DNA of 64,000 nucleotides from Blepharisma stoltei ATCC 30299 (lineage: Eukaryota > Protista > Ciliophora): NCBI GenBank assembly GCA_965603825.1, contig CBFDEM010000044.1, positions 712,617 to 776,616 on the forward strand, read 5' to 3'. Below the pieces are notes generated by a model. The model ran no database searches. It worked only from the letters and a program-made list of their open reading frames with translations, and was not told the DNA's origin. Position 1 is the first letter of the stretch. Each line of letters begins with the position of its first letter. This document shows positions 1 through 64,000 of this stretch, in pieces. Both the position numbers and the translations under genes were made by a program.

Positions 1-3000
1 CAAAAACCAGTTATTGTTGCTGAAAGTTATATGAGTATTCATGACAGTTCTACTTTATTGTCAGGATTACAAAGAAATCCTCTTGAGACTGAGCCTCACC
101 CTGAAGACCTACAAGGCTCCAGCTCTATAAGCTCATCTGGCCTGAAAATCGAAAAAGCTACATTTTCAATCAGCTGCAAAGGCCAAGTTTTCCCTGGATT
201 CAAAGCAGGCTCTTCATTACAAAAATCCATCAAAATATCAACTCAAACTTATTCTGGAATTTCAAAGCCTCATATACAAATAGAATCATTTAGTGAAGAA
301 CAAATAAGAAACTACATCATAAATAAGCACAAATTTGTTACTCAAAAGAGCCAGCAAGAAATTTCTTACTCTCACTCAGCGATTTCAAGGCCACAAATAT
401 TACTTGAAACACTTTATAAAGAGAAATCAAGAAAATCGAAAGCTAGCTACAGAGATCAGCAAGAATCAGAAATTGTTGAAGCAGCAAAGGTATCATTTGC
501 AATGAGCAGCAAAGTCCAAATCCTTCCTGAACTTTTAATCGAAAAATCTCTTGCTCAAAAATCTGAAGCTTCATCAGTTCATTCAGCTATTTTCAGACCT
601 CAAATATCAGTTGAAAAACTTTATAAGTCTGAAGCTAAAAAGCAACCAAAATACATAATTTCTGAGCCTGGAACAATATCGAAAGAAGAATCGTCAGAAG
701 CCTTCTCAATCATTTGCAGACCTGTCGTTCCAGTAGAGAAAATAACTGAAATTATGATACAAGAGGATATCGATAATATTTTTGTAGTAAAATACTCTAT
801 TATGCCAAAACCTCGAATTCCGATTGAAAAATATGAAGAGGATGAAATAAGAAGCTGGGTAATAAACAGAGACAGCCATTCTGAAAGCAAGCCAATTAGA
901 CAAGAAATCCCACTCTCAGCCTTTTCAAGTATATCTAGACCTGTCGTACCTATTGAAATGCTTAGTAAGGAAAAAATAAGAAGGCACCTTAAAGAAATTG
1001 CTGACACTGCTCAATACCAAGAATCATCAGTTGTTTATTCAGCGATTTCAAGGCCACAGATAGCTATTGAAAAACTATATGAAGAAGTTACAAGAAAACG
1101 GAAGGTTAATAAAGTTTATATTGATTACTCTGAAAAAAGCAAAATAAAAGAAATTGTTCTTGGGTCTAAGCCGATCTCTATTGTCGAACAACATTCTCAC
1201 CTAAGAGAAAAAGTGCCTTTTGTGACTGCTGAACATATTTTAACTCCTCTTTTAAAGCCGCTTATAGTCTGTGAAGAAATATCTGCTCATCAAGCTAAAA
1301 TTATTCTTGGAGCACAAAGTGCAATATCAGCAAGCCCAGATTCAGAGATACTTAAATTGCAAGCTTTCTTTAAGCCTAATATATCAATGCAAACTATTTA
1401 TAAAAAGCCTATTGAAATAGTCGAAGCTACAGAGAGCCAATCCTCTTCAGAAGAAATCCCTGAAGAAGAATTCGGAGCAGTTTCATTCCAAATTGAAGAA
1501 AAGTCCACCAAACTACAGTCAGAAGTTCCTGAAAACAAAAAGCCATCTGCATTATCGTATACAGTCCAGCCTTTACTTCTCATTCCGTTAGAAATCCACT
1601 ATGAGAAGCCAAATATTGAAGAGGAAGAAGTCATTATTTCTCCTGATGTATTTTTCTTTAACCCAATTATTGATGATTCACAAGAAGAAGTATATACAAT
1701 GGCTACTAAGGTTGCTACAATGGTAGAATTCCATGAAGAAAAGGCGATTGTAAAGCAAGCTGAAAGTAAAGGAGATGAAGCAAAAGATATAAAATATTAT
1801 GAAATTAAACCAATGCAAAAGCCTGTTATCAGTATAGAAAGTGTGGTTACAGTTACTCCAAAAAGACTTTTACAGAGAGAAATTTCAATTATAGAAATTA
1901 GAGAAAATATCGAGAATAAGTTCTCACTTCAAGCAATTGTGAAGCCAATTTCTATCCTTGAAGCTAGCCTTTCTGCTAAGAATATTGACATTTCTGAAAA
2001 AGATAAACAAATTCTCCCTGGAGCTCACCAGACTAAAGATAAATCAAATCTGCCTGAAATCTATAAAGAATCGTCTCAAAAATTAGTAGTAATTCCTTTA
2101 CAAAAACCAGTTATTGTTGCTGAAAGTTACATTAGCAGGCATGATATTTCTGCTTCGTTTTTATCAGAACCCCAAAGAAATCCTCTTGAGACTGAGCCAT
2201 ATATCAAAAATATTTTTGCATTAAAATACTCTATTATGTCAAAACCTCGAATTTCGATTGAAATATATAAAGAAAATGAAATAAGAAATTGGGTAATAAA
2301 CAGAGACAGCCATTCTGAAAGCAAGCCAATTAGACAAGAAATCCCACTATCAGCCTTTTCAAGTATATCTAGACCTATCGTACCTATTGAAATGCTTAGT
2401 AAAGAAAAAATAAGAAGGCACATTAAAGAAATTACTGATACTGCTCAATACCAAGAATCATCAGTTGTTTATTCAGCGATTTCAAGGCCACAGATAGCTA
2501 TTGAAAAACTATATGAAGAAGTTACCAAAAGACGCAAGGTTAATAAAGTTTATATTGATTACGCTGAAAAAGGTAAAATACAAGAGATTGTTATTCTGTC
2601 TAAGCCGATCACTATTGTTGAACAACATTCTCACCTAAGAGAAAAAGTGCCTTTTGTGACTGCTGAACATATTTTAACTCCTCTTTTAAAGCCGCTTATA
2701 GTCTGTGAAGAAATATCTGCTCATCAAGCTAAAATTATTCTTGGAGCACAAAGTGCAATATCAGCAAGCCCAGATTCAGAGATACTTAAATTGCAAGCTT
2801 TCTTTAAGCCTAATATATCAATGCAAACTATTTATAAAAAGCCTATTGAAATAGTCGAAGCTACAGAGAGCCAATCCTCTTCAGAAGAAATCCCTGAAGA
2901 AGAATTCGGAGCAGTTTCATTCCAAATTGAAGAAAAGTCCACCAAACTACAGTCAGAAGTTCCTGAAAACAAAAAGCCATCTGCATTATCATATACAGTC

Positions 3001-6000
3001 CAGCCTTTACTTCTCATTCCGTTAGAAATCCACTATGAGAAGCCAAATATTGAAGAGGAAGAAGTCATTATTTCTCCTGATGTATTTTTCTTTAACCCAA
3101 TTATTGACGATTCACAAGAAGAAGTATATACAATGGCTACTAAGGTTGTTACAATCGCAGAATTCCATGAAGAAAAGGCGATTGTAAAGCAAGCTGAAAG
3201 TAAAGGAGATGAAGCAAAAGATATAAAATATTATGAAATTAAACCAATGCAAAAGCCTGTTATCAGTATAGAAAGTGTGGTTACAGTTACTCCAAAAAGA
3301 CTTTTACAGAGAGAAATTTCAATTATAGAAATTAGAGAAAATATCGAGAATAAGTTCTCACTTCAAGCAATTGTGAAGCCAATTTCTATCCTTGAAGCTA
3401 GCCTTTCTGCTAAGAATAGTGAAACTTCTGAAAAAGATAAGCAAATTCTCGCTGGAGCTCACCAGACTAAAGATAAATCAAATCTGCCTGAAATATCTAA
3501 AGAATCGTCTCAAAAATTAGTAGTAATTCCTTTACAAAAACCAGTTATTGTTGCTGAAAGTTATATTCACAGCCATGATAGTTCTGCTTTATTGACAGGA
3601 TCACAAAGAAATCCTCTTGAGACTGAGCCTCACCCTGAAGACCTACAAGGCTCCAGCTCTATAAGCTCTTCTGGCCTTAAAATCGAAAAAGCTACATTTT
3701 CAATCAGCTGCAAAGGCCAAGTTTTCCCTGGATTCAAAGCAGGCTCTTCATTACAAAAATCCATCAAAATATCAACTCAAACTTATTCTGGAATTTCAAA
3801 GCCTCATATACAAATAGAATCATTTAGTGAAGAACAAATAAGAAACTACATCATAAATAAGCACAAATTTGTTACTCAAAAGAGCCAGCAAGAAATTTCT
3901 TACTCTCACTCAGCGATTTCAAGGCCACAAATATTACTTGAAACACTTCATAAAGAGAAATCAAGAAAATCGAAGGTTAGCTACGGAGAACAGCAAGAAT
4001 CAGAAATTGTGGAAGCAAAGGTATCATTTGCAGTGAGCGCCAAAGTCCAAATCCTTCCAGAGCTTTTAATCGAAAAATCTCTTGCTCAAAAATCTGAAGC
4101 TTCATCAGCTCATTCAGCTGTTTTCAGACCTCAAGTATCAGTTGAAAAGCTCTATGAGTCTGAAACTAAAAAGAAACCAAAATACATAATTTCTGAGCCT
4201 GGAACAATATCTAAAGAATCCTCAATAACTTTTTCTGCCTTGATGAGGCCACTTATAGTCTCTGAAGAAATTTCTAAAGCTTCTCAACAAGAAAAAATTC
4301 TTTCTGGAGTAGAAAGTTATTTGGCAGCAAGCCCAGACTCAGAGATATTCATTATGAAAGCCATTAATAAGCCAATTATTTTGATACAAACTGAGGACAA
4401 GAAACCTACTAAAATCGTCGAAGTAACAAAAGAGACATTTAGCATATCAGGAAAAGCCAAAGTAAAACCAGTTTTCCAACGAGACTCATCATTAGAAGAA
4501 ATAGAGCCTACAGAAAAGCCCGAGAGTTTGTCTGATCACAGCTTTAAAAGCAGTGAACAGTCAGAAAGTGACAAGGACTCGTTAGAATTTTTACTACCTC
4601 AAGCATTAATAGAAGCTGTGCAAAAATACTCTCCTCTATCAAAGCCTCAAATTTTGATTGAAAAGCATGATGAAGATGAAATAAGAAGATTGGCAATAAA
4701 GAAATTCAGCAGCTCTAAAAGTCAAACAATTGGCCAAGAAGTAGCTTTTGCAAGTACTTCTAGACCTGTTGTGCCTATTGAAATCCTTAGCAAAGAAAAG
4801 ATAAGAAGACATCTCAAAGAAATTGTTATTTATAGTGATGCAGCTCAATCTCAAGAATCCTCAATTGTTTATTCTGCTATTTCAAGACCACAAATCGCGA
4901 TTGAAAAACTATATGAAGAAGTCACCAGAAGGCGCAAGGTTAAGAAGGTTTACATTGATTATGCAGAAAGCAGCCAAGTCACAGAAATTATTCTTGAGTC
5001 AAAACCTATCACTATTATTGAGCAGCATTCTTATATTAAAGGAAAAGAGTCTTTTGAAAATATTCTGAGTCCTTCAGCTGAGATAGAAAGTAAGCCTGCA
5101 GAAAATCCTATCAATTTGCCTAAGGTTTCTAAAGACAGCCTTAGTCAATCAGAAAGTGTTCATATTTTATCTGCAGTTTTAAGACCTCAAATTCCAATAG
5201 AAACTTTGTATAAAGTACCTAGGAGAAAATATGGAAGCGAAAAAATAATTTCCCCAATGGACACTTATGAATCCTCCACCTTATCAGTACTATCTCGGCC
5301 TAGAATTCCTGTTGAGACTTTATCAGCGTCTTCTCAGAAAAAACAAAGAAGTCTTGAACTAAGCCTTTCTACACAAATAGAAAGCCAGGAAAGTTTCTCA
5401 ATTTCATCATTTAAGCCTCAAATACCATTTGGAGAGATTATCAAAGCGAAATTAGGAAATCTTGAAGCAATTATTAAAGTTAAACTTATGAAAGCGTTTG
5501 CGACTTGGAAAGAAAAAGTTGTGTTCAATAGAGACTCACTACAAGAGTATTTAGTAAGGGAGCTTTCTAGCGAAAAAGACTGGCCGGTAAATGAAAAAAT
5601 GGACAAACTTGTGAAGTTTTTGATGGAAATTTCTCATAAGAGAGGTAAGCTGCTGGAAGTTGCATTATTTGAATGGCTGGAAAAGACTAAATTAAATAGT
5701 TCAGATCCTGAATCTTTTAGACTATCTTCAACTGGTAGTCCAATTGTTAACAGTCCTATCATTCAAGAATTGCTAGAGAGCGAAGAAAATAAGGACAAAA
5801 ACGCCAAAATGTTTAAATTAGTCGAATTTTTAGTAGGGATTACTAAGAGAAGGGAAAAGTTTTCGCAGATCGCCCTGTTTGAATGGATGGAAAAAGCCCA
5901 CTTGATGGATGAACATCTTGAAGCTAGAAAAGCTGACTTAGAAAAGCAGTTTTCTTTGGAAAAAGTAATAGAAAAGATTATGCAAAATGAAGGAGAGGAC

Positions 6001-9000
6001 AGGCCAGACAGTAAGATGAGCAAAGTTATGAATTTCTTAGTGCACTTCCAACAAAAGAGGGAAAACCAAAGTAAGCTTGCGTTATTTGAGTGGATGGAAA
6101 AAGTCAACTTGAAATATGAAAGAATCCCTGAAAGAGACGAAGAAACACCTATTCAATACTCAGTCATTTCAAGACCTCAAATCCTACTTGAAACAATAAC
6201 AGAAGCATCAAATCGTCATTCATGGCAGTTTGAATATGAATTTTCAAGCTTGCATAAGATTGTCACTTTGCCATGCCTCTATGAAGAAAAATCATCAGAA
6301 AGATTTATTAAGTCTCCTGCTATTCAGCTTTCTACCCTTACAAAACCAAAGGTCCCTGCAGAAATAATTATAGAGAAACTTCAATATCAGCCTATGCCTT
6401 CATTTTCAATTCTCCAAAAACCAATCACTCTTCCTCACCACGAAAAATCTTCAGCCATTTCCCAGCTTTCCCTAAATGCCCAAGAAGCTGCGATTGAAGC
6501 TCCTATGCTTCATCTCAGCCGCCTAGTATTTTCTGCATCCCACAAAGCTATAAATCTTCCATATCTCGAGACTGAAAAATCTTCAGAGTTCATCTCTTTA
6601 TCATTTACTATCGAAAGAAAGCCAACAGTTCAGCCTGAATGCTACAGCTTCTTTGGAGAAACCGAAAACTACATAAGATTGAAGCTCAGAAATCTTGGAT
6701 CAATTTGCAGATACAATGTAATGAGAGCATTTTTGCTTTGGAAACAAAATGATGCGTTAAATAGCAGCGGAAACTTCAAAGAAACTTTGGTAAGGAAACT
6801 CACAAGTGAAAAAGAAAAGCCAGACGAGAAAATGGATAAAGTTGTAGACGCATTTGGATCTATTAGTAAGAAGAGAGAAAAATTCGCTGAATTGGCATTG
6901 TTTAAGTGGTTAGAGAGCTCTAAAGATATAGACTTGAAGCCTGAAAAAGAGCCAGAATTCTTCTTTGGAGAAAGCAGTATCAGCATTCAAGACTCCCAGG
7001 GTAATCACTTTGAAGCTTTCAGAAAGGTTTGTGTTCCATTAGAGACCTACGATGAAAAATCTCACAGAAAAATTGTTTTCCCATACTTATCGTCTCAGCA
7101 ATATTCAGTAGTATCAAGACCACAAATCCCTATTGATGTCATTTCCAAAGCTAAAAGAGCTAAATCTGCTGCAATTGAGGGCTCATTTAAAGCTTACTCA
7201 GCTATATCCAAACCTCAAGTATTGCTTGAATCAATAGTCCAAGCCTCATACCTTAATTACCTGACAGTCTCCAAGCCTCTTACTATTATTTATATATATG
7301 ACGAGGCTAAGAAATCAGATGGCTGGGAAGACATTTCGACTCCAAAACCATCACAAAGGATCACTAAGCAGGCCAGGTCAACTCTTAAGTCAAGAAAGCC
7401 GCTTAGCAAGGCTCAAAGCTTGCCAGTCAGTGATATACCACCATTTTATTCTCCAATCACCAAACCAATTACTAGCATTGAAATTTGTGAAGAGCCTCAT
7501 GAACCAGCTTGGGAAGATTTGAATACTAAAAAGCCTACCCAAAAAATAACAAAGAGACCTAGAGCTGCCCTTAAGTCAAGAAAGCCAATGAAAAACATTT
7601 CAGAGTTCCATATATCTGATAGACCAGTTATTCCTATAGAAGAGCATGCTATACCGACTGCAGAACAATTGGCTAGAATGTCAGAAAAAGTTAAGGATGC
7701 ATTGAGATGTTTAGCACATATATCAAAAGATAGCCTGAGCAAGGCATTCTATAGGTGGAGATATGTATATTCTGAGCAGAAAGAATCAGAAAAGGCAATA
7801 GAGTATAGCATTTCGACTAAGCTGAAACCCTTGATACTTCTTGAAACTTTATCATCTAAGCAGCATCATCAGAAAGATAAAAAATTAACGTCAAGTGATA
7901 CTAAGACTGTTAAACTTTCTCCATTTGAGAAGCCAAGAGTAGAAATTGCAACAGAAAAAGTTGAGTACGTTATTTTACCACAGCCGAAACGTACGATATC
8001 TGCAGTAAAACCACAATTAAGCTCTTCTACCTTAGAACTATCAATTATTAAAAAACCTCTTATCTCTATTTCTAATATTTCCAGATGCGAATTCCAGCCT
8101 GAAAACAAGCTTTTGACCGATATAGAAGTTAGCGAAGAATACCAAGTCATATTGCCACGGCCTAGCATCAGAAGAGCTTTAATAAAACGGCGAAAGCACG
8201 CACCTTTCAAGAAGCCAAGATTCCACTCAATCAGTGAAGTTGAATTCCAGCCACAAAGCAAACAGCTTCAAGACATTTTTACCGCTGAGGCAGAAATCGA
8301 AACTTATGAAGCACCACAACTGCAGGAGTCTGAAGCTCCTGAAGAGCCTCTTGAAGAAATTTCTATTCCTATAGCAATTTTTGAGCAGCCGTTATACTCT
8401 GAGATAGAGCCTTCTATTGCTGAAAATACAGTGCAGGTATACACAGTAGTTTCAAAACCAAGAGTTGTTTTAGAAAAGAGAGTTATAAGTGTTGATGAAG
8501 GGCAATCTTCTAACTTAGAACAAATTATCAAGCCAAAATTAGGAAATCTAGAAGCAATTATCAAGGTTAGGCTTATGAAAACATTTGCCACTTGGAAAGA
8601 AAAATCAGCTTTTAATCCAGAATCACTACAAGAGTACATCACCAGAGAGTTTTCCAGTGAAAAAGAATGGCCAGTGGACGAAAAAATGGACAAAATTGTG
8701 GAACACCTCACAGAAATTTCCCGTAAAAAAGACAAATTTGTAGAAATCGCTATGTTCGAATGGCTTGAAAAAGCGAAATTCAACAGTTCAGATCCTGAGT
8801 CCTTAAGACTTTCTTCAGTAGGCAGTCCTATAGCCAAAGTAATTTCCTCAGAAACTGACTCTCCACGCCTATCCACTTTTGGCAGTCCTGTAATCCATGA
8901 ACTACTCGAAAATGAAGAAAATAAAGACAAAAATGCAAAAATGTTCAAGCTTATTGAATGTTTAGTAGGAATCACCAAGAAAAGGGAAAAATTCGGGCAG

Positions 9001-12000
9001 ATGACGCTATTTGAATGGATAGAAAAATCAAATCTATTGGACGAAAATCAAGCTGAGCTTGCAAAGAAGTTTTCTATGGAAGAAGTAATTGATAAAATCA
9101 TTCAAAATGAAGGAGAGGATAAGCCAGACAGCAAAATGAGCAAAATTCTTAGATTTTTAGTAGAATCCCAGAGAAAGAAAGAAAACCACAGCAAACTTGC
9201 CTTGTTTGAATGGATGGAAAAGGTCAACTTGAAGTTTGAGAGATTCCCTGAAGGAATGCAGATCCAGTATTCAGCAATTTCAAGACCACAAATTTTGCTT
9301 GAAACCATAACTGAAGCGCAAAAGTCACAGACTTGGCAATATAAAGGTGAATTTTCTGCTGCCCAAAAGATAGTCACTTTCCCATATCTTGATACTGAAA
9401 AGTCTTCTCAAATTATTTCTCAGTCATTCACCATTTATAGAAAGCTTGCTGTCCAGCCAGAGTGTTACAGCTTCTTAGGGGAAACTGAAAATTACATTAA
9501 ACTGAAGCTCAGAAACCTTGGATCTATTTGTAGGTATAATTTGATGAGAGCATTTTTGCTTTGGAAACAAAATGATGCACTAAATAGCAGTATAGTCCTG
9601 AAGGAAACTTTAGTAAGGAAGCTCACAAGTGAAAAGGAAAAGCCAACTGACGTGAAAATGGATAAAGTTGTTGAGACTTTAAGCGATATTAGTAAAAAGA
9701 GAGGAAAATTCGCGGAATTAGCATTGTTTAAGTGGATTGAAAACTCAAAGGATTTAGACTGGAAGCCTGAAAAAGAGCCTGAGTTTTATTACCAATCTGG
9801 TGATACCAGTATGAATATCACAATTCAGGACTCGAAAGTCCATGAATACAGCTTTAGCATATGTAGAAGAATTTGTGTACCACTTGAAGTCCATGATACA
9901 GCATCCCATAGAAGACTTTTAGGTTCGTTAGAAAATGAGTCCATGCAGTATGCAGCGGTAACTAGACCTCAGATTCTCGTTGAAGTTATCTCTTCAGAGA
10001 AAAAAGCTAAGATTGTCTTATCAGAGCAGCCGAGTTTATATGCAGCTTATTCATTTATAACAAAGCCACTCATACTATTGGAATCATTGCTAGAAAAATC
10101 AGACGATAAAGAAAAGCCTATAATAATCCCCAAATCTCAAATTCCTCTTGAAGTGGCTTCTGAAGCAAAACTTGACTCATCAGAACAGCCGAGCCTGTAT
10201 GCAGCTTATTCATTTATAACAAAACCACTCATACTATTGGAATCAGTATCAGAAAAATCATACGATAAAGAACAGCCTATGATAATCTCTGAACCTCAAA
10301 TTCCTCTTGAAGCTGCTTCTGAAGCAAAACTTGACTCATCAGAAAATCCAAGCTTATTTGCAGCTTATTCATTTATTATAAGACCTCTCATACTATTAGA
10401 ATCATTATCAGAAAAATCAGACGATAAAGAAAAGCCTATGATAGTCTCCGGACCTCAAATTCCTATTGAAATGGTTTCTAAAGCAAAACTTGATTCATCT
10501 GAAAATCAAATCTTATATTCAGCTTATTCATTTATAACCAAACCACTCATACTATTGGAATCATTGCTAGAAAAATCAGATAACAAAGAAAAGCCTATGA
10601 TAATCTCTGGACCTCAAATTCCTATTGAAGTGGCTTTTGATGAAAAACTTGTGGCCCCAGGAAATCTCAGCTCTTTTGAAATATACTCATTTATCATAAG
10701 ACCTATCATACTATTGGAATCACTATCAGAAAAATCAGACGATAAAGAAAAGCCTATGATCATCTCTATACCTCAAATTCCTCTTGAAGCGGATTCTGTA
10801 GCAAAACTTGATTCATCCGTAAATCAAAGCTTATATGCAGCTTATTCGTTTATCACAAGACCTCTCATACTATTGGAATCATTATCAGAAAAATCAGATG
10901 ACAAAGAAAAGCCTATGGAAATCTCAGGACCTCAGATTCCTCTTGAAGTAGTTTCTGAACAAAAACTTTTGGCCCCAGAAAATCTCAGCTCTTTTGAAGT
11001 GCACTCATTTATTATAAGGCCTCTCATATTATTGGAATCATTGTCAGAAAAATCAGGTGATAAAAAACAGCCTATGATAATCGCCAAATCTCAAATTCCT
11101 CTTGAAGTGGCTTCTGAAGCAAAACTTGACTCATCAGAACAGCCAATCCTATATGCAGCTTATTCATTTATAACAAAACCACTCATACTATTGGAATCAG
11201 TATCAGAAAAATCATACGATAAAGAACAGCCTATGATAATCTCTGAAGCAAAACTTGATTCATCCGAAAATCCAAGCTTATATGCAGCTTATTCGTTTAT
11301 CACAAGACCTCTCATACTATTGGAATCATTGTCAGAAAAATCACACGATAAAGAAAAGCCTATAATAATCTCCAGGTCTCAAATTCCTCTCGAAATGGCT
11401 TCTGCTGAGAAACTTTTGGCCCCAGAAAATCTCAGCTCTTTTGAAGTGCACTCATTTATCATAAGACCTCTCATACTATTGGAATCATTGTCAGAAAAAT
11501 CAGACGATAAAGAAAAGCAGATAATAACTTCCAGACCTCAAATTCCTCAAGATGTGGCTTCTGATGAGAAACTTGTGGCCCCAGAAAATCTCAGCTCTTT
11601 TGAAGTATACTCATTTATTTCAAAACCACACATAATGCTAGAGTCATCATCAGAAAAATCAGAAGATAAGGAAGAGACTATAATAATCTCTGGACCTCAA
11701 ATTCCTTTTGAAGTGGCTTCTTATGAGAAACTTGTGACCCCAGAAAATCCAAGCTTATATGCAGCTTATTCATTTATCACAAGACCTCTCATACTATTAG
11801 AATCATTGTCAGAAAAATCAGAAGAAAAAGAAAAGCCTATAATAATCTCTAGACCTCAGACTTCTCTTGATATCGCTCTCGAAGGGAAACTTATTGCGTC
11901 AGAAAGTCTCAGCTCATTTGAAGTTTATTCATTTATCTCAAAGCCACTCATACTATTAGAATCATTGTCCTCAAGGTCAATCGACTTAGAAAAGTCTGCA

Positions 12001-15000
12001 CAGTATTCAGCAATAGCAAGGCCTCAAGTTTCTCTTGAAGTGATATCTAAAGAAAAAAGAGCCAAATCTGCCTTATTAGAAAAATATAATGACATTATTC
12101 TTAGTTCAGAACAGCGTTCATATATGGCATTAGCAAAACCTATAATCATGTTTAGTCAGATACACGAACGAAAAGTCCAATCCCAGGTTATGACAGTTTT
12201 AGCAGCGGCAAAAGTGATCATTCCTCTTGAATTATTGTCAGAAAAAACAGAAAGCTTAGATAAGAAAGTATATTTGCCTATAAGCAGACCTTTAACTATT
12301 GTGGATATGTTTAGCGAAGACTGGGAAGATATCACTCCCACTCAAAAATCTTTAGTAATCACCAAGAAAAAAGGTCCTGCACTTAAATCTAGAAAGCCAG
12401 TGACTAAGAATCTCCAATCGTTCTCTCTTCTGAAAAAGCCACTTGCGTTTATAGAAGAGCTTGAAATTTCTGAAAAAGTAAAAGATTCGCTAAGGCATTT
12501 GAATCATATTCTCAAAGATAGGATTAGCAAAGCCTTTTATATATGGAAGCACAATGGATCTTCTGAAGAATTCATAGAAGAAGTCACTACAGTCACTTGG
12601 TCTATTGAAAGGAATGACCCTGCTTTCAAAGAATCAGCCCTAGCTAGACTTGCATTTGTGATTAATCAGACTGATGCCAAATTGCTTGGCTTTGCATTTG
12701 AAAAATTGAAATATATCAGCCAAACTGCCAAAGCTCCTGAATTTGTGTATACTGAATTGCCTAGCTATAGAGTACTTACTATAGTTGAAACTTATGACAA
12801 GCATAGGAGAGCCAATATTAAAGCTGAAGACGATCTTATAGAGCTAGGATCTGTTTCCTCATTAGAGGAAGCTGTGGAAGAAAGACAAGTATATGAAGTC
12901 CTTACCAAACCTAATAGCTTCCCAATTTGCATATTTGAACAGATTCCTATCAAAGTAGAAATGACCGTAGACAGCGAATATATAGTTTCCAGCATCTTTA
13001 AGCCCCTCATAATGCCTGAAATTCTATCTCCAAAAGCCCACCAAGTGTCAGACACCCTCATCCCTGGTGAAACCAGAACTATACAATTTGTCCCATTCGA
13101 AAAGCCCCGACCAAGAATTACCGAAGAAAAAGTCGAAATTGTGATTCTCCCTCTTCCTAGAGTTGATAGAGAATTAAGAAAGAGCAACACCCCTCTTGAT
13201 ACATCTAAAGATGAGTCATCATTTGAAAAACCTGAAGCTTCTAACGAAATCAGAGTCCTAACTAAGCCATTATCCCCATTAGCCAAAGTAACCCGCTTGT
13301 TCTTTGAAATTTCAGACAAAATGACTGTTCCAATTGAAGAAGATGAGGAATACAAAGTTGTCCTGCCGAAATCTATTATTAGGCGACCATTGGTTAAGCG
13401 AAGAAAATATGCCCCAGTAAGCAAGCCAAGATTTGAAACCAGCTCACAGGTTACTATTCAGCCTGCACAAAAAGTGATCCAAGATATTCTCATTGTAGAA
13501 GGAGCAGACACCCAAGAAGTCGGATACGTCACTGAAGACACTCATAGAACTTTGCAGCTGGAAATTAAGCCAGAGGTCACTGAAATGGAGTTTACTTTTG
13601 AATTTAAAGAAGAAGTCCCTGAAGTAGTTGATGAATATTCAATTGAACAAAAAGCAGAATCTTCAGTCCTGGTAGTTGAAAGGTTCGAGGCTGAAAATAA
13701 GCCAGAAGTGTTTGGAGCTGTATATGAAGAAGAAGTCAATGTGTATTTATTAGACCAAAAAGTGGTTTCATCATTGGTAAATGTAGAGAAATATCACTAT
13801 GAATTAGAAACTAAGCCAGAGGTGCTTGAAGCTGTCTATAGACAAGAGATCAGTGAATATCTGCTAGAACAAAGACCTACTTCATCATTATTGCTTATTG
13901 AGAATTATCATTACCAAATAAAACCTCAGCCATTTATAACTTGTATTGAGCAAGCCATTGCTATAGAATACTCATTAGAGCATAAAGCTGATACTTCATT
14001 GTTATTAATTGAGCAATTTAAGTCTGTTCATTCCCTCCCAAGAATTCAGCCAGTCTCAAAGTCCTTTACTTCTTATTTGCCAATACAAATCGAGCGAAAA
14101 GTGGTCATAGACATTGAAGAAGATGAGGATTATTCTTTGCAATCCACTACAAAGCAGCTGGTAAAGCACACCAAATATGTACCATTCGGCAAGCCAAGAG
14201 TAAAATCAAGCTCAAACCTTGAAATCCTTCCAGTCAGAAAAATCGTTTCTGATATATTGGCAGTAGAAAAGCCATCTGATATCATTACTAAAGATAGTGC
14301 AAAAGAGCTGCAAGAAAGTGTCCTAGCTAATCCAGAGCCAACCGAGCTAGCAGTCACATTTGAGTTTAAGCCAGAAGTTGCTGACCTCCCTAATGAATAT
14401 TATCCTTCTGAAAAGCCAGCTCCTTCCATGCTTGCAGTCCAAGAATTCGGTCCTCCGTATTCTCTCGCTACAGTTTACCCTTACAATGCAGAAAAATCAG
14501 AATACAGTCAAATCCGTAAAAATCCTTCTTCAATGCTATTAGTTGAAGACTTTGGCCATGAGCTGAATTTACCTGTTACTGATCCAATATATGACCAAGA
14601 TTTACTAGAAAGCCAAGAAGAGTTAGTTTATAAAGAAATAGACATAAGCAGCCTCCTTAGCAAGCCACTTGTAAAAGATTTAAGTTCTTTGCTAGACTCC
14701 CCCGAAATCCAGTCAACAGAAAGAATTACTAAATCATTGGAGCCAGAAGAAGAATTCAAACAAGTCACAGGACGATCACAAGCAGAGTCACTTGGAATTG
14801 AAACCCATAGACCAGCGTCTACTTCTCGAAGAAGAGTCCACAAAGTTCGCCGTATCTATACTAAGAAATTAAGATACTACCCACTTCAAAAAGGCATCAA
14901 AGCTCTTGCCCAAAGCAAGATCGTCAAGCCAATGCAAGAAGCCTTTGACCTCCTCAAATATCTGCTTTATACTTCGACAACCCCATCTCAGCAGAAAATA

Positions 15001-15390
15001 GAACAGGCTCCTAATATTGAAGATTTCACCCCACGAGCCATCACAATTCAAAGGTTTGCCAGAGGATTTTTAGCAAGAAAACGGTTTGCAACTATGAAAG
15101 AAGTCCAAAAGGTCAGAATTGTCGAGCCAAGAAAAAGCAGCAGCTCTATGAAAATCAGACTGTCTAAATTTACCTTGAAATCGAGGCTTCTTACCCTTAA
15201 AAAAGTCGTACATAAGGTCCTGCTGAAGTCTAAAAAAGAATGCTTTTTGAGAATGAAAAGAAGAGACGCCAGCGCAAGACGAAGAAACTTTTATAAAATC
15301 CAAAAAGGAACCAAGGCTATTGTAGGAATCTGCTCCCAAAGGTACGCTGAAGCATTTGAGAACCTCAAGAAAAATTTATTAACGAAATAA
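1..15390 (+). CDS. Giant (>5,100 aa) repetitive putative cortical/cytoskeletal protein with Sfi1-like F-x2-W motifs and a C-terminal IQ motif; probably 5'-truncated by the window edge
   Basis: The frame is open from base 1 to TAA at 15388-15390. Bases 1-30 match an internal repeat (also at 2101 and 3535), so the ATG at 31 is probably internal. It has large internal duplications, S/T-K/R-P-x-I-x-L/I-E motifs, and an IQ motif ITIQRFARGFLARKRF at ~15040-15087. Confidence 0.85.
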   Translation, partial: QKPVIVAESYMSIHDSSTLLSGLQRNPLETEPHPEDLQGSSSISSSGLKIEKATFSISCKGQVFPGFKAGSSLQKSIKISTQTYSGISKPHIQIESFSEEQIRNYIINKHKFVTQKSQQEISYSHSAISRPQILLETLYKEKSRKSKASYRDQQESEIVEAAKVSFAMSSKVQILPELLIEKSLAQKSEASSVHSAIFRPQISVEKLYKSEAKKQPKYIISEPGTISKEESSEAFSIICRPVVPVEKITEIMIQEDIDNIFVVKYSIMPKPRIPIEKYEEDEIRSWVINRDSHSESKPIRQEIPLSAFSSISRPVVPIEMLSKEKIRRHLKEIADTAQYQESSVVYSAISRPQIAIEKLYEEVTRKRKVNKVYIDYSEKSKIKEIVLGSKPISIVEQHSHLREKVPFVTAEHILTPLLKPLIVCEEISAHQAKIILGAQSAISASPDSEILKLQAFFKPNISMQTIYKKPIEIVEATESQSSSEEIPEEEFGAVSFQIEEKSTKLQSEVPENKKPSALSYTVQPLLLIPLEIHYEKPNIEEEEVIISPDVFFFNPIIDDSQEEVYTMATKVATMVEFHEEKAIVKQAESKGDEAKDIKYYEIKPMQKPVISIESVVTVTPKRLLQREISIIEIRENIENKFSLQAIVKPISILEASLSAKNIDISEKDKQILPGAHQTKDKSNLPEIYKESSQKLVVIPLQKPVIVAESYISRHDISASFLSEPQRNPLETEPYIKNIFALKYSIMSKPRISIEIYKENEIRNWVINRDSHSESKPIRQEIPLSAFSSISRPIVPIEMLSKEKIRRHIKEITDTAQYQESSVVYSAISRPQIAIEKLYEEVTKRRKVNKVYIDYAEKGKIQEIVILSKPITIVEQHSHLREKVPFVTAEHILTPLLKPLIVCEEISAHQAKIILGAQSAISASPDSEILKLQAFFKPNISMQTIYKKPIEIVEATESQSSSEEIPEEEFGAVSFQIEEKSTKLQSEVPENKKPSALSYTVQPLLLIPLEIHYEKPNIEEEEVIISPDVFFFNPIIDDSQEEVYTMATKVVTIAEFHEEKAIVKQAESKGDEAKDIKYYEIKPMQKPVISIESVVTVTPKRLLQREISIIEIRENIENKFSLQAIVKPISILEASLSAKNSETSEKDKQILAGAHQTKDKSNLPEISKESSQKLVVIPLQKPVIVAESYIHSHDSSALLTGSQRNPLETEPHPEDLQGSSSISSSGLKIEKATFSISCKGQVFPGFKAGSSLQKSIKISTQTYSGISKPHIQIESFSEEQIRNYIINKHKFVTQKSQQEISYSHSAISRPQILLETLHKEKSRKSKVSYGEQQESEIVEAKVSFAVSAKVQILPELLIEKSLAQKSEASSAHSAVFRPQVSVEKLYESETKKKPKYIISEPGTISKESSITFSALMRPLIVSEEISKASQQEKILSGVESYLAASPDSEIFIMKAINKPIILIQTEDKKPTKIVEVTKETFSISGKAKVKPVFQRDSSLEEIEPTEKPESLSDHSFKSSEQSESDKDSLEFLLPQALIEAVQKYSPLSKPQILIEKHDEDEIRRLAIKKFSSSKSQTIGQEVAFASTSRPVVPIEILSKEKIRRHLKEIVIYSDAAQSQESSIVYSAISRPQIAIEKLYEEVTRRRKVKKVYIDYAESSQVTEIILESKPITIIEQHSYIKGKESFENILSPSAEIESKPAENPINLPKVSKDSLSQSESVHILSAVLRPQIPIETLYKVPRRKYGSEKIISPMDTYESSTLSVLSRPRIPVETLSASSQKKQRSLELSLSTQIESQESFSISSFKPQIPFGEIIKAKLGNLEAIIKVKLMKAFATWKEKVVFNRDSLQEYLVRELSSEKDWPVNEKMDKLVKFLMEISHKRGKLLEVALFEWLEKTKLNSSDPESFRLSSTGSPIVNSPIIQELLESEENKDKNAKMFKLVEFLVGITKRREKFSQIALFEWMEKAHLMDEHLEARKADLEKQFSLEKVIEKIMQNEGEDRPDSKMSKVMNFLVHFQQKRENQSKLALFEWMEKVNLKYERIPERDEETPIQYSVISRPQILLETITEASNRHSWQFEYEFSSLHKIVTLPCLYEEKSSERFIKSPAIQLSTLTKPKVPAEIIIEKLQYQPMPSFSILQKPITLPHHEKSSAISQLSLNAQEAAIEAPMLHLSRLVFSASHKAINLPYLETEKSSEFISLSFTIERKPTVQPECYSFFGETENYIRLKLRNLGSICRYNVMRAFLLWKQNDALNSSGNFKETLVRKLTSEKEKPDEKMDKVVDAFGSISKKREKFAELALFKWLESSKDIDLKPEKEPEFFFGESSISIQDSQGNHFEAFRKVCVPLETYDEKSHRKIVFPYLSSQQYSVVSRPQIPIDVISKAKRAKSAAIEGSFKAYSAISKPQVLLESIVQASYLNYLTVSKPLTIIYIYDEAKKSDGWEDISTPKPSQRITKQARSTLKSRKPLSKAQSLPVSDIPPFYSPITKPITSIEICEEPHEPAWEDLNTKKPTQKITKRPRAALKSRKPMKNISEFHISDRPVIPIEEHAIPTAEQLARMSEKVKDALRCLAHISKDSLSKAFYRWRYVYSEQKESEKAIEYSISTKLKPLILLETLSSKQHHQKDKKLTSSDTKTVKLSPFEKPRVEIATEKVEYVILPQPKRTISAVKPQLSSSTLELSIIKKPLISISNISRCEFQPENKLLTDIEVSEEYQVILPRPSIRRALIKRRKHAPFKKPRFHSISEVEFQPQSKQLQDIFTAEAEIETYEAPQLQESEAPEEPLEEISIPIAIFEQPLYSEIEPSIAENTVQVYTVVSKPRVVLEKRVISVDEGQSSNLEQIIKPKLGNLEAIIKVRLMKTFATWKEKSAFNPESLQEYITREFSSEKEWPVDEKMDKIVEHLTEISRKKDKFVEIAMFEWLEKAKFNSSDPESLRLSSVGSPIAKVISSETDSPRLSTFGSPVIHELLENEENKDKNAKMFKLIECLVGITKKREKFGQMTLFEWIEKSNLLDENQAELAKKFSMEEVIDKIIQNEGEDKPDSKMSKILRFLVESQRKKENHSKLALFEWMEKVNLKFERFPEGMQIQYSAISRPQILLETITEAQKSQTWQYKGEFSAAQKIVTFPYLDTEKSSQIISQSFTIYRKLAVQPECYSFLGETENYIKLKLRNLGSICRYNLMRAFLLWKQNDALNSSIVLKETLVRKLTSEKEKPTDVKMDKVVETLSDISKKRGKFAELALFKWIENSKDLDWKPEKEPEFYYQSGDTSMNITIQDSKVHEYSFSICRRICVPLEVHDTASHRRLLGSLENESMQYAAVTRPQILVEVISSEKKAKIVLSEQPSLYAAYSFITKPLILLESLLEKSDDKEKPIIIPKSQIPLEVASEAKLDSSEQPSLYAAYSFITKPLILLESVSEKSYDKEQPMIISEPQIPLEAASEAKLDSSENPSLFAAYSFIIRPLILLESLSEKSDDKEKPMIVSGPQIPIEMVSKAKLDSSENQILYSAYSFITKPLILLESLLEKSDNKEKPMIISGPQIPIEVAFDEKLVAPGNLSSFEIYSFIIRPIILLESLSEKSDDKEKPMIISIPQIPLEADSVAKLDSSVNQSLYAAYSFITRPLILLESLSEKSDDKEKPMEISGPQIPLEVVSEQKLLAPENLSSFEVHSFIIRPLILLESLSEKSGDKKQPMIIAKSQIPLEVASEAKLDSSEQPILYAAYSFITKPLILLESVSEKSYDKEQPMIISEAKLDSSENPSLYAAYSFITRPLILLESLSEKSHDKEKPIIISRSQIPLEMASAEKLLAPENLSSFEVHSFIIRPLILLESLSEKSDDKEKQIITSRPQIPQDVASDEKLVAPENLSSFEVYSFISKPHIMLESSSEKSEDKEETIIISGPQIPFEVASYEKLVTPENPSLYAAYSFITRPLILLESLSEKSEEKEKPIIISRPQTSLDIALEGKLIASESLSSFEVYSFISKPLILLESLSSRSIDLEKSAQYSAIARPQVSLEVISKEKRAKSALLEKYNDIILSSEQRSYMALAKPIIMFSQIHERKVQSQVMTVLAAAKVIIPLELLSEKTESLDKKVYLPISRPLTIVDMFSEDWEDITPTQKSLVITKKKGPALKSRKPVTKNLQSFSLLKKPLAFIEELEISEKVKDSLRHLNHILKDRISKAFYIWKHNGSSEEFIEEVTTVTWSIERNDPAFKESALARLAFVINQTDAKLLGFAFEKLKYISQTAKAPEFVYTELPSYRVLTIVETYDKHRRANIKAEDDLIELGSVSSLEEAVEERQVYEVLTKPNSFPICIFEQIPIKVEMTVDSEYIVSSIFKPLIMPEILSPKAHQVSDTLIPGETRTIQFVPFEKPRPRITEEKVEIVILPLPRVDRELRKSNTPLDTSKDESSFEKPEASNEIRVLTKPLSPLAKVTRLFFEISDKMTVPIEEDEEYKVVLPKSIIRRPLVKRRKYAPVSKPRFETSSQVTIQPAQKVIQDILIVEGADTQEVGYVTEDTHRTLQLEIKPEVTEMEFTFEFKEEVPEVVDEYSIEQKAESSVLVVERFEAENKPEVFGAVYEEEVNVYLLDQKVVSSLVNVEKYHYELETKPEVLEAVYRQEISEYLLEQRPTSSLLLIENYHYQIKPQPFITCIEQAIAIEYSLEHKADTSLLLIEQFKSVHSLPRIQPVSKSFTSYLPIQIERKVVIDIEEDEDYSLQSTTKQLVKHTKYVPFGKPRVKSSSNLEILPVRKIVSDILAVEKPSDIITKDSAKELQESVLANPEPTELAVTFEFKPEVADLPNEYYPSEKPAPSMLAVQEFGPPYSLATVYPYNAEKSEYSQIRKNPSSMLLVEDFGHELNLPVTDPIYDQDLLESQEELVYKEIDISSLLSKPLVKDLSSLLDSPEIQSTERITKSLEPEEEFKQVTGRSQAESLGIETHRPASTSRRRVHKVRRIYTKKLRYYPLQKGIKALAQSKIVKPMQEAFDLLKYLLYTSTTPSQQKIEQAPNIEDFTPRAITIQRFARGFLARKRFATMKEVQKVRIVEPRKSSSSMKIRLSKFTLKSRLLTLKKVVHKVLLKSKKECFLRMKRRDASARRRNFYKIQKGTKAIVGICSQRYAEAFENLKKNLLTK
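781..3630 (+). repeat. In-frame direct duplication with period 1434 nt (478 codons) inside the giant gene; a second block, 1-~690, recurs at 3535-~4215
   Basis: Near-identical text at 1441 and 2875. The identical antisense ORFs at 1398 and 2832 also differ by 1434 nt. Confidence 0.95.
10021..11970 (+). repeat. Tandem 159-nt (53-aa) coding repeat, about 12-13 units, one unit shortened
   Basis: Recurrent unit YSFI(T/I)(K/R)PLILLESLSEKSxDKEKPMIISxPQIPLE; for example, matching text at 10081 and 10240. Confidence 0.92.
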
Positions 15391-15407
15391 ATATCTTAGA
15401 TAAATAA

Positions 15408-15986
15408 ATGGATGGAACTGCAAAATTAATTTTTGTCCTGGGTGGTCCAGGTGCTGGCAAAGGTACCCAGTGCTTACGAATTATTGCTGATTACCCTAAT
15501 TTTGTCCATTTATCAGCTGGAGACTTGTTAAGAAAAGAAAGGATGAGTGGGAGTGCTAATGGAGAACTTATACAAAAATGTATTGATGAAGGGTCAATTG
15601 TCCCTGCTGAAATCACTGTTGCATTAATAAGACAAGCTATGAGAGAGGCTGGGTGGACCACAAAACGGTTTTTGGTTGACGGGTTCCCAAGAAATGACGA
15701 TAACTATTTGACTTGGTTCAGGCTTTCTCCAGATGTAGATGTGGAATATTGCTTGTTTTTGGACTGCGACCCTGACAAGATGGTGGAGAGAATTGGCATG
15801 AGAGGAGGAACGAGGAGTGATGATAACCCTGACGTCGTCAAAAAGAGACTGGTCACTTATAATGAACAAACAAGGCCAATTATTGAAAGGTTTGAAGTTC
15901 AAGGAAAGCTGCTGAGGGTTGATGTGAATGGGACACAAGATGAGGCATATCAGAACACTATTAGAGGTTTAGGATTAATAAGCTAA
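15408..15986 (+). CDS. CMPK1: UMP-CMP kinase (adenylate kinase family)
   Basis: Motifs IFVLGGPGAGKGT, HLSAGDLLR, LVDGFPR and RSDD. Confidence 0.93.
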   Translation: MDGTAKLIFVLGGPGAGKGTQCLRIIADYPNFVHLSAGDLLRKERMSGSANGELIQKCIDEGSIVPAEITVALIRQAMREAGWTTKRFLVDGFPRNDDNYLTWFRLSPDVDVEYCLFLDCDPDKMVERIGMRGGTRSDDNPDVVKKRLVTYNEQTRPIIERFEVQGKLLRVDVNGTQDEAYQNTIRGLGLIS

Positions 15987-16153
15987 GCCAGATCTCCATC
16001 AAAAAGTTAAAATTGCGAACGATGATTCTATAAATTATTATAAAAAATTAAAAACTTGCTTAATAAAATAATTCTTTTCTATAAAATAAATTTTAATAAA
16101 TCCCAACTTAAAATCTTAAGTATTTGGCAAGCAAATTTAAAAATAATATACTA

Positions 16154-17173
16154 ATGTGGAGAGGTTTGAGTGTGCTAAGCTCTTTAGGGCTCTTCACATA
16201 CGCCCCAGCTATGATGCTTCCTCAAGACAAAACTGGAAAAGTCAGCTACCCTGCTAACAACCCTATAGAAGACCGCTTTGTAAGCAAAAAACTAAAATCC
16301 TTCAACGCAAGATGTTCAGCTGTTTTCGATGGACACGGTGGATGGCAAATTTCTGACTTTTTATATCACAATATCATCCAGACCATTGAGGACAATTACA
16401 AGCTTGTCAAGTCAGACCCTAAAAAATCAGTCCACACCATCCTTGAAAAATCATTTGATTCCTTAGAAGAACGCATCGTAAATGCTGCTCGGGACTCTTA
16501 CAAGATGGGCTTTGCCAATGTCGCAAGCACAGGATCTTGTGCTATTGTCGCGATCGTTTTTGAAGACCTTTATGCAGTTGCAAATGCAGGAGATTGTCAA
16601 GCTGTCCTTGTAAAACAAGTTGAAGGCCAAGTTATAGGGGAAAACATATGTGAAGTGCACTCCTCAAACTTGCCAAGTGAGCAAGAAAAGCTAGCAAGAG
16701 CTCATCCTGGCGAGCCTGACATCGTAAGATGCAAACATAGAGATGCGTGCTATGTAAAAGGAAGACTTATGCCAACAAGAGCTTTTGGAGACTTAGGCTT
16801 AAAACATGACGAATTTAACAACCCAAGACAGCTGGATATGACACATGGCTTTAGAAGGTCAAGGATCCAAAAATTCACTGGTCCTTATATCACTCATAAG
16901 CCAGATATTAAAGTAAGAAAAATCGAAGAAGGCGACAAGTTCATTATTTTGGCAAGTGACGGACTGTGGGACGAAATGAGTGAGCAAGAAGCAGCAGCGC
17001 TGATTTACTCGATTGATGATCCGAAAGAAGCAGCTGAGAAGCTATTGCAGTCTGCCTTGGATATTGCGGCAAACAAGAGAGGGATGTCGAAAGTTACGAT
17101 GGGGCAGCTTCCTCTGGGGATAAGGAGAAGCTATCATGATGATATCACGATTGTTGTAGTTCCTTTAAAATAA
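16154..17173 (+). CDS. PP2C/PPM phosphatase, pyruvate dehydrogenase phosphatase-like, probably mitochondrial
   Basis: Motifs PANNPIEDR, AVFDGHGG, ANAGD, LMPTRAFGD, LASDGLWD and DDIT. The first ATG is at 16154; the track start is TTG. Confidence 0.88.
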   Translation: MWRGLSVLSSLGLFTYAPAMMLPQDKTGKVSYPANNPIEDRFVSKKLKSFNARCSAVFDGHGGWQISDFLYHNIIQTIEDNYKLVKSDPKKSVHTILEKSFDSLEERIVNAARDSYKMGFANVASTGSCAIVAIVFEDLYAVANAGDCQAVLVKQVEGQVIGENICEVHSSNLPSEQEKLARAHPGEPDIVRCKHRDACYVKGRLMPTRAFGDLGLKHDEFNNPRQLDMTHGFRRSRIQKFTGPYITHKPDIKVRKIEEGDKFIILASDGLWDEMSEQEAAALIYSIDDPKEAAEKLLQSALDIAANKRGMSKVTMGQLPLGIRRSYHDDITIVVVPLK

Positions 17174-17214
17174 TTTCTATTATGAAGAAGAGTATAATTA
17201 AAAGGAGAGGAGGG

Positions 17215-17313
17215 AATTGTTACCTATGCTCAGAGCTGCAAGCAGCAGAGCAAGGAGTCACTTTAGGCACCCATGGAAGTGTAATGAACTGTCAATCCAC
17301 AAACGAAAGTGCC
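17215..17313 (-). ncRNA. Candidate two-hairpin small RNA (H/ACA-like); alternatively a 31-aa sORF
   Basis: GC-richer island in an AT-rich spacer. Minus strand shows a GGCACU/GGUGCC stem, then a CCU-UGCUC-GCUG/CAGC-GAGCA-AGG hairpin, then ACA+3 nt and a pyrimidine tract. The H box is imperfect. Confidence 0.3.
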
Positions 17314-17620
17314 ATTTATTATAATCGTAAGAGTTATTAAAGATAAATTTTAGTAAAAATGCTTGGAATTATTATTTAGTTAAGCATTATCTTTAATTAT
17401 ATTTGATAAAATATATTAATCATAGTCAGCCTTTCGAAAATATAAATAAGACATTATGATAAAAATTAGCTGCTGAGCATTAAAAATCTTTTGGTTTATT
17501 TTTATATGGACACACATGGTATATATTTATTAAGCGCAGTATATGAAAATTAAAAAGTATAATAAGATAAAATATATTAAACCCAGATTACTTTATTCTA
17601 GACTTTGTTAGAAATTATGA

Positions 17621-19084
17621 TTATTCTTCGATCTTCTTCAAATCAGATCCAATGTAGAACTGGGCACCTGTAATTTCTTTCAGTTTATCAAGAGTGATGT
17701 CATTAGCGATTTCAACGAGAGTCATTCCAGTGTCTCTTCGGAATTCGAAAACTCCGTACTCGGTCACAAGCATTCTTACAACTTTCTTGCCTGTTAGTGG
17801 GAGAGAACATTTTTTGAGGATCTTTGGAGCTCCTTTAGAAGTGTGCTCCATACAGACAATGCATTTCGAGTGGCTGTCAACTAAGTCCATAGCTCCTCCC
17901 ATACCCTTCACCATTTTGCCTGGGACAATCCAGTTTGCAAGATCTCCATCCTGGGACACTTGTAGCCCTCCGAGAATAGTTAAATTAAGATGATCGCCAC
18001 GAACAATAGCGAAGCTAGTGCTGCTTGAGAAAATTGAAGAGCCCTGCACCATTGTGATAGTTTCTTTGCCTGCATTAATAACGTCTGGATCTTGCTCACC
18101 TGATTTCGGGTATGGTCCTATTCCTAGCAGTCCGTTTTCACCATGTAGCACAATTTTGATGCCCTTTGGTAAGTAGTTTGGCACTAAGGTTGGCATTCCA
18201 ATCCCCAAGTTCACATACATTCCGTCCTTGATTTCTTTGGAAACTCTTTTGGCAATTCTCTCACGTTTCCTGATTTGTTCAGGAGTCCCAGGAAGCTGAA
18301 TTTTATCTCCAGTATTAAGAGCCAGCCTTTCAATTGGCTTTTCGAAATACTCACCTTTAACGATTCTATGAACGAAAATACCAGGAGTATGGATCTGGTC
18401 TGGGTCGAAAGTGCCAGCAGGGACGATTTCTTCGACTTCTGCAATCGTGATTTTTGAAGACCCAGCAATGTCAGGGTTGAAATTCCTAGCAGTCTTTCTG
18501 TAAATCAAGTTGCCCTCAGTGTCTGCTTTCCAAGCCTTGATAAGGCCAACGTCTCCTCTGAGCGCTTCTTCGAGGATGTATTTTTTACCTCCCCAGATTC
18601 TGACCTCCCTTGGGGCAGAGATCTTCTCTACTGTTTTCCCTCCTGGTCCAAACTTCTGTACAAAGCCTCCTTCTTCAACCAAACTGCCAGCACCAGTATG
18701 GGTGTAGAAAGCTGAAATGCCGCATGCGCCTGCTCTAAGTCTTTCAGCCAACGATCCTTGAGGAATGAGGTCAAGCTCAATTTCGCCATTCAAATACTGA
18801 TTTTCCAAGGTTTCGTTTCCTCCAAGGTAGGAACAGTGAATACTTGAAGCCATCCTGTCCTTGATCAAAAGTCCAGGCCCAAATTCATTAGTGCCTGAGG
18901 TGTTGGTGATGAGTTTGAGATTGTTGATTTTCAAGTCGTGCACTGCTCTCAACAGATTTTCTGGGACTCCGCAAAGCCCAAAGCCTGCTATCATGACTGC
19001 CATCCCGCTCTTCATGTCAGCCACGGCCTCGGCTGATGAGTTGAATATCTTAGAAGCAAAAAATCTTCTTGAGGATGAAAGCAT
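17621..19084 (-). CDS. OXCT1: Succinyl-CoA:3-ketoacid CoA transferase (SCOT), copy 1
   Basis: Motifs GFGLCGVPENL, PQGSLAERLRAG, YVNLGIGMP, ENG and KGMGGAMDLV; transit-peptide-like N-terminus. Confidence 0.95.
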   Translation of the reverse strand: MLSSSRRFFASKIFNSSAEAVADMKSGMAVMIAGFGLCGVPENLLRAVHDLKINNLKLITNTSGTNEFGPGLLIKDRMASSIHCSYLGGNETLENQYLNGEIELDLIPQGSLAERLRAGACGISAFYTHTGAGSLVEEGGFVQKFGPGGKTVEKISAPREVRIWGGKKYILEEALRGDVGLIKAWKADTEGNLIYRKTARNFNPDIAGSSKITIAEVEEIVPAGTFDPDQIHTPGIFVHRIVKGEYFEKPIERLALNTGDKIQLPGTPEQIRKRERIAKRVSKEIKDGMYVNLGIGMPTLVPNYLPKGIKIVLHGENGLLGIGPYPKSGEQDPDVINAGKETITMVQGSSIFSSSTSFAIVRGDHLNLTILGGLQVSQDGDLANWIVPGKMVKGMGGAMDLVDSHSKCIVCMEHTSKGAPKILKKCSLPLTGKKVVRMLVTEYGVFEFRRDTGMTLVEIANDITLDKLKEITGAQFYIGSDLKKIEE

Positions 19085-19317
19085 ATTTAATTACTGAGCA
19101 TTTCATGGACAATAAAAAAGATGAATCTAATAATTTATCAAATATTTAAATAAGATATAAATTTTCTTTAGAAATTATCAAACTAAATTTAGTTATAATT
19201 TTATAAATAATATAAAAAAAATACTCTAAATAATTTTTAAAAAATATAATCATAAGAAACTATTGTAGAAATTAGCATGGCCTAATTTTAATATAGCTTA
19301 TAAAATTCTGATACAAG

Positions 19318-19674
19318 ATGATGGAGTTTAAAAAAGAGATGCCTGAATTCGAAACTCGAAGATTGGAGGCAAATCGCTTGCTAGAAGTTCATCCAACCAA
19401 GCTGCCCATAATAGTGGAGCCTATTTCTTCAAAAAACAATGCATATGGGTTTATTCAGAACAGATTCCTCGTTCCAAAGAACTACACCTTTCACGAGTTC
19501 ATTTTCCACCTTCGGAGAAGACTAGAACTCGATAGAACTGATGCCTTATACGTCCTAGTTTCTCAAAAGCACCTTCCAGCATTGGATAGAAACATGATAA
19601 GCGTCTATGGTGAGTTCCAAGACCCTGACGGCTTTTTATATGTAAATTACTCTTCAGAGGCCATTTTGGGGTAA
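19318..19674 (+). CDS. ATG8: ATG8/GABARAP-family ubiquitin-like protein
   Basis: Motifs HPTKLPIIVE, RFLVP and DPDGFLYVNYSSE..G; the protein ends in Gly. Confidence 0.9.
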   Translation: MMEFKKEMPEFETRRLEANRLLEVHPTKLPIIVEPISSKNNAYGFIQNRFLVPKNYTFHEFIFHLRRRLELDRTDALYVLVSQKHLPALDRNMISVYGEFQDPDGFLYVNYSSEAILG

Positions 19675-19891
19675 AGTGACCAATATTAACTTATTTGACT
19701 TTTTTATATGGATTATATAACTGCTAATAATCGACATCTACTAATATACGAAAAATACTTATACCATCGCCAAAATTGCCTTCTGTTTCCATTTTATTAC
19801 TCTAGTCTCTTCCAGATATAAAAATGTGATAGGAATTATATGAAAATCACTAGCGTCTATCAATAGTCTCTGCAATTAGTTCAAATTGAAT

Positions 19892-22800
19892 TTATCTTGA
19901 ATCGCGGGGGTATTTCCGCTTATAGCTTTCATGTCTATCAGACCCTCTATCATGCTTTCTGTCATCATAGTCATGATCATGGTTTCTGTCTCTTCTTGGC
20001 TCTTTTCTTGGCCCTTTGGAGTTCCGATCGCTTTCTTCTCGGTCACGGTAGCGCTTTTTCGGCAGTTCCTCGTTGCTGTCGTTTTCCCTCCTCTTGTCCC
20101 CTCGGCTCTCAGCGACAACTTTAAACTTATGGTACTCCTTGCCTGAGTAGTTTTTGGACTCCCCGACCCTTTGTCCAGGCGACCTTGGCGGTTTTTTGCC
20201 TGGAGACATTTGCCGATCTCTTCGTGTATCTTTTTTGGGTGACGGTCTTTGTGGTCTAGGTGATGAAGGTTTTTCTGCATGAGGAGAAGCGCTTCGTTTT
20301 CTTGACTCGTCTTTGGGAGGAAGCGCTTTGGATGGGGATGGTTTGACGACGAATTTTTTTTCAAGCTGCTCATAGTAACTTAAAGCTAGAAGCTTAAGGT
20401 CATCTAATTCAGATTCCTTTAAAGGGCTAACACTTACCATAATATCACTTGCCAGCTGCTTCGAAGTTGGGAATTCTGCTAAAATTTTTCATAGCACGTA
20501 TAAGGCATTTTTCTGGACTATGTGGGAGTTTCCTTTGAGAGCTGTGCAGAGGTTGATGCTGATTTTGGCTTGGAGCTGCTGAGTCTGACTGATAAATATC
20601 GCCTGTGTGGGGATCTGAGAAAATCCTGGAGTGCCTTTGCATTCTTTATCAAAAACCCGAGTCCAGCGGCCTAGAAGTGAAAACAGTTCAAAAGCGAATA
20701 GTCCCATGTTTTGAGATTCAGCTTCGCTACAACAGTAAATGCATGGGATGATCTGAGAAATGCATTCAGAAATCAGCTGCATGGTCGGGAATTCAGGAAT
20801 TTTCAGTTTTTGCATTATTTCAATGAAGCTTACACAGTACATAGCATCAACAGGGCTGCACATTAGTCTTGGGTAAATGCATTTCTGGACAAGCTGGGAT
20901 GCTAAATTCGGGTTGGCTGCTAAATTTGCTCGCTTTTTGATTTCGTCATAAAAATATGTATGGGTCACTCTCAAAAAGCTTTTTTCTACCTCCAGCTCGT
21001 TGATTTGGTTCTGGATTTTCTGTTTTTTATCACCATTTTGCTTTTCGCTGATTTCATGCAGTGCTTTTATTTCTTCAATATATTGCTCTTCTGATGCTTT
21101 TATGTCAGTTAATGAAAGTGCCCAAAACACTGTATAAAATTCAATAGGGATTTCGCATTCTTCTGTAATTGATTTAAATTGCACAATTAAGTCGTCGAAT
21201 CCTCGGATAATGTCAATGCCAGGTCGGACAATACACATAATTAAGTGGATGGGAAGGCCATAGTCTCGCTTTAGGCTGATTATAGGCTGTGGAGGGAGCA
21301 ATTTGCTTGAAAAGATTTCATGGTCTGTGAATTGTAAACTTAATAAATCAATTAGATGGACTATGCAACCAATTAAACTATCATATAAAGAACTCAGCAC
21401 TTTCAAATGTGGGGTGTTTGTTTTAAATAATACATTTTGTGCCTGCTGCCCAGCCAAAATTGCAAGCTCAATTGCACAGCTCAATCCACCAATTTCTAAA
21501 GGCTGCTGAAGCACTTTGCATAGCTCTTCTGAGCTTTTTTTGGTTTTTGTCCTTACATCATCCAGTTTATGTGCTATCACTTTTAGCTTTGGCCCTGCCG
21601 CTAAACTTTTGAGCATTCTTTCAGTAAGTTTATCTGGTGGGTTCCAGCCTGACATTTTGGTTAAAATTTCTCTTAAAATACATACTTCTACAACCTGGCT
21701 ATTTTTTAGTGACTCTTTTACAAAGGTCAAAATCCCTACAAGCTCTGTCTTACAGTTAACCTTATAAAACTCCCCCACAAAATTTGCAATATTTTTCAGC
21801 CAAGGCGCAATTCCACCCCTTTCTAATTTTGGCTTTGTAATGGTAGAAAGGGCTTGGAGTATCGAGTATGGGATCACGTCAAGAAATAAGAGATTTGAAT
21901 GAGGAAAACAGTTGATGAGGATCGTGGTCAGGTTATTGTAGCTTGTGACTTGGAAAATCATTTCTTTTATGACGTGGCACATACTTTTGTTCATGAACTT
22001 CTGCAGTGACTTGCTGTCTTGCTTGTTGTTTTCTCTTGAAAGTCTTTTAATCCACGCACGTGTTTCTTTTATCTATCTGTAAATTATACCGTGATTCCTT
22101 GTTTAACGAGGACTAAGCCGTCTTCTTGATGGTTTTTCCAGACTTCGTACAAGTCATATCTTTCTCGGTACGACAGCACTTGTAGAGCTTTTCATAAGCC
22201 TAGCATCACCTCGTTAGAAGCTAGAGAAAGCCCAGGCAAAATGGCTGTTTTCATGAGTTGGATTATTTTTGCTTTGTCTTCACAATGCTGGAGGATCTTG
22301 CAGACTTTTACAAAGGCATCAGTGTTAGCGCCTATTGATGCTCCTAAGACTGGAAGAATTGTATCAAGGCACTCAAGGGCTTGGCTGATTGAAGAAGCTT
22401 GGGAGATTGGTCCTGTTGGGAAATTAGGAGGCTTTGCTGAAGAAAATAGTGGCTTAGGCAGGGTTTGGTAGATTGGGTCAACAACCCAATGAATTAAGTC
22501 ACACAAAGCATCAACCATAGGTGGGTAATTGGCAACTAGAATTTTCCCTTGGAACCTTTCGAAGACTTCTTTTACAACTGGCCAAGCATTCACTCGGATT
22601 AGCTCAGAAAGCACTGCTAATTTTTGGTTATTTGGGTCTGGACTATTGAAAACCTCTAAATCTTGTTCTTGCTGAGAGCAGTCCCCATTGAGCACCACAA
22701 TGTCCATGTTCCTTCGAATTGACTGTGCAAAGGCTTGATAATCTGATAAGCACGCCGCCAGACTTTCTGGCTTCAAATACCCCCACAAAGACTCTAAAGT

Positions 22801-23469
22801 CATAAGCTGGCTTTTTATGCACAAAGCCGCAATATGGGCTAATGGTAGCATATCAGTCGCCGAATTCTGAAACTTGAACCCAAAGATATGGCAGAGCGCA
22901 TGGGTATTTATCGTCGTCAAAAGCTGCAAAAGCTCCTGGTCCTCTGGGTGTATCTCGAAAATTGCGATTGCTAAATCAATTACTCTGTTCGGGTCAAGAT
23001 TATACGCCCCAATTAGTTCTTGTGCAGCTTCCAGCTTGCCAGGGGAGTTGAGCGCATAGAGCAGCCTGGTGTATCCTTCTGGCTCTTCTCTCATCAGGTT
23101 GTATTTCTGCTGAACGTAGCTAATTGGCTCTTACATCATGGTTGTCCGTAATTTGTTCAAGCGGTCTCTGAAGACTTTTGCGGTCGAAATCAGTTCGCAT
23201 TGCTCGAGGACTGGTTCGTCCAAATAAGCCAAGCAGTCTTCTCCAGTAAGAAAAGAACGGGCTAAAACAGCTTCAACAATTCGGGAATAGCTGGCATGTT
23301 GGTCAGAGCTCAAGTTTTCCCACTCAAGCCCGAGTAGCCACAATGCGTCACAAAGATCTTCCCTATGCTGCTCTAGGAGTCCATAGTTCAAGGGCGAGCC
23401 ATCAAAAACACACTTTTGGAGATGAGCGTAAAGTTGGCTGAGTAAATTATACAAACTCTTTTCTTCCAT
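19892..23469 (-). CDS. THOC2: THO complex subunit 2 (2 tiny introns, 2 in-frame TGA=Trp)
   Basis: Joins four track ORFs. Motifs YVQQKYNLMREEPEGY, LIGAYNLDPNRVID, W(TGA 22192)KALQVLSYRERYDLYEVWK, KRLSREN, WLKNIANF and CIYPR; basic low-complexity tail. Confidence 0.9.
22073..22089 (-). other. 17-nt spliceosomal intron in THOC2 (GTATAATTTACAGATAG)
   Basis: Removal is required to join ...QGIT to IKETRAWIKRLSREN in frame. Confidence 0.75.
23120..23134 (-). other. 15-nt intron in THOC2 (GTAAGAGCCAATTAG)
   Basis: Removes an in-frame TAA and restores MIYVQQKYNL. Confidence 0.88.
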
Positions 23470-23788
23470 TTAATTATTATTAACTGATGCTTTTTGGATT
23501 GAAAAGGCAGTGAATTCTGAAGGAGAAGGCTTGGGCTCGAGTTTGAGAGAATTTCATACCCTTTTTAAATTATTTGTATAGGGATTTATGTGAGGGTATA
23601 TAAGGAGGCGGCATATATAAAAAATAGACTGAGTTTTTTTTTGATAAAAAGTTTGTCTGGTTATTTTGGTTTATTACATAGAGAAGAAATAAGCGAATAT
23701 AGATAAAAGATAACAAGCCTTCAAATATAGCTATTTATTAAACATATTTGTTATTTTCACCTATTTCTTCAACAGTCTAAATAATATA

Positions 23789-24832
23789 ATGGAGTCAGAG
23801 ACAATGAACTATAAATACCTTGGAAATTCTGGTCTCAAGGTGTCTGTCCTCGGTTTTGGGAACATGACAAGTGGCTGGGCAGAAGGAACTGAGCAGTGGA
23901 ACTTTGAATGTATGAATAAATGTGTCAGGGGTGGCATCAATTTCTTCAACACTGCAGAAGTATATGGAATGGGATCAGCTGAGACCATCCTCGGCAATAA
24001 CCTAAAGCAAGGAGGCTGGGATAGAGACGATCTAATCATCAGCACAAATTTAATCCCTACCAAAGTTATAGGAATTCAAGGATTAAGCAGAAAAAGGCTT
24101 CGTCAAGCCATAAATCACTCCCTCCAGCGGCTTCAGTTAGACTATATCGACGTTCTTTATCTCCATAGATTTGACTATGAAGTCCCTCTTGAAGAAACCA
24201 TAAGAATCATCAACGACTTAATTGATGACGACAAAGCGTTTTATTGGGGAACTTCAGAGTTCACCCCTCAGCAACTGTCTGAATGCCACAGAATCTGTGA
24301 AAAGCACGGCTGGATCCCACCAATTGTCGAGCAAGCACAGTATCATATGTTTGAGAGAGAAAAAATAGAAAGAGATTATGTCCCTATTTTTAGAGAATAT
24401 GGGATGGGGACTACTGTTTGGAGTCCTTTAGCTGGAGGACTTTTATCAGGGAAGTATAATGATGGAAAAATTGTTCCTGGGAGAGCTGAGAGTGGCTTAG
24501 CTGCAGCAGTTTATAAGCAGAAATTTGATAATTATATTGGGAATAGAAAAGAGGACGCTGTAAGAACTTTGAAGGGGCTGCAAAGTTTGGCTGAAGAGCT
24601 TGGATGTACGCAAAGTCAACTGGTTTTGGCTTGGGTTATTAAAAATCCTGATGTGACGACTGCAATACTTGGGGCTTCTTCTCCAGGACAGTTAGATGAG
24701 AATTTAGCTGCAGTTGAAGTTGTGAAAAAAATTACTCCTGAAGTGTTGGCTAGGATTGAAGATTTACTAGGAAATCGTCCCAATCCTTCTATGAATTGGA
24801 GAACTTTCACTCCAAATCCACCTCGGCGCTAG
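23789..24832 (+). CDS. Aldo-keto reductase, Kv-beta (AKR6)-like, with catalytic Asp and Lys both replaced by Asn
   Basis: Motifs YKYLGNSGLKVS, SLQRLQLDYID, FYWGTSE and WSPLAGGLLSGKY. It has FNTAEVY and ISTN where the family has FDTAEVY and ITTK. Confidence 0.9.
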   Translation: MESETMNYKYLGNSGLKVSVLGFGNMTSGWAEGTEQWNFECMNKCVRGGINFFNTAEVYGMGSAETILGNNLKQGGWDRDDLIISTNLIPTKVIGIQGLSRKRLRQAINHSLQRLQLDYIDVLYLHRFDYEVPLEETIRIINDLIDDDKAFYWGTSEFTPQQLSECHRICEKHGWIPPIVEQAQYHMFEREKIERDYVPIFREYGMGTTVWSPLAGGLLSGKYNDGKIVPGRAESGLAAAVYKQKFDNYIGNRKEDAVRTLKGLQSLAEELGCTQSQLVLAWVIKNPDVTTAILGASSPGQLDENLAAVEVVKKITPEVLARIEDLLGNRPNPSMNWRTFTPNPPRR

Positions 24833-25295
24833 TTAAATTATGCATAAAGGGTGGATATATCTAACCTTTTTAATTATAATCTTATAATATTGAAGTTAAA
24901 ATATTAAAAATTGGAATGAGAAGTCTTATAGCAAGCAATTATTATTAATACAAAGAAAAATAAATTTAATTAATAAGCTCGGAATCATCTGCTGATTAAA
25001 AAATAACCTTTTAGGCATATTTTTCACAATTTCAGAATTCTCAATATTCCATAAAGCATCAGATTTTGACTGTCTGGCATTATTAGGCAGCACAGCTGGT
25101 GCTTAATAGTAAAAATTAGTATTGAAAGATAATGGTAATAAGCCTAAATTTAGCTGCTTATAGCATCTCATTCATTAAATATTAAAAACTTACAAAAGGT
25201 TTAAAATTTTAATTTTCTTGCAAAATATATATAAAATACACAAATTTTCTTTGCATTTTTCATCTCACAAGTATTGTAAGCAAGAATAGTTAGGA

Positions 25296-25593
25296 TTACT
25301 TCTTTATATGCTTTGTTCTTGCTGCTGGGGTAGTCCCTTCTCTGAATGCGTTCTTAGCTCTTCTTGGGATTGACTTTAGGTATCTCATTCTTCCGGTTCC
25401 TTCTCCTCTTCTCCTGTGGGTCTTGAGAGCCCAGTTATAGTGTCTCATCTTAGCACTTGGATAACCACAGGATGCGCACTCCAATGTTTGCTTATGCAGT
25501 GATCGTTTCCCGCAACGTCTGCAAACTGTGTGAGTGTGGCTGTTTCTCTTTCCTGCGCTTGGAGTTCCTTTTGTCTAAATAGTCTCTTACCAT
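25296..25593 (-). CDS. RPL37: 60S ribosomal protein L37 (eL37), with a 16-nt intron directly after the ATG
   Basis: Spliced product M|[39 protein letters not shown]...GTGRMRYLK, containing the C4 zinc finger. Confidence 0.95.
25575..25590 (-). other. 16-nt intron in RPL37 (GTAAGAGACTATTTAG)
   Basis: Removal gives the canonical MTKGT start. Confidence 0.92.
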
Positions 25594-25743
25594 TCTCCTG
25601 AGAAATTAATGCCATTAATCTGATTTTTAGGTTCGATCGATTAGAGTTTTATGGGTTTTTCAGCTCAATAAATAATTGATAAAATAGAATTATAGCCCTA
25701 TAATTAATTTTATCTTATAGACATATGGCTAGAAGAATTAGAT

Positions 25744-26232
25744 CTAACTCTCTGTTAATTTATACCATTTCTCTATCTCCGTTTTCTTCAAATTTACTGT
25801 GATTCGGCTTTTCCTGATTTTGTAGTTGCTTTGGCTTGGATCAATATTGTGGGTCAGGTTTTTCAAAATCAGCTTCCTGGTTTCTGCTTCTGAGAAATCG
25901 TAGGTCAAGGCAAATTCTTTTGTGTTGAATGTACAGGAAATCAGCTCTGCCTTTACTTCTTCTTCAAAATTTATGTAAAGTGTCACTTTGTCATCATCTT
26001 CAGCCCAGGAGTAGTTTCTTATGTTTACAATTTGAGGGGTGACTTGTCGTGCTGCCTCTGCAGGAGCATCTTTTGTGATCAAAACTGGAGGGCCGCCAGT
26101 CACAATGCCTACACCTTCTAAAACTTTGGCTTCTTCAGGAATATCAATGTTTCTAGGAGCGTGGGCGTAGTAATAAGACTTGTCGCCTTTTTTCTTGATT
26201 GATTCCATGAGCGCGTTTTCGCTTTCGACCAT
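25744..26232 (-). CDS. CS/p23-domain co-chaperone-like protein
   Basis: YSWAEDDDKVTLYI...LTHNIDPSQS...ITVNLKK...WYKL fits a CS domain. Confidence 0.75.
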   Translation of the reverse strand: MVESENALMESIKKKGDKSYYYAHAPRNIDIPEEAKVLEGVGIVTGGPPVLITKDAPAEAARQVTPQIVNIRNYSWAEDDDKVTLYINFEEEVKAELISCTFNTKEFALTYDFSEAETRKLILKNLTHNIDPSQSNYKIRKSRITVNLKKTEIEKWYKLTES

Positions 26233-26620
26233 TCTAGAAATATGGATTCAATATAATTAACAATTATATTTCATTTTTCTATTATTACTCATCTGTTTTA
26301 ATTCCCTCATGCTATTATTTTCTTAAATAAGGTAGACTAACAGTTTTATTTCTTTAAATATTTTTCTGTTTATTTATAGGAGGCTTGTAAATCCGCTATC
26401 GTCCAATTTATTTGAAGGCAATTTTGGTTCTAAAGGTTTTGATTTTACACTTTTTTCTGTACTTTTTTTATTTTCAGGAATATTCAAAATTTGCTATTAA
26501 AAAATTATATTTTTGCTTTATAATAATGTTTTGAAAAATACTAGCAGCAAAGATGTTTAATTTATGCTATAATATTTAAAATTAAAATAAATATTCATTT
26601 ATTACACGTAAAAATATACA

Positions 26621-28465
26621 CTAGCCCTTTTTTTTCCTCGTCGAAGTTCCCGAAGTATTCAAAAAGCTTGTTGGAAGTCTTGATATATCACCCAAGCTAA
26701 GTTTTTGCTCATGCCTTGGCTCATTTGAATGCTGAGCACTATTTCCTCTATTTACAGTATCTGATTTTTTTATCAGATTTTCTTGAACTCAATGGTGCCT
26801 AATTGCGTCATCAGGAGTCATCCTCTTCATAGGATCCCACTCAAGGCATGCTTCGACTAGTTCAATAAACTCATTATCTGCCCCTCTCAAAATGTCTCTC
26901 AATGATTTTGAACTAGGGTACCTCTTTTTTCCTCTTGAATTAGTAATTATCTTTGGCTGCCCAAAAGGATCAAAAAACAGCTGCTTTCTTGTAGCACCTG
27001 CCAAGACTTCTTTAGATGGCATCCCAAGTACTTCCATAATGCACAAAATCTGTTCTGCTTCACTTTCTCCACAGAACAGCGGATATCCAGTAAATAGTTC
27101 AGCTAAAATGCATCCAAAACTCCACATATCAATCATGGTCGAGTATGGAAGTCCTAGTATTATTTCTGGAGCTCTATAGAACCGGCTTTGGATATATGTG
27201 TATATTTTTTCGTCCTCAAAACAAGATGAGCCAAAGTCAATAACTTTTAAAGAAGAACGGTTCGGCTGCTTAAGCAAAATATTTTCTGGCTTAAGGTCAC
27301 AGTGAATAATATTATATCGCTTTAGCAGCCGCAGGGTTTGAAGAATCTGAAATGCGAATCTTTTGATTAAATTTATACTGAGCCCGTGGAAATTATTTCC
27401 TTTTAAAAAGTCGTATAGATTTATGCTGAGCATCTCAAAAGTTAAGCAGAGATGATGTCTGAATTGAAAATAGTCTGCAATGTGGACGATATTGTAGCTT
27501 TCATTTGTATCTTTTTCTTTTAAAAATTTCAAAATTTTTATTTCAACGATACCTTGCTGGTGGAATCTTTGTTTATTCCTTAGAATCTTCAGCGCAACAT
27601 GCATCCTCAGATTATGGTCATATGCTTTCAGCACTATTCCAAAACTTCCTTTTCCTAAAACCTGCACAACTTCATATCTATACGCAATATGATCTCCTAT
27701 AACCACTTTATAATCTCCCCTATCGTCATCATAACCATGATTTATCGTATTATTTTCGCTTGTTTTTACCTTATCAGCTCCAGCCCCAATAAACCATATT
27801 TCATTATAATTCACAACTTCATTATACTCATGAGTACTCAAAAACCTCACAAAATGCTTAAGCACCTTTGCCGGAACAACCGGCAATGTAAGCTGTTCCC
27901 ATTTTTCCTCTTTTTCCACTTCCATTGAGCTACTGCTGCTTCTAGCCCTTGTAGTAGCCTTTTTGTTATTGTCAATAATATCTTCAATACCAAATTTGCT
28001 TGGAGATTTACATAGTAAGCTTTCTGAAGAGATCCCTCAATCAATTTTTTTGCTTGCAGTCTGCTTAACTGCTAAAGGCTTTTGTGCAGTATAATTGAGT
28101 ATTTTGCTCGCTTCAGCTGAGCTATTTAGAGAATTATTGAATGATGCAGTTTCTGATGTCGCTGGGATTTTGTAGCGATTACTTCTTAATGATGAGTTGG
28201 ACTGGAGGAATTTTGAGACAGGAAGGGTTGGGATTTCTTGGATATGCTTGCTGGGTTTTGGCTGAGTTGAAACTCGGGGCTGAAATTTTGATAAGAGGGT
28301 GGATTTGTTTGGACTTAAATTTTTAGCTGAGGCAGATTCAGCATGAATTTGAGGCTTTAGCTTAGAATTTCGGGTTGAGTGTGGCTGAAAGGTAAATTTG
28401 GCTTGCGGGCTATGAGTTGAAGTAGCAGGAAGGTCTCTTGTGGGGTGCTTTGATAACTTGTGCAT
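26621..28465 (-). CDS. DYRK-family (class 2) dual-specificity kinase, 2 in-frame TGA
   Basis: Motifs GYDDDRGDY (DH box), HCDLKPEN, DFG and YTYIQSRFYRAPE. TGA at 26789 sits at the conserved H-x-W. TGA at 28037 joins the N-terminal ORF in frame. Stop is TAG at 26621. Confidence 0.92.
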
Positions 28466-28541
28466 ATTGCAATTAAAATCAAATTTTTACCACTATAGAT
28501 AATTAACTGCAAAATATATAAATTAGCTAAAATATAATTAT

Positions 28542-31250
28542 TTAGATTTCTCTGTACTCCTTTAGACTTAATATCTTTTGATACCCCTTAGAAAAGTTGC
28601 GATGGAGTTGATACCATTTTTCATAATTCCTTTTGAACAAATTCATTGTCTCAACGAACTGTGACGCTATTTCATTTCTTGTCCACCCATTCCTCCAGGC
28701 GCACACATCGAAATTTTCAATCTGATCTAACAAACCCTTAAAGCCTTCAGAAAAGTTTTGCAAATCAAAAGTGGGATTCGTGCAGCTGCCAGAATTCATT
28801 GCTTCTACACAAGCCTTGACCTTTGTATAATCCTCAGTATCTAGCCTAAATCTCTCCTTGTCTGCATATATAGACTCAACAATGATTTTTATTTGCCTAT
28901 AATGCATGTCACTTCTGTCTAATGAAAAGCAGGTTATTGTAGTGAGATGGCCTATCATTTCGACTGCGTTTCTTGTTCGTCCTGATTCTAAATCGGTTAC
29001 TACGATGGTTGCCATTCTCAGAATTATCACTTTTTGGGAATCCCTCATGACATCGGTATAATAGCTTCTTTCAGCTGAAGGATACTGAGCCTGATATACA
29101 AAAGATTTCAAAGCATCCATAAAATAGCCCAAGTTTAAATAGTTTAAGATATAGAGTGTTATATAAGCTTCTTTCATTACATTTTTATACTCTTTTTTAA
29201 ACTTCTCAAAGGATTTCAAGTTATTCGGGCTTAAGTCAATGAATTTGGGTGCTTGATTGTAGGAATTAATGAAAAATTGGCAGAGCTTTAAATAGATGGG
29301 GTCATTTTTATTATAGTTGATAAGGGATCCTTTGTCGGGGTAGTATTCTTGCACACAAGTGTCAAGAATATATCACTTGCATAGCATCAACTCACCTTTA
29401 ATTCTCAAAAACACTGAGAAATTTATCAACTCATGCATTATGTTTCCTGCAGTCTTATCCTTCAAAGACTCATAGCTTAAATACTGAGTGTCGCACATAG
29501 TGTATCTAGAGGTATAGAGGTTTTGGATCTCTTTTAATGCTGAATTCGCTCCAAACTCATTTAGCTGTTCTCACTCTGCAAAATTATGAGCCTTTATTTC
29601 ATTCAGCATTTCAGCTGACAGGTATGTGTAATAGTCATCATTTCCTGGATAATCTGATAAAATAGAATAAGAGCAGTATAAGGTGTCTTTTGGCTCTGGC
29701 TTCAGCTTTGAGTCTACATATACTAAGGAATATGCAGAGGAGCTGCCATCACCGCCAAGGCTTATGCTCATAACTTCATCTTCTGAAATTTCAGTTACAC
29801 TTATATCACTGTATTTCCTCCAAATCCCTCTTTCTGAGTCGTAAATAAAAGAATAATAATGGCCTCCTTCAGCACTGCCCTCGTGGATTAGTATGGAGTG
29901 CAGGTAGTATGGAGTTTTCATTAAACCTGGAACCTTATACTGCTGTTCAAGCTCTTTTCTCAATTTCTCTAGCTCAGTCTTCTTCTTTTCCATTGAAGTC
30001 TGGCACAAATTTCGTAGATAAGCAAGCCAGTTGGCAAGGTCTTTCAACGTTTGGCTGTCGACTTCATTGTCCCCTAGGATTCTTAAATTATCTTGCTGAA
30101 ACCCATCTTCTGAGCATTCTTCTTTTATAAATGCACTGGCTAACTGCAATATCTCAGGCAGGCCTAGCCCAGAATTTTTGTATTTAGTAATAGAATCTAT
30201 TGTTTCTTCCATTGTTTTTATTTGCCTTCTTAGATTTTTCAAAGTCTTATGCTGCCTCTTAGATTCCTGTTTGTTCTTATATAAAAATCTATCAATATGT
30301 ATAACTTTTGGAAACTCAAAGCGCTTGTTGATTTTGATAGGCGATCTTTTTTGTTTATCATAGGCCACTCTTTGAATGTGAAACAATAAAATAGATGGTG
30401 GATTCTCAATCCACACCCTCTGGCATGCAGTCGTTTCACTGCCACTCGGTGTCATAAAATTTTCAATTTTTGTGCTTTTTGAAAATTCCCATGCTGTATA
30501 CAAATCTCCATACTCGACGTCCAGGTTGATTTGTCCAAACACTGCATGGTTTATTTGTGTTGCCTTCCTTCCGAATTCATTGAAAGTGATAGACTCTATA
30601 TGCTTTCCATAAAACATATTAGATATCAGTCCATCTAAATTTACCATCATCCCTGAACTAGTTCTATATGATTCATATTCGTCGTCTATATTACGGTTTC
30701 TCATAGCTTCTGATATCCTTGATACCAAAATCATATTAAATTCCCCCACATCTCTTTGGCTCCCTATTTCTATTTTATTTCCAAAATCATCTGTAATTGA
30801 GCTGAGGACAGAGGTAGGGTCTATATATTTTCTGTTGCTTCCTATCATTAAAGCAAAAAGCTTTTGAAGCTGCGAAAGAAGCTGAAATTTGCTGCTGGTC
30901 ACCCTTTGTGGGATTTGAAAGCTCATGACTGCTTTTACGAAAGCTGGGATTGCAAAATAGGTTTGGATTAAGGAGTTAAAGTAGCATGTGTTTCCGATGT
31001 TTTTTAGGCCAACTGGGGTCCCTTCAACCCTTATACGCTCTTCAGGGTTTAGAGGCTCAAAGGCATTCAGATCATTAATTGCTTTCTGAGTGTTATACGT
31101 CTCATAATGGCTTTGATTGTTTTTATCTACAAGCCAGTTTAATGCAGCGTCAGAGCCAGTCCCACATAGCTTTAGTGCTTTCTGAACGTCTGCAAGTGAG
31201 AAGCCCATCCTTGTGAGCTCTTCTACTTTAGCGCTATTATAGTTTTCCAT
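28542..31250 (-). CDS. UBA-domain ubiquitin-specific protease (USP25/28-like), 2 in-frame TGA
   Basis: UBA (LTRMGFS..AL..A..WL), Cys box GLKNIGNTCYFNS, QRDVGEF, His box HEGSAEGGHY. The frame continues through TGA 29571 into the 28542-29354 ORF. Confidence 0.9.
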
Positions 31251-31306
31251 GCTTAAAAATATATAGAAAGATTATTTTTGATTAGCCAATCTTGTGTAGA
31301 TGTGAT

Positions 31307-33013
31307 TTACATGTTTGTGCTACATAAAAATTACTATAAGGGGCCACTTCCTCCTTCTGGAGTGATTCAATTAAGAAACTCCCCGACTGTTTTTATTTCA
31401 CAAGCCTTACAGTGCAAACATTTTGTCTGGTCAATTTTCAATTGATCCTGCTCATACGTAAAAACTCCTCCTGGGCAGAACTTCTCTTCAAGTCCTGCAA
31501 ATTCCTTGCTTGACCTTTGAGTTTGCTGCTTCTCCATTCCCATTTTAATTTTAATAAAATCTGGCTGATCTGGATCATTCTGTGTTCCCGATCTTCTGAG
31601 ATTTGTTAATAAATCAAACGCTATTTTTCCATCAGGTGTAGGATACTGGATCGGCTCATACTCCTTCGCATATTTGGTCGCCTCTGAATCTCTTCACGAA
31701 TTTTCTGACTTTGCCCTCAAATTCAGCTTCAGCCTGACTTCATCCTCGCTATAACTAAGCGCTGCCAAATACAAGCCCATCCAAAAGTTTCTATTAAAGC
31801 ACGATCTTATATGTCTTACAGATATAAGTTCATCCCAAATCCAAGACCTCCTATATTTTTCATAATAATCATACAAGTCTTTCCCTTCAGCTTCATCCTT
31901 TGATAAAGCCTCATGCAGGACTTCAGCTGCAATCATCCCACTTTTCATAGCTGTATGAGTGCCTTTTAGCTTTGCGTAGTTTAAAAAACCAGCTGAGTCT
32001 CCTATCAGCATTCCTCCTTGAAAAGTTATTTTTGGGACTGAAAAAAATCCTCCTTCAGTCAAAGTTCTTGCTCCATATGCTAAACATTCTCCGCCTTCTA
32101 AATAATGCTTATAAAGTGGATGAGTCTTAAGACGTTGGAATTCTTGGTAAGGGCTAATGTAAGGGTTATTGTAGTCTAAGCTTATAACTAAGCCGACATG
32201 GACTTTATCTGCAGCTTGATGGTACATGAACCCTCTTCCCCTTGTAGATAGGTCAAGTGGCCAGTTCAAAGTTTGGATAGCTAGGCCTTCTTCGAATTTT
32301 TCAGGACTGATTTTTCATACCTCCTTGATACCAAGGCCGTAGGATTGGTCAATTGCATATCGTTCACCATCGTCAAATCACCCTAAATTGAATCGCTTTA
32401 TTAAGTCTTCTGAGATACTCCCTTTAGATCCTTCTGCAAATAAGGAGTGCTTTGCATAGATTTCGACACCTTTTTGGTAGTCTTTTCGAGGCTGCCAGTT
32501 TTTTCCAATTCCAAAATCGCTACAAATTATACCTTCAACGTATCCTTTTTGGTTAATTAAAACTTCAGAGGCAGGGAAGCTTGGGTAAATTTGGACTCCA
32601 ATACTTTCTGCGTATTTTCCTAATCATCTGGTAGTTTCACTGAGAGAAATTATGTAATTGCCTTCGTTATTCAAATATCCAGGCCTCACAAAGTTAGGTA
32701 TGCTGAATGATTTATTTTCAGACAAAATTAAAGTCTTGAAATTTCTAACTGGGGTTTTGATAGGACTGTCCATATCACGTCAATTTGGAATGAGTTCATC
32801 AAGTGCCCTAGGCTCAAATAAGCATCCAGATACTATATGTGCGCCAACCTCTACACCTTTCTCTACAACAATTACTTGATAATCTGGGTTCAGCTGTTTT
32901 AGTCTTATTCCAGCAGATAATCCAGCAGGTCCAGCTCCCACAATGACGACATCGCATATAATTCTGTCTCTCTGAACCATCAAAGACCCAAATTTTCTTA
33001 CTGCTTTCAGCAT
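31307..33013 (-). CDS. ETFDH: Electron-transfer flavoprotein:ubiquinone oxidoreductase (6 in-frame TGA, one 15-nt intron)
   Basis: Motifs GAGPAGLS, ELIPNW, GIKEVW, KGTHTAMKSG, FCPGG and CLHCKAC; spliced C-terminus NWITPEGGSGPLYTNM. Confidence 0.93.
31320..31334 (-). other. 15-nt intron in ETFDH (GTAATTTTTATGTAG)
   Basis: Removal converts a premature TAG into the family-typical ending GPLYTNM*. Confidence 0.85.
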
Positions 33014-33041
33014 TATAAATAATAAATTTTATAATAAATCA

Positions 33042-36000
33042 TTAAATAATTTCGCTCTTTGTGGAACGGAGAGGATTGAAAGGACGATTTTTAAAAGAGC
33101 TTGGAGAAGCTCTCATAAGTCGAGATTCAATATTCGGCGCAAACTGAGGCGAAATCAAAGGGTCGTATCTCACTATCTTATGAGAGCTTTCTTCAGCTCT
33201 TTCCAAGATCCTCTTAAGGCTTGATTCTGGCTCGAAGTTGACTCTTATTGTATCAGCTTGCTCTTGTGCTTGAATTATCTCGAATTCTTTTTCTGGATTT
33301 TTATAACGCTTTCTCCGCTCTATGTTCCCACACTCTTTAAGCTCGCCTTCTAAACCTACCATTTTTCTTTTATAATTCTGGATCTGTGCTTCAATTCTAT
33401 CGAGTTGAGATCTCATGGCTTCTATTTCTCTTCTAGCGTTAATGGCATTTTCTTCTTGGCTTAAACCAATGCTGCTTCTTAGCTCATTTTCCAAAGCTAT
33501 CAACTGCCCTTCAATCCTTATCCTTTCTCTTTCACATATTTCTATGTCCCCATGCGTTTTCATCATTTCTACTAATATCAATTGCAGATCACTGTAAGGT
33601 ATAGATGCTTGCAGCATTTTTAAGAATCCTTCCAGCCCTTTTTTTTCTTTTAGGATCTGATTTGCTTTGTCCTCAAGCATTTTTAGTGCGAAAACATCAC
33701 TTTCTGCAGTGGTTCTCCATTTAATTGTTTCTGATGCACTATATTTGAGCTGGTCTTTAAGCTTATTATTTTCTTCATTCAAGCTTTGCAGGTCTCTCTT
33801 AAGAGCTCCTGCTTCGTTTTGGAAAGACCTTGACTTGTTAAAGCTGCTTTCTCTGTCAATTTCAAGCTTATTTTTCTCCTCAACTAAGGCTTCAACTTCT
33901 GACCTGAGGTTTCTTTCTCTATCCTTTAGAGCTGCGTCATCAATTGATAAAGCATCATAACGCTGCTGTAACAAAAGCAATTTTTGGGCTGTGACTTGGG
34001 ATTCCTGCTTCAGGTCAGAGTAGCTTCTGATTAGCAGTTCAAGCTCTTTGCAGGTAGACAAAACCCAGTCTTCAAGAAGCTGAGTATTTTCTGGGTGATT
34101 TTCATTGTATTTCATTAGAAAATTTTTGAAAGCAGGACTAATTGTAGAGGAATAAGTTGACGCAGAAGCACAAATAGAGCCAAAACTAGACAGAAATCCA
34201 GAAATGGTAGATAAGCAGCTCTTAGCACTCTTCGCAACCTTTTCTTTTTCTTGCAGACTAGCAGTAACTCTTGAAATTTCCTGCCGCAAACCACCCAGTT
34301 CTTCACTTGCTGCAGTTTTCCCTTGTCTTTCAGAATCTGCCTCCTCACGTGCCTGCTGAAATTCCTTTTTCAGCAGCTCAATTTCATAATTTGCATCATC
34401 AATATAATTGTCCCTATCCCTAACCATCTCATCCATTTTTTGCAGTTCAAGGTTAAGCTCTTCTAATTTAGCTTTAAAATTAGCAGCCTCATCTTGTGAC
34501 AGTTTATGCGAACACTGCTCAGAGCTCAATTTTATTTCTACTCTGTGCAGCTCTGCTTCTAATTCTTCCTTCTCATGGGCCATTCTGACAAGTTCTTGAT
34601 GGGTGTTTTCTGTGACAATTCTGTTTTCATTTTTTTCTTTTTTTAGAGCTTGGGCTTCTTTTTTGATTTTTTCTATTTCTTCTTCTTTGTCGGAAAGTTT
34701 ACTTTGGAGCTCGCTTATTTCTTCTGCAATTGCGAGTTCTCGCTTTAAAGCTTCTTGCTGCTCGCCCCAGGCTTTTTGGAGTTCTTTTTGAAGGCCGTCA
34801 ATCTGCCTGACTGACTGCCGAAGATCGTCTTCTTTGCTTGTGTTTAAAGAGTCTCGCATCTGTCGGAATTCTCGTTCTTTGTAAATTAAGCTTTCTTCGA
34901 GCTCTTGGGCTTTTTCTTCGGATTTCTTTTTACTGATTTTAAGCTCTTTGATGCTGCTTTCAGAAGCTTCTAGCGATTCTTTTAAATTATTTCGCTCTCT
35001 AAGCAGTGAATTATAGTTTTCTTGCAAGGCATCTAATTCTGCTTGTGTTTCTCTAAGTGTATTTGACAAAGTTGAGCTATTGGCTTGCAGTGACTCATTT
35101 TTATTCGTCAAATTTTGAATTTGCTGCTTTGCATCTTCAATTTCTGCAGAGAGTTTCCTTATTTTCTCACTCAAACGGGAATTCTCTTCACTTGAACTCT
35201 TTGCTTCTCCATCAATCTTGCTTTTATCCCTCCTCACAATTTCAAGCTCATCTTCTACCATCGATTTCATACTCTGCTCTTGGCTTAATATTTGTCTGAC
35301 CTTCAAAAAATTTTCTTCAAGCTCCATTTTCTCTTTCAAAATTTTTTCATACTCCTCTTTAAACTCTTTTTCCTTATGTGAAAATTCCTCAGCGTACTCT
35401 AACAGTGCATTTTTCTCATCTTCTAGTTTATTAAGCTCTTCTTCTGCAAAAGCAAGGGATTCAGCAGCTGCTTCAAGGTGCTTGTGTGATTCAGACCTCT
35501 CAATCAAAAGATTATTGTTTTCTTCGTTTTTCTTTTTAAGCTGCTCAGACATGGCTGTGAGGTGTGCTTCTTGGTCAGCAATTATACTTTGTAGCTTGGA
35601 GATCTCTTTTCTTGTGTTGTCAGTAGTCGTTTTAGTATTGGTAAAGTCAACAAAAGCGTCAATGTCACGATGAGAAATTCCTAGGTTTTCCATTTTTGCC
35701 TCCAATGCTTGCTTGAGAACTTCTATGTAAGTTCGCTGTTCTTCTGAGAGGAGGGTTTCTGCCCTTAAGCTCTCTTCGAGATTATTCTTTTCTTTTAGGA
35801 CATCGCTATGCTGGTAGTAAATGGCTGCATAGAGTTCTTGTAGTTGATTTAAAGTTAACTGAGTTGTGGGTGGAGGGAATGTGTAATTTTCAGCTAGAGG
35901 GACTTTCATTTGTGGTGATTTGTTTTCTCTTTTGGATTGAGAGCTCTGCGGGCTATAGCCTTCTGGGAATTTCCCGAGATGATCAGGGTTAACAGGGAAA

Positions 36001-36197
36001 GGGTGATTTGGACAAAACTCTGAAATTCTTTTTTCACATAGGATTTTATATTGCTCTAAGTTTCTAAGTCTTTGGGCTTGTGATCTAACTTTTTCTCGCA
36101 GCTGATTAGCGACCTCTACCTCTTCACTAGGAGCATACTCGACCCCATCCTCTTGTGAATCTCCCTGAGATAAATTACGTCGAAACGATTCTTCCAT
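33042..36197 (-). CDS. Long coiled-coil protein, function unknown
   Basis: ~1050-aa E/K/L-rich ORF; first ATG at 36197. Confidence 0.85.
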   Translation of the reverse strand: MEESFRRNLSQGDSQEDGVEYAPSEEVEVANQLREKVRSQAQRLRNLEQYKILCEKRISEFCPNHPFPVNPDHLGKFPEGYSPQSSQSKRENKSPQMKVPLAENYTFPPPTTQLTLNQLQELYAAIYYQHSDVLKEKNNLEESLRAETLLSEEQRTYIEVLKQALEAKMENLGISHRDIDAFVDFTNTKTTTDNTRKEISKLQSIIADQEAHLTAMSEQLKKKNEENNNLLIERSESHKHLEAAAESLAFAEEELNKLEDEKNALLEYAEEFSHKEKEFKEEYEKILKEKMELEENFLKVRQILSQEQSMKSMVEDELEIVRRDKSKIDGEAKSSSEENSRLSEKIRKLSAEIEDAKQQIQNLTNKNESLQANSSTLSNTLRETQAELDALQENYNSLLRERNNLKESLEASESSIKELKISKKKSEEKAQELEESLIYKEREFRQMRDSLNTSKEDDLRQSVRQIDGLQKELQKAWGEQQEALKRELAIAEEISELQSKLSDKEEEIEKIKKEAQALKKEKNENRIVTENTHQELVRMAHEKEELEAELHRVEIKLSSEQCSHKLSQDEAANFKAKLEELNLELQKMDEMVRDRDNYIDDANYEIELLKKEFQQAREEADSERQGKTAASEELGGLRQEISRVTASLQEKEKVAKSAKSCLSTISGFLSSFGSICASASTYSSTISPAFKNFLMKYNENHPENTQLLEDWVLSTCKELELLIRSYSDLKQESQVTAQKLLLLQQRYDALSIDDAALKDRERNLRSEVEALVEEKNKLEIDRESSFNKSRSFQNEAGALKRDLQSLNEENNKLKDQLKYSASETIKWRTTAESDVFALKMLEDKANQILKEKKGLEGFLKMLQASIPYSDLQLILVEMMKTHGDIEICERERIRIEGQLIALENELRSSIGLSQEENAINARREIEAMRSQLDRIEAQIQNYKRKMVGLEGELKECGNIERRKRYKNPEKEFEIIQAQEQADTIRVNFEPESSLKRILERAEESSHKIVRYDPLISPQFAPNIESRLMRASPSSFKNRPFNPLRSTKSEII

Positions 36198-36239
36198 TTT
36201 AAATGTCAAACGAATTTAAATTATCTTATTAAATTGTTG

Positions 36240-37748
36240 CTATTCAATAGAATAATGGAAATCAGTTTCAGGCACTGGCTGAATCCACTCGAATGCAGTT
36301 CGATGAGTCGTGTCCCAGTTCACTTTGCCATTACCTACATCGAAGTGGTTTTTTCTAAGGTTTTTAATTAAGTTGGGGTCGGCTTTTGAAACTTCCCCAA
36401 GAGAGTTCTTAAAATCTGTCCTCTGAGTCGAATTAAATAAAGGCGATTCCGCTCCATATTGAAAGTGGGTTGCTCTTAGGTCATCTAGGCTTTTTTTATC
36501 AAGCTCACTCTTTTTACCTTTTCCTTTGCCAATTTGACTTGAAGTAGTTTTATAGCTGTCTCCTCCAACTCCTAATACAAAATGATGGCCTCTAAGGTAA
36601 GTTTTCAAGTTATGGTCAAGGCCTCTTTGTTCAGAATTTTCAGTCATTGGCCGAAATGAATCTTGGGCTTCACTTTTGTTGGCAGGTGGATTAGAGCCAA
36701 AAACTATATGGGAAGACCAGTCAGATGCATGATCCCTTGCTTTTTGGGTTTCTGATAAATTTTTTCCTTCATGATTTTCACTATAAGCGGTAGACCAAGG
36801 CTTCTTTTCTGTCCCCAGCAAAAAGTGGGTTTTTCTCAGTGCGACTGAACTAGATTTTGGAGTTTCAACAGACGATGAGTGGAAGTTTTTGTAAGAAGTT
36901 GACTCAGCGTCATAATTTGGCTTGTCACTTCCAAACAAAAAATGTGATGCCCTTAAGTCACCAAGCTTTTCATAATTCAGCTGTTCTTTGCTGTTTCCTT
37001 TATTATTGAAATTCGTCTGGGTCATGGAAGCCATATCTCCTTTTACGTTACCAAGTTGGAAGTGCTGCTTTCTTAGGTCCTTGGAAAGCTCTTTAAAACC
37101 TATGGCTTTTGAGTTTTCTTTTGGCCCGAAATCTTGTTTGTTTGTGCTTGTATATGTCACAGGGGTGTTACCTACTTGAAAGTGAGAAGCTCTTAGATCT
37201 TTTTTAATCTTTAGCAAGTCAGACTCACTTGCTCTCTGAACTGTCTTGGGCCCGTAAGTAGATTTCGCAATTGATTCAAGGCTGAGAGGATCTTGCCCAA
37301 AGATGAAGTGGTGCTGCCTGAGAGATCGATCGACATCCATTCCTTCTACCAAGCAAGTGGCTGGCCTTTCACTAGGTACAAAAGATTTCGAGGACGTTGT
37401 ATTGTAATCAGCCGAATCAGATCCAAGCTCAAAGTGATGCTTTCTTAAATCGCCTTTTACCTCTGCTTGGGCTTGAACTCCAGAGGATTTGAAGTTTTGA
37501 AACCTTGTCATAGACTCAGTTTTCGATAGCAATGGAGCGCTGCCTGTTCCTAAATCAAAATGGGATTTGCGAATATTTTTTCTCAGTTCTGGGTCTTGTT
37601 TTGATGTATTAAAGCCCTTGCTGTCTAAGAAATTTGCATGAGACGTAGATTTATAATTGGGTCCGTCTCCCCCAAGAACGAAATGAGTTTTGCGAAGCTG
37701 ATCTGCGAGTTTCAGCCTTTGGTCTCTTGTCATATAACTGCCCTGCAT
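36240..37748 (-). CDS. 12-repeat protein (LRxxHFxLG...Y-x-S/T-x4-5-F), putative microtubule-inner/stabilising protein (SAXO/TEX45-like)
   Basis: Twelve ~40-aa repeats are visible in the translation; the function is inferred from motif resemblance. Confidence 0.7.
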   Translation of the reverse strand: MQGSYMTRDQRLKLADQLRKTHFVLGGDGPNYKSTSHANFLDSKGFNTSKQDPELRKNIRKSHFDLGTGSAPLLSKTESMTRFQNFKSSGVQAQAEVKGDLRKHHFELGSDSADYNTTSSKSFVPSERPATCLVEGMDVDRSLRQHHFIFGQDPLSLESIAKSTYGPKTVQRASESDLLKIKKDLRASHFQVGNTPVTYTSTNKQDFGPKENSKAIGFKELSKDLRKQHFQLGNVKGDMASMTQTNFNNKGNSKEQLNYEKLGDLRASHFLFGSDKPNYDAESTSYKNFHSSSVETPKSSSVALRKTHFLLGTEKKPWSTAYSENHEGKNLSETQKARDHASDWSSHIVFGSNPPANKSEAQDSFRPMTENSEQRGLDHNLKTYLRGHHFVLGVGGDSYKTTSSQIGKGKGKKSELDKKSLDDLRATHFQYGAESPLFNSTQRTDFKNSLGEVSKADPNLIKNLRKNHFDVGNGKVNWDTTHRTAFEWIQPVPETDFHYSIE

Positions 37749-38102
37749 ATTGAATTTCTTAAAATAATTATCAATTATACAAGCACAAAATTTATGAAAT
37801 CTGCAAATTTGTATAAAATTATATTAGACGAGTCTGCTTTCCAATATAAGCAAATAGTGATATATCATTTATCTAAAAGCGTCAAATATAGATAGAAAAT
37901 ATAATATTTTCTATAATAAAAAACCAACATATAGCGCTTGTGAAAGTAAATGCTTTATTTCTTACCTTTTTATTGTTTAACAAGCTAAACTAAATGAAAT
38001 CTTAAAAAAATTTAAAATCCTATAAAATCAGAAGAAATTAAGCAATTTATACCTTTTCGGCATTAAAAATGATAAAGTCTTTTTCAACAGTTATATAAAA
38101 GT

Positions 38103-41100
38103 ATGTCTTACCCCTACATGTAATTGAAACTCAGGAAATTCGACAATAAATCTCCCATCACAATCAACGACGAGTTTTCAAGCAAAGAAGAGGAAGAGCA
38201 ACTGTTTGAAAAGCGGCTTCCAGTTCCTGCAAGACCTGTGAGTGCTAAAAATTCTGAATTTAAAGCTTCGAAAACTCCTAAAAAGAAACTGGCACGGCCG
38301 ACCTCAGCAAGCAAAAACATTTTCCCAGTCCGAAACATAATGCAGCAGCGAAGAGTCACTGACCCACTTGCCTTGGCCAGACTCCGTCCTAAGAACATTC
38401 CTATGGATAAAGAACGGCTTTACGACGAAAACATGGCCCTTAAGATGAAAATCAACAGCTTAAGCGAAGACATCGTCATACTCAAAACTAAGCTCAACCA
38501 GTCTGAAAGGGAAATCATCAAAAAAGAAGGCTTTTTTGGAGACACCAAAAATCGAGGCGACAAATTCAGTGCTCAAAACCTCAAGAGTGTGCATTTAATT
38601 ACAAGTCTTAAGCAAACCATTAAAGAGCTAAGGCTCCAGTTACAAGCGAAGGACGAGGATATCATGCTGTTGAGGAAAAATTTGAAATCTACTAAGCAAT
38701 CTGAGCTGGAAGTAGAAATTCAAGCTTACATTGATGAATGCACAAGGCTAAGACATCACCTTGAAGAAGTCATGCAACAAAGAGATGCTGGGAACTCCCA
38801 AGGATTCGGCAATTTTGAAGAACAGAACTACCAGCAGCTTGCTATGATAAATAATCTGAAAAAAGAAAACGCAGAGCTCACTAATAATTTGAATCAAACT
38901 AAAGAAGAAGCACTTAGGTGGAGAGAAAAGGCTACAGAACTGGAAAGAAACAAAAAGAAAAGACCAACGTCAAAAAAGACCGAAATTAACAACTTGAAAA
39001 CTGAAATTCAGCACTTGAAAATGAAGCTGACCAACGGTGAACAAGAAATAAACCAAAAAGACTCCGAAGCCAAGTCAGAAATCGAAAAATTCGCCAAAGC
39101 CAACCAAGAACTCGCTCAAAAATCCCAAATCTCTGAATCAAAGCTAAAGGAGCAATCAGCAATAATTGAGCAGCTGCGGACACAGGTATCAAACCTCCAG
39201 AAAGAGATGCAGAAAGCCCATAGGACCACTCCATATGTAGACACCTCAGGGTCACATATGATCCAAAAAATGGGCAACCCTCCAAAGCTTTTCAAGCTTA
39301 TAAACCAAGTTATCACAAAGAAAAGGATGCTGATTACTGTATTTTTATCCCTGCTAGATACAAATAATAATGGGTATATTGAAATAGAGGAATTTATAAG
39401 AGGCATGAAACTCCATGGCCAGCATGTCAAGAAAAAGCATATAGAAGATGCTATGCGAGAGGTCACAGGAAAAGTCAGCAATTTTATACATTTGAGGACT
39501 CTAGAGGATGCTTTTGAAAGGTATGAATATTCAAATTCTCCGTTAAGTGTGAGCAGTGGAGACGAAATGGCTCCTGCTAAGCCTGTCCCGAAGGCGCCAG
39601 GCTTAAAAGAAGAGAAAAAGGAGCTGCCTATCTTGAATGTCAATAAAGTAGCTAGTCCAATGCATTTAGATGCAGAAACACCTGTCATGGAAAACCTGCC
39701 TGAGATACCACAAAAACAAAAACAAGAAGAAGCCAAAAAAGCAGTTGAAAATAAAGCAAAAGTTAGTGAAATTTCACCTCAAAAGCCTCAGCCAGAAATT
39801 CAGAAAAAAGTAGAAGAATCCAAGATTCCAGCAAAATCTTCATCCCTTGACATTAACCCAGCACAAAATAAAGACACAAAACCTCCTGAGAAAATTCCGC
39901 ACCCTCCAAAGGAAATTCCTCCTCTTCAAAACATCCCTCCAAAAGAAGTCCCCCCTCTTCAAAACATCCCTCCAAAAGAGCCACCCAAGCCAATTCAGCC
40001 AACACCACCAAAAGAGCCTGAAACCCCGACAATCAAAGTTTCTCAAATAACTCAAATAATCAAGCATATCTCTATGAGAATGCAGCTAAACCGTCTGCCA
40101 AAAAACAAACTAATGCAAGTTCTATTTGGTTCTGGCTACAATAAAGACACGCTTATTAGCAAAGAAGAAATAAGGGAAATTCTTTCTAAAGCTCCATTAA
40201 ATTTTAGCAATGAAGCTGAGCTTGATAATTTCTGCAGATTCCTGGTTGAGCCTGAAACTGACAAAATCCCTATCAGCGTCCAAAAGAGTGCTAAAGCTTC
40301 AAGAAAAGATATAGGAGTCAAGCTTTATAAGATCCTTGATGAGTGGGACGTTTTTTCCCAAGAAGATGAAAATGATTTTGATGAGCAGCTGTACAGAATT
40401 ATAAGCAAGCATAAAGACGGGCTAAAAAAAGCGTGCAAGGCTAAAGATCCCAACAAAACAGGACTTATCACTTTGGATTACTTCTGCGAAGTTTTAAAAG
40501 ACTTGAAAATTGAGTTTCCTCCAAAAATCATGAGGTATATGACTCTTCTGTTTTATTCTAATAAACTAGAGCTAAACTCAGTCCCTTATAAGCATTTTAT
40601 CAAAGCTTATAAATCCCCACCTGAAGAAGAAGAAGAGTATGAAGAAGACTACGAAGGCGAAGAAAAAAATGAAGAGGAAGAAGAAGAGCTGACTGACGAA
40701 AGCAGAGCCAAAATCGTCAGGCACTATCTAGAAATCATCGCAGAAGCCTTAAAAGACCAGAAAAAAGCAGTAAGAGATGCTTTTAAATATGATAAAAATG
40801 GGTTTATAAACCCTGACAGCTTCATAGAAGGCTTGAAAAACCTTGGCATCGACGATATTGAAGATGAGCTTTTGGTACTTATCATTGAGTCTTTACAATA
40901 TGAAGAAGAAACCAATGAAATGTACATCAGCGTTGAAGAACTAGAAGAAATTTTAGAACACTATGGAGTGCCGATTAAGAGTCATGAGTATTCCAATGTA
41001 GAAGAATATGAAGAAGGAGAACAGTCTCCTGGAAGCGACATAAGGAAGATCACAAATCAGTTCGCTGCAACAGAAGGGGAGAGAATCAAAAAAGTGTCAA

Positions 41101-42302
41101 TGCTTGAGTCCTCTGTCAGCTCCAGCGACAAAAGAGATGAAAGCGTCCCTGACTCCTTGCCTAGTGAAGCATTTTCTGCGAAAATGCATAAAGAAGAGCC
41201 TGCAAAAGAAATTAATTTTGAAAACCCAAGCCAGTATAAAGCATTTGGCAACGTCGCTTCAATTGAAGAATTGGTTAAGAGCCAAAAATCAAGCTCCAGC
41301 TCGAGCTCTTCATCAAGAAAATCTAGCGTGTCTAGCAAAAAGTCAAAAAAATCTAGCATATCTAGCAAAAAATCAAAAAAATCAAGCTCGTCTTCATCAG
41401 AAAAGTCCAGCATATCAAGCAAAAAGAAGTCAAAGTCCAGTTCATCAGAAGAAGAGTATGTATCAGACTATAAGAGCGATAAAAACGAGAATAAATCGGA
41501 TAAAGAAGAAAAGAAAAGCAATAACCGATATAAGGAGAAATCTCCTTCTGAAGAGTCTCCAAAGGAAGAGTACTCTGATTACGAAAGCGACCATGACAAA
41601 GAAACACAAAAGGAGACTCAAGCCAAAAAAGAGAGCGGAGTGCCTTCACTGTCTTATAAAAAATCTGAAAGTGAATCAGATAAAATAACCCCAAGGTCAC
41701 AAATTTCAGAATCTTCCTATTCAAGCGAGAAAAAAAGTTTTAAAGGCCAAGGTAAAAAAACAGACTACGAGGAAAAAGTGTCTGATAGCGATGTAAGTGA
41801 AAAGTCAAAAAGCTCTAAGGCAAGTGTCAAGAAAGCGGCTTCAGATAAAAATTTATCTATTGAGAAGCATCAAAAATCTGAAGAAAGCTATGAAGAAGAG
41901 CAAAACTCTAGCTCAGTTTCTGATTCCAGTGAAAAGGGAAAAGCTGCTTTTGAATATGAAAAGCCACAGAAACCATTAGAGCAAGTTCCTCTGAAGGTAA
42001 ACCAGCCTCCTCAAGCAATCCCTCTGAAGATAAACCAGAGTCCTCGTCAATTGCCAGAATCAAGTAATAATGAAGAAAGTCCATATGAGTCAGAGATTGA
42101 GTATTCTCCACATTCCTCAAACTATGAAGAGGAAGAAGAAAAAGTAATTCAGACTAAGCCTGAGCTTCCAAAAGTAGAAAAAGCCGAAGAGCCAGAAGAA
42201 GACATTGAAGAAAGCATAGAGTCCAAGAAATCCGAAGAAGAATATCAAAGTGACTATGACTCTGACAAAGGAGGGTCTAGTTCTGGTTCAATAAGCTTAT
42301 AA
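38103..42302 (+). CDS. IQCE-like N-terminal coiled coil + EF-hands + S/E/K-rich tail; 15-nt intron near the start
   Basis: Spliced start MSYPYMKFDNK. KERLYDENMALK..LKTKL and LITSLKQTIKEL..LKSTKQSELEVEIQAYIDECTRL resemble IQCE. EF loops include DTNNNGYIEIEE and DPNKTGLITLDY. Confidence 0.8.
38120..38134 (+). other. 15-nt intron (GTAATTGAAACTCAG)
   Basis: Removes an in-frame TAA and links ATG 38103 to the 1392-aa frame. Confidence 0.8.
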
Positions 42303-42500
42303 TGATATTTCATATAGAATTAAATTAAATTTGTAAGACAGCTTCAATTTTTTCAACAAAAATGAAAGCCAATCATAATTATTAATTTATACTATTAAAA
42401 CCTCATTAAAGCAAAACAGTAAGAATTTCCAGAAAGGGCTGTTTTTATATATATAAACCGGATTTTTCTATTATAAAAAGGTTTTTTTAAATAAGAGAAA

Positions 42501-43181
42501 ATGATGGATTGGAAAGGAGCGATGACGTCTGCAGGCGGGTACTGGAAGCCACCGAAACCAAAACGAAGCTGCTGAGATCTCTGTTTTGGAGGTCCTGAAT
42601 GGATAGAAGAAGTTCCAGCCTCCAGCTCAGTTCACCAGAAAGAAAAGCAAGGCAAACAATACTGGACAAAAGAAGAAGACAAAAAACTGATAAAACTCGT
42701 GGGGAAGCTGGGCTATGACTGAGAAACTATTTCAAGAAAATTTTCTGGAAAAACTGCAATTCAATGCTCACGCAGATGGAACAACAAGCTAGACCCAAGC
42801 ATCAAAAGAACGCCTTGGACTGCTGACGAAGATGTCGTGCTAAAACGCTTGGTTTTAGAACTCGGCTATAATTGGGATGAAATTCGAAAATATTTAGACG
42901 GTAGGTCAGCACATGGCGTAAAACATAGGTTTCTGTCCTATATCCAGCCACAGCTTTCTCGAGAAGAAATTCAAGCTATTGAAAGAGTCAACTCTGGGCT
43001 GGCAACTGAAGAGAACAAAGAAAATAATAATGTGAGTGAATATATGGATCTTGATGGCGGGAAGGATGCTGAACTCCAACGATTGAATAAATTGATGGAA
43101 GAACTGCATGCTGTGATGCTTAGAACCAATGAACAAATCAGCTCTCTTGAAACGGAAATGTACCAACCTGGGATCAATTAA
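42501..43181 (+). CDS. Two-repeat Myb/SANT DNA-binding protein, 2 in-frame TGA
   Basis: WTKEEDKKL...GYDW(TGA 42720)ETIS...KTAIQCSRRWNNKLDPSIKRTPWTADED...NWDEI. Confidence 0.92.
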
Positions 43182-43278
43182 GTGGAATTTTGTTATAGAT
43201 CTTTATTTAAATAAAATTGCTATTTAATTAATAAAAACTGTAAATAAGCTTCTGGGGATGATTTGTTTAACTAAGCAG

Positions 43279-44085
43279 CTAATTTATATTCAAGAGCTCT
43301 TGGATGAGCTTATCTTTTTCTTCTATTTCTTTGTTTTTCTCTAATATTAATTGTTTGAGTTTTTTTGTTTTGATATCTTGCCTATCATATATTTTCTTGC
43401 AGGGAATTTTGAAGACCCCAATTTGGCAATTGTTTTGTTTTACAACGTCCCCAAACCCACTAGATTCAGTCACATGGCTAACTATGTATAATATTTGTTT
43501 ATCAAATGCATGTCTAAAAGAGACAAGCATCCTATATTGAGATGCAATTTGAGGATTTTTGGTTAGCAGCTTCACAAAATCGTGGAAGCTCTTTTTATAA
43601 TTGGCATTCTGAGGGTCTTCTTTTAGTCCGCTTTTAAAATACTGATGATGCTGCCCTCTTCTTTCAATTTCTGCTAACCCTGGGAATTCCCGAAAATCAG
43701 GCTCCATAAATCTATCTAGCCACATTTCACGAAGCTTAAATCGGGCAGGCTGAATTTTTTGAGAAAAATAGATCTTATTCTGAAAGCGTAAAGTTAAAAA
43801 TTTTGCTTGATTTCTTTGATTTTCATCTTCACGAAGCTCATCTTGATTTTCTTGGAGATTTTCATTATTGTTTATCTGCGGATTGTTTTCTTGAGCTTGC
43901 ACTTGATTTTGATTGATTTCTCCATTTTCATTATTTTCTTCCAGGTTTATCACTGCTGGATTAAGTGCATCAAGAAGCCAATTCATTGCCTCTACAATGC
44001 TGTGCTGATATCTAAAGGGAATCTGATTTATTTGTTCATGGGAATATCCAGCTTCATAAAGTCTTTCTCTAGTTGCACGATCCAT
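43279..44085 (-). CDS. Hypothetical protein with a UBA-like N-terminus and an N/Q/E-rich linker
   Basis: 268-aa ORF; LYEAGYS...VEAMNWLL resembles a UBA domain. Confidence 0.65.
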   Translation of the reverse strand: MDRATRERLYEAGYSHEQINQIPFRYQHSIVEAMNWLLDALNPAVINLEENNENGEINQNQVQAQENNPQINNNENLQENQDELREDENQRNQAKFLTLRFQNKIYFSQKIQPARFKLREMWLDRFMEPDFREFPGLAEIERRGQHHQYFKSGLKEDPQNANYKKSFHDFVKLLTKNPQIASQYRMLVSFRHAFDKQILYIVSHVTESSGFGDVVKQNNCQIGVFKIPCKKIYDRQDIKTKKLKQLILEKNKEIEEKDKLIQELLNIN

Positions 44086-44315
44086 AAAATTAAAAGTCTA
44101 CATAATCAATAATAAAATCTATCATAAAAGGCGTCATAATTTCTAGTTATGAGATTCATATAATTTGCCAATCATTCATATTATTAATTTCATTGAAGCT
44201 CTATATGCAAAAATCGATAATTAAATTTAAGCTAATTAAAGCAATTTTAAGTTCAATTTATTTCATTTTCCAAATTAGCTATTTAGGTATTTATTCCGCT
44301 ACATTTTAAATTATA

Positions 44316-45782
44316 ATGTCTAAACAGATTAACGACTACGTTATTGATGGAGTCATCAAAAGCATCCGCGACACTTTGCATCGACACACAGGCAGCATCA
44401 GCTCAGATATATCTCATAGCCCACGGAGCAATATGGTTTCAGAGAGTTACTATGGCTCAAATACCTCTTTTGAAAAACCAATAAGGCTGCCTTTTCAAAA
44501 TTCCAAATCATCCCAACGGCCTTCTTCTCAAAATAGTAGACACACCAGGACTACATATTCAATGGACATGGACTGATCTAGTCGGCCTATTTCAAAAGAG
44601 CACAGCCCAATCGCTTCTCCATCCCCAGTGCTTCTTGATGAATCCTTAGAAAACATTACAACAAATCAAGATAATCGATCTTCAATAAGCGGGCTTAGTT
44701 ATGACTCTTTGCATAGATTTACTCCTAGGCTTGAGTCTATTCCACAGCACAATTTAGACGTCACTTTTAAGCAGCAGCCATTTAAAGAGAAGCAAAATCA
44801 ATTTTTCGATAACAAAGAAAATAATTCGAAAATGGAACTGGAGAAACTGAATGACTCCAAGGACAAACAAATTAAAGACCTAGAACTCAAGCTCAAAGAA
44901 GCTGCAAATACTAATGAAGACCACAAGAATGAAATCTGGGACTTGAAAAAGGAAAACAAAGCTCTTCAAAAAGATAGTGAAGAACTGACAGTTTTGAGGG
45001 GCAAACTTAGAGAAATGGATCAGAAACTTATTGTTTTGGAAAAAGAAAAAGATGGTTTAGGTTCAGAGAATCTAGAACTCAAGAAAAAAGTCAAAACAAT
45101 AGAAATAGAAGCAAATAAATTGGATAATAGAAATAGCAATTACTTCAAAGAAATCGAGATGATCAAAAACAAATACAATGAAAACTGTGACGCATTTATT
45201 GCTTTGAAAAAAGAAAATCTAGCCATAATTGAAGAAAGGGATGGGTATCGGAAATCTTCGACCGAGCTTGCAGAAAAGTGCGAGAAAATGAGCAAAGAGA
45301 AATACGAGCTAGAGGAGAGAATAACAGATTTGAAGCGCCTTTTAAAAGAAAGAGCTGAGCTAAAGTACCGTAATATTGATAAGCTAATCGAAGAAAGCCA
45401 AATCAAAATTGGCTACTTCGATGAAAGAGTAAAGTTTCTGGAAAACGAAAACAAGCAGCTTAAAGACCGCCTAGCAGAATCACAAGCCCTCCTCGAGATC
45501 GAGAGAAATAACTCAAACATAAGCAGTCTCTCCATCAAAGCTGCAAACAGACGGTCAAGCTCTATTGGAGAGACCACAAGTCCTCTCTCCCTAAGCCACT
45601 TAGTCAAGAAAAGTCCACTAAAAAAGCATTCAAAATCGCACTTAAAGAGGTCAACCAGCAGCAGACTGATAAAAGAAATCCAAGACATCCTTTCCGTCAA
45701 TTCCATAAGTCTCCTAATTCCGACCATTGTAGATCTAGCCAAATCACGCAGTCACAACCGAAGAGACCGAACTGCTTATTAA
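44316..45782 (+). CDS. Coiled-coil protein, 1 in-frame TGA
   Basis: TGA at 44574 joins two track ORFs in frame. Confidence 0.8.
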
Positions 45783-45823
45783 TTTTTGTGTTTAAATATA
45801 AAATATAATTGAGTCTGGTGAAA

Positions 45824-46522
45824 ATGAAAAACAGGAAAAATTCATTTGATGCTAAATTTCTTTCTAAGACCGCCAACCTCCGACAAGACCCAATTTCCTG
45901 CTATAATACTGTGGTTTCTCAGTATAATGACAGAGTTAATGTGAAAAATGGGATTCATCTGGAGCATGCATATAATGACGCTGTATACGTGTTTTGGTTC
46001 GGCTTTCAAAGATACTGATACTGACTTCTATTTATTTTATATCTGGCACCTTATGTCACAATAATCACGCTTTGCTTGTCATTATACTCTTTAATCATCC
46101 ATGAAAATGCTTTGTCGGTGTACAGAAACAACTCGAAGCAAGTAAAAGATCTATTTGAAAACATGGTTTTGAACGAAGAAATATGCAAGAATGGATCAAG
46201 CCACTATCTCTATTTCTCCCTCAAGCCTCAAGATGTCGATTTCTTTCCTTTCCCCCCTACAACCAAAGAAGTTTTGAAGGCTCGGGAAAATGACGGAAAA
46301 GTCTGCTTTATGGTCTATGACAGAGTTTTTTTGAGTTGATCAGAAAACTTAAGATCTAGCCGATGCCTGATTTGGCTGCACACAGTACTTAACATTGCTT
46401 TATTTGTTGCAATGCAATATTATGTGTACACTCCACTGTTTTGCTTCAACCTACTGCATCCGGTAGAGTCGATTTCGAAATGCGGGGTTTCTGATATTAA
46501 TTCTATTGTGTTTTTCTGATAA
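45824..46522 (+). CDS. Hypothetical membrane protein (~232 aa, two hydrophobic segments), 4 in-frame TGA
   Basis: With TGA=Trp the frame is continuous from ATG 45824 to TAA 46520. Hydrophobic stretches WYWLLFILYLAPYVTIITLCLSLYSLII and LIWLHTVLNIALFVAM. Confidence 0.7.
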
Positions 46523-46549
46523 TATGTAGCATAATTTTTTACTAATAAA

Positions 46550-47803
46550 ATGTACAGTGATGTTCTCATAGTAGGCGGAGGCATGGCAGGCTCAGCTTTA
46601 GGCTGCGCTCTTGCCACTTCAAGTTTGTTTTCGAAAATCACAGTAATTGACACAACACCAATCCCAAAGGCACCTGAAAACGAGGTCCCAGATCCGAGAT
46701 GTGTGACCCTGACTCCGATTTCTCAGAAATTTATGCGCTCAATTGGCACTTGGAACTTGATTGAAGAAAAGAGGAGGGCTGGATTCAAGGAAATGAAGGT
46801 TTGGGATTACTATGGAACCGGCTCGATGCTCTTTGAGGACTCATATGGCTGGGTTTTGGAAAATAAAGCGATCACTCATGCTAATATGACGAGGCTTTCT
46901 CAGTTCCCCAACGTCGAAATTCTGGCCCCAGCGAAGGTTAAAGGCTTCAGTGTGAGGACTGGGGAAGTTGAGGTTGAGCTTGAAGACGGGCAGAAGCTGA
47001 CCACGAGTTTGGTTGTCGGAGCTGATGGAAAAGAGTCAAAAGTGAGGAATGATTTCAAGATTGGGGCTTGGAGGTCGACTTACCCACACTGTGGACTTGT
47101 GTGCACTGTAAAGGCAGACAACAAGGTTCCAACTGCTTATCAGAGATTTTTGAAGACTGGACCGATTGCATTGCTTCCATTTTGGGATGATTATTATTCT
47201 ATTGTCTGGTCTCTGCCTCCATTAGAAGCGGAAAGGCTCAAAAAGATTCCTCCAGCTCAATTTATTGAGGAACTGAACAAAGCACTACATGACCCGTCTA
47301 TAGTCAGTTTTCCAGTGAGCACACAACTAGACGCTCCAATGATTAGAGAAATAACGACAGATAGGTTTAGCTTTCCATATGCTCTTCAGCACGCATCAAA
47401 ATTCGTAGACAGCAGAGTCGCTCTTATTGGAGATGCAGCTCACACAATTCACCCAATGGCTGGACAGGGCTACAATTTAGGAGTATATGACGTTATCAAC
47501 TTGGCCCATGACCTATGCGAAGCTGCTAAGGTTGGCAAAGACCCTGGATCTCTGATGTCATTAGAAAACTACGCAACAAGATCAAGACTTTACAACACCC
47601 TATTTGCTGGCTTCGAGCAGTTCATTTTATGGAACTATACAGACTTCGGTTTGATTCATTATTGAAGAAACGCCAATTTTTCTCTTATCAACAACATCCC
47701 TCCTCTAAAGAGCTTGTTTCAAGCAGGCGCTAACGGCACATATTATGTTCCAAGCCATTGGAGTTGGGTATCAGAAATGCCTCCAGAAGAAATCCCTTTC
47801 TAA
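46550..47803 (+). CDS. COQ6: Ubiquinone biosynthesis FAD monooxygenase (COQ6/UbiH family)
   Basis: Motifs VGGGMAG, VVGADG, AYQRFLKTGPIALLP and LIGDAAHTIHPMAGQGYNLG; reads through TGA 47663 to TAA 47801. Confidence 0.9.
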
Positions 47804-47859
47804 CTTAAAGCACTTAATCCTTATTTTTATGAGAAATTTATATTTTAGGCATGTTAATT

Positions 47860-49035
47860 TTACGCCATTACTGGATAAATTTTAGAGATATCTCCTACTA
47901 GCTTCTCGACTGACTGCAGCAATGACTCGACTTGTCCTCCCCACTCAGATAAACCATCATTTTCGACTTCAAACTCAACAATACCATGGATTTGGTCCAA
48001 TATTGCTTTAATTCTATGCTCCTGCACCATATTTGCAATCAGATTTTCAGCTTTATTTGGAGGAATTTCCAAGACAGTTCCTAGCTCGTCAAAAGTGATA
48101 TTGTTATAGATTTTTGATATAGCGATTATATTATGCTCCATAGTAGCTGTTTCTAGCACAGTGAACCCGCTCGACAACTTTGCTTTGTGATGTTGCTGCA
48201 GCTTTTCAGAAAATCTATCAACGTCAGGTTTCTTAATGATTCTTTCCATAAATAGTTTTTCAAGCATGTCATAGGTCTCCAAGTGAACCGCTCTTTCGTC
48301 TTTATATAAAGTTGCTAGAAGTCTTGACCTTTGAGGGCCAGCTTTTGCCAGAATTGCACATGTGATCGCACACTGCAGAAGATGCAACAAGTCGCTTTCC
48401 ACAACTCCATACTGGCCTTCTTGAGATAGTGCATAATAAGTCCTTGATGCTTGCAAGAAATCTTTTTTGAAGTCTTGGATCCTCGCATGGCACACCCTAT
48501 GACGAAGCTTGAGCTGGATGTTTTGGCACAGGTGGATGACCATGCCTGCCTTAGAGTTGAATGTATCTGCGCTTGCCTCGTCTTCTAGTTCTAAGTAGTA
48601 TTCAGCAATCTTAATATATTTATCTGCCTTTTCGTCAGCTGAAACAGTTCGTGAAGCTCCTTCTAGATTAATTGCAGAGAGAGTTCTAGCTGCCAATTGG
48701 TATTCCTTTTTTGCACTGTAGACTTCAGCTAATTGGTCTCTTATTTTAGCTTCCTCTTCTTCAAAAGCAGCAGACCGAGGTCCAAAGGATTCTAGAGTAA
48801 AGCTGGCAACTTCTATAAGTGGGGCGTTTTGCAGGTACTCCATCGCAGTTGCGAAGAAAGATATCACTTGTCTGGAGTGGACTAATGGCATTTCTGTACT
48901 CAATAAATGGCTTATGAGCTCCTTGGAGCCTTTAACGTCTTGATGGTTGAAGAGTTCAGTGATTAATTGCTTGTACTTCTCCACTTTTTCTTTGGGATCG
49001 TGGATTGAACTAATTTGAGCAATCTTTGCTGCCAT
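47860..49035 (-). CDS. COPS4: COP9 signalosome subunit 4
   Basis: Motif AILAKAGPQRSRLLATLYKDER and PCI domain EHNIIAISKIYNNITFDELG. Confidence 0.95.
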   Translation of the reverse strand: MAAKIAQISSIHDPKEKVEKYKQLITELFNHQDVKGSKELISHLLSTEMPLVHSRQVISFFATAMEYLQNAPLIEVASFTLESFGPRSAAFEEEEAKIRDQLAEVYSAKKEYQLAARTLSAINLEGASRTVSADEKADKYIKIAEYYLELEDEASADTFNSKAGMVIHLCQNIQLKLRHRVCHARIQDFKKDFLQASRTYYALSQEGQYGVVESDLLHLLQCAITCAILAKAGPQRSRLLATLYKDERAVHLETYDMLEKLFMERIIKKPDVDRFSEKLQQHHKAKLSSGFTVLETATMEHNIIAISKIYNNITFDELGTVLEIPPNKAENLIANMVQEHRIKAILDQIHGIVEFEVENDGLSEWGGQVESLLQSVEKLVGDISKIYPVMA

Positions 49036-49501
49036 TTATTATATCAGATCATTTTCGAAACATGTTTTAATTGCTTTATGTTCTTTCACAGGAATTAATA
49101 GTAGGAAAAATATAAAATGTTTTTATGTGATTTTTCTTATTTAAAAAATATTGATAAGTCTAATTGCTTAAAAGCTTCTTAGCGTGATGAAAGAAAATAA
49201 ATAACTTTAAGTAGTAAGATAGCCCAGACTAGTAGAAAGAAGCTTTAATAAATATAATTAGTCAAAATTCTGTAAATTTGAATGCTTTAAGAAACATTTT
49301 AAGTGGGTTTAGAATCAATCCTTACTAGCGACTTATATGTATCTATAATTTAATGAAAATCTATCAAAGTGTTAATTTCTTTTATTATAAAATGAGAAAA
49401 TCAGAAATATGTATGTGGCTAAGCCCAGAATAAGGCATAGCCTACGCAGTTCAAGTATTAATAAAGAGTTGATAGTGTGACATTAATAAAAAAGCAAAGA
49501 A

Positions 49502-49681
49502 ATGCAGCACCACAGGAGAGCACAGTCATATTATCGGCCAAAGCAGCAAAAGCCTAATGCTCGGGCGAATAACCCCAAACCCACAGCTCCTGCATCAAGC
49601 GAAAATCAAGTCAAAGGAGCAGAGGTGCAACCACCAGATGCCAAAACCCTTCCGCTCCCTTCCTCAGAGTGACTTGCATAG
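49502..49681 (+). CDS. 59-aa micro-protein with a PNRC/Edc1-like C-terminal proline motif
   Basis: GC-richer ORF in an AT-rich spacer with AAATG start context; ends KGAEVQPPDAKTLPLPSSEW(TGA)LA*. It is missed by the track. Confidence 0.6.
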
Positions 49682-49750
49682 GTTTTTTCTCAATCTCCGA
49701 TTGCTAGAAAGATTATAAATAACAGCTCTTCTCTATAATAATTTTTATTA

Positions 49751-50302
49751 ATGGATAGAATGCAGTACCTCCAGCTCATTTCCAAGCTAAAGCACCTACC
49801 AAGACGAGGCTGGGTACTCTCAGAGATCCAGTCTCCAGAAACAGTTGCAGGCCACATGTACAGAATGGCTATGTGCGCTTTTCTTTTGCCTTCTACATAT
49901 AACACCAGCAAAATCATCAAAATGTCCTTGGTCCACGATGTGTGTGAAAGTATTGTTGGTGACATCACGCCCCACGACAATGTTCCCCAGCAGGAAAAAT
50001 TTCAACTGGAGTACAATGCGATGATCAGGATCTCTGCTTTGCTGCCCCACAGCTGAAGTAAAGAAGAAATGCTCAGTCTTTGGCTCGAGTACGAAGAAGG
50101 GAGCACAGAAGAAGCCAGAATTGTGAAGGACCTCGACAAATACGACATGATCGTGCAGGGATTCGAGTACGAAAAAGACCACTCCAAAAACCTGCAAAGC
50201 TTTTTCCAAGGACTCGGGATTTTTCAAACAGAAATCGTGAGAGGATGGGCTGAAGAGCTATACAGAGAAAGGCAAGCGTATCATAATAACACATTAGTAT
50301 AG
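49751..50302 (+). CDS. HDDC2: HD-domain 5'-deoxynucleotidase (HDDC2/YGK1-like), 1 in-frame TGA
   Basis: Motifs LKHLPRRGW, ETVAGHMYRM, VHDVCESIVGDITP and VKDLDKYDM. Confidence 0.92.
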
Positions 50303-50376
50303 GAGAGACTGAAGCGTTTCTATTGGTTTCAAGCAGTTTTTAAAGTAGGCAGACTTCTCTAATTGATTTAATTTAA

Positions 50377-51084
50377 ATGTCATCTACCAAAAAAGTAGCT
50401 TCTAAAGCAAATGCTTTCAATTTCCAGAAAATTTTTAGCAAGAAGCGGTCAGAGATAGAGATAAGGAACCCAGGCTCAGCCCGAGCGTCTCCTCCGACTG
50501 GGTCGTCGCTTTCGTCATTTCATCACGACTCAGTCGATCTTCTTGATGAAATTCAGCCACAAACAGCCCACAACCGAAGAACAGCTTTAAACCTACAAAT
50601 TCCTAAAAGAGGCCTTCAGACCCCTAGCCCGAAACACATTCCTACACCTAAAACTAAAGATCTCGTCAGGGTGTATTCAGGATCTGCCCATCACCCAATA
50701 AAGCTAAAACGGAAGCTTAGCCTAAAAGAGACACTAAAGTCAAAGCAGCTGTCTGAGCTCCCAGCAGTCATCAAGCAGAAGTTCGAACTTGAGGCAAAAG
50801 TGACTGATTTGAAGCTAGAGCTACAAAATGCAGTATCTGAACAAAAAAAAATGAAAGAAAGGAGGTCATTGATATTCAAGCTCCAAGAAACCCTTTCAAA
50901 ACTCCTAGAAGAGAATGAAAGGCTTAAAACACAGGTTAGGAAAAACAGCAACGACACACCTGAAGAGCCTAAAAGCAGCATGGCGGTTGGAGATAACATA
51001 GGGCAGAGTATGGAAGAGTTTAAGAATAAACTCATCAAGCTACTAGGGAATCAGCCTGAAGAAAAGGCAAAGAAGTTATATTAA
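50377..51084 (+). CDS. Hypothetical protein, disordered N-terminus plus coiled coil
   Basis: 235-aa ORF, ATG to TAA. Confidence 0.75.
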   Translation: MSSTKKVASKANAFNFQKIFSKKRSEIEIRNPGSARASPPTGSSLSSFHHDSVDLLDEIQPQTAHNRRTALNLQIPKRGLQTPSPKHIPTPKTKDLVRVYSGSAHHPIKLKRKLSLKETLKSKQLSELPAVIKQKFELEAKVTDLKLELQNAVSEQKKMKERRSLIFKLQETLSKLLEENERLKTQVRKNSNDTPEEPKSSMAVGDNIGQSMEEFKNKLIKLLGNQPEEKAKKLY

Positions 51085-51119
51085 TGGCATTTATAGAGTA
51101 TAAAATAAGCTTGTTATTT

Positions 51120-53345
51120 TTAAAGAATCATCAATTTATTTCTCTGGAGTCCTTGGCTTGTAAGCATGGACTCAATCCATCGGTTGAATCCTGATGGCCC
51201 ACAAACCCATGCTCTGGAGATATTGGGTATCTTGACCCACTCCTTCAGTTTTTCTTCGGTCAGCTTTCCTCCGACCCTTTCTTCGTCTAAGTTTATATGC
51301 AAATTCAGAGCCTTTCCTGATTTCTTCTGGGTCGCTTCAAGCAAATCTAATGCAAAGGAATCTTTTTTAGACCTAAAGGTCACGTAAAGGTATAAGCAAA
51401 AATCTGAGGATACAGAGCCGTTCCAGATCATGTAGACCAGATCCAAAAATGGCAAAATTCCTGTTCCAGCTGCGAATCCTGTGCATATTCCTGCTGGCGC
51501 AGATGAGAAGCCAAGGCCAGGTCCTAATGGACCTTTGAGTTTGTATTCACTTCCTGGCTCAAGGTCACACAGATGCCTTGACATTAGGCCATTATCATAT
51601 CTCTTGATATGAAGTTTCAAAGTGTCCGGACTTTTGGATTTCTTATAGATCTTTTTTGTGATTTGGAACCCTTCTTTTCTAGCTTCACGTGCCCAATGAT
51701 GCAAATCAGTCATCATCAAGCTATAATATCGTATCACTTCAGATTTTCCGATCCTTTCCCTAACCCCAAAATGCTTCCCAAGCCACTCGAAACCTTTAGG
51801 AGGGTTCTCAACAGCCCAGTCTTTAGATGTCAGCTCAATGTAAAAAGTCCCTTCTGCAATATTATATTTTCTTACAAGCTCCCAGGTCATATTCCCATAG
51901 TCTAAGCTTTGATCTGAGCTCTTCTTTGTGAGAACACCTGCTGTATAGGCGACTCTATCAATGATTAGGCTGTTTATCAGATTTTTTGCAGGCCGAGAAT
52001 GGTCATAAGAAGCAATGAACCCACTGATACTTGAGCACCCGTTAATATACTTCCCTACATCTTCCCCTATAACTTTACGGATCATATATGCTCCACCAGG
52101 ATGATTTTGAATAAATCCAGAAACATTTAGTAAATATTCATCATAAAAGACACATGACAGATTTTTGGAAACAATGTCATTTAGGATTTCTGTGTGAGTA
52201 GATCCCATCTGATCCATCAATGACTTTTCTAACGCAGGCTTGGCTTTGTTTAGCCGCTTTAGTTTAAAATTCCACTGTAGAATTCTGATCTTATGAGAAA
52301 ATCGATGTCTAATCTCCAATAAGGCAAGCAGCACTACAAGAATTGCGTAGCACGCAAAGACTGCGTTTTTAGCAGTATCGTCACCTTTAATATCCCACCC
52401 ATATTTCAAGTTTATCAGCCCAGGGATAAGAGCGCACCATCCAAGTGCCATATGAACCCTTCTGCATACCCTGAGAATGCTCAAATCTTCTTTAAAAAGC
52501 ATCCACATCTTGGTCATAGCTCCAGTGATAGCTTGTGCTATGACAAAAGCACAAAGAATGAAGCCAATTCTTGAGTGATACCTTTTATTATCACTCAAAT
52601 CATTATAAGCAAGCTCATCCTTTTTATAAATTTCATATACACTCCCACAAGTAAAGCCTAGGACTACATATCCCAGTAGCATGTGGCCGTAGAAAGCTAG
52701 ATAAGTTCACTTAAGATACCTGATTAGCATGATGCACAATGGGGCTAAACAAAGCCACATAACGGTCATCTCATTTCCATGATCTTCATATTCACTTCCA
52801 AATGAGCTTGAAGGCAAGAAATAGGAAGAAGTTTGGTTTAAGCCTATTAGCAAAACTCCTTCTCCGTATGTGCTGTGTTCTTGGAATTTCTGAATATTGC
52901 TTTTTTGTTTATAAGCAAAACAGAAGTTTATGGCTTCGCCAGGCTTGATGACCCAATCGCAGAGGGTGTCACCTGTGTTCAAAAGCCTTGAAATAGAGCC
53001 AAGCATTCTGCCATTATTGAATGAGGAACTTGTCAGGTTCACGTCATCTCGGCAGCCTTTTCCTTTTGCACTGTCCTGTGGTGGAGTGCCATGAGAAGTG
53101 CTATACATGTCCCAGGCATCAAAGTTTCCATTTTGTCTAATAAGGATAATCATATCTGTCTGTTTCATCGATCCATAAAATCCGATTCCGCATCATCCAT
53201 CAAATGAACAATTAAATCCAAACGTAATAGAGTCTCCTGCGATTTGTCATGAAAGAGAGAAATTGGGATCTAGCACAACACTGACTTGTTCTGCAGAAGT
53301 AAAATATATTAGCTGAAGAAGTGTTGAAAAGATAAAAAACCCCAT
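51120..53345 (-). CDS. Signal peptide + DOMON + cytochrome b561 + cytochrome b5 + FNR-type FAD/NAD(P)H reductase fusion (741 aa, 3 in-frame TGA)
   Basis: DOMON: LSW..GWCGIGF.GSMKQTD..FQEH. b561: four His (DHG, GHM, YHS, VHM). b5: HPGG and HS. FNR: RYYS, GLMS, GPLG, AAGTGILPF and CGP. Confidence 0.88.
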
Positions 53346-53747
53346 TTAAATTATGTCAACTTTTTTATACAATTCATTCCAAGTCCAGGATATTATGTTG
53401 ATTCCATTCAAGCTAATAGCTGCAGTTTTCAGTCATAGCAATTAATATTAGTTTGCAATAATAAGACTCAGTGCCTTGAGATAAAAACCTGCAACGGGAA
53501 TTTAAGCTTTTTCATTTTGGATCAGTATATTACCCAGTAAAAAACCATATAATAAATTCACCTGAGCGATATAAACTGCTTTCTTTAAAAAATCGCATAA
53601 ATTTTCGAATAGTAAAATTTTTAATTAAGGTGATATAATATGATATTATCTATTAGAAATTAATTTTAAATTGTTTTTGGAAAATAGATTAAAACTAATC
53701 TCAGCTGCTTAGAATAATTTGGTTTTATCATTTGTATAGATTTGAAC

Positions 53748-54572
53748 TTAGATCTCTTCTGAGGCTTTTTCTGTTTCCTTTAGCTCTTCCTGGCAATAAT
53801 TTACTGAGATTTCGTAATTAATACCATCTCCTTCATATTTAGTATTTATTGGCAGTATATATCCAAGGATACTTTTTCCACAAACCTGCCATATGTTCTT
53901 TTTGCCATCTCCTAAATCATACTTATTATCAAAAGTATTTTCTTGCAATTCCATCACACTCCTGTTATTGACAATAAGTCAACAGTCAAAAGCTGCCAAA
54001 GCTGGCAGCGCTGCAGATAATCCTAACCCACTTAGCATCCCACACATTGTGAAAATTGAAGCTTCTCCTTCATTTACGACAAATAAATGCCCACAGCATG
54101 ATCCTACAAATATTGAACAAATTGATGCATAAACCATAAATTGGCAAACGTACCTGATATTGAAGAACCCAACACAGTTTCCAATAAATGGGCAATGATA
54201 ATCCATTTTGAGGATGCATCTATTACATATATGGCAGTGATGGCATCTGCTAGGTCGCTCCATCTCGCATTTTCCGCAATATTGTTCTTCCTTTATTCTA
54301 TCGTTTTCTTCAAGAGATGATGAGCTGCTGGTAATTTTGAAGTTTGGAGGGATAGTCCCAGGATCTGTAGTAATCGCTTTATAGTAGCTCCAATACATGA
54401 GAAATAGACTTGTATGAAAAGAGATGTACACAATCGAATTAAGTAGGGTGCATTGGACAAGGAAAATATAGCCTTTGTAAAAGAAAAATACAATTGTTCA
54501 AGAGAGGAACACTATAAAAAGAATTGGAAGAGAATAAAGAGCTCTAAGCATGGGACTGTCAATGAACATCAT
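53748..54572 (-). CDS. DHHC-family palmitoyltransferase with a DYHC variant, 2 in-frame TGA
   Basis: Motifs TDPG, CGKCEMERPSRCHHCHICNRCILKMDYHCPFIGNCVG and NKYDLG..KNIWQVCG. Confidence 0.9.
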
Positions 54573-54713
54573 TTCTTTAATTAAATATAAACATAATAAG
54601 TATATCTTAAATTTCAACTATATTGTTTATATTTACTTATTATGCTTAATTTTTTAGTCAATTAAGCTCAAAGAGGAGAAACATATGATATTATAAGATA
54701 AATTTAATTATTG

Positions 54714-56087
54714 ATGGGCTGCTGCCAAGGTAACTCCACTAAACAAACAGTATCTATGAAAACCTCATGCAGACTTTTATGCACATACTATAGAGAGGCT
54801 ACAATAAAAATCAAAGGAAACAACAACAAAACAGAAAATTTGCATTTAACATTCACTGAGCCGATGCTCTTTTCATCTCAAAAAGTCCAAATAGACTCAT
54901 ATGACTTATGGATATCCAAATGCGCATTGCCCGGCATTGACCCTTGTGGCGAAAAGAAGACCTGCCAAGACTATTGTGTATTTATTAACGACGAAACAAG
55001 CGTTTTGCTAGCAGTTTTTGATGGCCATGGAATCCAAGGCGAAAAAGTCGCCCAATTCTGCTCAAGCTGCGTTGAAAGTTTTTTCCCTGACAACAAAGAA
55101 CTGTCAACTGTAAATGCTATTTAGTCTGATCCTAAAGAATTTTTGATCGCACTAACTGAGAAATGTGCTGAGGACTTAAAACAGCATGAAAGTGATATTG
55201 ACTCGAAATACTCCGGATGGTAACTACCACACAGCACTGCTGTCTTTGTATTCTTGTCTGGTGATGCAATTTATTCTGCAAGTGTTGGAGATTCTCGCGC
55301 AGTGCTTGGGACTTCATCTCCACCAACTGTCATGCCTGCCCCAGCTGCACAGATTAAAGAAGAAGACCGAAAGATGCTGGAAGAAGTCAAATCACGAAGA
55401 CAAAGTCAGCCTGCCCTTGAAATCCTCCCTGTCCAGCTTACTAAGGATCAAAAGCCTGAAGACCCTGAAGAACTGGCTAGAATCATCCAGAAAGGAGGAA
55501 AAGTGCAGAGAATAACTGATAAATCAGGGAAAAAAATAGGACCTTACCGAGTGTGAGAGCCTGATTTGAAGTCTCTTGGTCTTGCAATGAGCCGATCAAT
55601 AGGGGACTCAACTGGAAATTCTGTTGGAATCATATCAACGCCGATCTGCACAAAACATAAGGTGAACCCTTTTGCGGACTGTTTTGTAGTTGCAGGAACA
55701 GATGGAATTTGAGATGCAATGGACAATCAAGATGTGGTAAATTATGTGGAGTTTTATAGAGATAAATGCAAGAGGGGGTGCACTTCACCTCCTGTTGAAA
55801 GCAAAGTCAGTCCTGATAATACGTGCATAGCACAGTTATTGTGTGAGGAAGCAAGAGTTAGATGAATGAGTATCTTAGAGGAAGAGGATGTTATAGTTGA
55901 TGATATCTCATGTATTATTCTTGAACTCCAGCCAGCAACAATTTCTTTGAGTGCTCATGAAAAACGGCCAATTCCTAATGATCATAGCCCACATCGGGAA
56001 ATTGAAGATCTGTCTAATCAAGAGATTGCTGAAAGCGCTTCTGTGAGGGATCCTCGTAGAGGGAGCATTATTTTATCTGCATCTTAA
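54714..56087 (+). CDS. PP2C phosphatase with an MGCC acylation-type N-terminus (two 15-nt introns, 3 in-frame TGA)
   Basis: Motifs CQD, AVFDGHG, SGCTAV (after splicing), VGDSRAV, RVW(TGA), GLAMSRSIGD, TDGIW(TGA)D and DDIS. Confidence 0.92.
55110..55124 (+). other. 15-nt intron (GTAAATGCTATTTAG)
   Basis: Removes an in-frame TAG within PP2C. Confidence 0.85.
55220..55234 (+). other. 15-nt intron (GTAACTACCACACAG)
   Basis: Removes an in-frame TAA and restores the conserved SGCTA motif. Confidence 0.9.
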
Positions 56088-56310
56088 CTGCTAATATGTT
56101 ATAAATCTAAATTAAATATAAGCGAATTTTATATGAAAACTGCGTACTGGATCTTAGCGAATTTCTCATCCAATCTTAGCAGAATATTTGATTAATTATC
56201 TATATTTTTTATTCCTATAATTATCAGCAATACTCCCTTTAAAATCAATTTTTTATTAACTTCCAATTTGAAAAGAAGTCTATAGGGGGCTTTTGACGAA
56301 TATAAAAATA

Positions 56311-57474
56311 ATGTCAGATACCGCTGCACCTTCTTTCAGCAAAAACCTTCAAAATACACTCATAGCTGACAAAACTCGCTATTCTACTCAAATTTCAAGA
56401 AACATAAATCCCGGCGAAATCCTCTCAAAATACGAAGGCTGAGTACAATACTTCCATTTTTCACAAAAGCACTCTGAACTTATTGATTTAGTCAAATGCC
56501 TAAGCCTTCTAACAGGCTTAAAATCAGATTACATCTTTACCTATTTTGGTGCAGCCCTTCAAAACGTAGAGTCTGCTTGAATCCCATCAGAAATCACTGC
56601 AAAGCTTCCAAATAACACCTTCATCACATATATCCCAAAAGAAGAAACCAAGGCAAATAATACTTCGTTAGATCGGTTCAAAAAGCCTGATAAAGAAGCC
56701 TGAAAATGAGCTGAAGAGGAATGAACTGAAGTCCTCGAAATCCCCCCTCGTTTTGCTTCAAAATTTAAAAAACTCGAGCTCATTAATAAAAATGGAAACA
56801 AAGCAGTTATTGAATATATCTCCAACAGGATTTTAGAGCCATGAAACTATATTGACAAGACAGATATTTCTAAATTTAATGGTGAGCCTGCTTACTTTAT
56901 TCCATGCAATTGTAGAGAAAGCCACCAGAACTGCTCAAACTCTGCGCACTGCTCATGCTCCAGAAGTTTGGTGCAAACGTTTAGGATACAAAGGTGCCTT
57001 ACTGTTAAAGGCCCCAAAAAGCATTTTTTGCCCCACAAGCTAAGTGAAGACTTCAGAATTATCGAGTGCAGTGACCAGTGTAACTGTAACAAAGACCTTT
57101 GTAGGATGTCTCTCTTTAGCAATGCTACTGCGCTTGGCCCTGAAAAATTCTATGTAAATGAAACAGCCCAAGGACAATGGGAGTTAAAATGCAAGATCAA
57201 ACTTAAACGAGGACAGTTTTTATTTGAGCTAGCTGGGATTTTAAGAGAATCACAGCCTGAAAAGAACTTTTTAAAACTCAGTGACGCCCATTATTTGGAT
57301 TTTGAAGCTACAAATATAAGCAGGTTTCTTGTTTATGGTGATAAACCAAATGTTATTGGAATAAAAATATTCAGTCATGTAAGCGAAAAATGAATATGCA
57401 GGGTTGGGATATTTGCTACGAGAAACATCAAGTTTGGAGAAGTTCTTATTTCTTCTCGCTCGGTTTTAATATAA
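56311..57474 (+). CDS. Pre-SET/SET-domain protein (SUV39/G9a-like fold) with degenerate catalytic motifs, 7 in-frame TGA
   Basis: Pre-SET CNC..C..CSC and IIECSDQCNC..C; SET IKLKRGQFLFELAG, NISRFL..PN and RVGIFATRNIKFGE. Confidence 0.8.
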
Positions 57475-57541
57475 TTTAACTATATTATAAAGCAATTTAA
57501 TCAAAAATTCATAATTTTTTCTTCAATTATAATTCTTTTTT

Positions 57542-59008
57542 ATGCTTGCTTTCTCAAGTAAAAGGCTTTTTGCTTCTAAGATATTCAACTCATCCGCCGA
57601 AGCTGTGGCTGACATGAAGAGTGGAATGGCAGTCATGATAGCAGGCTTTGGGCTGTGCGGAGTCCCAGAAAATCTGTTAAGAGCAGTTCACAACTTGAAA
57701 ATCAATAATCTCAAGCTCATCACCAACACTTCAGGCACTAATGAATTTGGGCCTGGACTCTTGATCAAGGATAGGATGGCTTCAAGTATTCACTGTTCCT
57801 ACCTAGGAGGAAACGAAACCTTGGAAAAACAGTATTTGAATGGCGAAATTGAGCTTGACCTCATTCCTCAAGGATCGTTGGCTGAAAGACTTAGAGCAGG
57901 CGCATGCGGCATTTCAGCTTTCTACACCCATACTGGTGCTGGCAGTTTGGTTGAAGAAGGAGGCTTTGTCCAGAAGTTTGGACCAGGAGGGAAAACAGTA
58001 GAGAAGGTCTCTGCCCCAAGGGAGGTCAGAATCTGGGGAGGTAAAAAATACATCCTCGAAGAAGCGCTCAGAGGAGACGTTGGCCTTATCAAGGCTTGGA
58101 AAGCAGACACTGAGGGCAACTTGATTTACAGAAAGACTGCTAGGAATTTCAACCCTGACATTGCTGGGTCTTCAAAAATTACGATTGCAGAAGTCGAAGA
58201 AATCGTCCCTGCAGGCACTTTCGACCCAGACCAGATCCATACTCCTGGTATTTTCGTTCATAGAATCGTTAAAGGTGAGTATTTCGAAAAGCCAATTGAA
58301 AGGCTGGCTCTTAATACTGGAGATAAAATCCAGCTTCCTGGGACTCCTGAACAAATCAGGAAACGTGAGAGAATTGCTAAAAGAGTTTCCAAAGAAATCA
58401 AGGACGGAATGTATGTGAACTTAGGTATTGGAATGCCAACCTTAGTGCCAAACTACTTACCAAAGGGCATCAAAATTGTGCTACATGGTGAAAATGGACT
58501 GCTAGGAATAGGGCCATACCCGAAATCAGGTGAGCAAGACCCAGACGTTATTAATGCTGGCAAAGAAACTATCACAATGGTACAGGGCTCTTCAATTTTC
58601 TCAAGTAGCACTAGTTTCGCTATTGTCCGTGGTGATCATCTTGATTTAACTATTCTCGGAGGCCTACAAGTGTCCCAGGATGGAGATCTCGCAAACTGGA
58701 TTGTCCCAGGCAAAATGGTGAAGGGAATGGGAGGAGCGATGGACTTAGTTGACAGCCACTCGAAATGCATTGTCTGTATGGAGCACACTTCTAAAGGAGC
58801 TCCAAAGATCCTCAAAAAATGTTCTCTCCCACTAACAGGCAAGAAAGTTGTAAGAATGCTTGTGACCGAGTACGGAGTTTTCGAATTCCGAAGAGACACT
58901 GGAATGACTCTAGTTGAAATTGCTAACGACATCACTCTTGATAAACTGAAAGAAATTACAGGTGCCCAGTTCTACATTGGATCTGATTTGAAGAAGATCG
59001 AAGAATAA
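57542..59008 (+). CDS. OXCT1: Succinyl-CoA:3-ketoacid CoA transferase (SCOT), copy 2
   Basis: Near-identical to 17621-19084 on the opposite strand. Confidence 0.95.
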   Translation: MLAFSSKRLFASKIFNSSAEAVADMKSGMAVMIAGFGLCGVPENLLRAVHNLKINNLKLITNTSGTNEFGPGLLIKDRMASSIHCSYLGGNETLEKQYLNGEIELDLIPQGSLAERLRAGACGISAFYTHTGAGSLVEEGGFVQKFGPGGKTVEKVSAPREVRIWGGKKYILEEALRGDVGLIKAWKADTEGNLIYRKTARNFNPDIAGSSKITIAEVEEIVPAGTFDPDQIHTPGIFVHRIVKGEYFEKPIERLALNTGDKIQLPGTPEQIRKRERIAKRVSKEIKDGMYVNLGIGMPTLVPNYLPKGIKIVLHGENGLLGIGPYPKSGEQDPDVINAGKETITMVQGSSIFSSSTSFAIVRGDHLDLTILGGLQVSQDGDLANWIVPGKMVKGMGGAMDLVDSHSKCIVCMEHTSKGAPKILKKCSLPLTGKKVVRMLVTEYGVFEFRRDTGMTLVEIANDITLDKLKEITGAQFYIGSDLKKIEE

Positions 59009-59097
59009 TAGCTAAGGCTCCATAATTTAACACCTCTATTAATATTTAATGGAAATAAAAATACATCTTCATGCCTCTTAATGTAAATATAATATTG

Positions 59098-60543
59098 TTA
59101 TTTATCGCTAACAAAGAGCAATCTGAATTCATTTTGATCAAGAATTCCTCCCCCATCAATATCTGCTGATGCTACCATTTCAGTCCAAACATTATCAGCT
59201 ACCCTTTCATCAGCTTGCAGTGCGATTTTTAGCTCTGAAGCAGTTATTTGCTTGTCGCCTTCCTGGTCAAACATATCAAAAGCTGCATTTAAATTTTCAG
59301 CTGAAACCAGAGTGTTATAGTCTATTGCCGCTTTTATAAACTCTGTATAAGAGATGTATCCATAGTTTCCAGTGTCCACAATTCTAATAATATTTTCAGC
59401 TTCTTCAGCTCCTCCAACTTCTTTGCCTAAGAACTTTTTAAGCCCTTCAACAAGATCATCCTTGTCTATTTTCCCATCATTATCCGCATCTAAAATTAAA
59501 AAAATTTCCACAAGACTGCTTATGTCACTTTGATAAAACAGTTGAGATGCTATATAAGTCAAAATTGTCTCAGCCAGCTTATTTTTTCTTGGATATGTCA
59601 TTAAGTTATTCAAAGCAGCTTGAACAGGCTCTGCAGTCTGGCTGTGGTTGTATTTAGCCTTTTGTATGAAAGGATGGTTCAGTGCTTCTTTGGCTGAAGG
59701 TCTTTTATTTTCTTTTTGAAGCAACTGACTAATAAAATCCTTACCTTCATCAGAAACATTCCAAAGATGCTCAACCATCTTATACCTCCCTGCTTTAACA
59801 TTTTCAATAATTTCTTCATCAGTATCCCCTGTAAACGGAGGAAAGCCTGTAAAAAGAGTATAGACTATCACCCCTAAGCTTCAGAGGTCACATTTTTCGT
59901 TATAACTCCCATGGATGACCTCAGGCGCGACATAATATGTCACAGACTGAGGGTCGCTGATTCTTTTCCCTGGAATAATTTTGCACGAATTCCCCAGGCC
60001 AATAAGTTTGATTTGTACTCCGTCAATGATGATACTTTCTGGCTTCAAGTCTCTTATCACGATATTCATCTCATGAAGATAAGAAAAGCATAACAAAATG
60101 CTTCGGGCTATTACGGCAACTTCATACTCTGTGAAGGTTCTGTGCTCGAGGATTTCTTGGAAAAGCTCTGTCCCTCGAGTATACTCCATGACGATATAAT
60201 ATTGTGACTGATCCTCAAAAAGTTCATAAAGTTTTATAATATAAGGGTGGTCCAAGTATTTCAAAACTTCAATTTCTCGCTGGAAAAAATCTCTATTATT
60301 ATTTAAATGAAGGATGGCCTTTTTGTAGATCTTCACTGCCCTCAATTTTCCTGATTTTTTGTGAGTGCATTCGTATACTTCGGTAAATTCGCCAGAACCT
60401 TGCAGTTTGTTAAGATTATATATATCTCCGAACCAGTGAAGATTTCTATGTACAAATGTGTTTGGCCTGATAAGCAAATCCTCAACTCTTCTTACTGCTA
60501 CCGGCCTCATTTCTACGTTATTCCTGAAGTGCCCACAGCCCAT
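59098..60543 (-). CDS. Calcium-dependent protein kinase-like protein (kinase + 4 EF-hands), probable pseudokinase, 1 in-frame TGA
   Basis: MGCG start, RAVK, IRDLKPES, IKLIGLG, YYVAPE, CDLW(TGA 59881)SLGV and four EF loops. Confidence 0.9.
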
Positions 60544-61615
60544 TACCTTTTAATAGGGTCAATAAATTACCAGACCATTCTGAGCGTTTTTAATAATTTT
60601 GAGAATAAAAAACTTACATCTAGCATTAAATAGCTTACTGAAAAACAAAAATATATATCCTCTTTTGCAGCTGGGAAAAAAGTCATTATTTTAAAAAATC
60701 CTGTTTTGAATAAAAAATTTTGGAAATGAAATAAAATAAGAAAATTCATAAAATACATTTACTCAGCTGACAGCTTAAGCCCTCCAGAGCATGATGTAAA
60801 GATGGATAACTTTTGTAGCAAAATATCTTATGAATATTCTACATATCTATGCTGACAGAGACTTGGCAGAGCATTTGACACTAAGTTTAAAAGCTGATGG
60901 ACCATTTTCAGCTACTATTCCAATACGAAACACCCCTCAGTTTAAGTTTGAAGAGTAAGTATAGAGATTGCGTTGCTTCTTATTTAGAAGAGAAATTAGA
61001 CGTCCTTAATGGAATCGGTGCAAGCTCACTTGATGAGTTTTATATCTCTCTTTCCATTAAGAGAGAAAATTAAGTCGAAAAACTTGCAACAAAATGAAAT
61101 AGACTCCCCCAAAATTATTTATTCGGAAACCTTTGTGCCTTTATAAAGAAATTTAGAAAAGGCAAATAAAATGATTTTTGGACGTCATGGTACCCAATTT
61201 GTCTTCTTTGTCAGCGCTGCCCAAGCAAATATGATTTGTGGATCTTAAAGAAAGCATCAAATTTTTAAAAAGCTTAAAAATTGCTTTAAAAAAACATTTT
61301 CACTACGAAATATAAGCCAGATTGATCAATAAAAGATATTGAAAGAGTGAATAGCAAAAGATTATTAAATGAGACCTATTTATTATAATTCTATTTTATC
61401 CATCAAAGTTAATATTTTCGTCTCTAAATTAAACTTGTAGTAACTAAGAATTTAGTTATTTGGGGATAATTTTTAATATTTCAAATAGATAATTTTGATA
61501 TATTCTATTTTTAATTCAATTATATTAATATGAAGGAAATAGTAAATTAAGCTGATAAGTTCTTTCTGATCTTTTCGATGACCAAAGCTTGATCAGATCG
61601 GATAGAGTTTAGAAT

Positions 61616-64000
61616 GGGTGTTAGGGTGTTAGGGTGTTAGGGTGTTAGGGTGTTAGGGTGTTAGGGTGTTTAGGGTGTTAGGGTGTTAGGGTGTTAGGGT
61701 GTTAGGGTGTTAGGGTGTTAGGGTGTTAGGGTGTTAGGGTGTTAGGGTGTTAGGGTGTTAGGGTGTTAGGGTGTTAGGGTGTTAGGGTGTTAGGGTGTTA
61801 GGGTGTTAGGGTGTTAGGTGTTAGGGTGTTAGGGTGTTAGGGTGTTAGGGTGTTAGGGTGTTAGGGTGTTAGGGTGTTAGGGTGTTAGGGTGTTAGGGTG
61901 TTAGGGTGTTAGGGTGTTAGGGTGTTAGGGTGTTAGGGTGTTAGGGTGTTAGGGTGTTAGGGTGTTAGGGTGTTAGGGTGTTAGGGTGTTAGGGTGTTAG
62001 GGTGTTAGGGTGTTAGGGTGTTAGGGTGTTAGGGTGTTAGGGTGTTAGGGTGTTAGGGTGTTAGGGTGTTAGGGTGTTAGGGTGTTAGGGTGTTAGGGTG
62101 TTAGGGTGTTAGGGTGTTAGGGTGTTAGGGTGTTAGGGTGTTAGGGTGTTAGGGTGTTAGGGTGTTAGGGTGTTAGGGTGTTAGGGTGTTAGGGTGTTAG
62201 GGTGTTAGGGTGTTAGGGTGTTAGGGTGTTAGGGTGTTAGGGTGTTAGGGTGTTAGGGTGTTAGGGTGTTAGGGTGTTAGGGTGTTAGGGTGTTAGGGTG
62301 TTAGGGTGTTAGGGTGTTAGGGTGTTAGGGTGTTAGGGTGTTAGGGTGTTAGGGTGTTAGGGTGTTAGGGTGTTAGGGTGTTAGGGTGTTAGGGTGTTAG
62401 GGTGTTAGGGTGTTAGGGTGTTAGGGTGTTAGGGTGTTAGGTGTTAGGGTGTTAGGGTGTTAGGGTGTTAGGGTGTTAGGGTGTTAGGGTGTTAGGGTGT
62501 TAGGGTGTTAGGGTGTTAGGGTGTTAGGGTGTTAGGGTGTTAGGGTGTTAGGGTGTTAGGGTGTTAGGGTGTTAGGGTGTTAGGGTGTTAGGGTGTTAGG
62601 GTGTTAGGGTGTTAGGGTGTTAGGGTGTTAGGGTGTTAGGGTGTTAGGGTGTTAGGGTGTTAGGGTGTTAGGGTGTTAGGTGTTAGGGTGTTAGGGTGTT
62701 AGGGTGTTAGGGGTTGGTTAGGGTGTTAGGGTGTTAGGGTGTTAGGGTGTTAGGGTGTTAGGGTGTTAGGGTGTTAGGGTGTTAGGGTGTTAGGGTGTTA
62801 GGGTGTTAGGGTGTTAGGGTGTTAGGGTGTTAGGGTGTTAGGGTGTTAGGGTGTTAGGGTGTTAGGGTGTTAGGGTGTTAGGGTGTTAGGGTGTTAGGGT
62901 GTTAGGGTGTTAGGGTGTTAGGGTGTTAGGGTGTTAGGGTGTTAGGGTGTTAGGGTGTTAGGGTGTTAGGGTGTTAGGGTGTTAGGGTGTTAGGGTGTTA
63001 GGGTGTTAGGGTGTTAGGGTGTTAGGGTGTTAGGGTGTTAGGGTGTTAGGGTGTTAGGGTGTTAGGGTGTTAGGGTGTTAGGGTGTTAGGGTGTTAGGGT
63101 GTTAGGGTGTTAGGGTGTTAGGGTGTTAGGGTGTTAGGGTGTTAGGGTGTTAGGGTGTTAGGGTGTTAGGGTGTTAGGGTGTTAGGGTGTTAGGGTGTTA
63201 GGGTGTTAGGGTGTTAGGGTGTTAGGGTGTTAGGGTGTTAGGGTGTTAGGGTGTTAGGGTGTTAGGGTGTTAGGGTGTTAGGGTGTTAGGGTGTTAGGGT
63301 GTTAGGGTGTTAGGGTGTTAGGGTGTTAGGGTGTTAGGGTGTTAGGGTGTTAGGGTGTTAGGGTGTTAGGGTGTTAGGGTGGTTAGGGTGTTAGGGTGTT
63401 AGGGTGTTAGGGTGTTAGGGTGTTAGGGTGTTAGGGTGTTAGGGTGTTAGGGTGTTAGGGGTGTTAGGGTGTTAGGGTGTTAGGGTGTTAGGGTGTTAGG
63501 GTGTTAGGGTGTTAGGGTGTTAGGGTGTTAGGGTGTAGGGTGTTAGGGTGTTAGGGTGTTAGGGTGTTAGGGTGTTAGGGTGTTAGGGTTAGGTGTTAGG
63601 GTGTTAGGGTGTTAGGGGTGTTAGGGTGTTAGGGTGTTAGGGTGTTAGGGTGTTAGGGTGTTAGGGTGTTAGGGTGTTAGGGTGTTAGGGTGTTAGGGTG
63701 TTAGGTGTTAGGGTGTTAGGGTGTTAGGTGTTGGTGTTAGGGTGTTAGGGTGTTAGGGTGTTAGGGTGTTAGGGTGTTAGGGTGTTAGGGTGTTAGGGTG
63801 TTAGGGTGTTAGGGTGTTAGGGTGTTAGGGTGTTAGGAGTGTTAGGGTGTTAGGGTGTTAGGGTGTTAGGGGTGTTTGGGTGTTAGGGTGTTAGGGTGTT
63901 AGGGTGTTAGGGTAGTTAGAGGTGTTAGGGTGTTAGGGGTGTGTTAGGGTGTTAGGGTGTTAGGGTGTTAGGGTGTTAGGGTGTTAGGGTGTTAGGGTGT
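61616..64000 (+). repeat. Telomere, (TGTTAGGG)n = (CCCTAACA)n, about 300 units, running to the window end
   Basis: 8-mer tandem array with the G-rich strand oriented toward the end; this unit is known from heterotrich ciliates. Confidence 0.97.

Follow-up and report, generated by a model that had tools for sequence, protein, structure and literature searches.

A putative NAD(P)H-fed transmembrane flavocytochrome uniting DOMON, cytochrome b561, cytochrome b5, and FNR domains in Blepharisma stoltei and other ciliates

Described electron transfer systems and the Blepharisma protein

In CYBDOM proteins (CRR/HYP1 of plants, FRRS1/SDR2 of animals), an exported N-terminal heme-binding DOMON domain is followed by a four-His cytochrome b561 core, and the transmembrane electron path terminates at the DOMON heme. 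The protein analyzed here, encoded within a 64,000-nucleotide stretch of Blepharisma stoltei DNA (below, the window), is alike in domain order and in the path that these domains would provide. However, CYBDOM proteins stop after b561 and use cytosolic ascorbate as the donor, whereas the Blepharisma protein adds a 360-residue b5-FNR module. To our knowledge, all known b561 proteins rely on the diffusible donor ascorbate, and all known single-chain NAD(P)H-driven transmembrane reductases use the NOX/FRE heme domain, which is unrelated. The plant CYBDOM members have been shown to be ferric/cupric reductases (PMC10784544, PMC10784552).

The Blepharisma protein resembles NOX/FRE enzymes in logic, since a single chain combines a cytosolic FAD/NAD(P)H module with two stacked transmembrane b hemes. 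DOMON-FRE fusions with an outer DOMON domain occur in Naegleria and oomycetes (PMC3591440). NOX/FRE enzymes are built with FAD_binding_8 and NAD_binding_6, whereas the Blepharisma protein has FAD_binding_6 and NAD_binding_1, the b5-reductase type, and, unlike NOX/FRE, an additional b5 heme interposed between flavin and membrane hemes. A Pfam scan of the protein (P0029; E 0.1 or better) returned no Ferric_reduct, FAD_binding_8, or NAD_binding_6 domain. The protein is a NOX/FRE analogue of independent build and not a member of that family. An initial reading made from the DNA letters and their open reading frames (the sequence-only reading) had already regarded it as convergent with NOX/FRE, in line with a membrane part that is not homologous and contains no Ferric_reduct domain.

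The order of b5 followed by FNR is shared with the C-terminal half of nitrate reductase and with NCB5OR (CYB5R4), which were the next-best structural neighbors. Both are soluble and have no membrane or DOMON part; nitrate reductase passes its electrons to a molybdenum domain, and NCB5OR carries a CS domain between b5 and reductase, which the Pfam scan of P0029 did not find. Cellobiose dehydrogenase is alike in combining a flavin domain with a Met/His-ligated heme-b cytochrome of the DOMON superfamily that serves an external acceptor, but it is secreted and soluble, has a GMC-type flavin domain, and is driven by sugar, with no passage of a membrane.

Domains, heme ligands, and predicted topology

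The features of the gene and its product are compiled in Table 1. In the structure model, an N-terminal helix (residues 2-14) precedes a beta domain, and the predicted signal peptide is probably cleaved after residue 18. DOMON (PF03351) scored 70 bits on P0029 against a Pfam cut-off of 32.7 and was matched in 16 of 19 family members; the region was all-beta in the model. The best PDB match of the family's DOMON profile was the cytochrome domain of cellobiose dehydrogenase (1d7c, E 6.5e-7). In this profile alignment, M60 (codon at 53166-53168) and H157 (52875-52877) fell on M65 and H163, the heme ligands of cellobiose dehydrogenase, and both residues were invariant among 10 complete DOMON domains. 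The domain further contains an invariant Cys pair (C46/C52), and N-glycosylation sequons were ∼3-fold more common in it than in the b5-FNR part.

Table 1. Features of the gene and its product, in window positions
Feature	Position	Strand	Basis or remark
Whole CDS	51120..53345	minus	741 codons plus TAA stop, intron-free
Predicted signal peptide, residues 1-18	53292..53345	minus	Sequence reading; ...TSA before EQ
DOMON domain, residues 20-180, heme-b type	52806..53288	minus	Pfam, PDB profile, model
Five-helix b561 core, residues 184-348	52302..52796	minus	Model, invariant His, PDB profile
Basic tether, predicted cytosolic, residues 349-382	52200..52301	minus	Helical, low-confidence
Cytochrome b5, residues 383-472	51930..52199	minus	Pfam, PDB profile
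FAD-binding beta-barrel, ∼residues 480-612	51510..51908	minus	R539-x-Y541-S542
NAD(P)H-binding domain, ∼residues 613-741	51123..51509	minus	G627-T628-G629-x-x-P632, C715-G716-P717
In-frame TGA, codon 33 (Trp)	53247..53249	minus	W in 10/10 aligned homologs; invariant in DOMON alignment
In-frame TGA, codon 51 (Trp)	53193..53195	minus	Aligned homologs: W in 7/10, Y in 3/10
In-frame TGA, codon 213 (Trp)	52707..52709	minus	W in 15/23 homologs
Extent of RNA-like assembled contigs	51094..53400	minus (gene)	5' UTR up to ∼55 nt and 3' UTR ∼25 nt implied

Two independent AlphaFold2 models showed five helices in the b561 core, against the six by which b561 is defined; in the structure model they span residues 184-210, 215-242, 252-284, 288-315, and 323-348. 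Four His residues (H189, codon at 52779-81; H221, 52683-85; H257, 52575-77; H298, 52452-54) were invariant in 23/23 sequences and lie near the predicted helix starts, with sides alternating. The two best PDB matches of the b561 profile were Dcytb (5zle, E 0.008) and At CYB561B (4o6y); H189, H221, H257, and H298 aligned on H50, H86, H120, and H159 of Dcytb, with the outer-side pair (H189 and H257) and the inner-side pair (H221 and H298) at the Dcytb heme positions. Cytochrom_B561 (PF03188) reached 20.8 bits on P0029, under the cut-off of 23, and 24.3 bits, above it, for the same stretch in the six-frame genome search; it was found at E 0.01 or better in 17 of 19 family members (best 1.3e-9). 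On the full-length relative P0004, the Pfam b561 match begins at profile position 2, in the first helix, and in the models the core is one without the canonical helix 1.

Because an odd number of helices follows an exported DOMON domain, the C terminus is placed in the cytosol. Loop charges (positive/negative: 0/-4, +2/0, +4/-5, +5/-2, +2/-3, and +10/-1, alternating out and in) obey the positive-inside rule and likewise predict that DOMON lies outside and b5-FNR in the cytosol. Helix count and loop charges therefore agree on the N-out/C-in topology that had been assumed at the outset. R209 and K212, both basic and invariant, are found on the predicted cytosolic face beside an inner-heme His. 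Residues 346-375 comprise 10 K/R versus 1 D/E, and pLDDT was <50 for residues 362-380.

Cyt-b5 (PF00173) scored 26.0 bits on P0029 against a cut-off of 23.7. The best PDB match of the b5 profile was cytochrome b5 (2ibj, E 1.3e-7), on which both His ligands aligned, H415 (52101-03, in HPGG) and H449 (51999-52001); they were invariant in all 23 sequences and are separated by a 10-residue insertion relative to 2ibj. Only ∼10 to 15 residues lie between b5 and the FAD barrel, for which FAD_binding_6 (PF00970) scored 32.7 bits (cut-off, 21.1) and in which R539 and Y541 were invariant, with S542 present in 21/23. NAD_binding_1 (PF00175) reached 14.5 bits on P0029, under the cut-off of 22, and was detected at E 0.01 or better in 5/19 relatives (best 4.6e-6). 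The GTGxxP and CGP motifs were invariant or nearly so across the family, and PDB profile and fold matches cover both reductase halves. In a Foldseek comparison of the whole model, which yielded FNR/b5-reductase-type matches only, the best was b5 reductase 2eix (TM 0.78 by target). A docking prediction of the b561 part (residues 181-352) with hemes versus the b5 part (residues 383-470) gave a score of 0.01 and returned no answer.

The domain architecture read from the sequence was thus recovered, with DOMON, FAD_binding_6, and Cyt-b5 above their Pfam cut-offs, and with b561 and NAD_binding_1 below theirs and backed by family, profile, and fold. At the level of residues, the candidate Met and His of DOMON (in GSM and FQEH), the five hydrophobic helices with all four b561 His, the two b5 ligands (in HPGG and HS), and a complete FNR-type reductase with RxYS, GTGxxP, and CGP motifs and the fold of a b5 reductase all held up.

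A ciliate family, its proposed electron path, and competing explanations

The Blepharisma genome contains at least 11 paralogs in which the four-domain order is kept, some of them with several DOMON domains. Relatives, all labeled hypothetical, were found in Stentor, Climacostomum, Protocruzia, Tetrahymena, Paramecium, and Euplotes; at E<1e-30 there were 278 cluster representatives, and the family is represented in seven ciliate genera. Different ciliate classes share the four-domain order, and ligands and motifs were invariant or nearly so in the 23 aligned sequences. A literature search, in which the 2007 DOMON paper by Iyer and Aravind was not covered, found no paper describing a DOMON-b561-b5-FNR architecture. 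Hence, the suspicion of novelty stood as far as a describing paper is concerned, but not as regards singularity, since the protein belongs to a multicopy, ciliate-wide family present in public databases. This family seems to be unstudied so far.

A six-frame HMM search of the genome (41.46 Mb, 64 contigs), run with a loose prefilter, found no Ferric_reduct (PF01794) or NAD_binding_6 (PF08030) domain and, under the same prefilter, no ALO (GULO/GLDH) domain. All 8 b561 matches in this search lie within fusion genes, with no stand-alone b561. Alveolata proteomes are described as being without ferric-reductase domains (PMC3591440), and Paramecium as being without GULO/GLDH (PMC4396506).

We consider it probable that the protein is an NAD(P)H-fed transmembrane reductase, with Fe(III)/Cu(II) chelates as the most probable acceptor. 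It would be a type-I-like membrane flavocytochrome, comprising a signal peptide, an outer or luminal DOMON domain, the b561 core, the tether, and, in the cytosol, b5 and the FAD/NAD(P)H reductase. NAD(P)H would reduce FAD, and the tethered b5 would take electrons from FAD one at a time and hand them to the b561 heme on the cytosolic side; b5 has this shuttle role in nitrate reductase and NCB5OR too. Each electron may next reach the outer b561 heme on the far side of the membrane and then the DOMON heme, which would pass it to an external or vacuolar one-electron acceptor, probably Fe(III)/Cu(II) chelates; reduction of Fe(III)/Cu(II) is known from plant CYBDOM proteins and from Dcytb. The fused b5-reductase module would thereby replace cytosolic ascorbate as the b561 donor. 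We infer the electron transfer between the domains, as well as which coenzyme is used, which acceptor is served, and in which membrane the protein resides. For the self-contained chain from NAD(P)H via FAD, b5, and b561 to DOMON that the sequence-only reading had put forward, all cofactor sites tested and the predicted topology are in place, and electrons would flow along them. A role in pigment redox, which it had also considered, is unlikely and was dismissed as the principal function, since the non-heterotrichs Tetrahymena, Paramecium, and Euplotes have family members as well.

If b561 is indeed hard-wired to NAD(P)H via a b5 reductase and b5, this would represent an independent evolutionary solution to the same problem, would account for phylum-wide metal reduction or oxidant production at the surface or in vacuoles without NOX/FRE or ascorbate synthesis, and would offer a compact five-cofactor model for multistep electron transfer across a membrane. 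With orthologs in the tractable Tetrahymena (related to KAL4484234.1) and Paramecium (CAD8124193.1), the idea is directly testable. Since ciliates appear to be without NOX/FRE, ascorbate synthesis, and stand-alone b561, we tentatively suggest, as a serious possibility though not our expectation, that the family, which has grown to about a dozen copies in Blepharisma, might be the ciliates' own third kind of self-sufficient transmembrane reductase, with four hemes and one flavin, and the principal way in which they send reducing power out to the surface or food vacuole, be it for iron/copper uptake or oxidant production.

Among the competing explanations, the same wire might use O2 as its acceptor and act as a NOX-like superoxide source at the food vacuole or surface, in prey killing or digestion, signaling, or defense. 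The lack of NOX/FRE domains in the genome search makes such a functional substitute plausible, NOX likewise feeds stacked transmembrane hemes from an NAD(P)H-FAD module, and Foldseek lists a bacterial NOX (8qt6), if weakly (rmsd 12 Å, TM 0.42). We nevertheless regard an O2 acceptor as unlikely, since the terminal DOMON heme would be six-coordinate with Met/His ligation, as it is in cellobiose dehydrogenase and in AIR12/CYBDOM of plants. Those proteins donate electrons to metals or partner proteins by outer-sphere transfer and are not known as dedicated O2 reductases.

It is also quite unlikely, in our estimate, that the DOMON heme at the end of the same wire feeds a secreted or luminal partner, such as a copper mono-oxygenase, an LPMO-like enzyme, or a peroxidase. 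The cytochrome domain of cellobiose dehydrogenase feeds LPMOs, and it is the best solved relative of the DOMON profile; moreover, the many paralogs, some of them multi-DOMON, could mirror different partners. The next neighbor in an Atlas feature search was a cluster in which An_peroxidase, Cyt-b5, and DOMON occur together (score 0.77), which serves as a lead only. However, no partner gene was evident among the neighbors of the gene, and the DOMON-b561 proteins that have been characterized reduce Fe(III)/Cu(II) (PMC10784544, PMC10784552).

A b5-FNR module that is merely colocalized with DOMON-b561 appears improbable. The module would then serve acceptors in the cytosol or ER, for example desaturases or P450s, and DOMON-b561 would have another donor, with no transfer from b5 to b561. 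As is generally known, b5/b5-reductase systems normally serve ER enzymes. Yet the four domains have kept their order across ciliate classes and at least 11 paralogs; with neither a stand-alone b561 nor an ascorbate-synthesis enzyme found in the genome, the b561 hemes would be left without an obvious donor. The invariant R209 and K212, placed beside the inner-heme His on the cytosolic face, also argue against a module without contact to b561.

Reading frame, genetic code, and transcription

The gene is read on the minus strand, from an ATG at 53345-53343 to a TAA at 51122-51120, and its 741-codon frame contains three in-frame TGA codons and no internal TAA or TAG. Under the standard code, this frame is split into ORFs 52707..53168 (153 aa) and 51120..52682 (520 aa). 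These are the two ORFs that the sequence-only reading had joined, together with an N terminus, into 741 aa by taking TGA as Trp; it had left the strand unsaid, but the joined product proved identical, letter for letter, to the NCBI/UniRef protein P0029. With TGA as sense, the long-ORF total in the window rose from 39,978 to 53,073 nt, whereas the gain was far smaller with TAA or TAG as sense. At 61617-64000, the contig is capped by a TGTTAGGG (= CCCTAACA) telomere, and both this telomere and the genome searched are of the Blepharisma type. We read TGA as sense because of the ORF gain in the window, W in homologs, the Blepharisma-type telomere and genome, and the identity to P0029.

The TGA at codon 213 sits in the cytosolic RY(L/F)KW loop between membrane helices 1 and 2. 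Another Blepharisma transcript, 93% identical, has kept this TGA, with the frame open and conserved on both sides. Synonymous versus nonsynonymous changes in the sister strain were 9/4 upstream and 111/36 downstream of it, a pattern that indicates purifying selection on both flanks. Termination at TGA 52707 or at the two upstream TGA codons, with separate short products or a pseudogene as the outcome, would fit the split under the standard code and an MMETSP homolog that a standard-code ORF caller had truncated likewise, but it would sever the helix of H189 from the other three b561 His, public annotation (P0029) already reads through, and the window code test, W, encoded by TGG, at each of the three sites in homologs, and the sister-strain conservation essentially refute it.

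In three runs, whose type was guessed to be RNA and whose contigs carry no strand or exact-end information, single contigs without joints extended over 51094-53340, 51096-53340, and 51098-53400, the last covering the whole ORF. They run through position 52707. The runs were taken as RNA because the contigs end at gene borders and the intergenic DNA is uncovered (53473-53623 had no contig coverage); on this basis, the gene is transcribed as one intron-free unit. The flanking genes, one for a coiled-coil protein and the other for a DHHC-type protein, were found on separate contigs.

Reading frame and transcription

The gene occupies 53345..51120 on the minus strand, where translation yielded 741 sense codons followed by TAA, with three TGA codons as the sole interruptions of the frame. 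The standard code splits it into ORFs of 153 aa and 520 aa; as the sequence-only reading had claimed, these and the N-terminal part form a single 741-codon frame once TGA is sense. In the window, the long-ORF total rose from 39,978 nt under the standard code to 53,073 nt with TGA as sense, a far larger gain than with TAA (43,698 nt) or TAG (40,047 nt). Homologs using TGG carried W at the three TGA positions in 10/10, 7/10 (the other 3 being Y) and 15/23 cases, and the Trp codons of the gene comprised 15 TGG and 3 TGA. Since the read-through is identical to the database protein P0029 (NCBI/UniRef, 741 aa), public annotation already contains it. The window is terminated by ∼2.4 kb of telomeric TGTTAGGG repeats (= CCCTAACA; 61617-64000), which places the gene ∼8 kb from the chromosome end. 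These repeats, the 41.46-Mb, 64-contig assembly that was searched as the genome, and TGA as a sense codon fit a Blepharisma origin.

The gene's stretch was present in assembled contigs of four runs from one study, guessed to be RNA. Single contigs covered 51094-53340, 51096-53340, and 51098-53400—i.e., the entire ORF and short UTRs—and ran past the TGA at 52707. As the contigs showed no joints, the gene lacks introns. Neighboring genes lay on separate contigs with different depths, and intergenic positions 53473-53623 had zero cover in the contigs of these runs. The assembled contigs over the gene behave like transcripts, strand and exact ends being beyond what they show. In another Blepharisma, an MMETSP transcript (P0001/L015; 93% identical) retained the TGA of codon 213 in frame, and 5' of it the frame was open and conserved. 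Codon differences between the two were mostly synonymous both upstream (9 synonymous, 4 nonsynonymous) and downstream (111 and 36) of codon 213, indicating that selection acts on a single continuous reading frame.

A convergent neighbor (50377-51104, plus strand) encodes a 235-aa coiled-coil-like protein and faces the gene (51094-53345, minus strand). Its contigs overlapped the 3' end of the gene's contigs by ∼10 nt, and in one run both genes were joined in a single contig; the two 3' ends abut or overlap. Upstream (53979-54431, minus strand), a DHHC-type zinc-finger segment, palmitoyltransferase-like with DYHC replacing DHHC, had its own contig.

In-frame TGA codons, Pfam matches, and charges flanking the predicted helices
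Feature	Window position (strand)	Result	Basis
In-frame TGA 1	53249-47 (-)		translation of gene's frame
In-frame TGA 2	53195-93 (-)		translation of gene's frame
In-frame TGA 3 (codon 213)	52709-07 (-)		translation of gene's frame
DOMON		70 bits (cut-off 32.7)	Pfam, full protein
FAD_binding_6		32.7 bits (cut-off 21.1)	Pfam, full protein
Cyt-b5		26.0 bits (cut-off 23.7)	Pfam, full protein
Cytochrom_B561		20.8 bits (below cut-off 23)	Pfam, full protein
NAD_binding_1		14.5 bits (below cut-off 22)	Pfam, full protein
Before helix 1		K/R 0, D/E 4	
Loop 1-2		K/R 2, D/E 0	
Loop 2-3		K/R 4, D/E 5	
Loop 3-4		K/R 5, D/E 2	
Loop 4-5		K/R 2, D/E 3	
After helix 5		K/R 10, D/E 1	

Domains, cofactor sites, and topology

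The two subthreshold Pfam calls are backed by relatives, PDB profiles, and Foldseek. Pfam b561 matched 17 of 19 relatives (best E value, 1.3e-9) and NAD_binding_1 5 of 19, and the window's b561 stretch reached 24.3 bits, above the cut-off, in the six-frame genome search. Searched against the whole PDB, a b561-region profile had b561 structures as its top two matches (human Dcytb 5zle, E = 0.008, and Arabidopsis CYB561B 4o6y), with H189/H221/H257/H298 falling on Dcytb H50/H86/H120/H159. The whole-family profile matched cytochrome b5 reductase (2eix, 3e-13), FNRs, and nitrate reductase, spanning both reductase halves, and among Foldseek matches to the AlphaFold2 model (mean pLDDT, 78.9) the b5 reductases ranked top (TM 0.78 by target). 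For DOMON, the closest solved relative was the cellobiose dehydrogenase cytochrome domain (6.5e-7), on whose heme ligands M65 and H163 fell M60 and H157; both residues and the Cys pair C46/C52 were invariant in 10/10 complete DOMONs. The b5 profile matched classical b5 (1.3e-7), and the alignment paired the HPGG His as well as the second His, which a 10-residue insertion separates. In a 23-sequence alignment, His 189, 221, 257, 298, 415, and 449, R539 and Y541 of RxYS, T628 and G629 of GTGxxP, and G716 of CGP were invariant or nearly so. All four domains and all heme ligands of the sequence-only reading were thus recovered, and because these ligand and motif residues are conserved, the protein should bind four b-type hemes and one FAD.

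Structure models of the protein and of a 38%-identical relative predicted the same order: beta-sandwich, five long helices (184-210, 215-242, 252-284, 288-315, and 323-348 in the protein), a poorly ordered basic linker, b5, and reductase. Residues 1-18, judged from the sequence, are a putative signal peptide. The loop charges agree with the positive-inside rule for an N-out/C-in protein, in line with the earlier proposal; this orientation would put H189/H257 at the outer and H221/H298 at the inner ends of the helices, as in the two heme sites of Dcytb, and the odd helix count would leave b5 and FNR cytosolic. Across ten relatives, N-glycosylation sequons reached ∼3 times the density in DOMON that they had in the b5-FNR part; these being related sequences, this is weak evidence for topology.

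A family in ciliates

When 1.84 billion representatives were searched with a profile, 278 matched at E < 1e-30, and in many of these, 640-920 aa long, the match extended over the whole profile. Members occur in Stentor coeruleus (OMJ93868.1), Climacostomum virens, Protocruzia adherens, Tetrahymena utriculariae (KAL4484234.1), Paramecium sonneborni (CAD8124193.1), and Euplotes crassus (CAI2385738.1); in these, Pfam upheld the DOMON-b561-b5-FNR architecture. The ESM Atlas neighbor cluster of P0029 was 100% eukaryotic, with Ciliophora the most frequent phylum. The protein belongs to a real, conserved family and is not a one-off. Members are already in public databases, all those named being labeled hypothetical or with automatic domain names. 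The family is apparently uncharacterized, as first suspected: a literature search, with the 2007 DOMON survey outside its scope, yielded no description of the architecture.

Besides this gene, the genome has at least 11 more copies (32-51% identity), including a tandem pair on contig 24 and one broken copy. Four DOMON domains in tandem, each broken by one TAG, lie ahead of the closest paralog (51%; L002 and upstream, contig 51, 544506-548117); the locus resembles a multi-DOMON form of the protein that contains tiny introns or stops. On the same contig, L012 (555379-556965) is a further copy that matched as three segments, TAA and TAG stops separating them; decay of a paralog is the probable cause, or else the presence of several tiny introns. 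Most paralogs among L003-L009 had a TAG within the DOMON region and an ORF restart at a conserved 'MFGCDM'-like site, suggesting a short intron; the gene in the window, whose contigs show no joint, is without it. Elsewhere, giant proteins of other protists (P0058, Arcella intermedia, 2531 aa; P0063, 4632 aa) gave 12-21 matches to the DOMON-b561 part and amount to multi-DOMON arrays of great length. Another ESM Atlas neighbor of P0029 (score, 0.77), a cluster of ∼1490-aa proteins in which DOMON and cytochrome b5 are joined to an animal-type heme peroxidase domain, is a lead only.

Proposed electron transfer and its acceptor

The simplest reading remains the self-contained chain first proposed. 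Electrons would pass from NAD(P)H via FAD to b5, from there to the inner and then the outer b561 heme, and finally via the DOMON heme to an external acceptor, with b5 on its flexible basic tether shuttling between flavin and membrane as in nitrate reductase and NCB5OR. The protein can be described as a CYBDOM extended by a b5-reductase/b5 module of the nitrate reductase and NCB5OR kind; it would work like NOX/FRE and like the fusions of DOMON to FRE known from Naegleria and oomycetes (PMC3591440), but is not a member of their superfamily. By analogy with Dcytb and with the plant CYBDOM proteins CRR/HYP1, reported to be ferric/cupric reductases (PMC10784552 and PMC10784544), Fe(III)/Cu(II) chelates are the likeliest acceptors. 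Transfer to O2 in a NOX-like role, or to a luminal partner enzyme, is possible. The pigment redox role considered earlier is unlikely, as the family extends past heterotrichs.

Six-frame searches of the Blepharisma genome gave zero matches to Ferric_reduct and NAD_binding_6 (NOX/FRE) and to the ALO domain (GULO/GLDH), which is not proof of absence but agrees with published surveys of 18 Alveolata proteomes without ferric-reductase domains (PMC3591440) and of Paramecium without GULO and GLDH (PMC4396506). All b561 matches (8/8) lay within the fusion genes. This gene content offers a possible reason for the fusion, in that a lineage lacking both ascorbate synthesis and NOX/FRE may have wired b561 straight to pyridine nucleotide.
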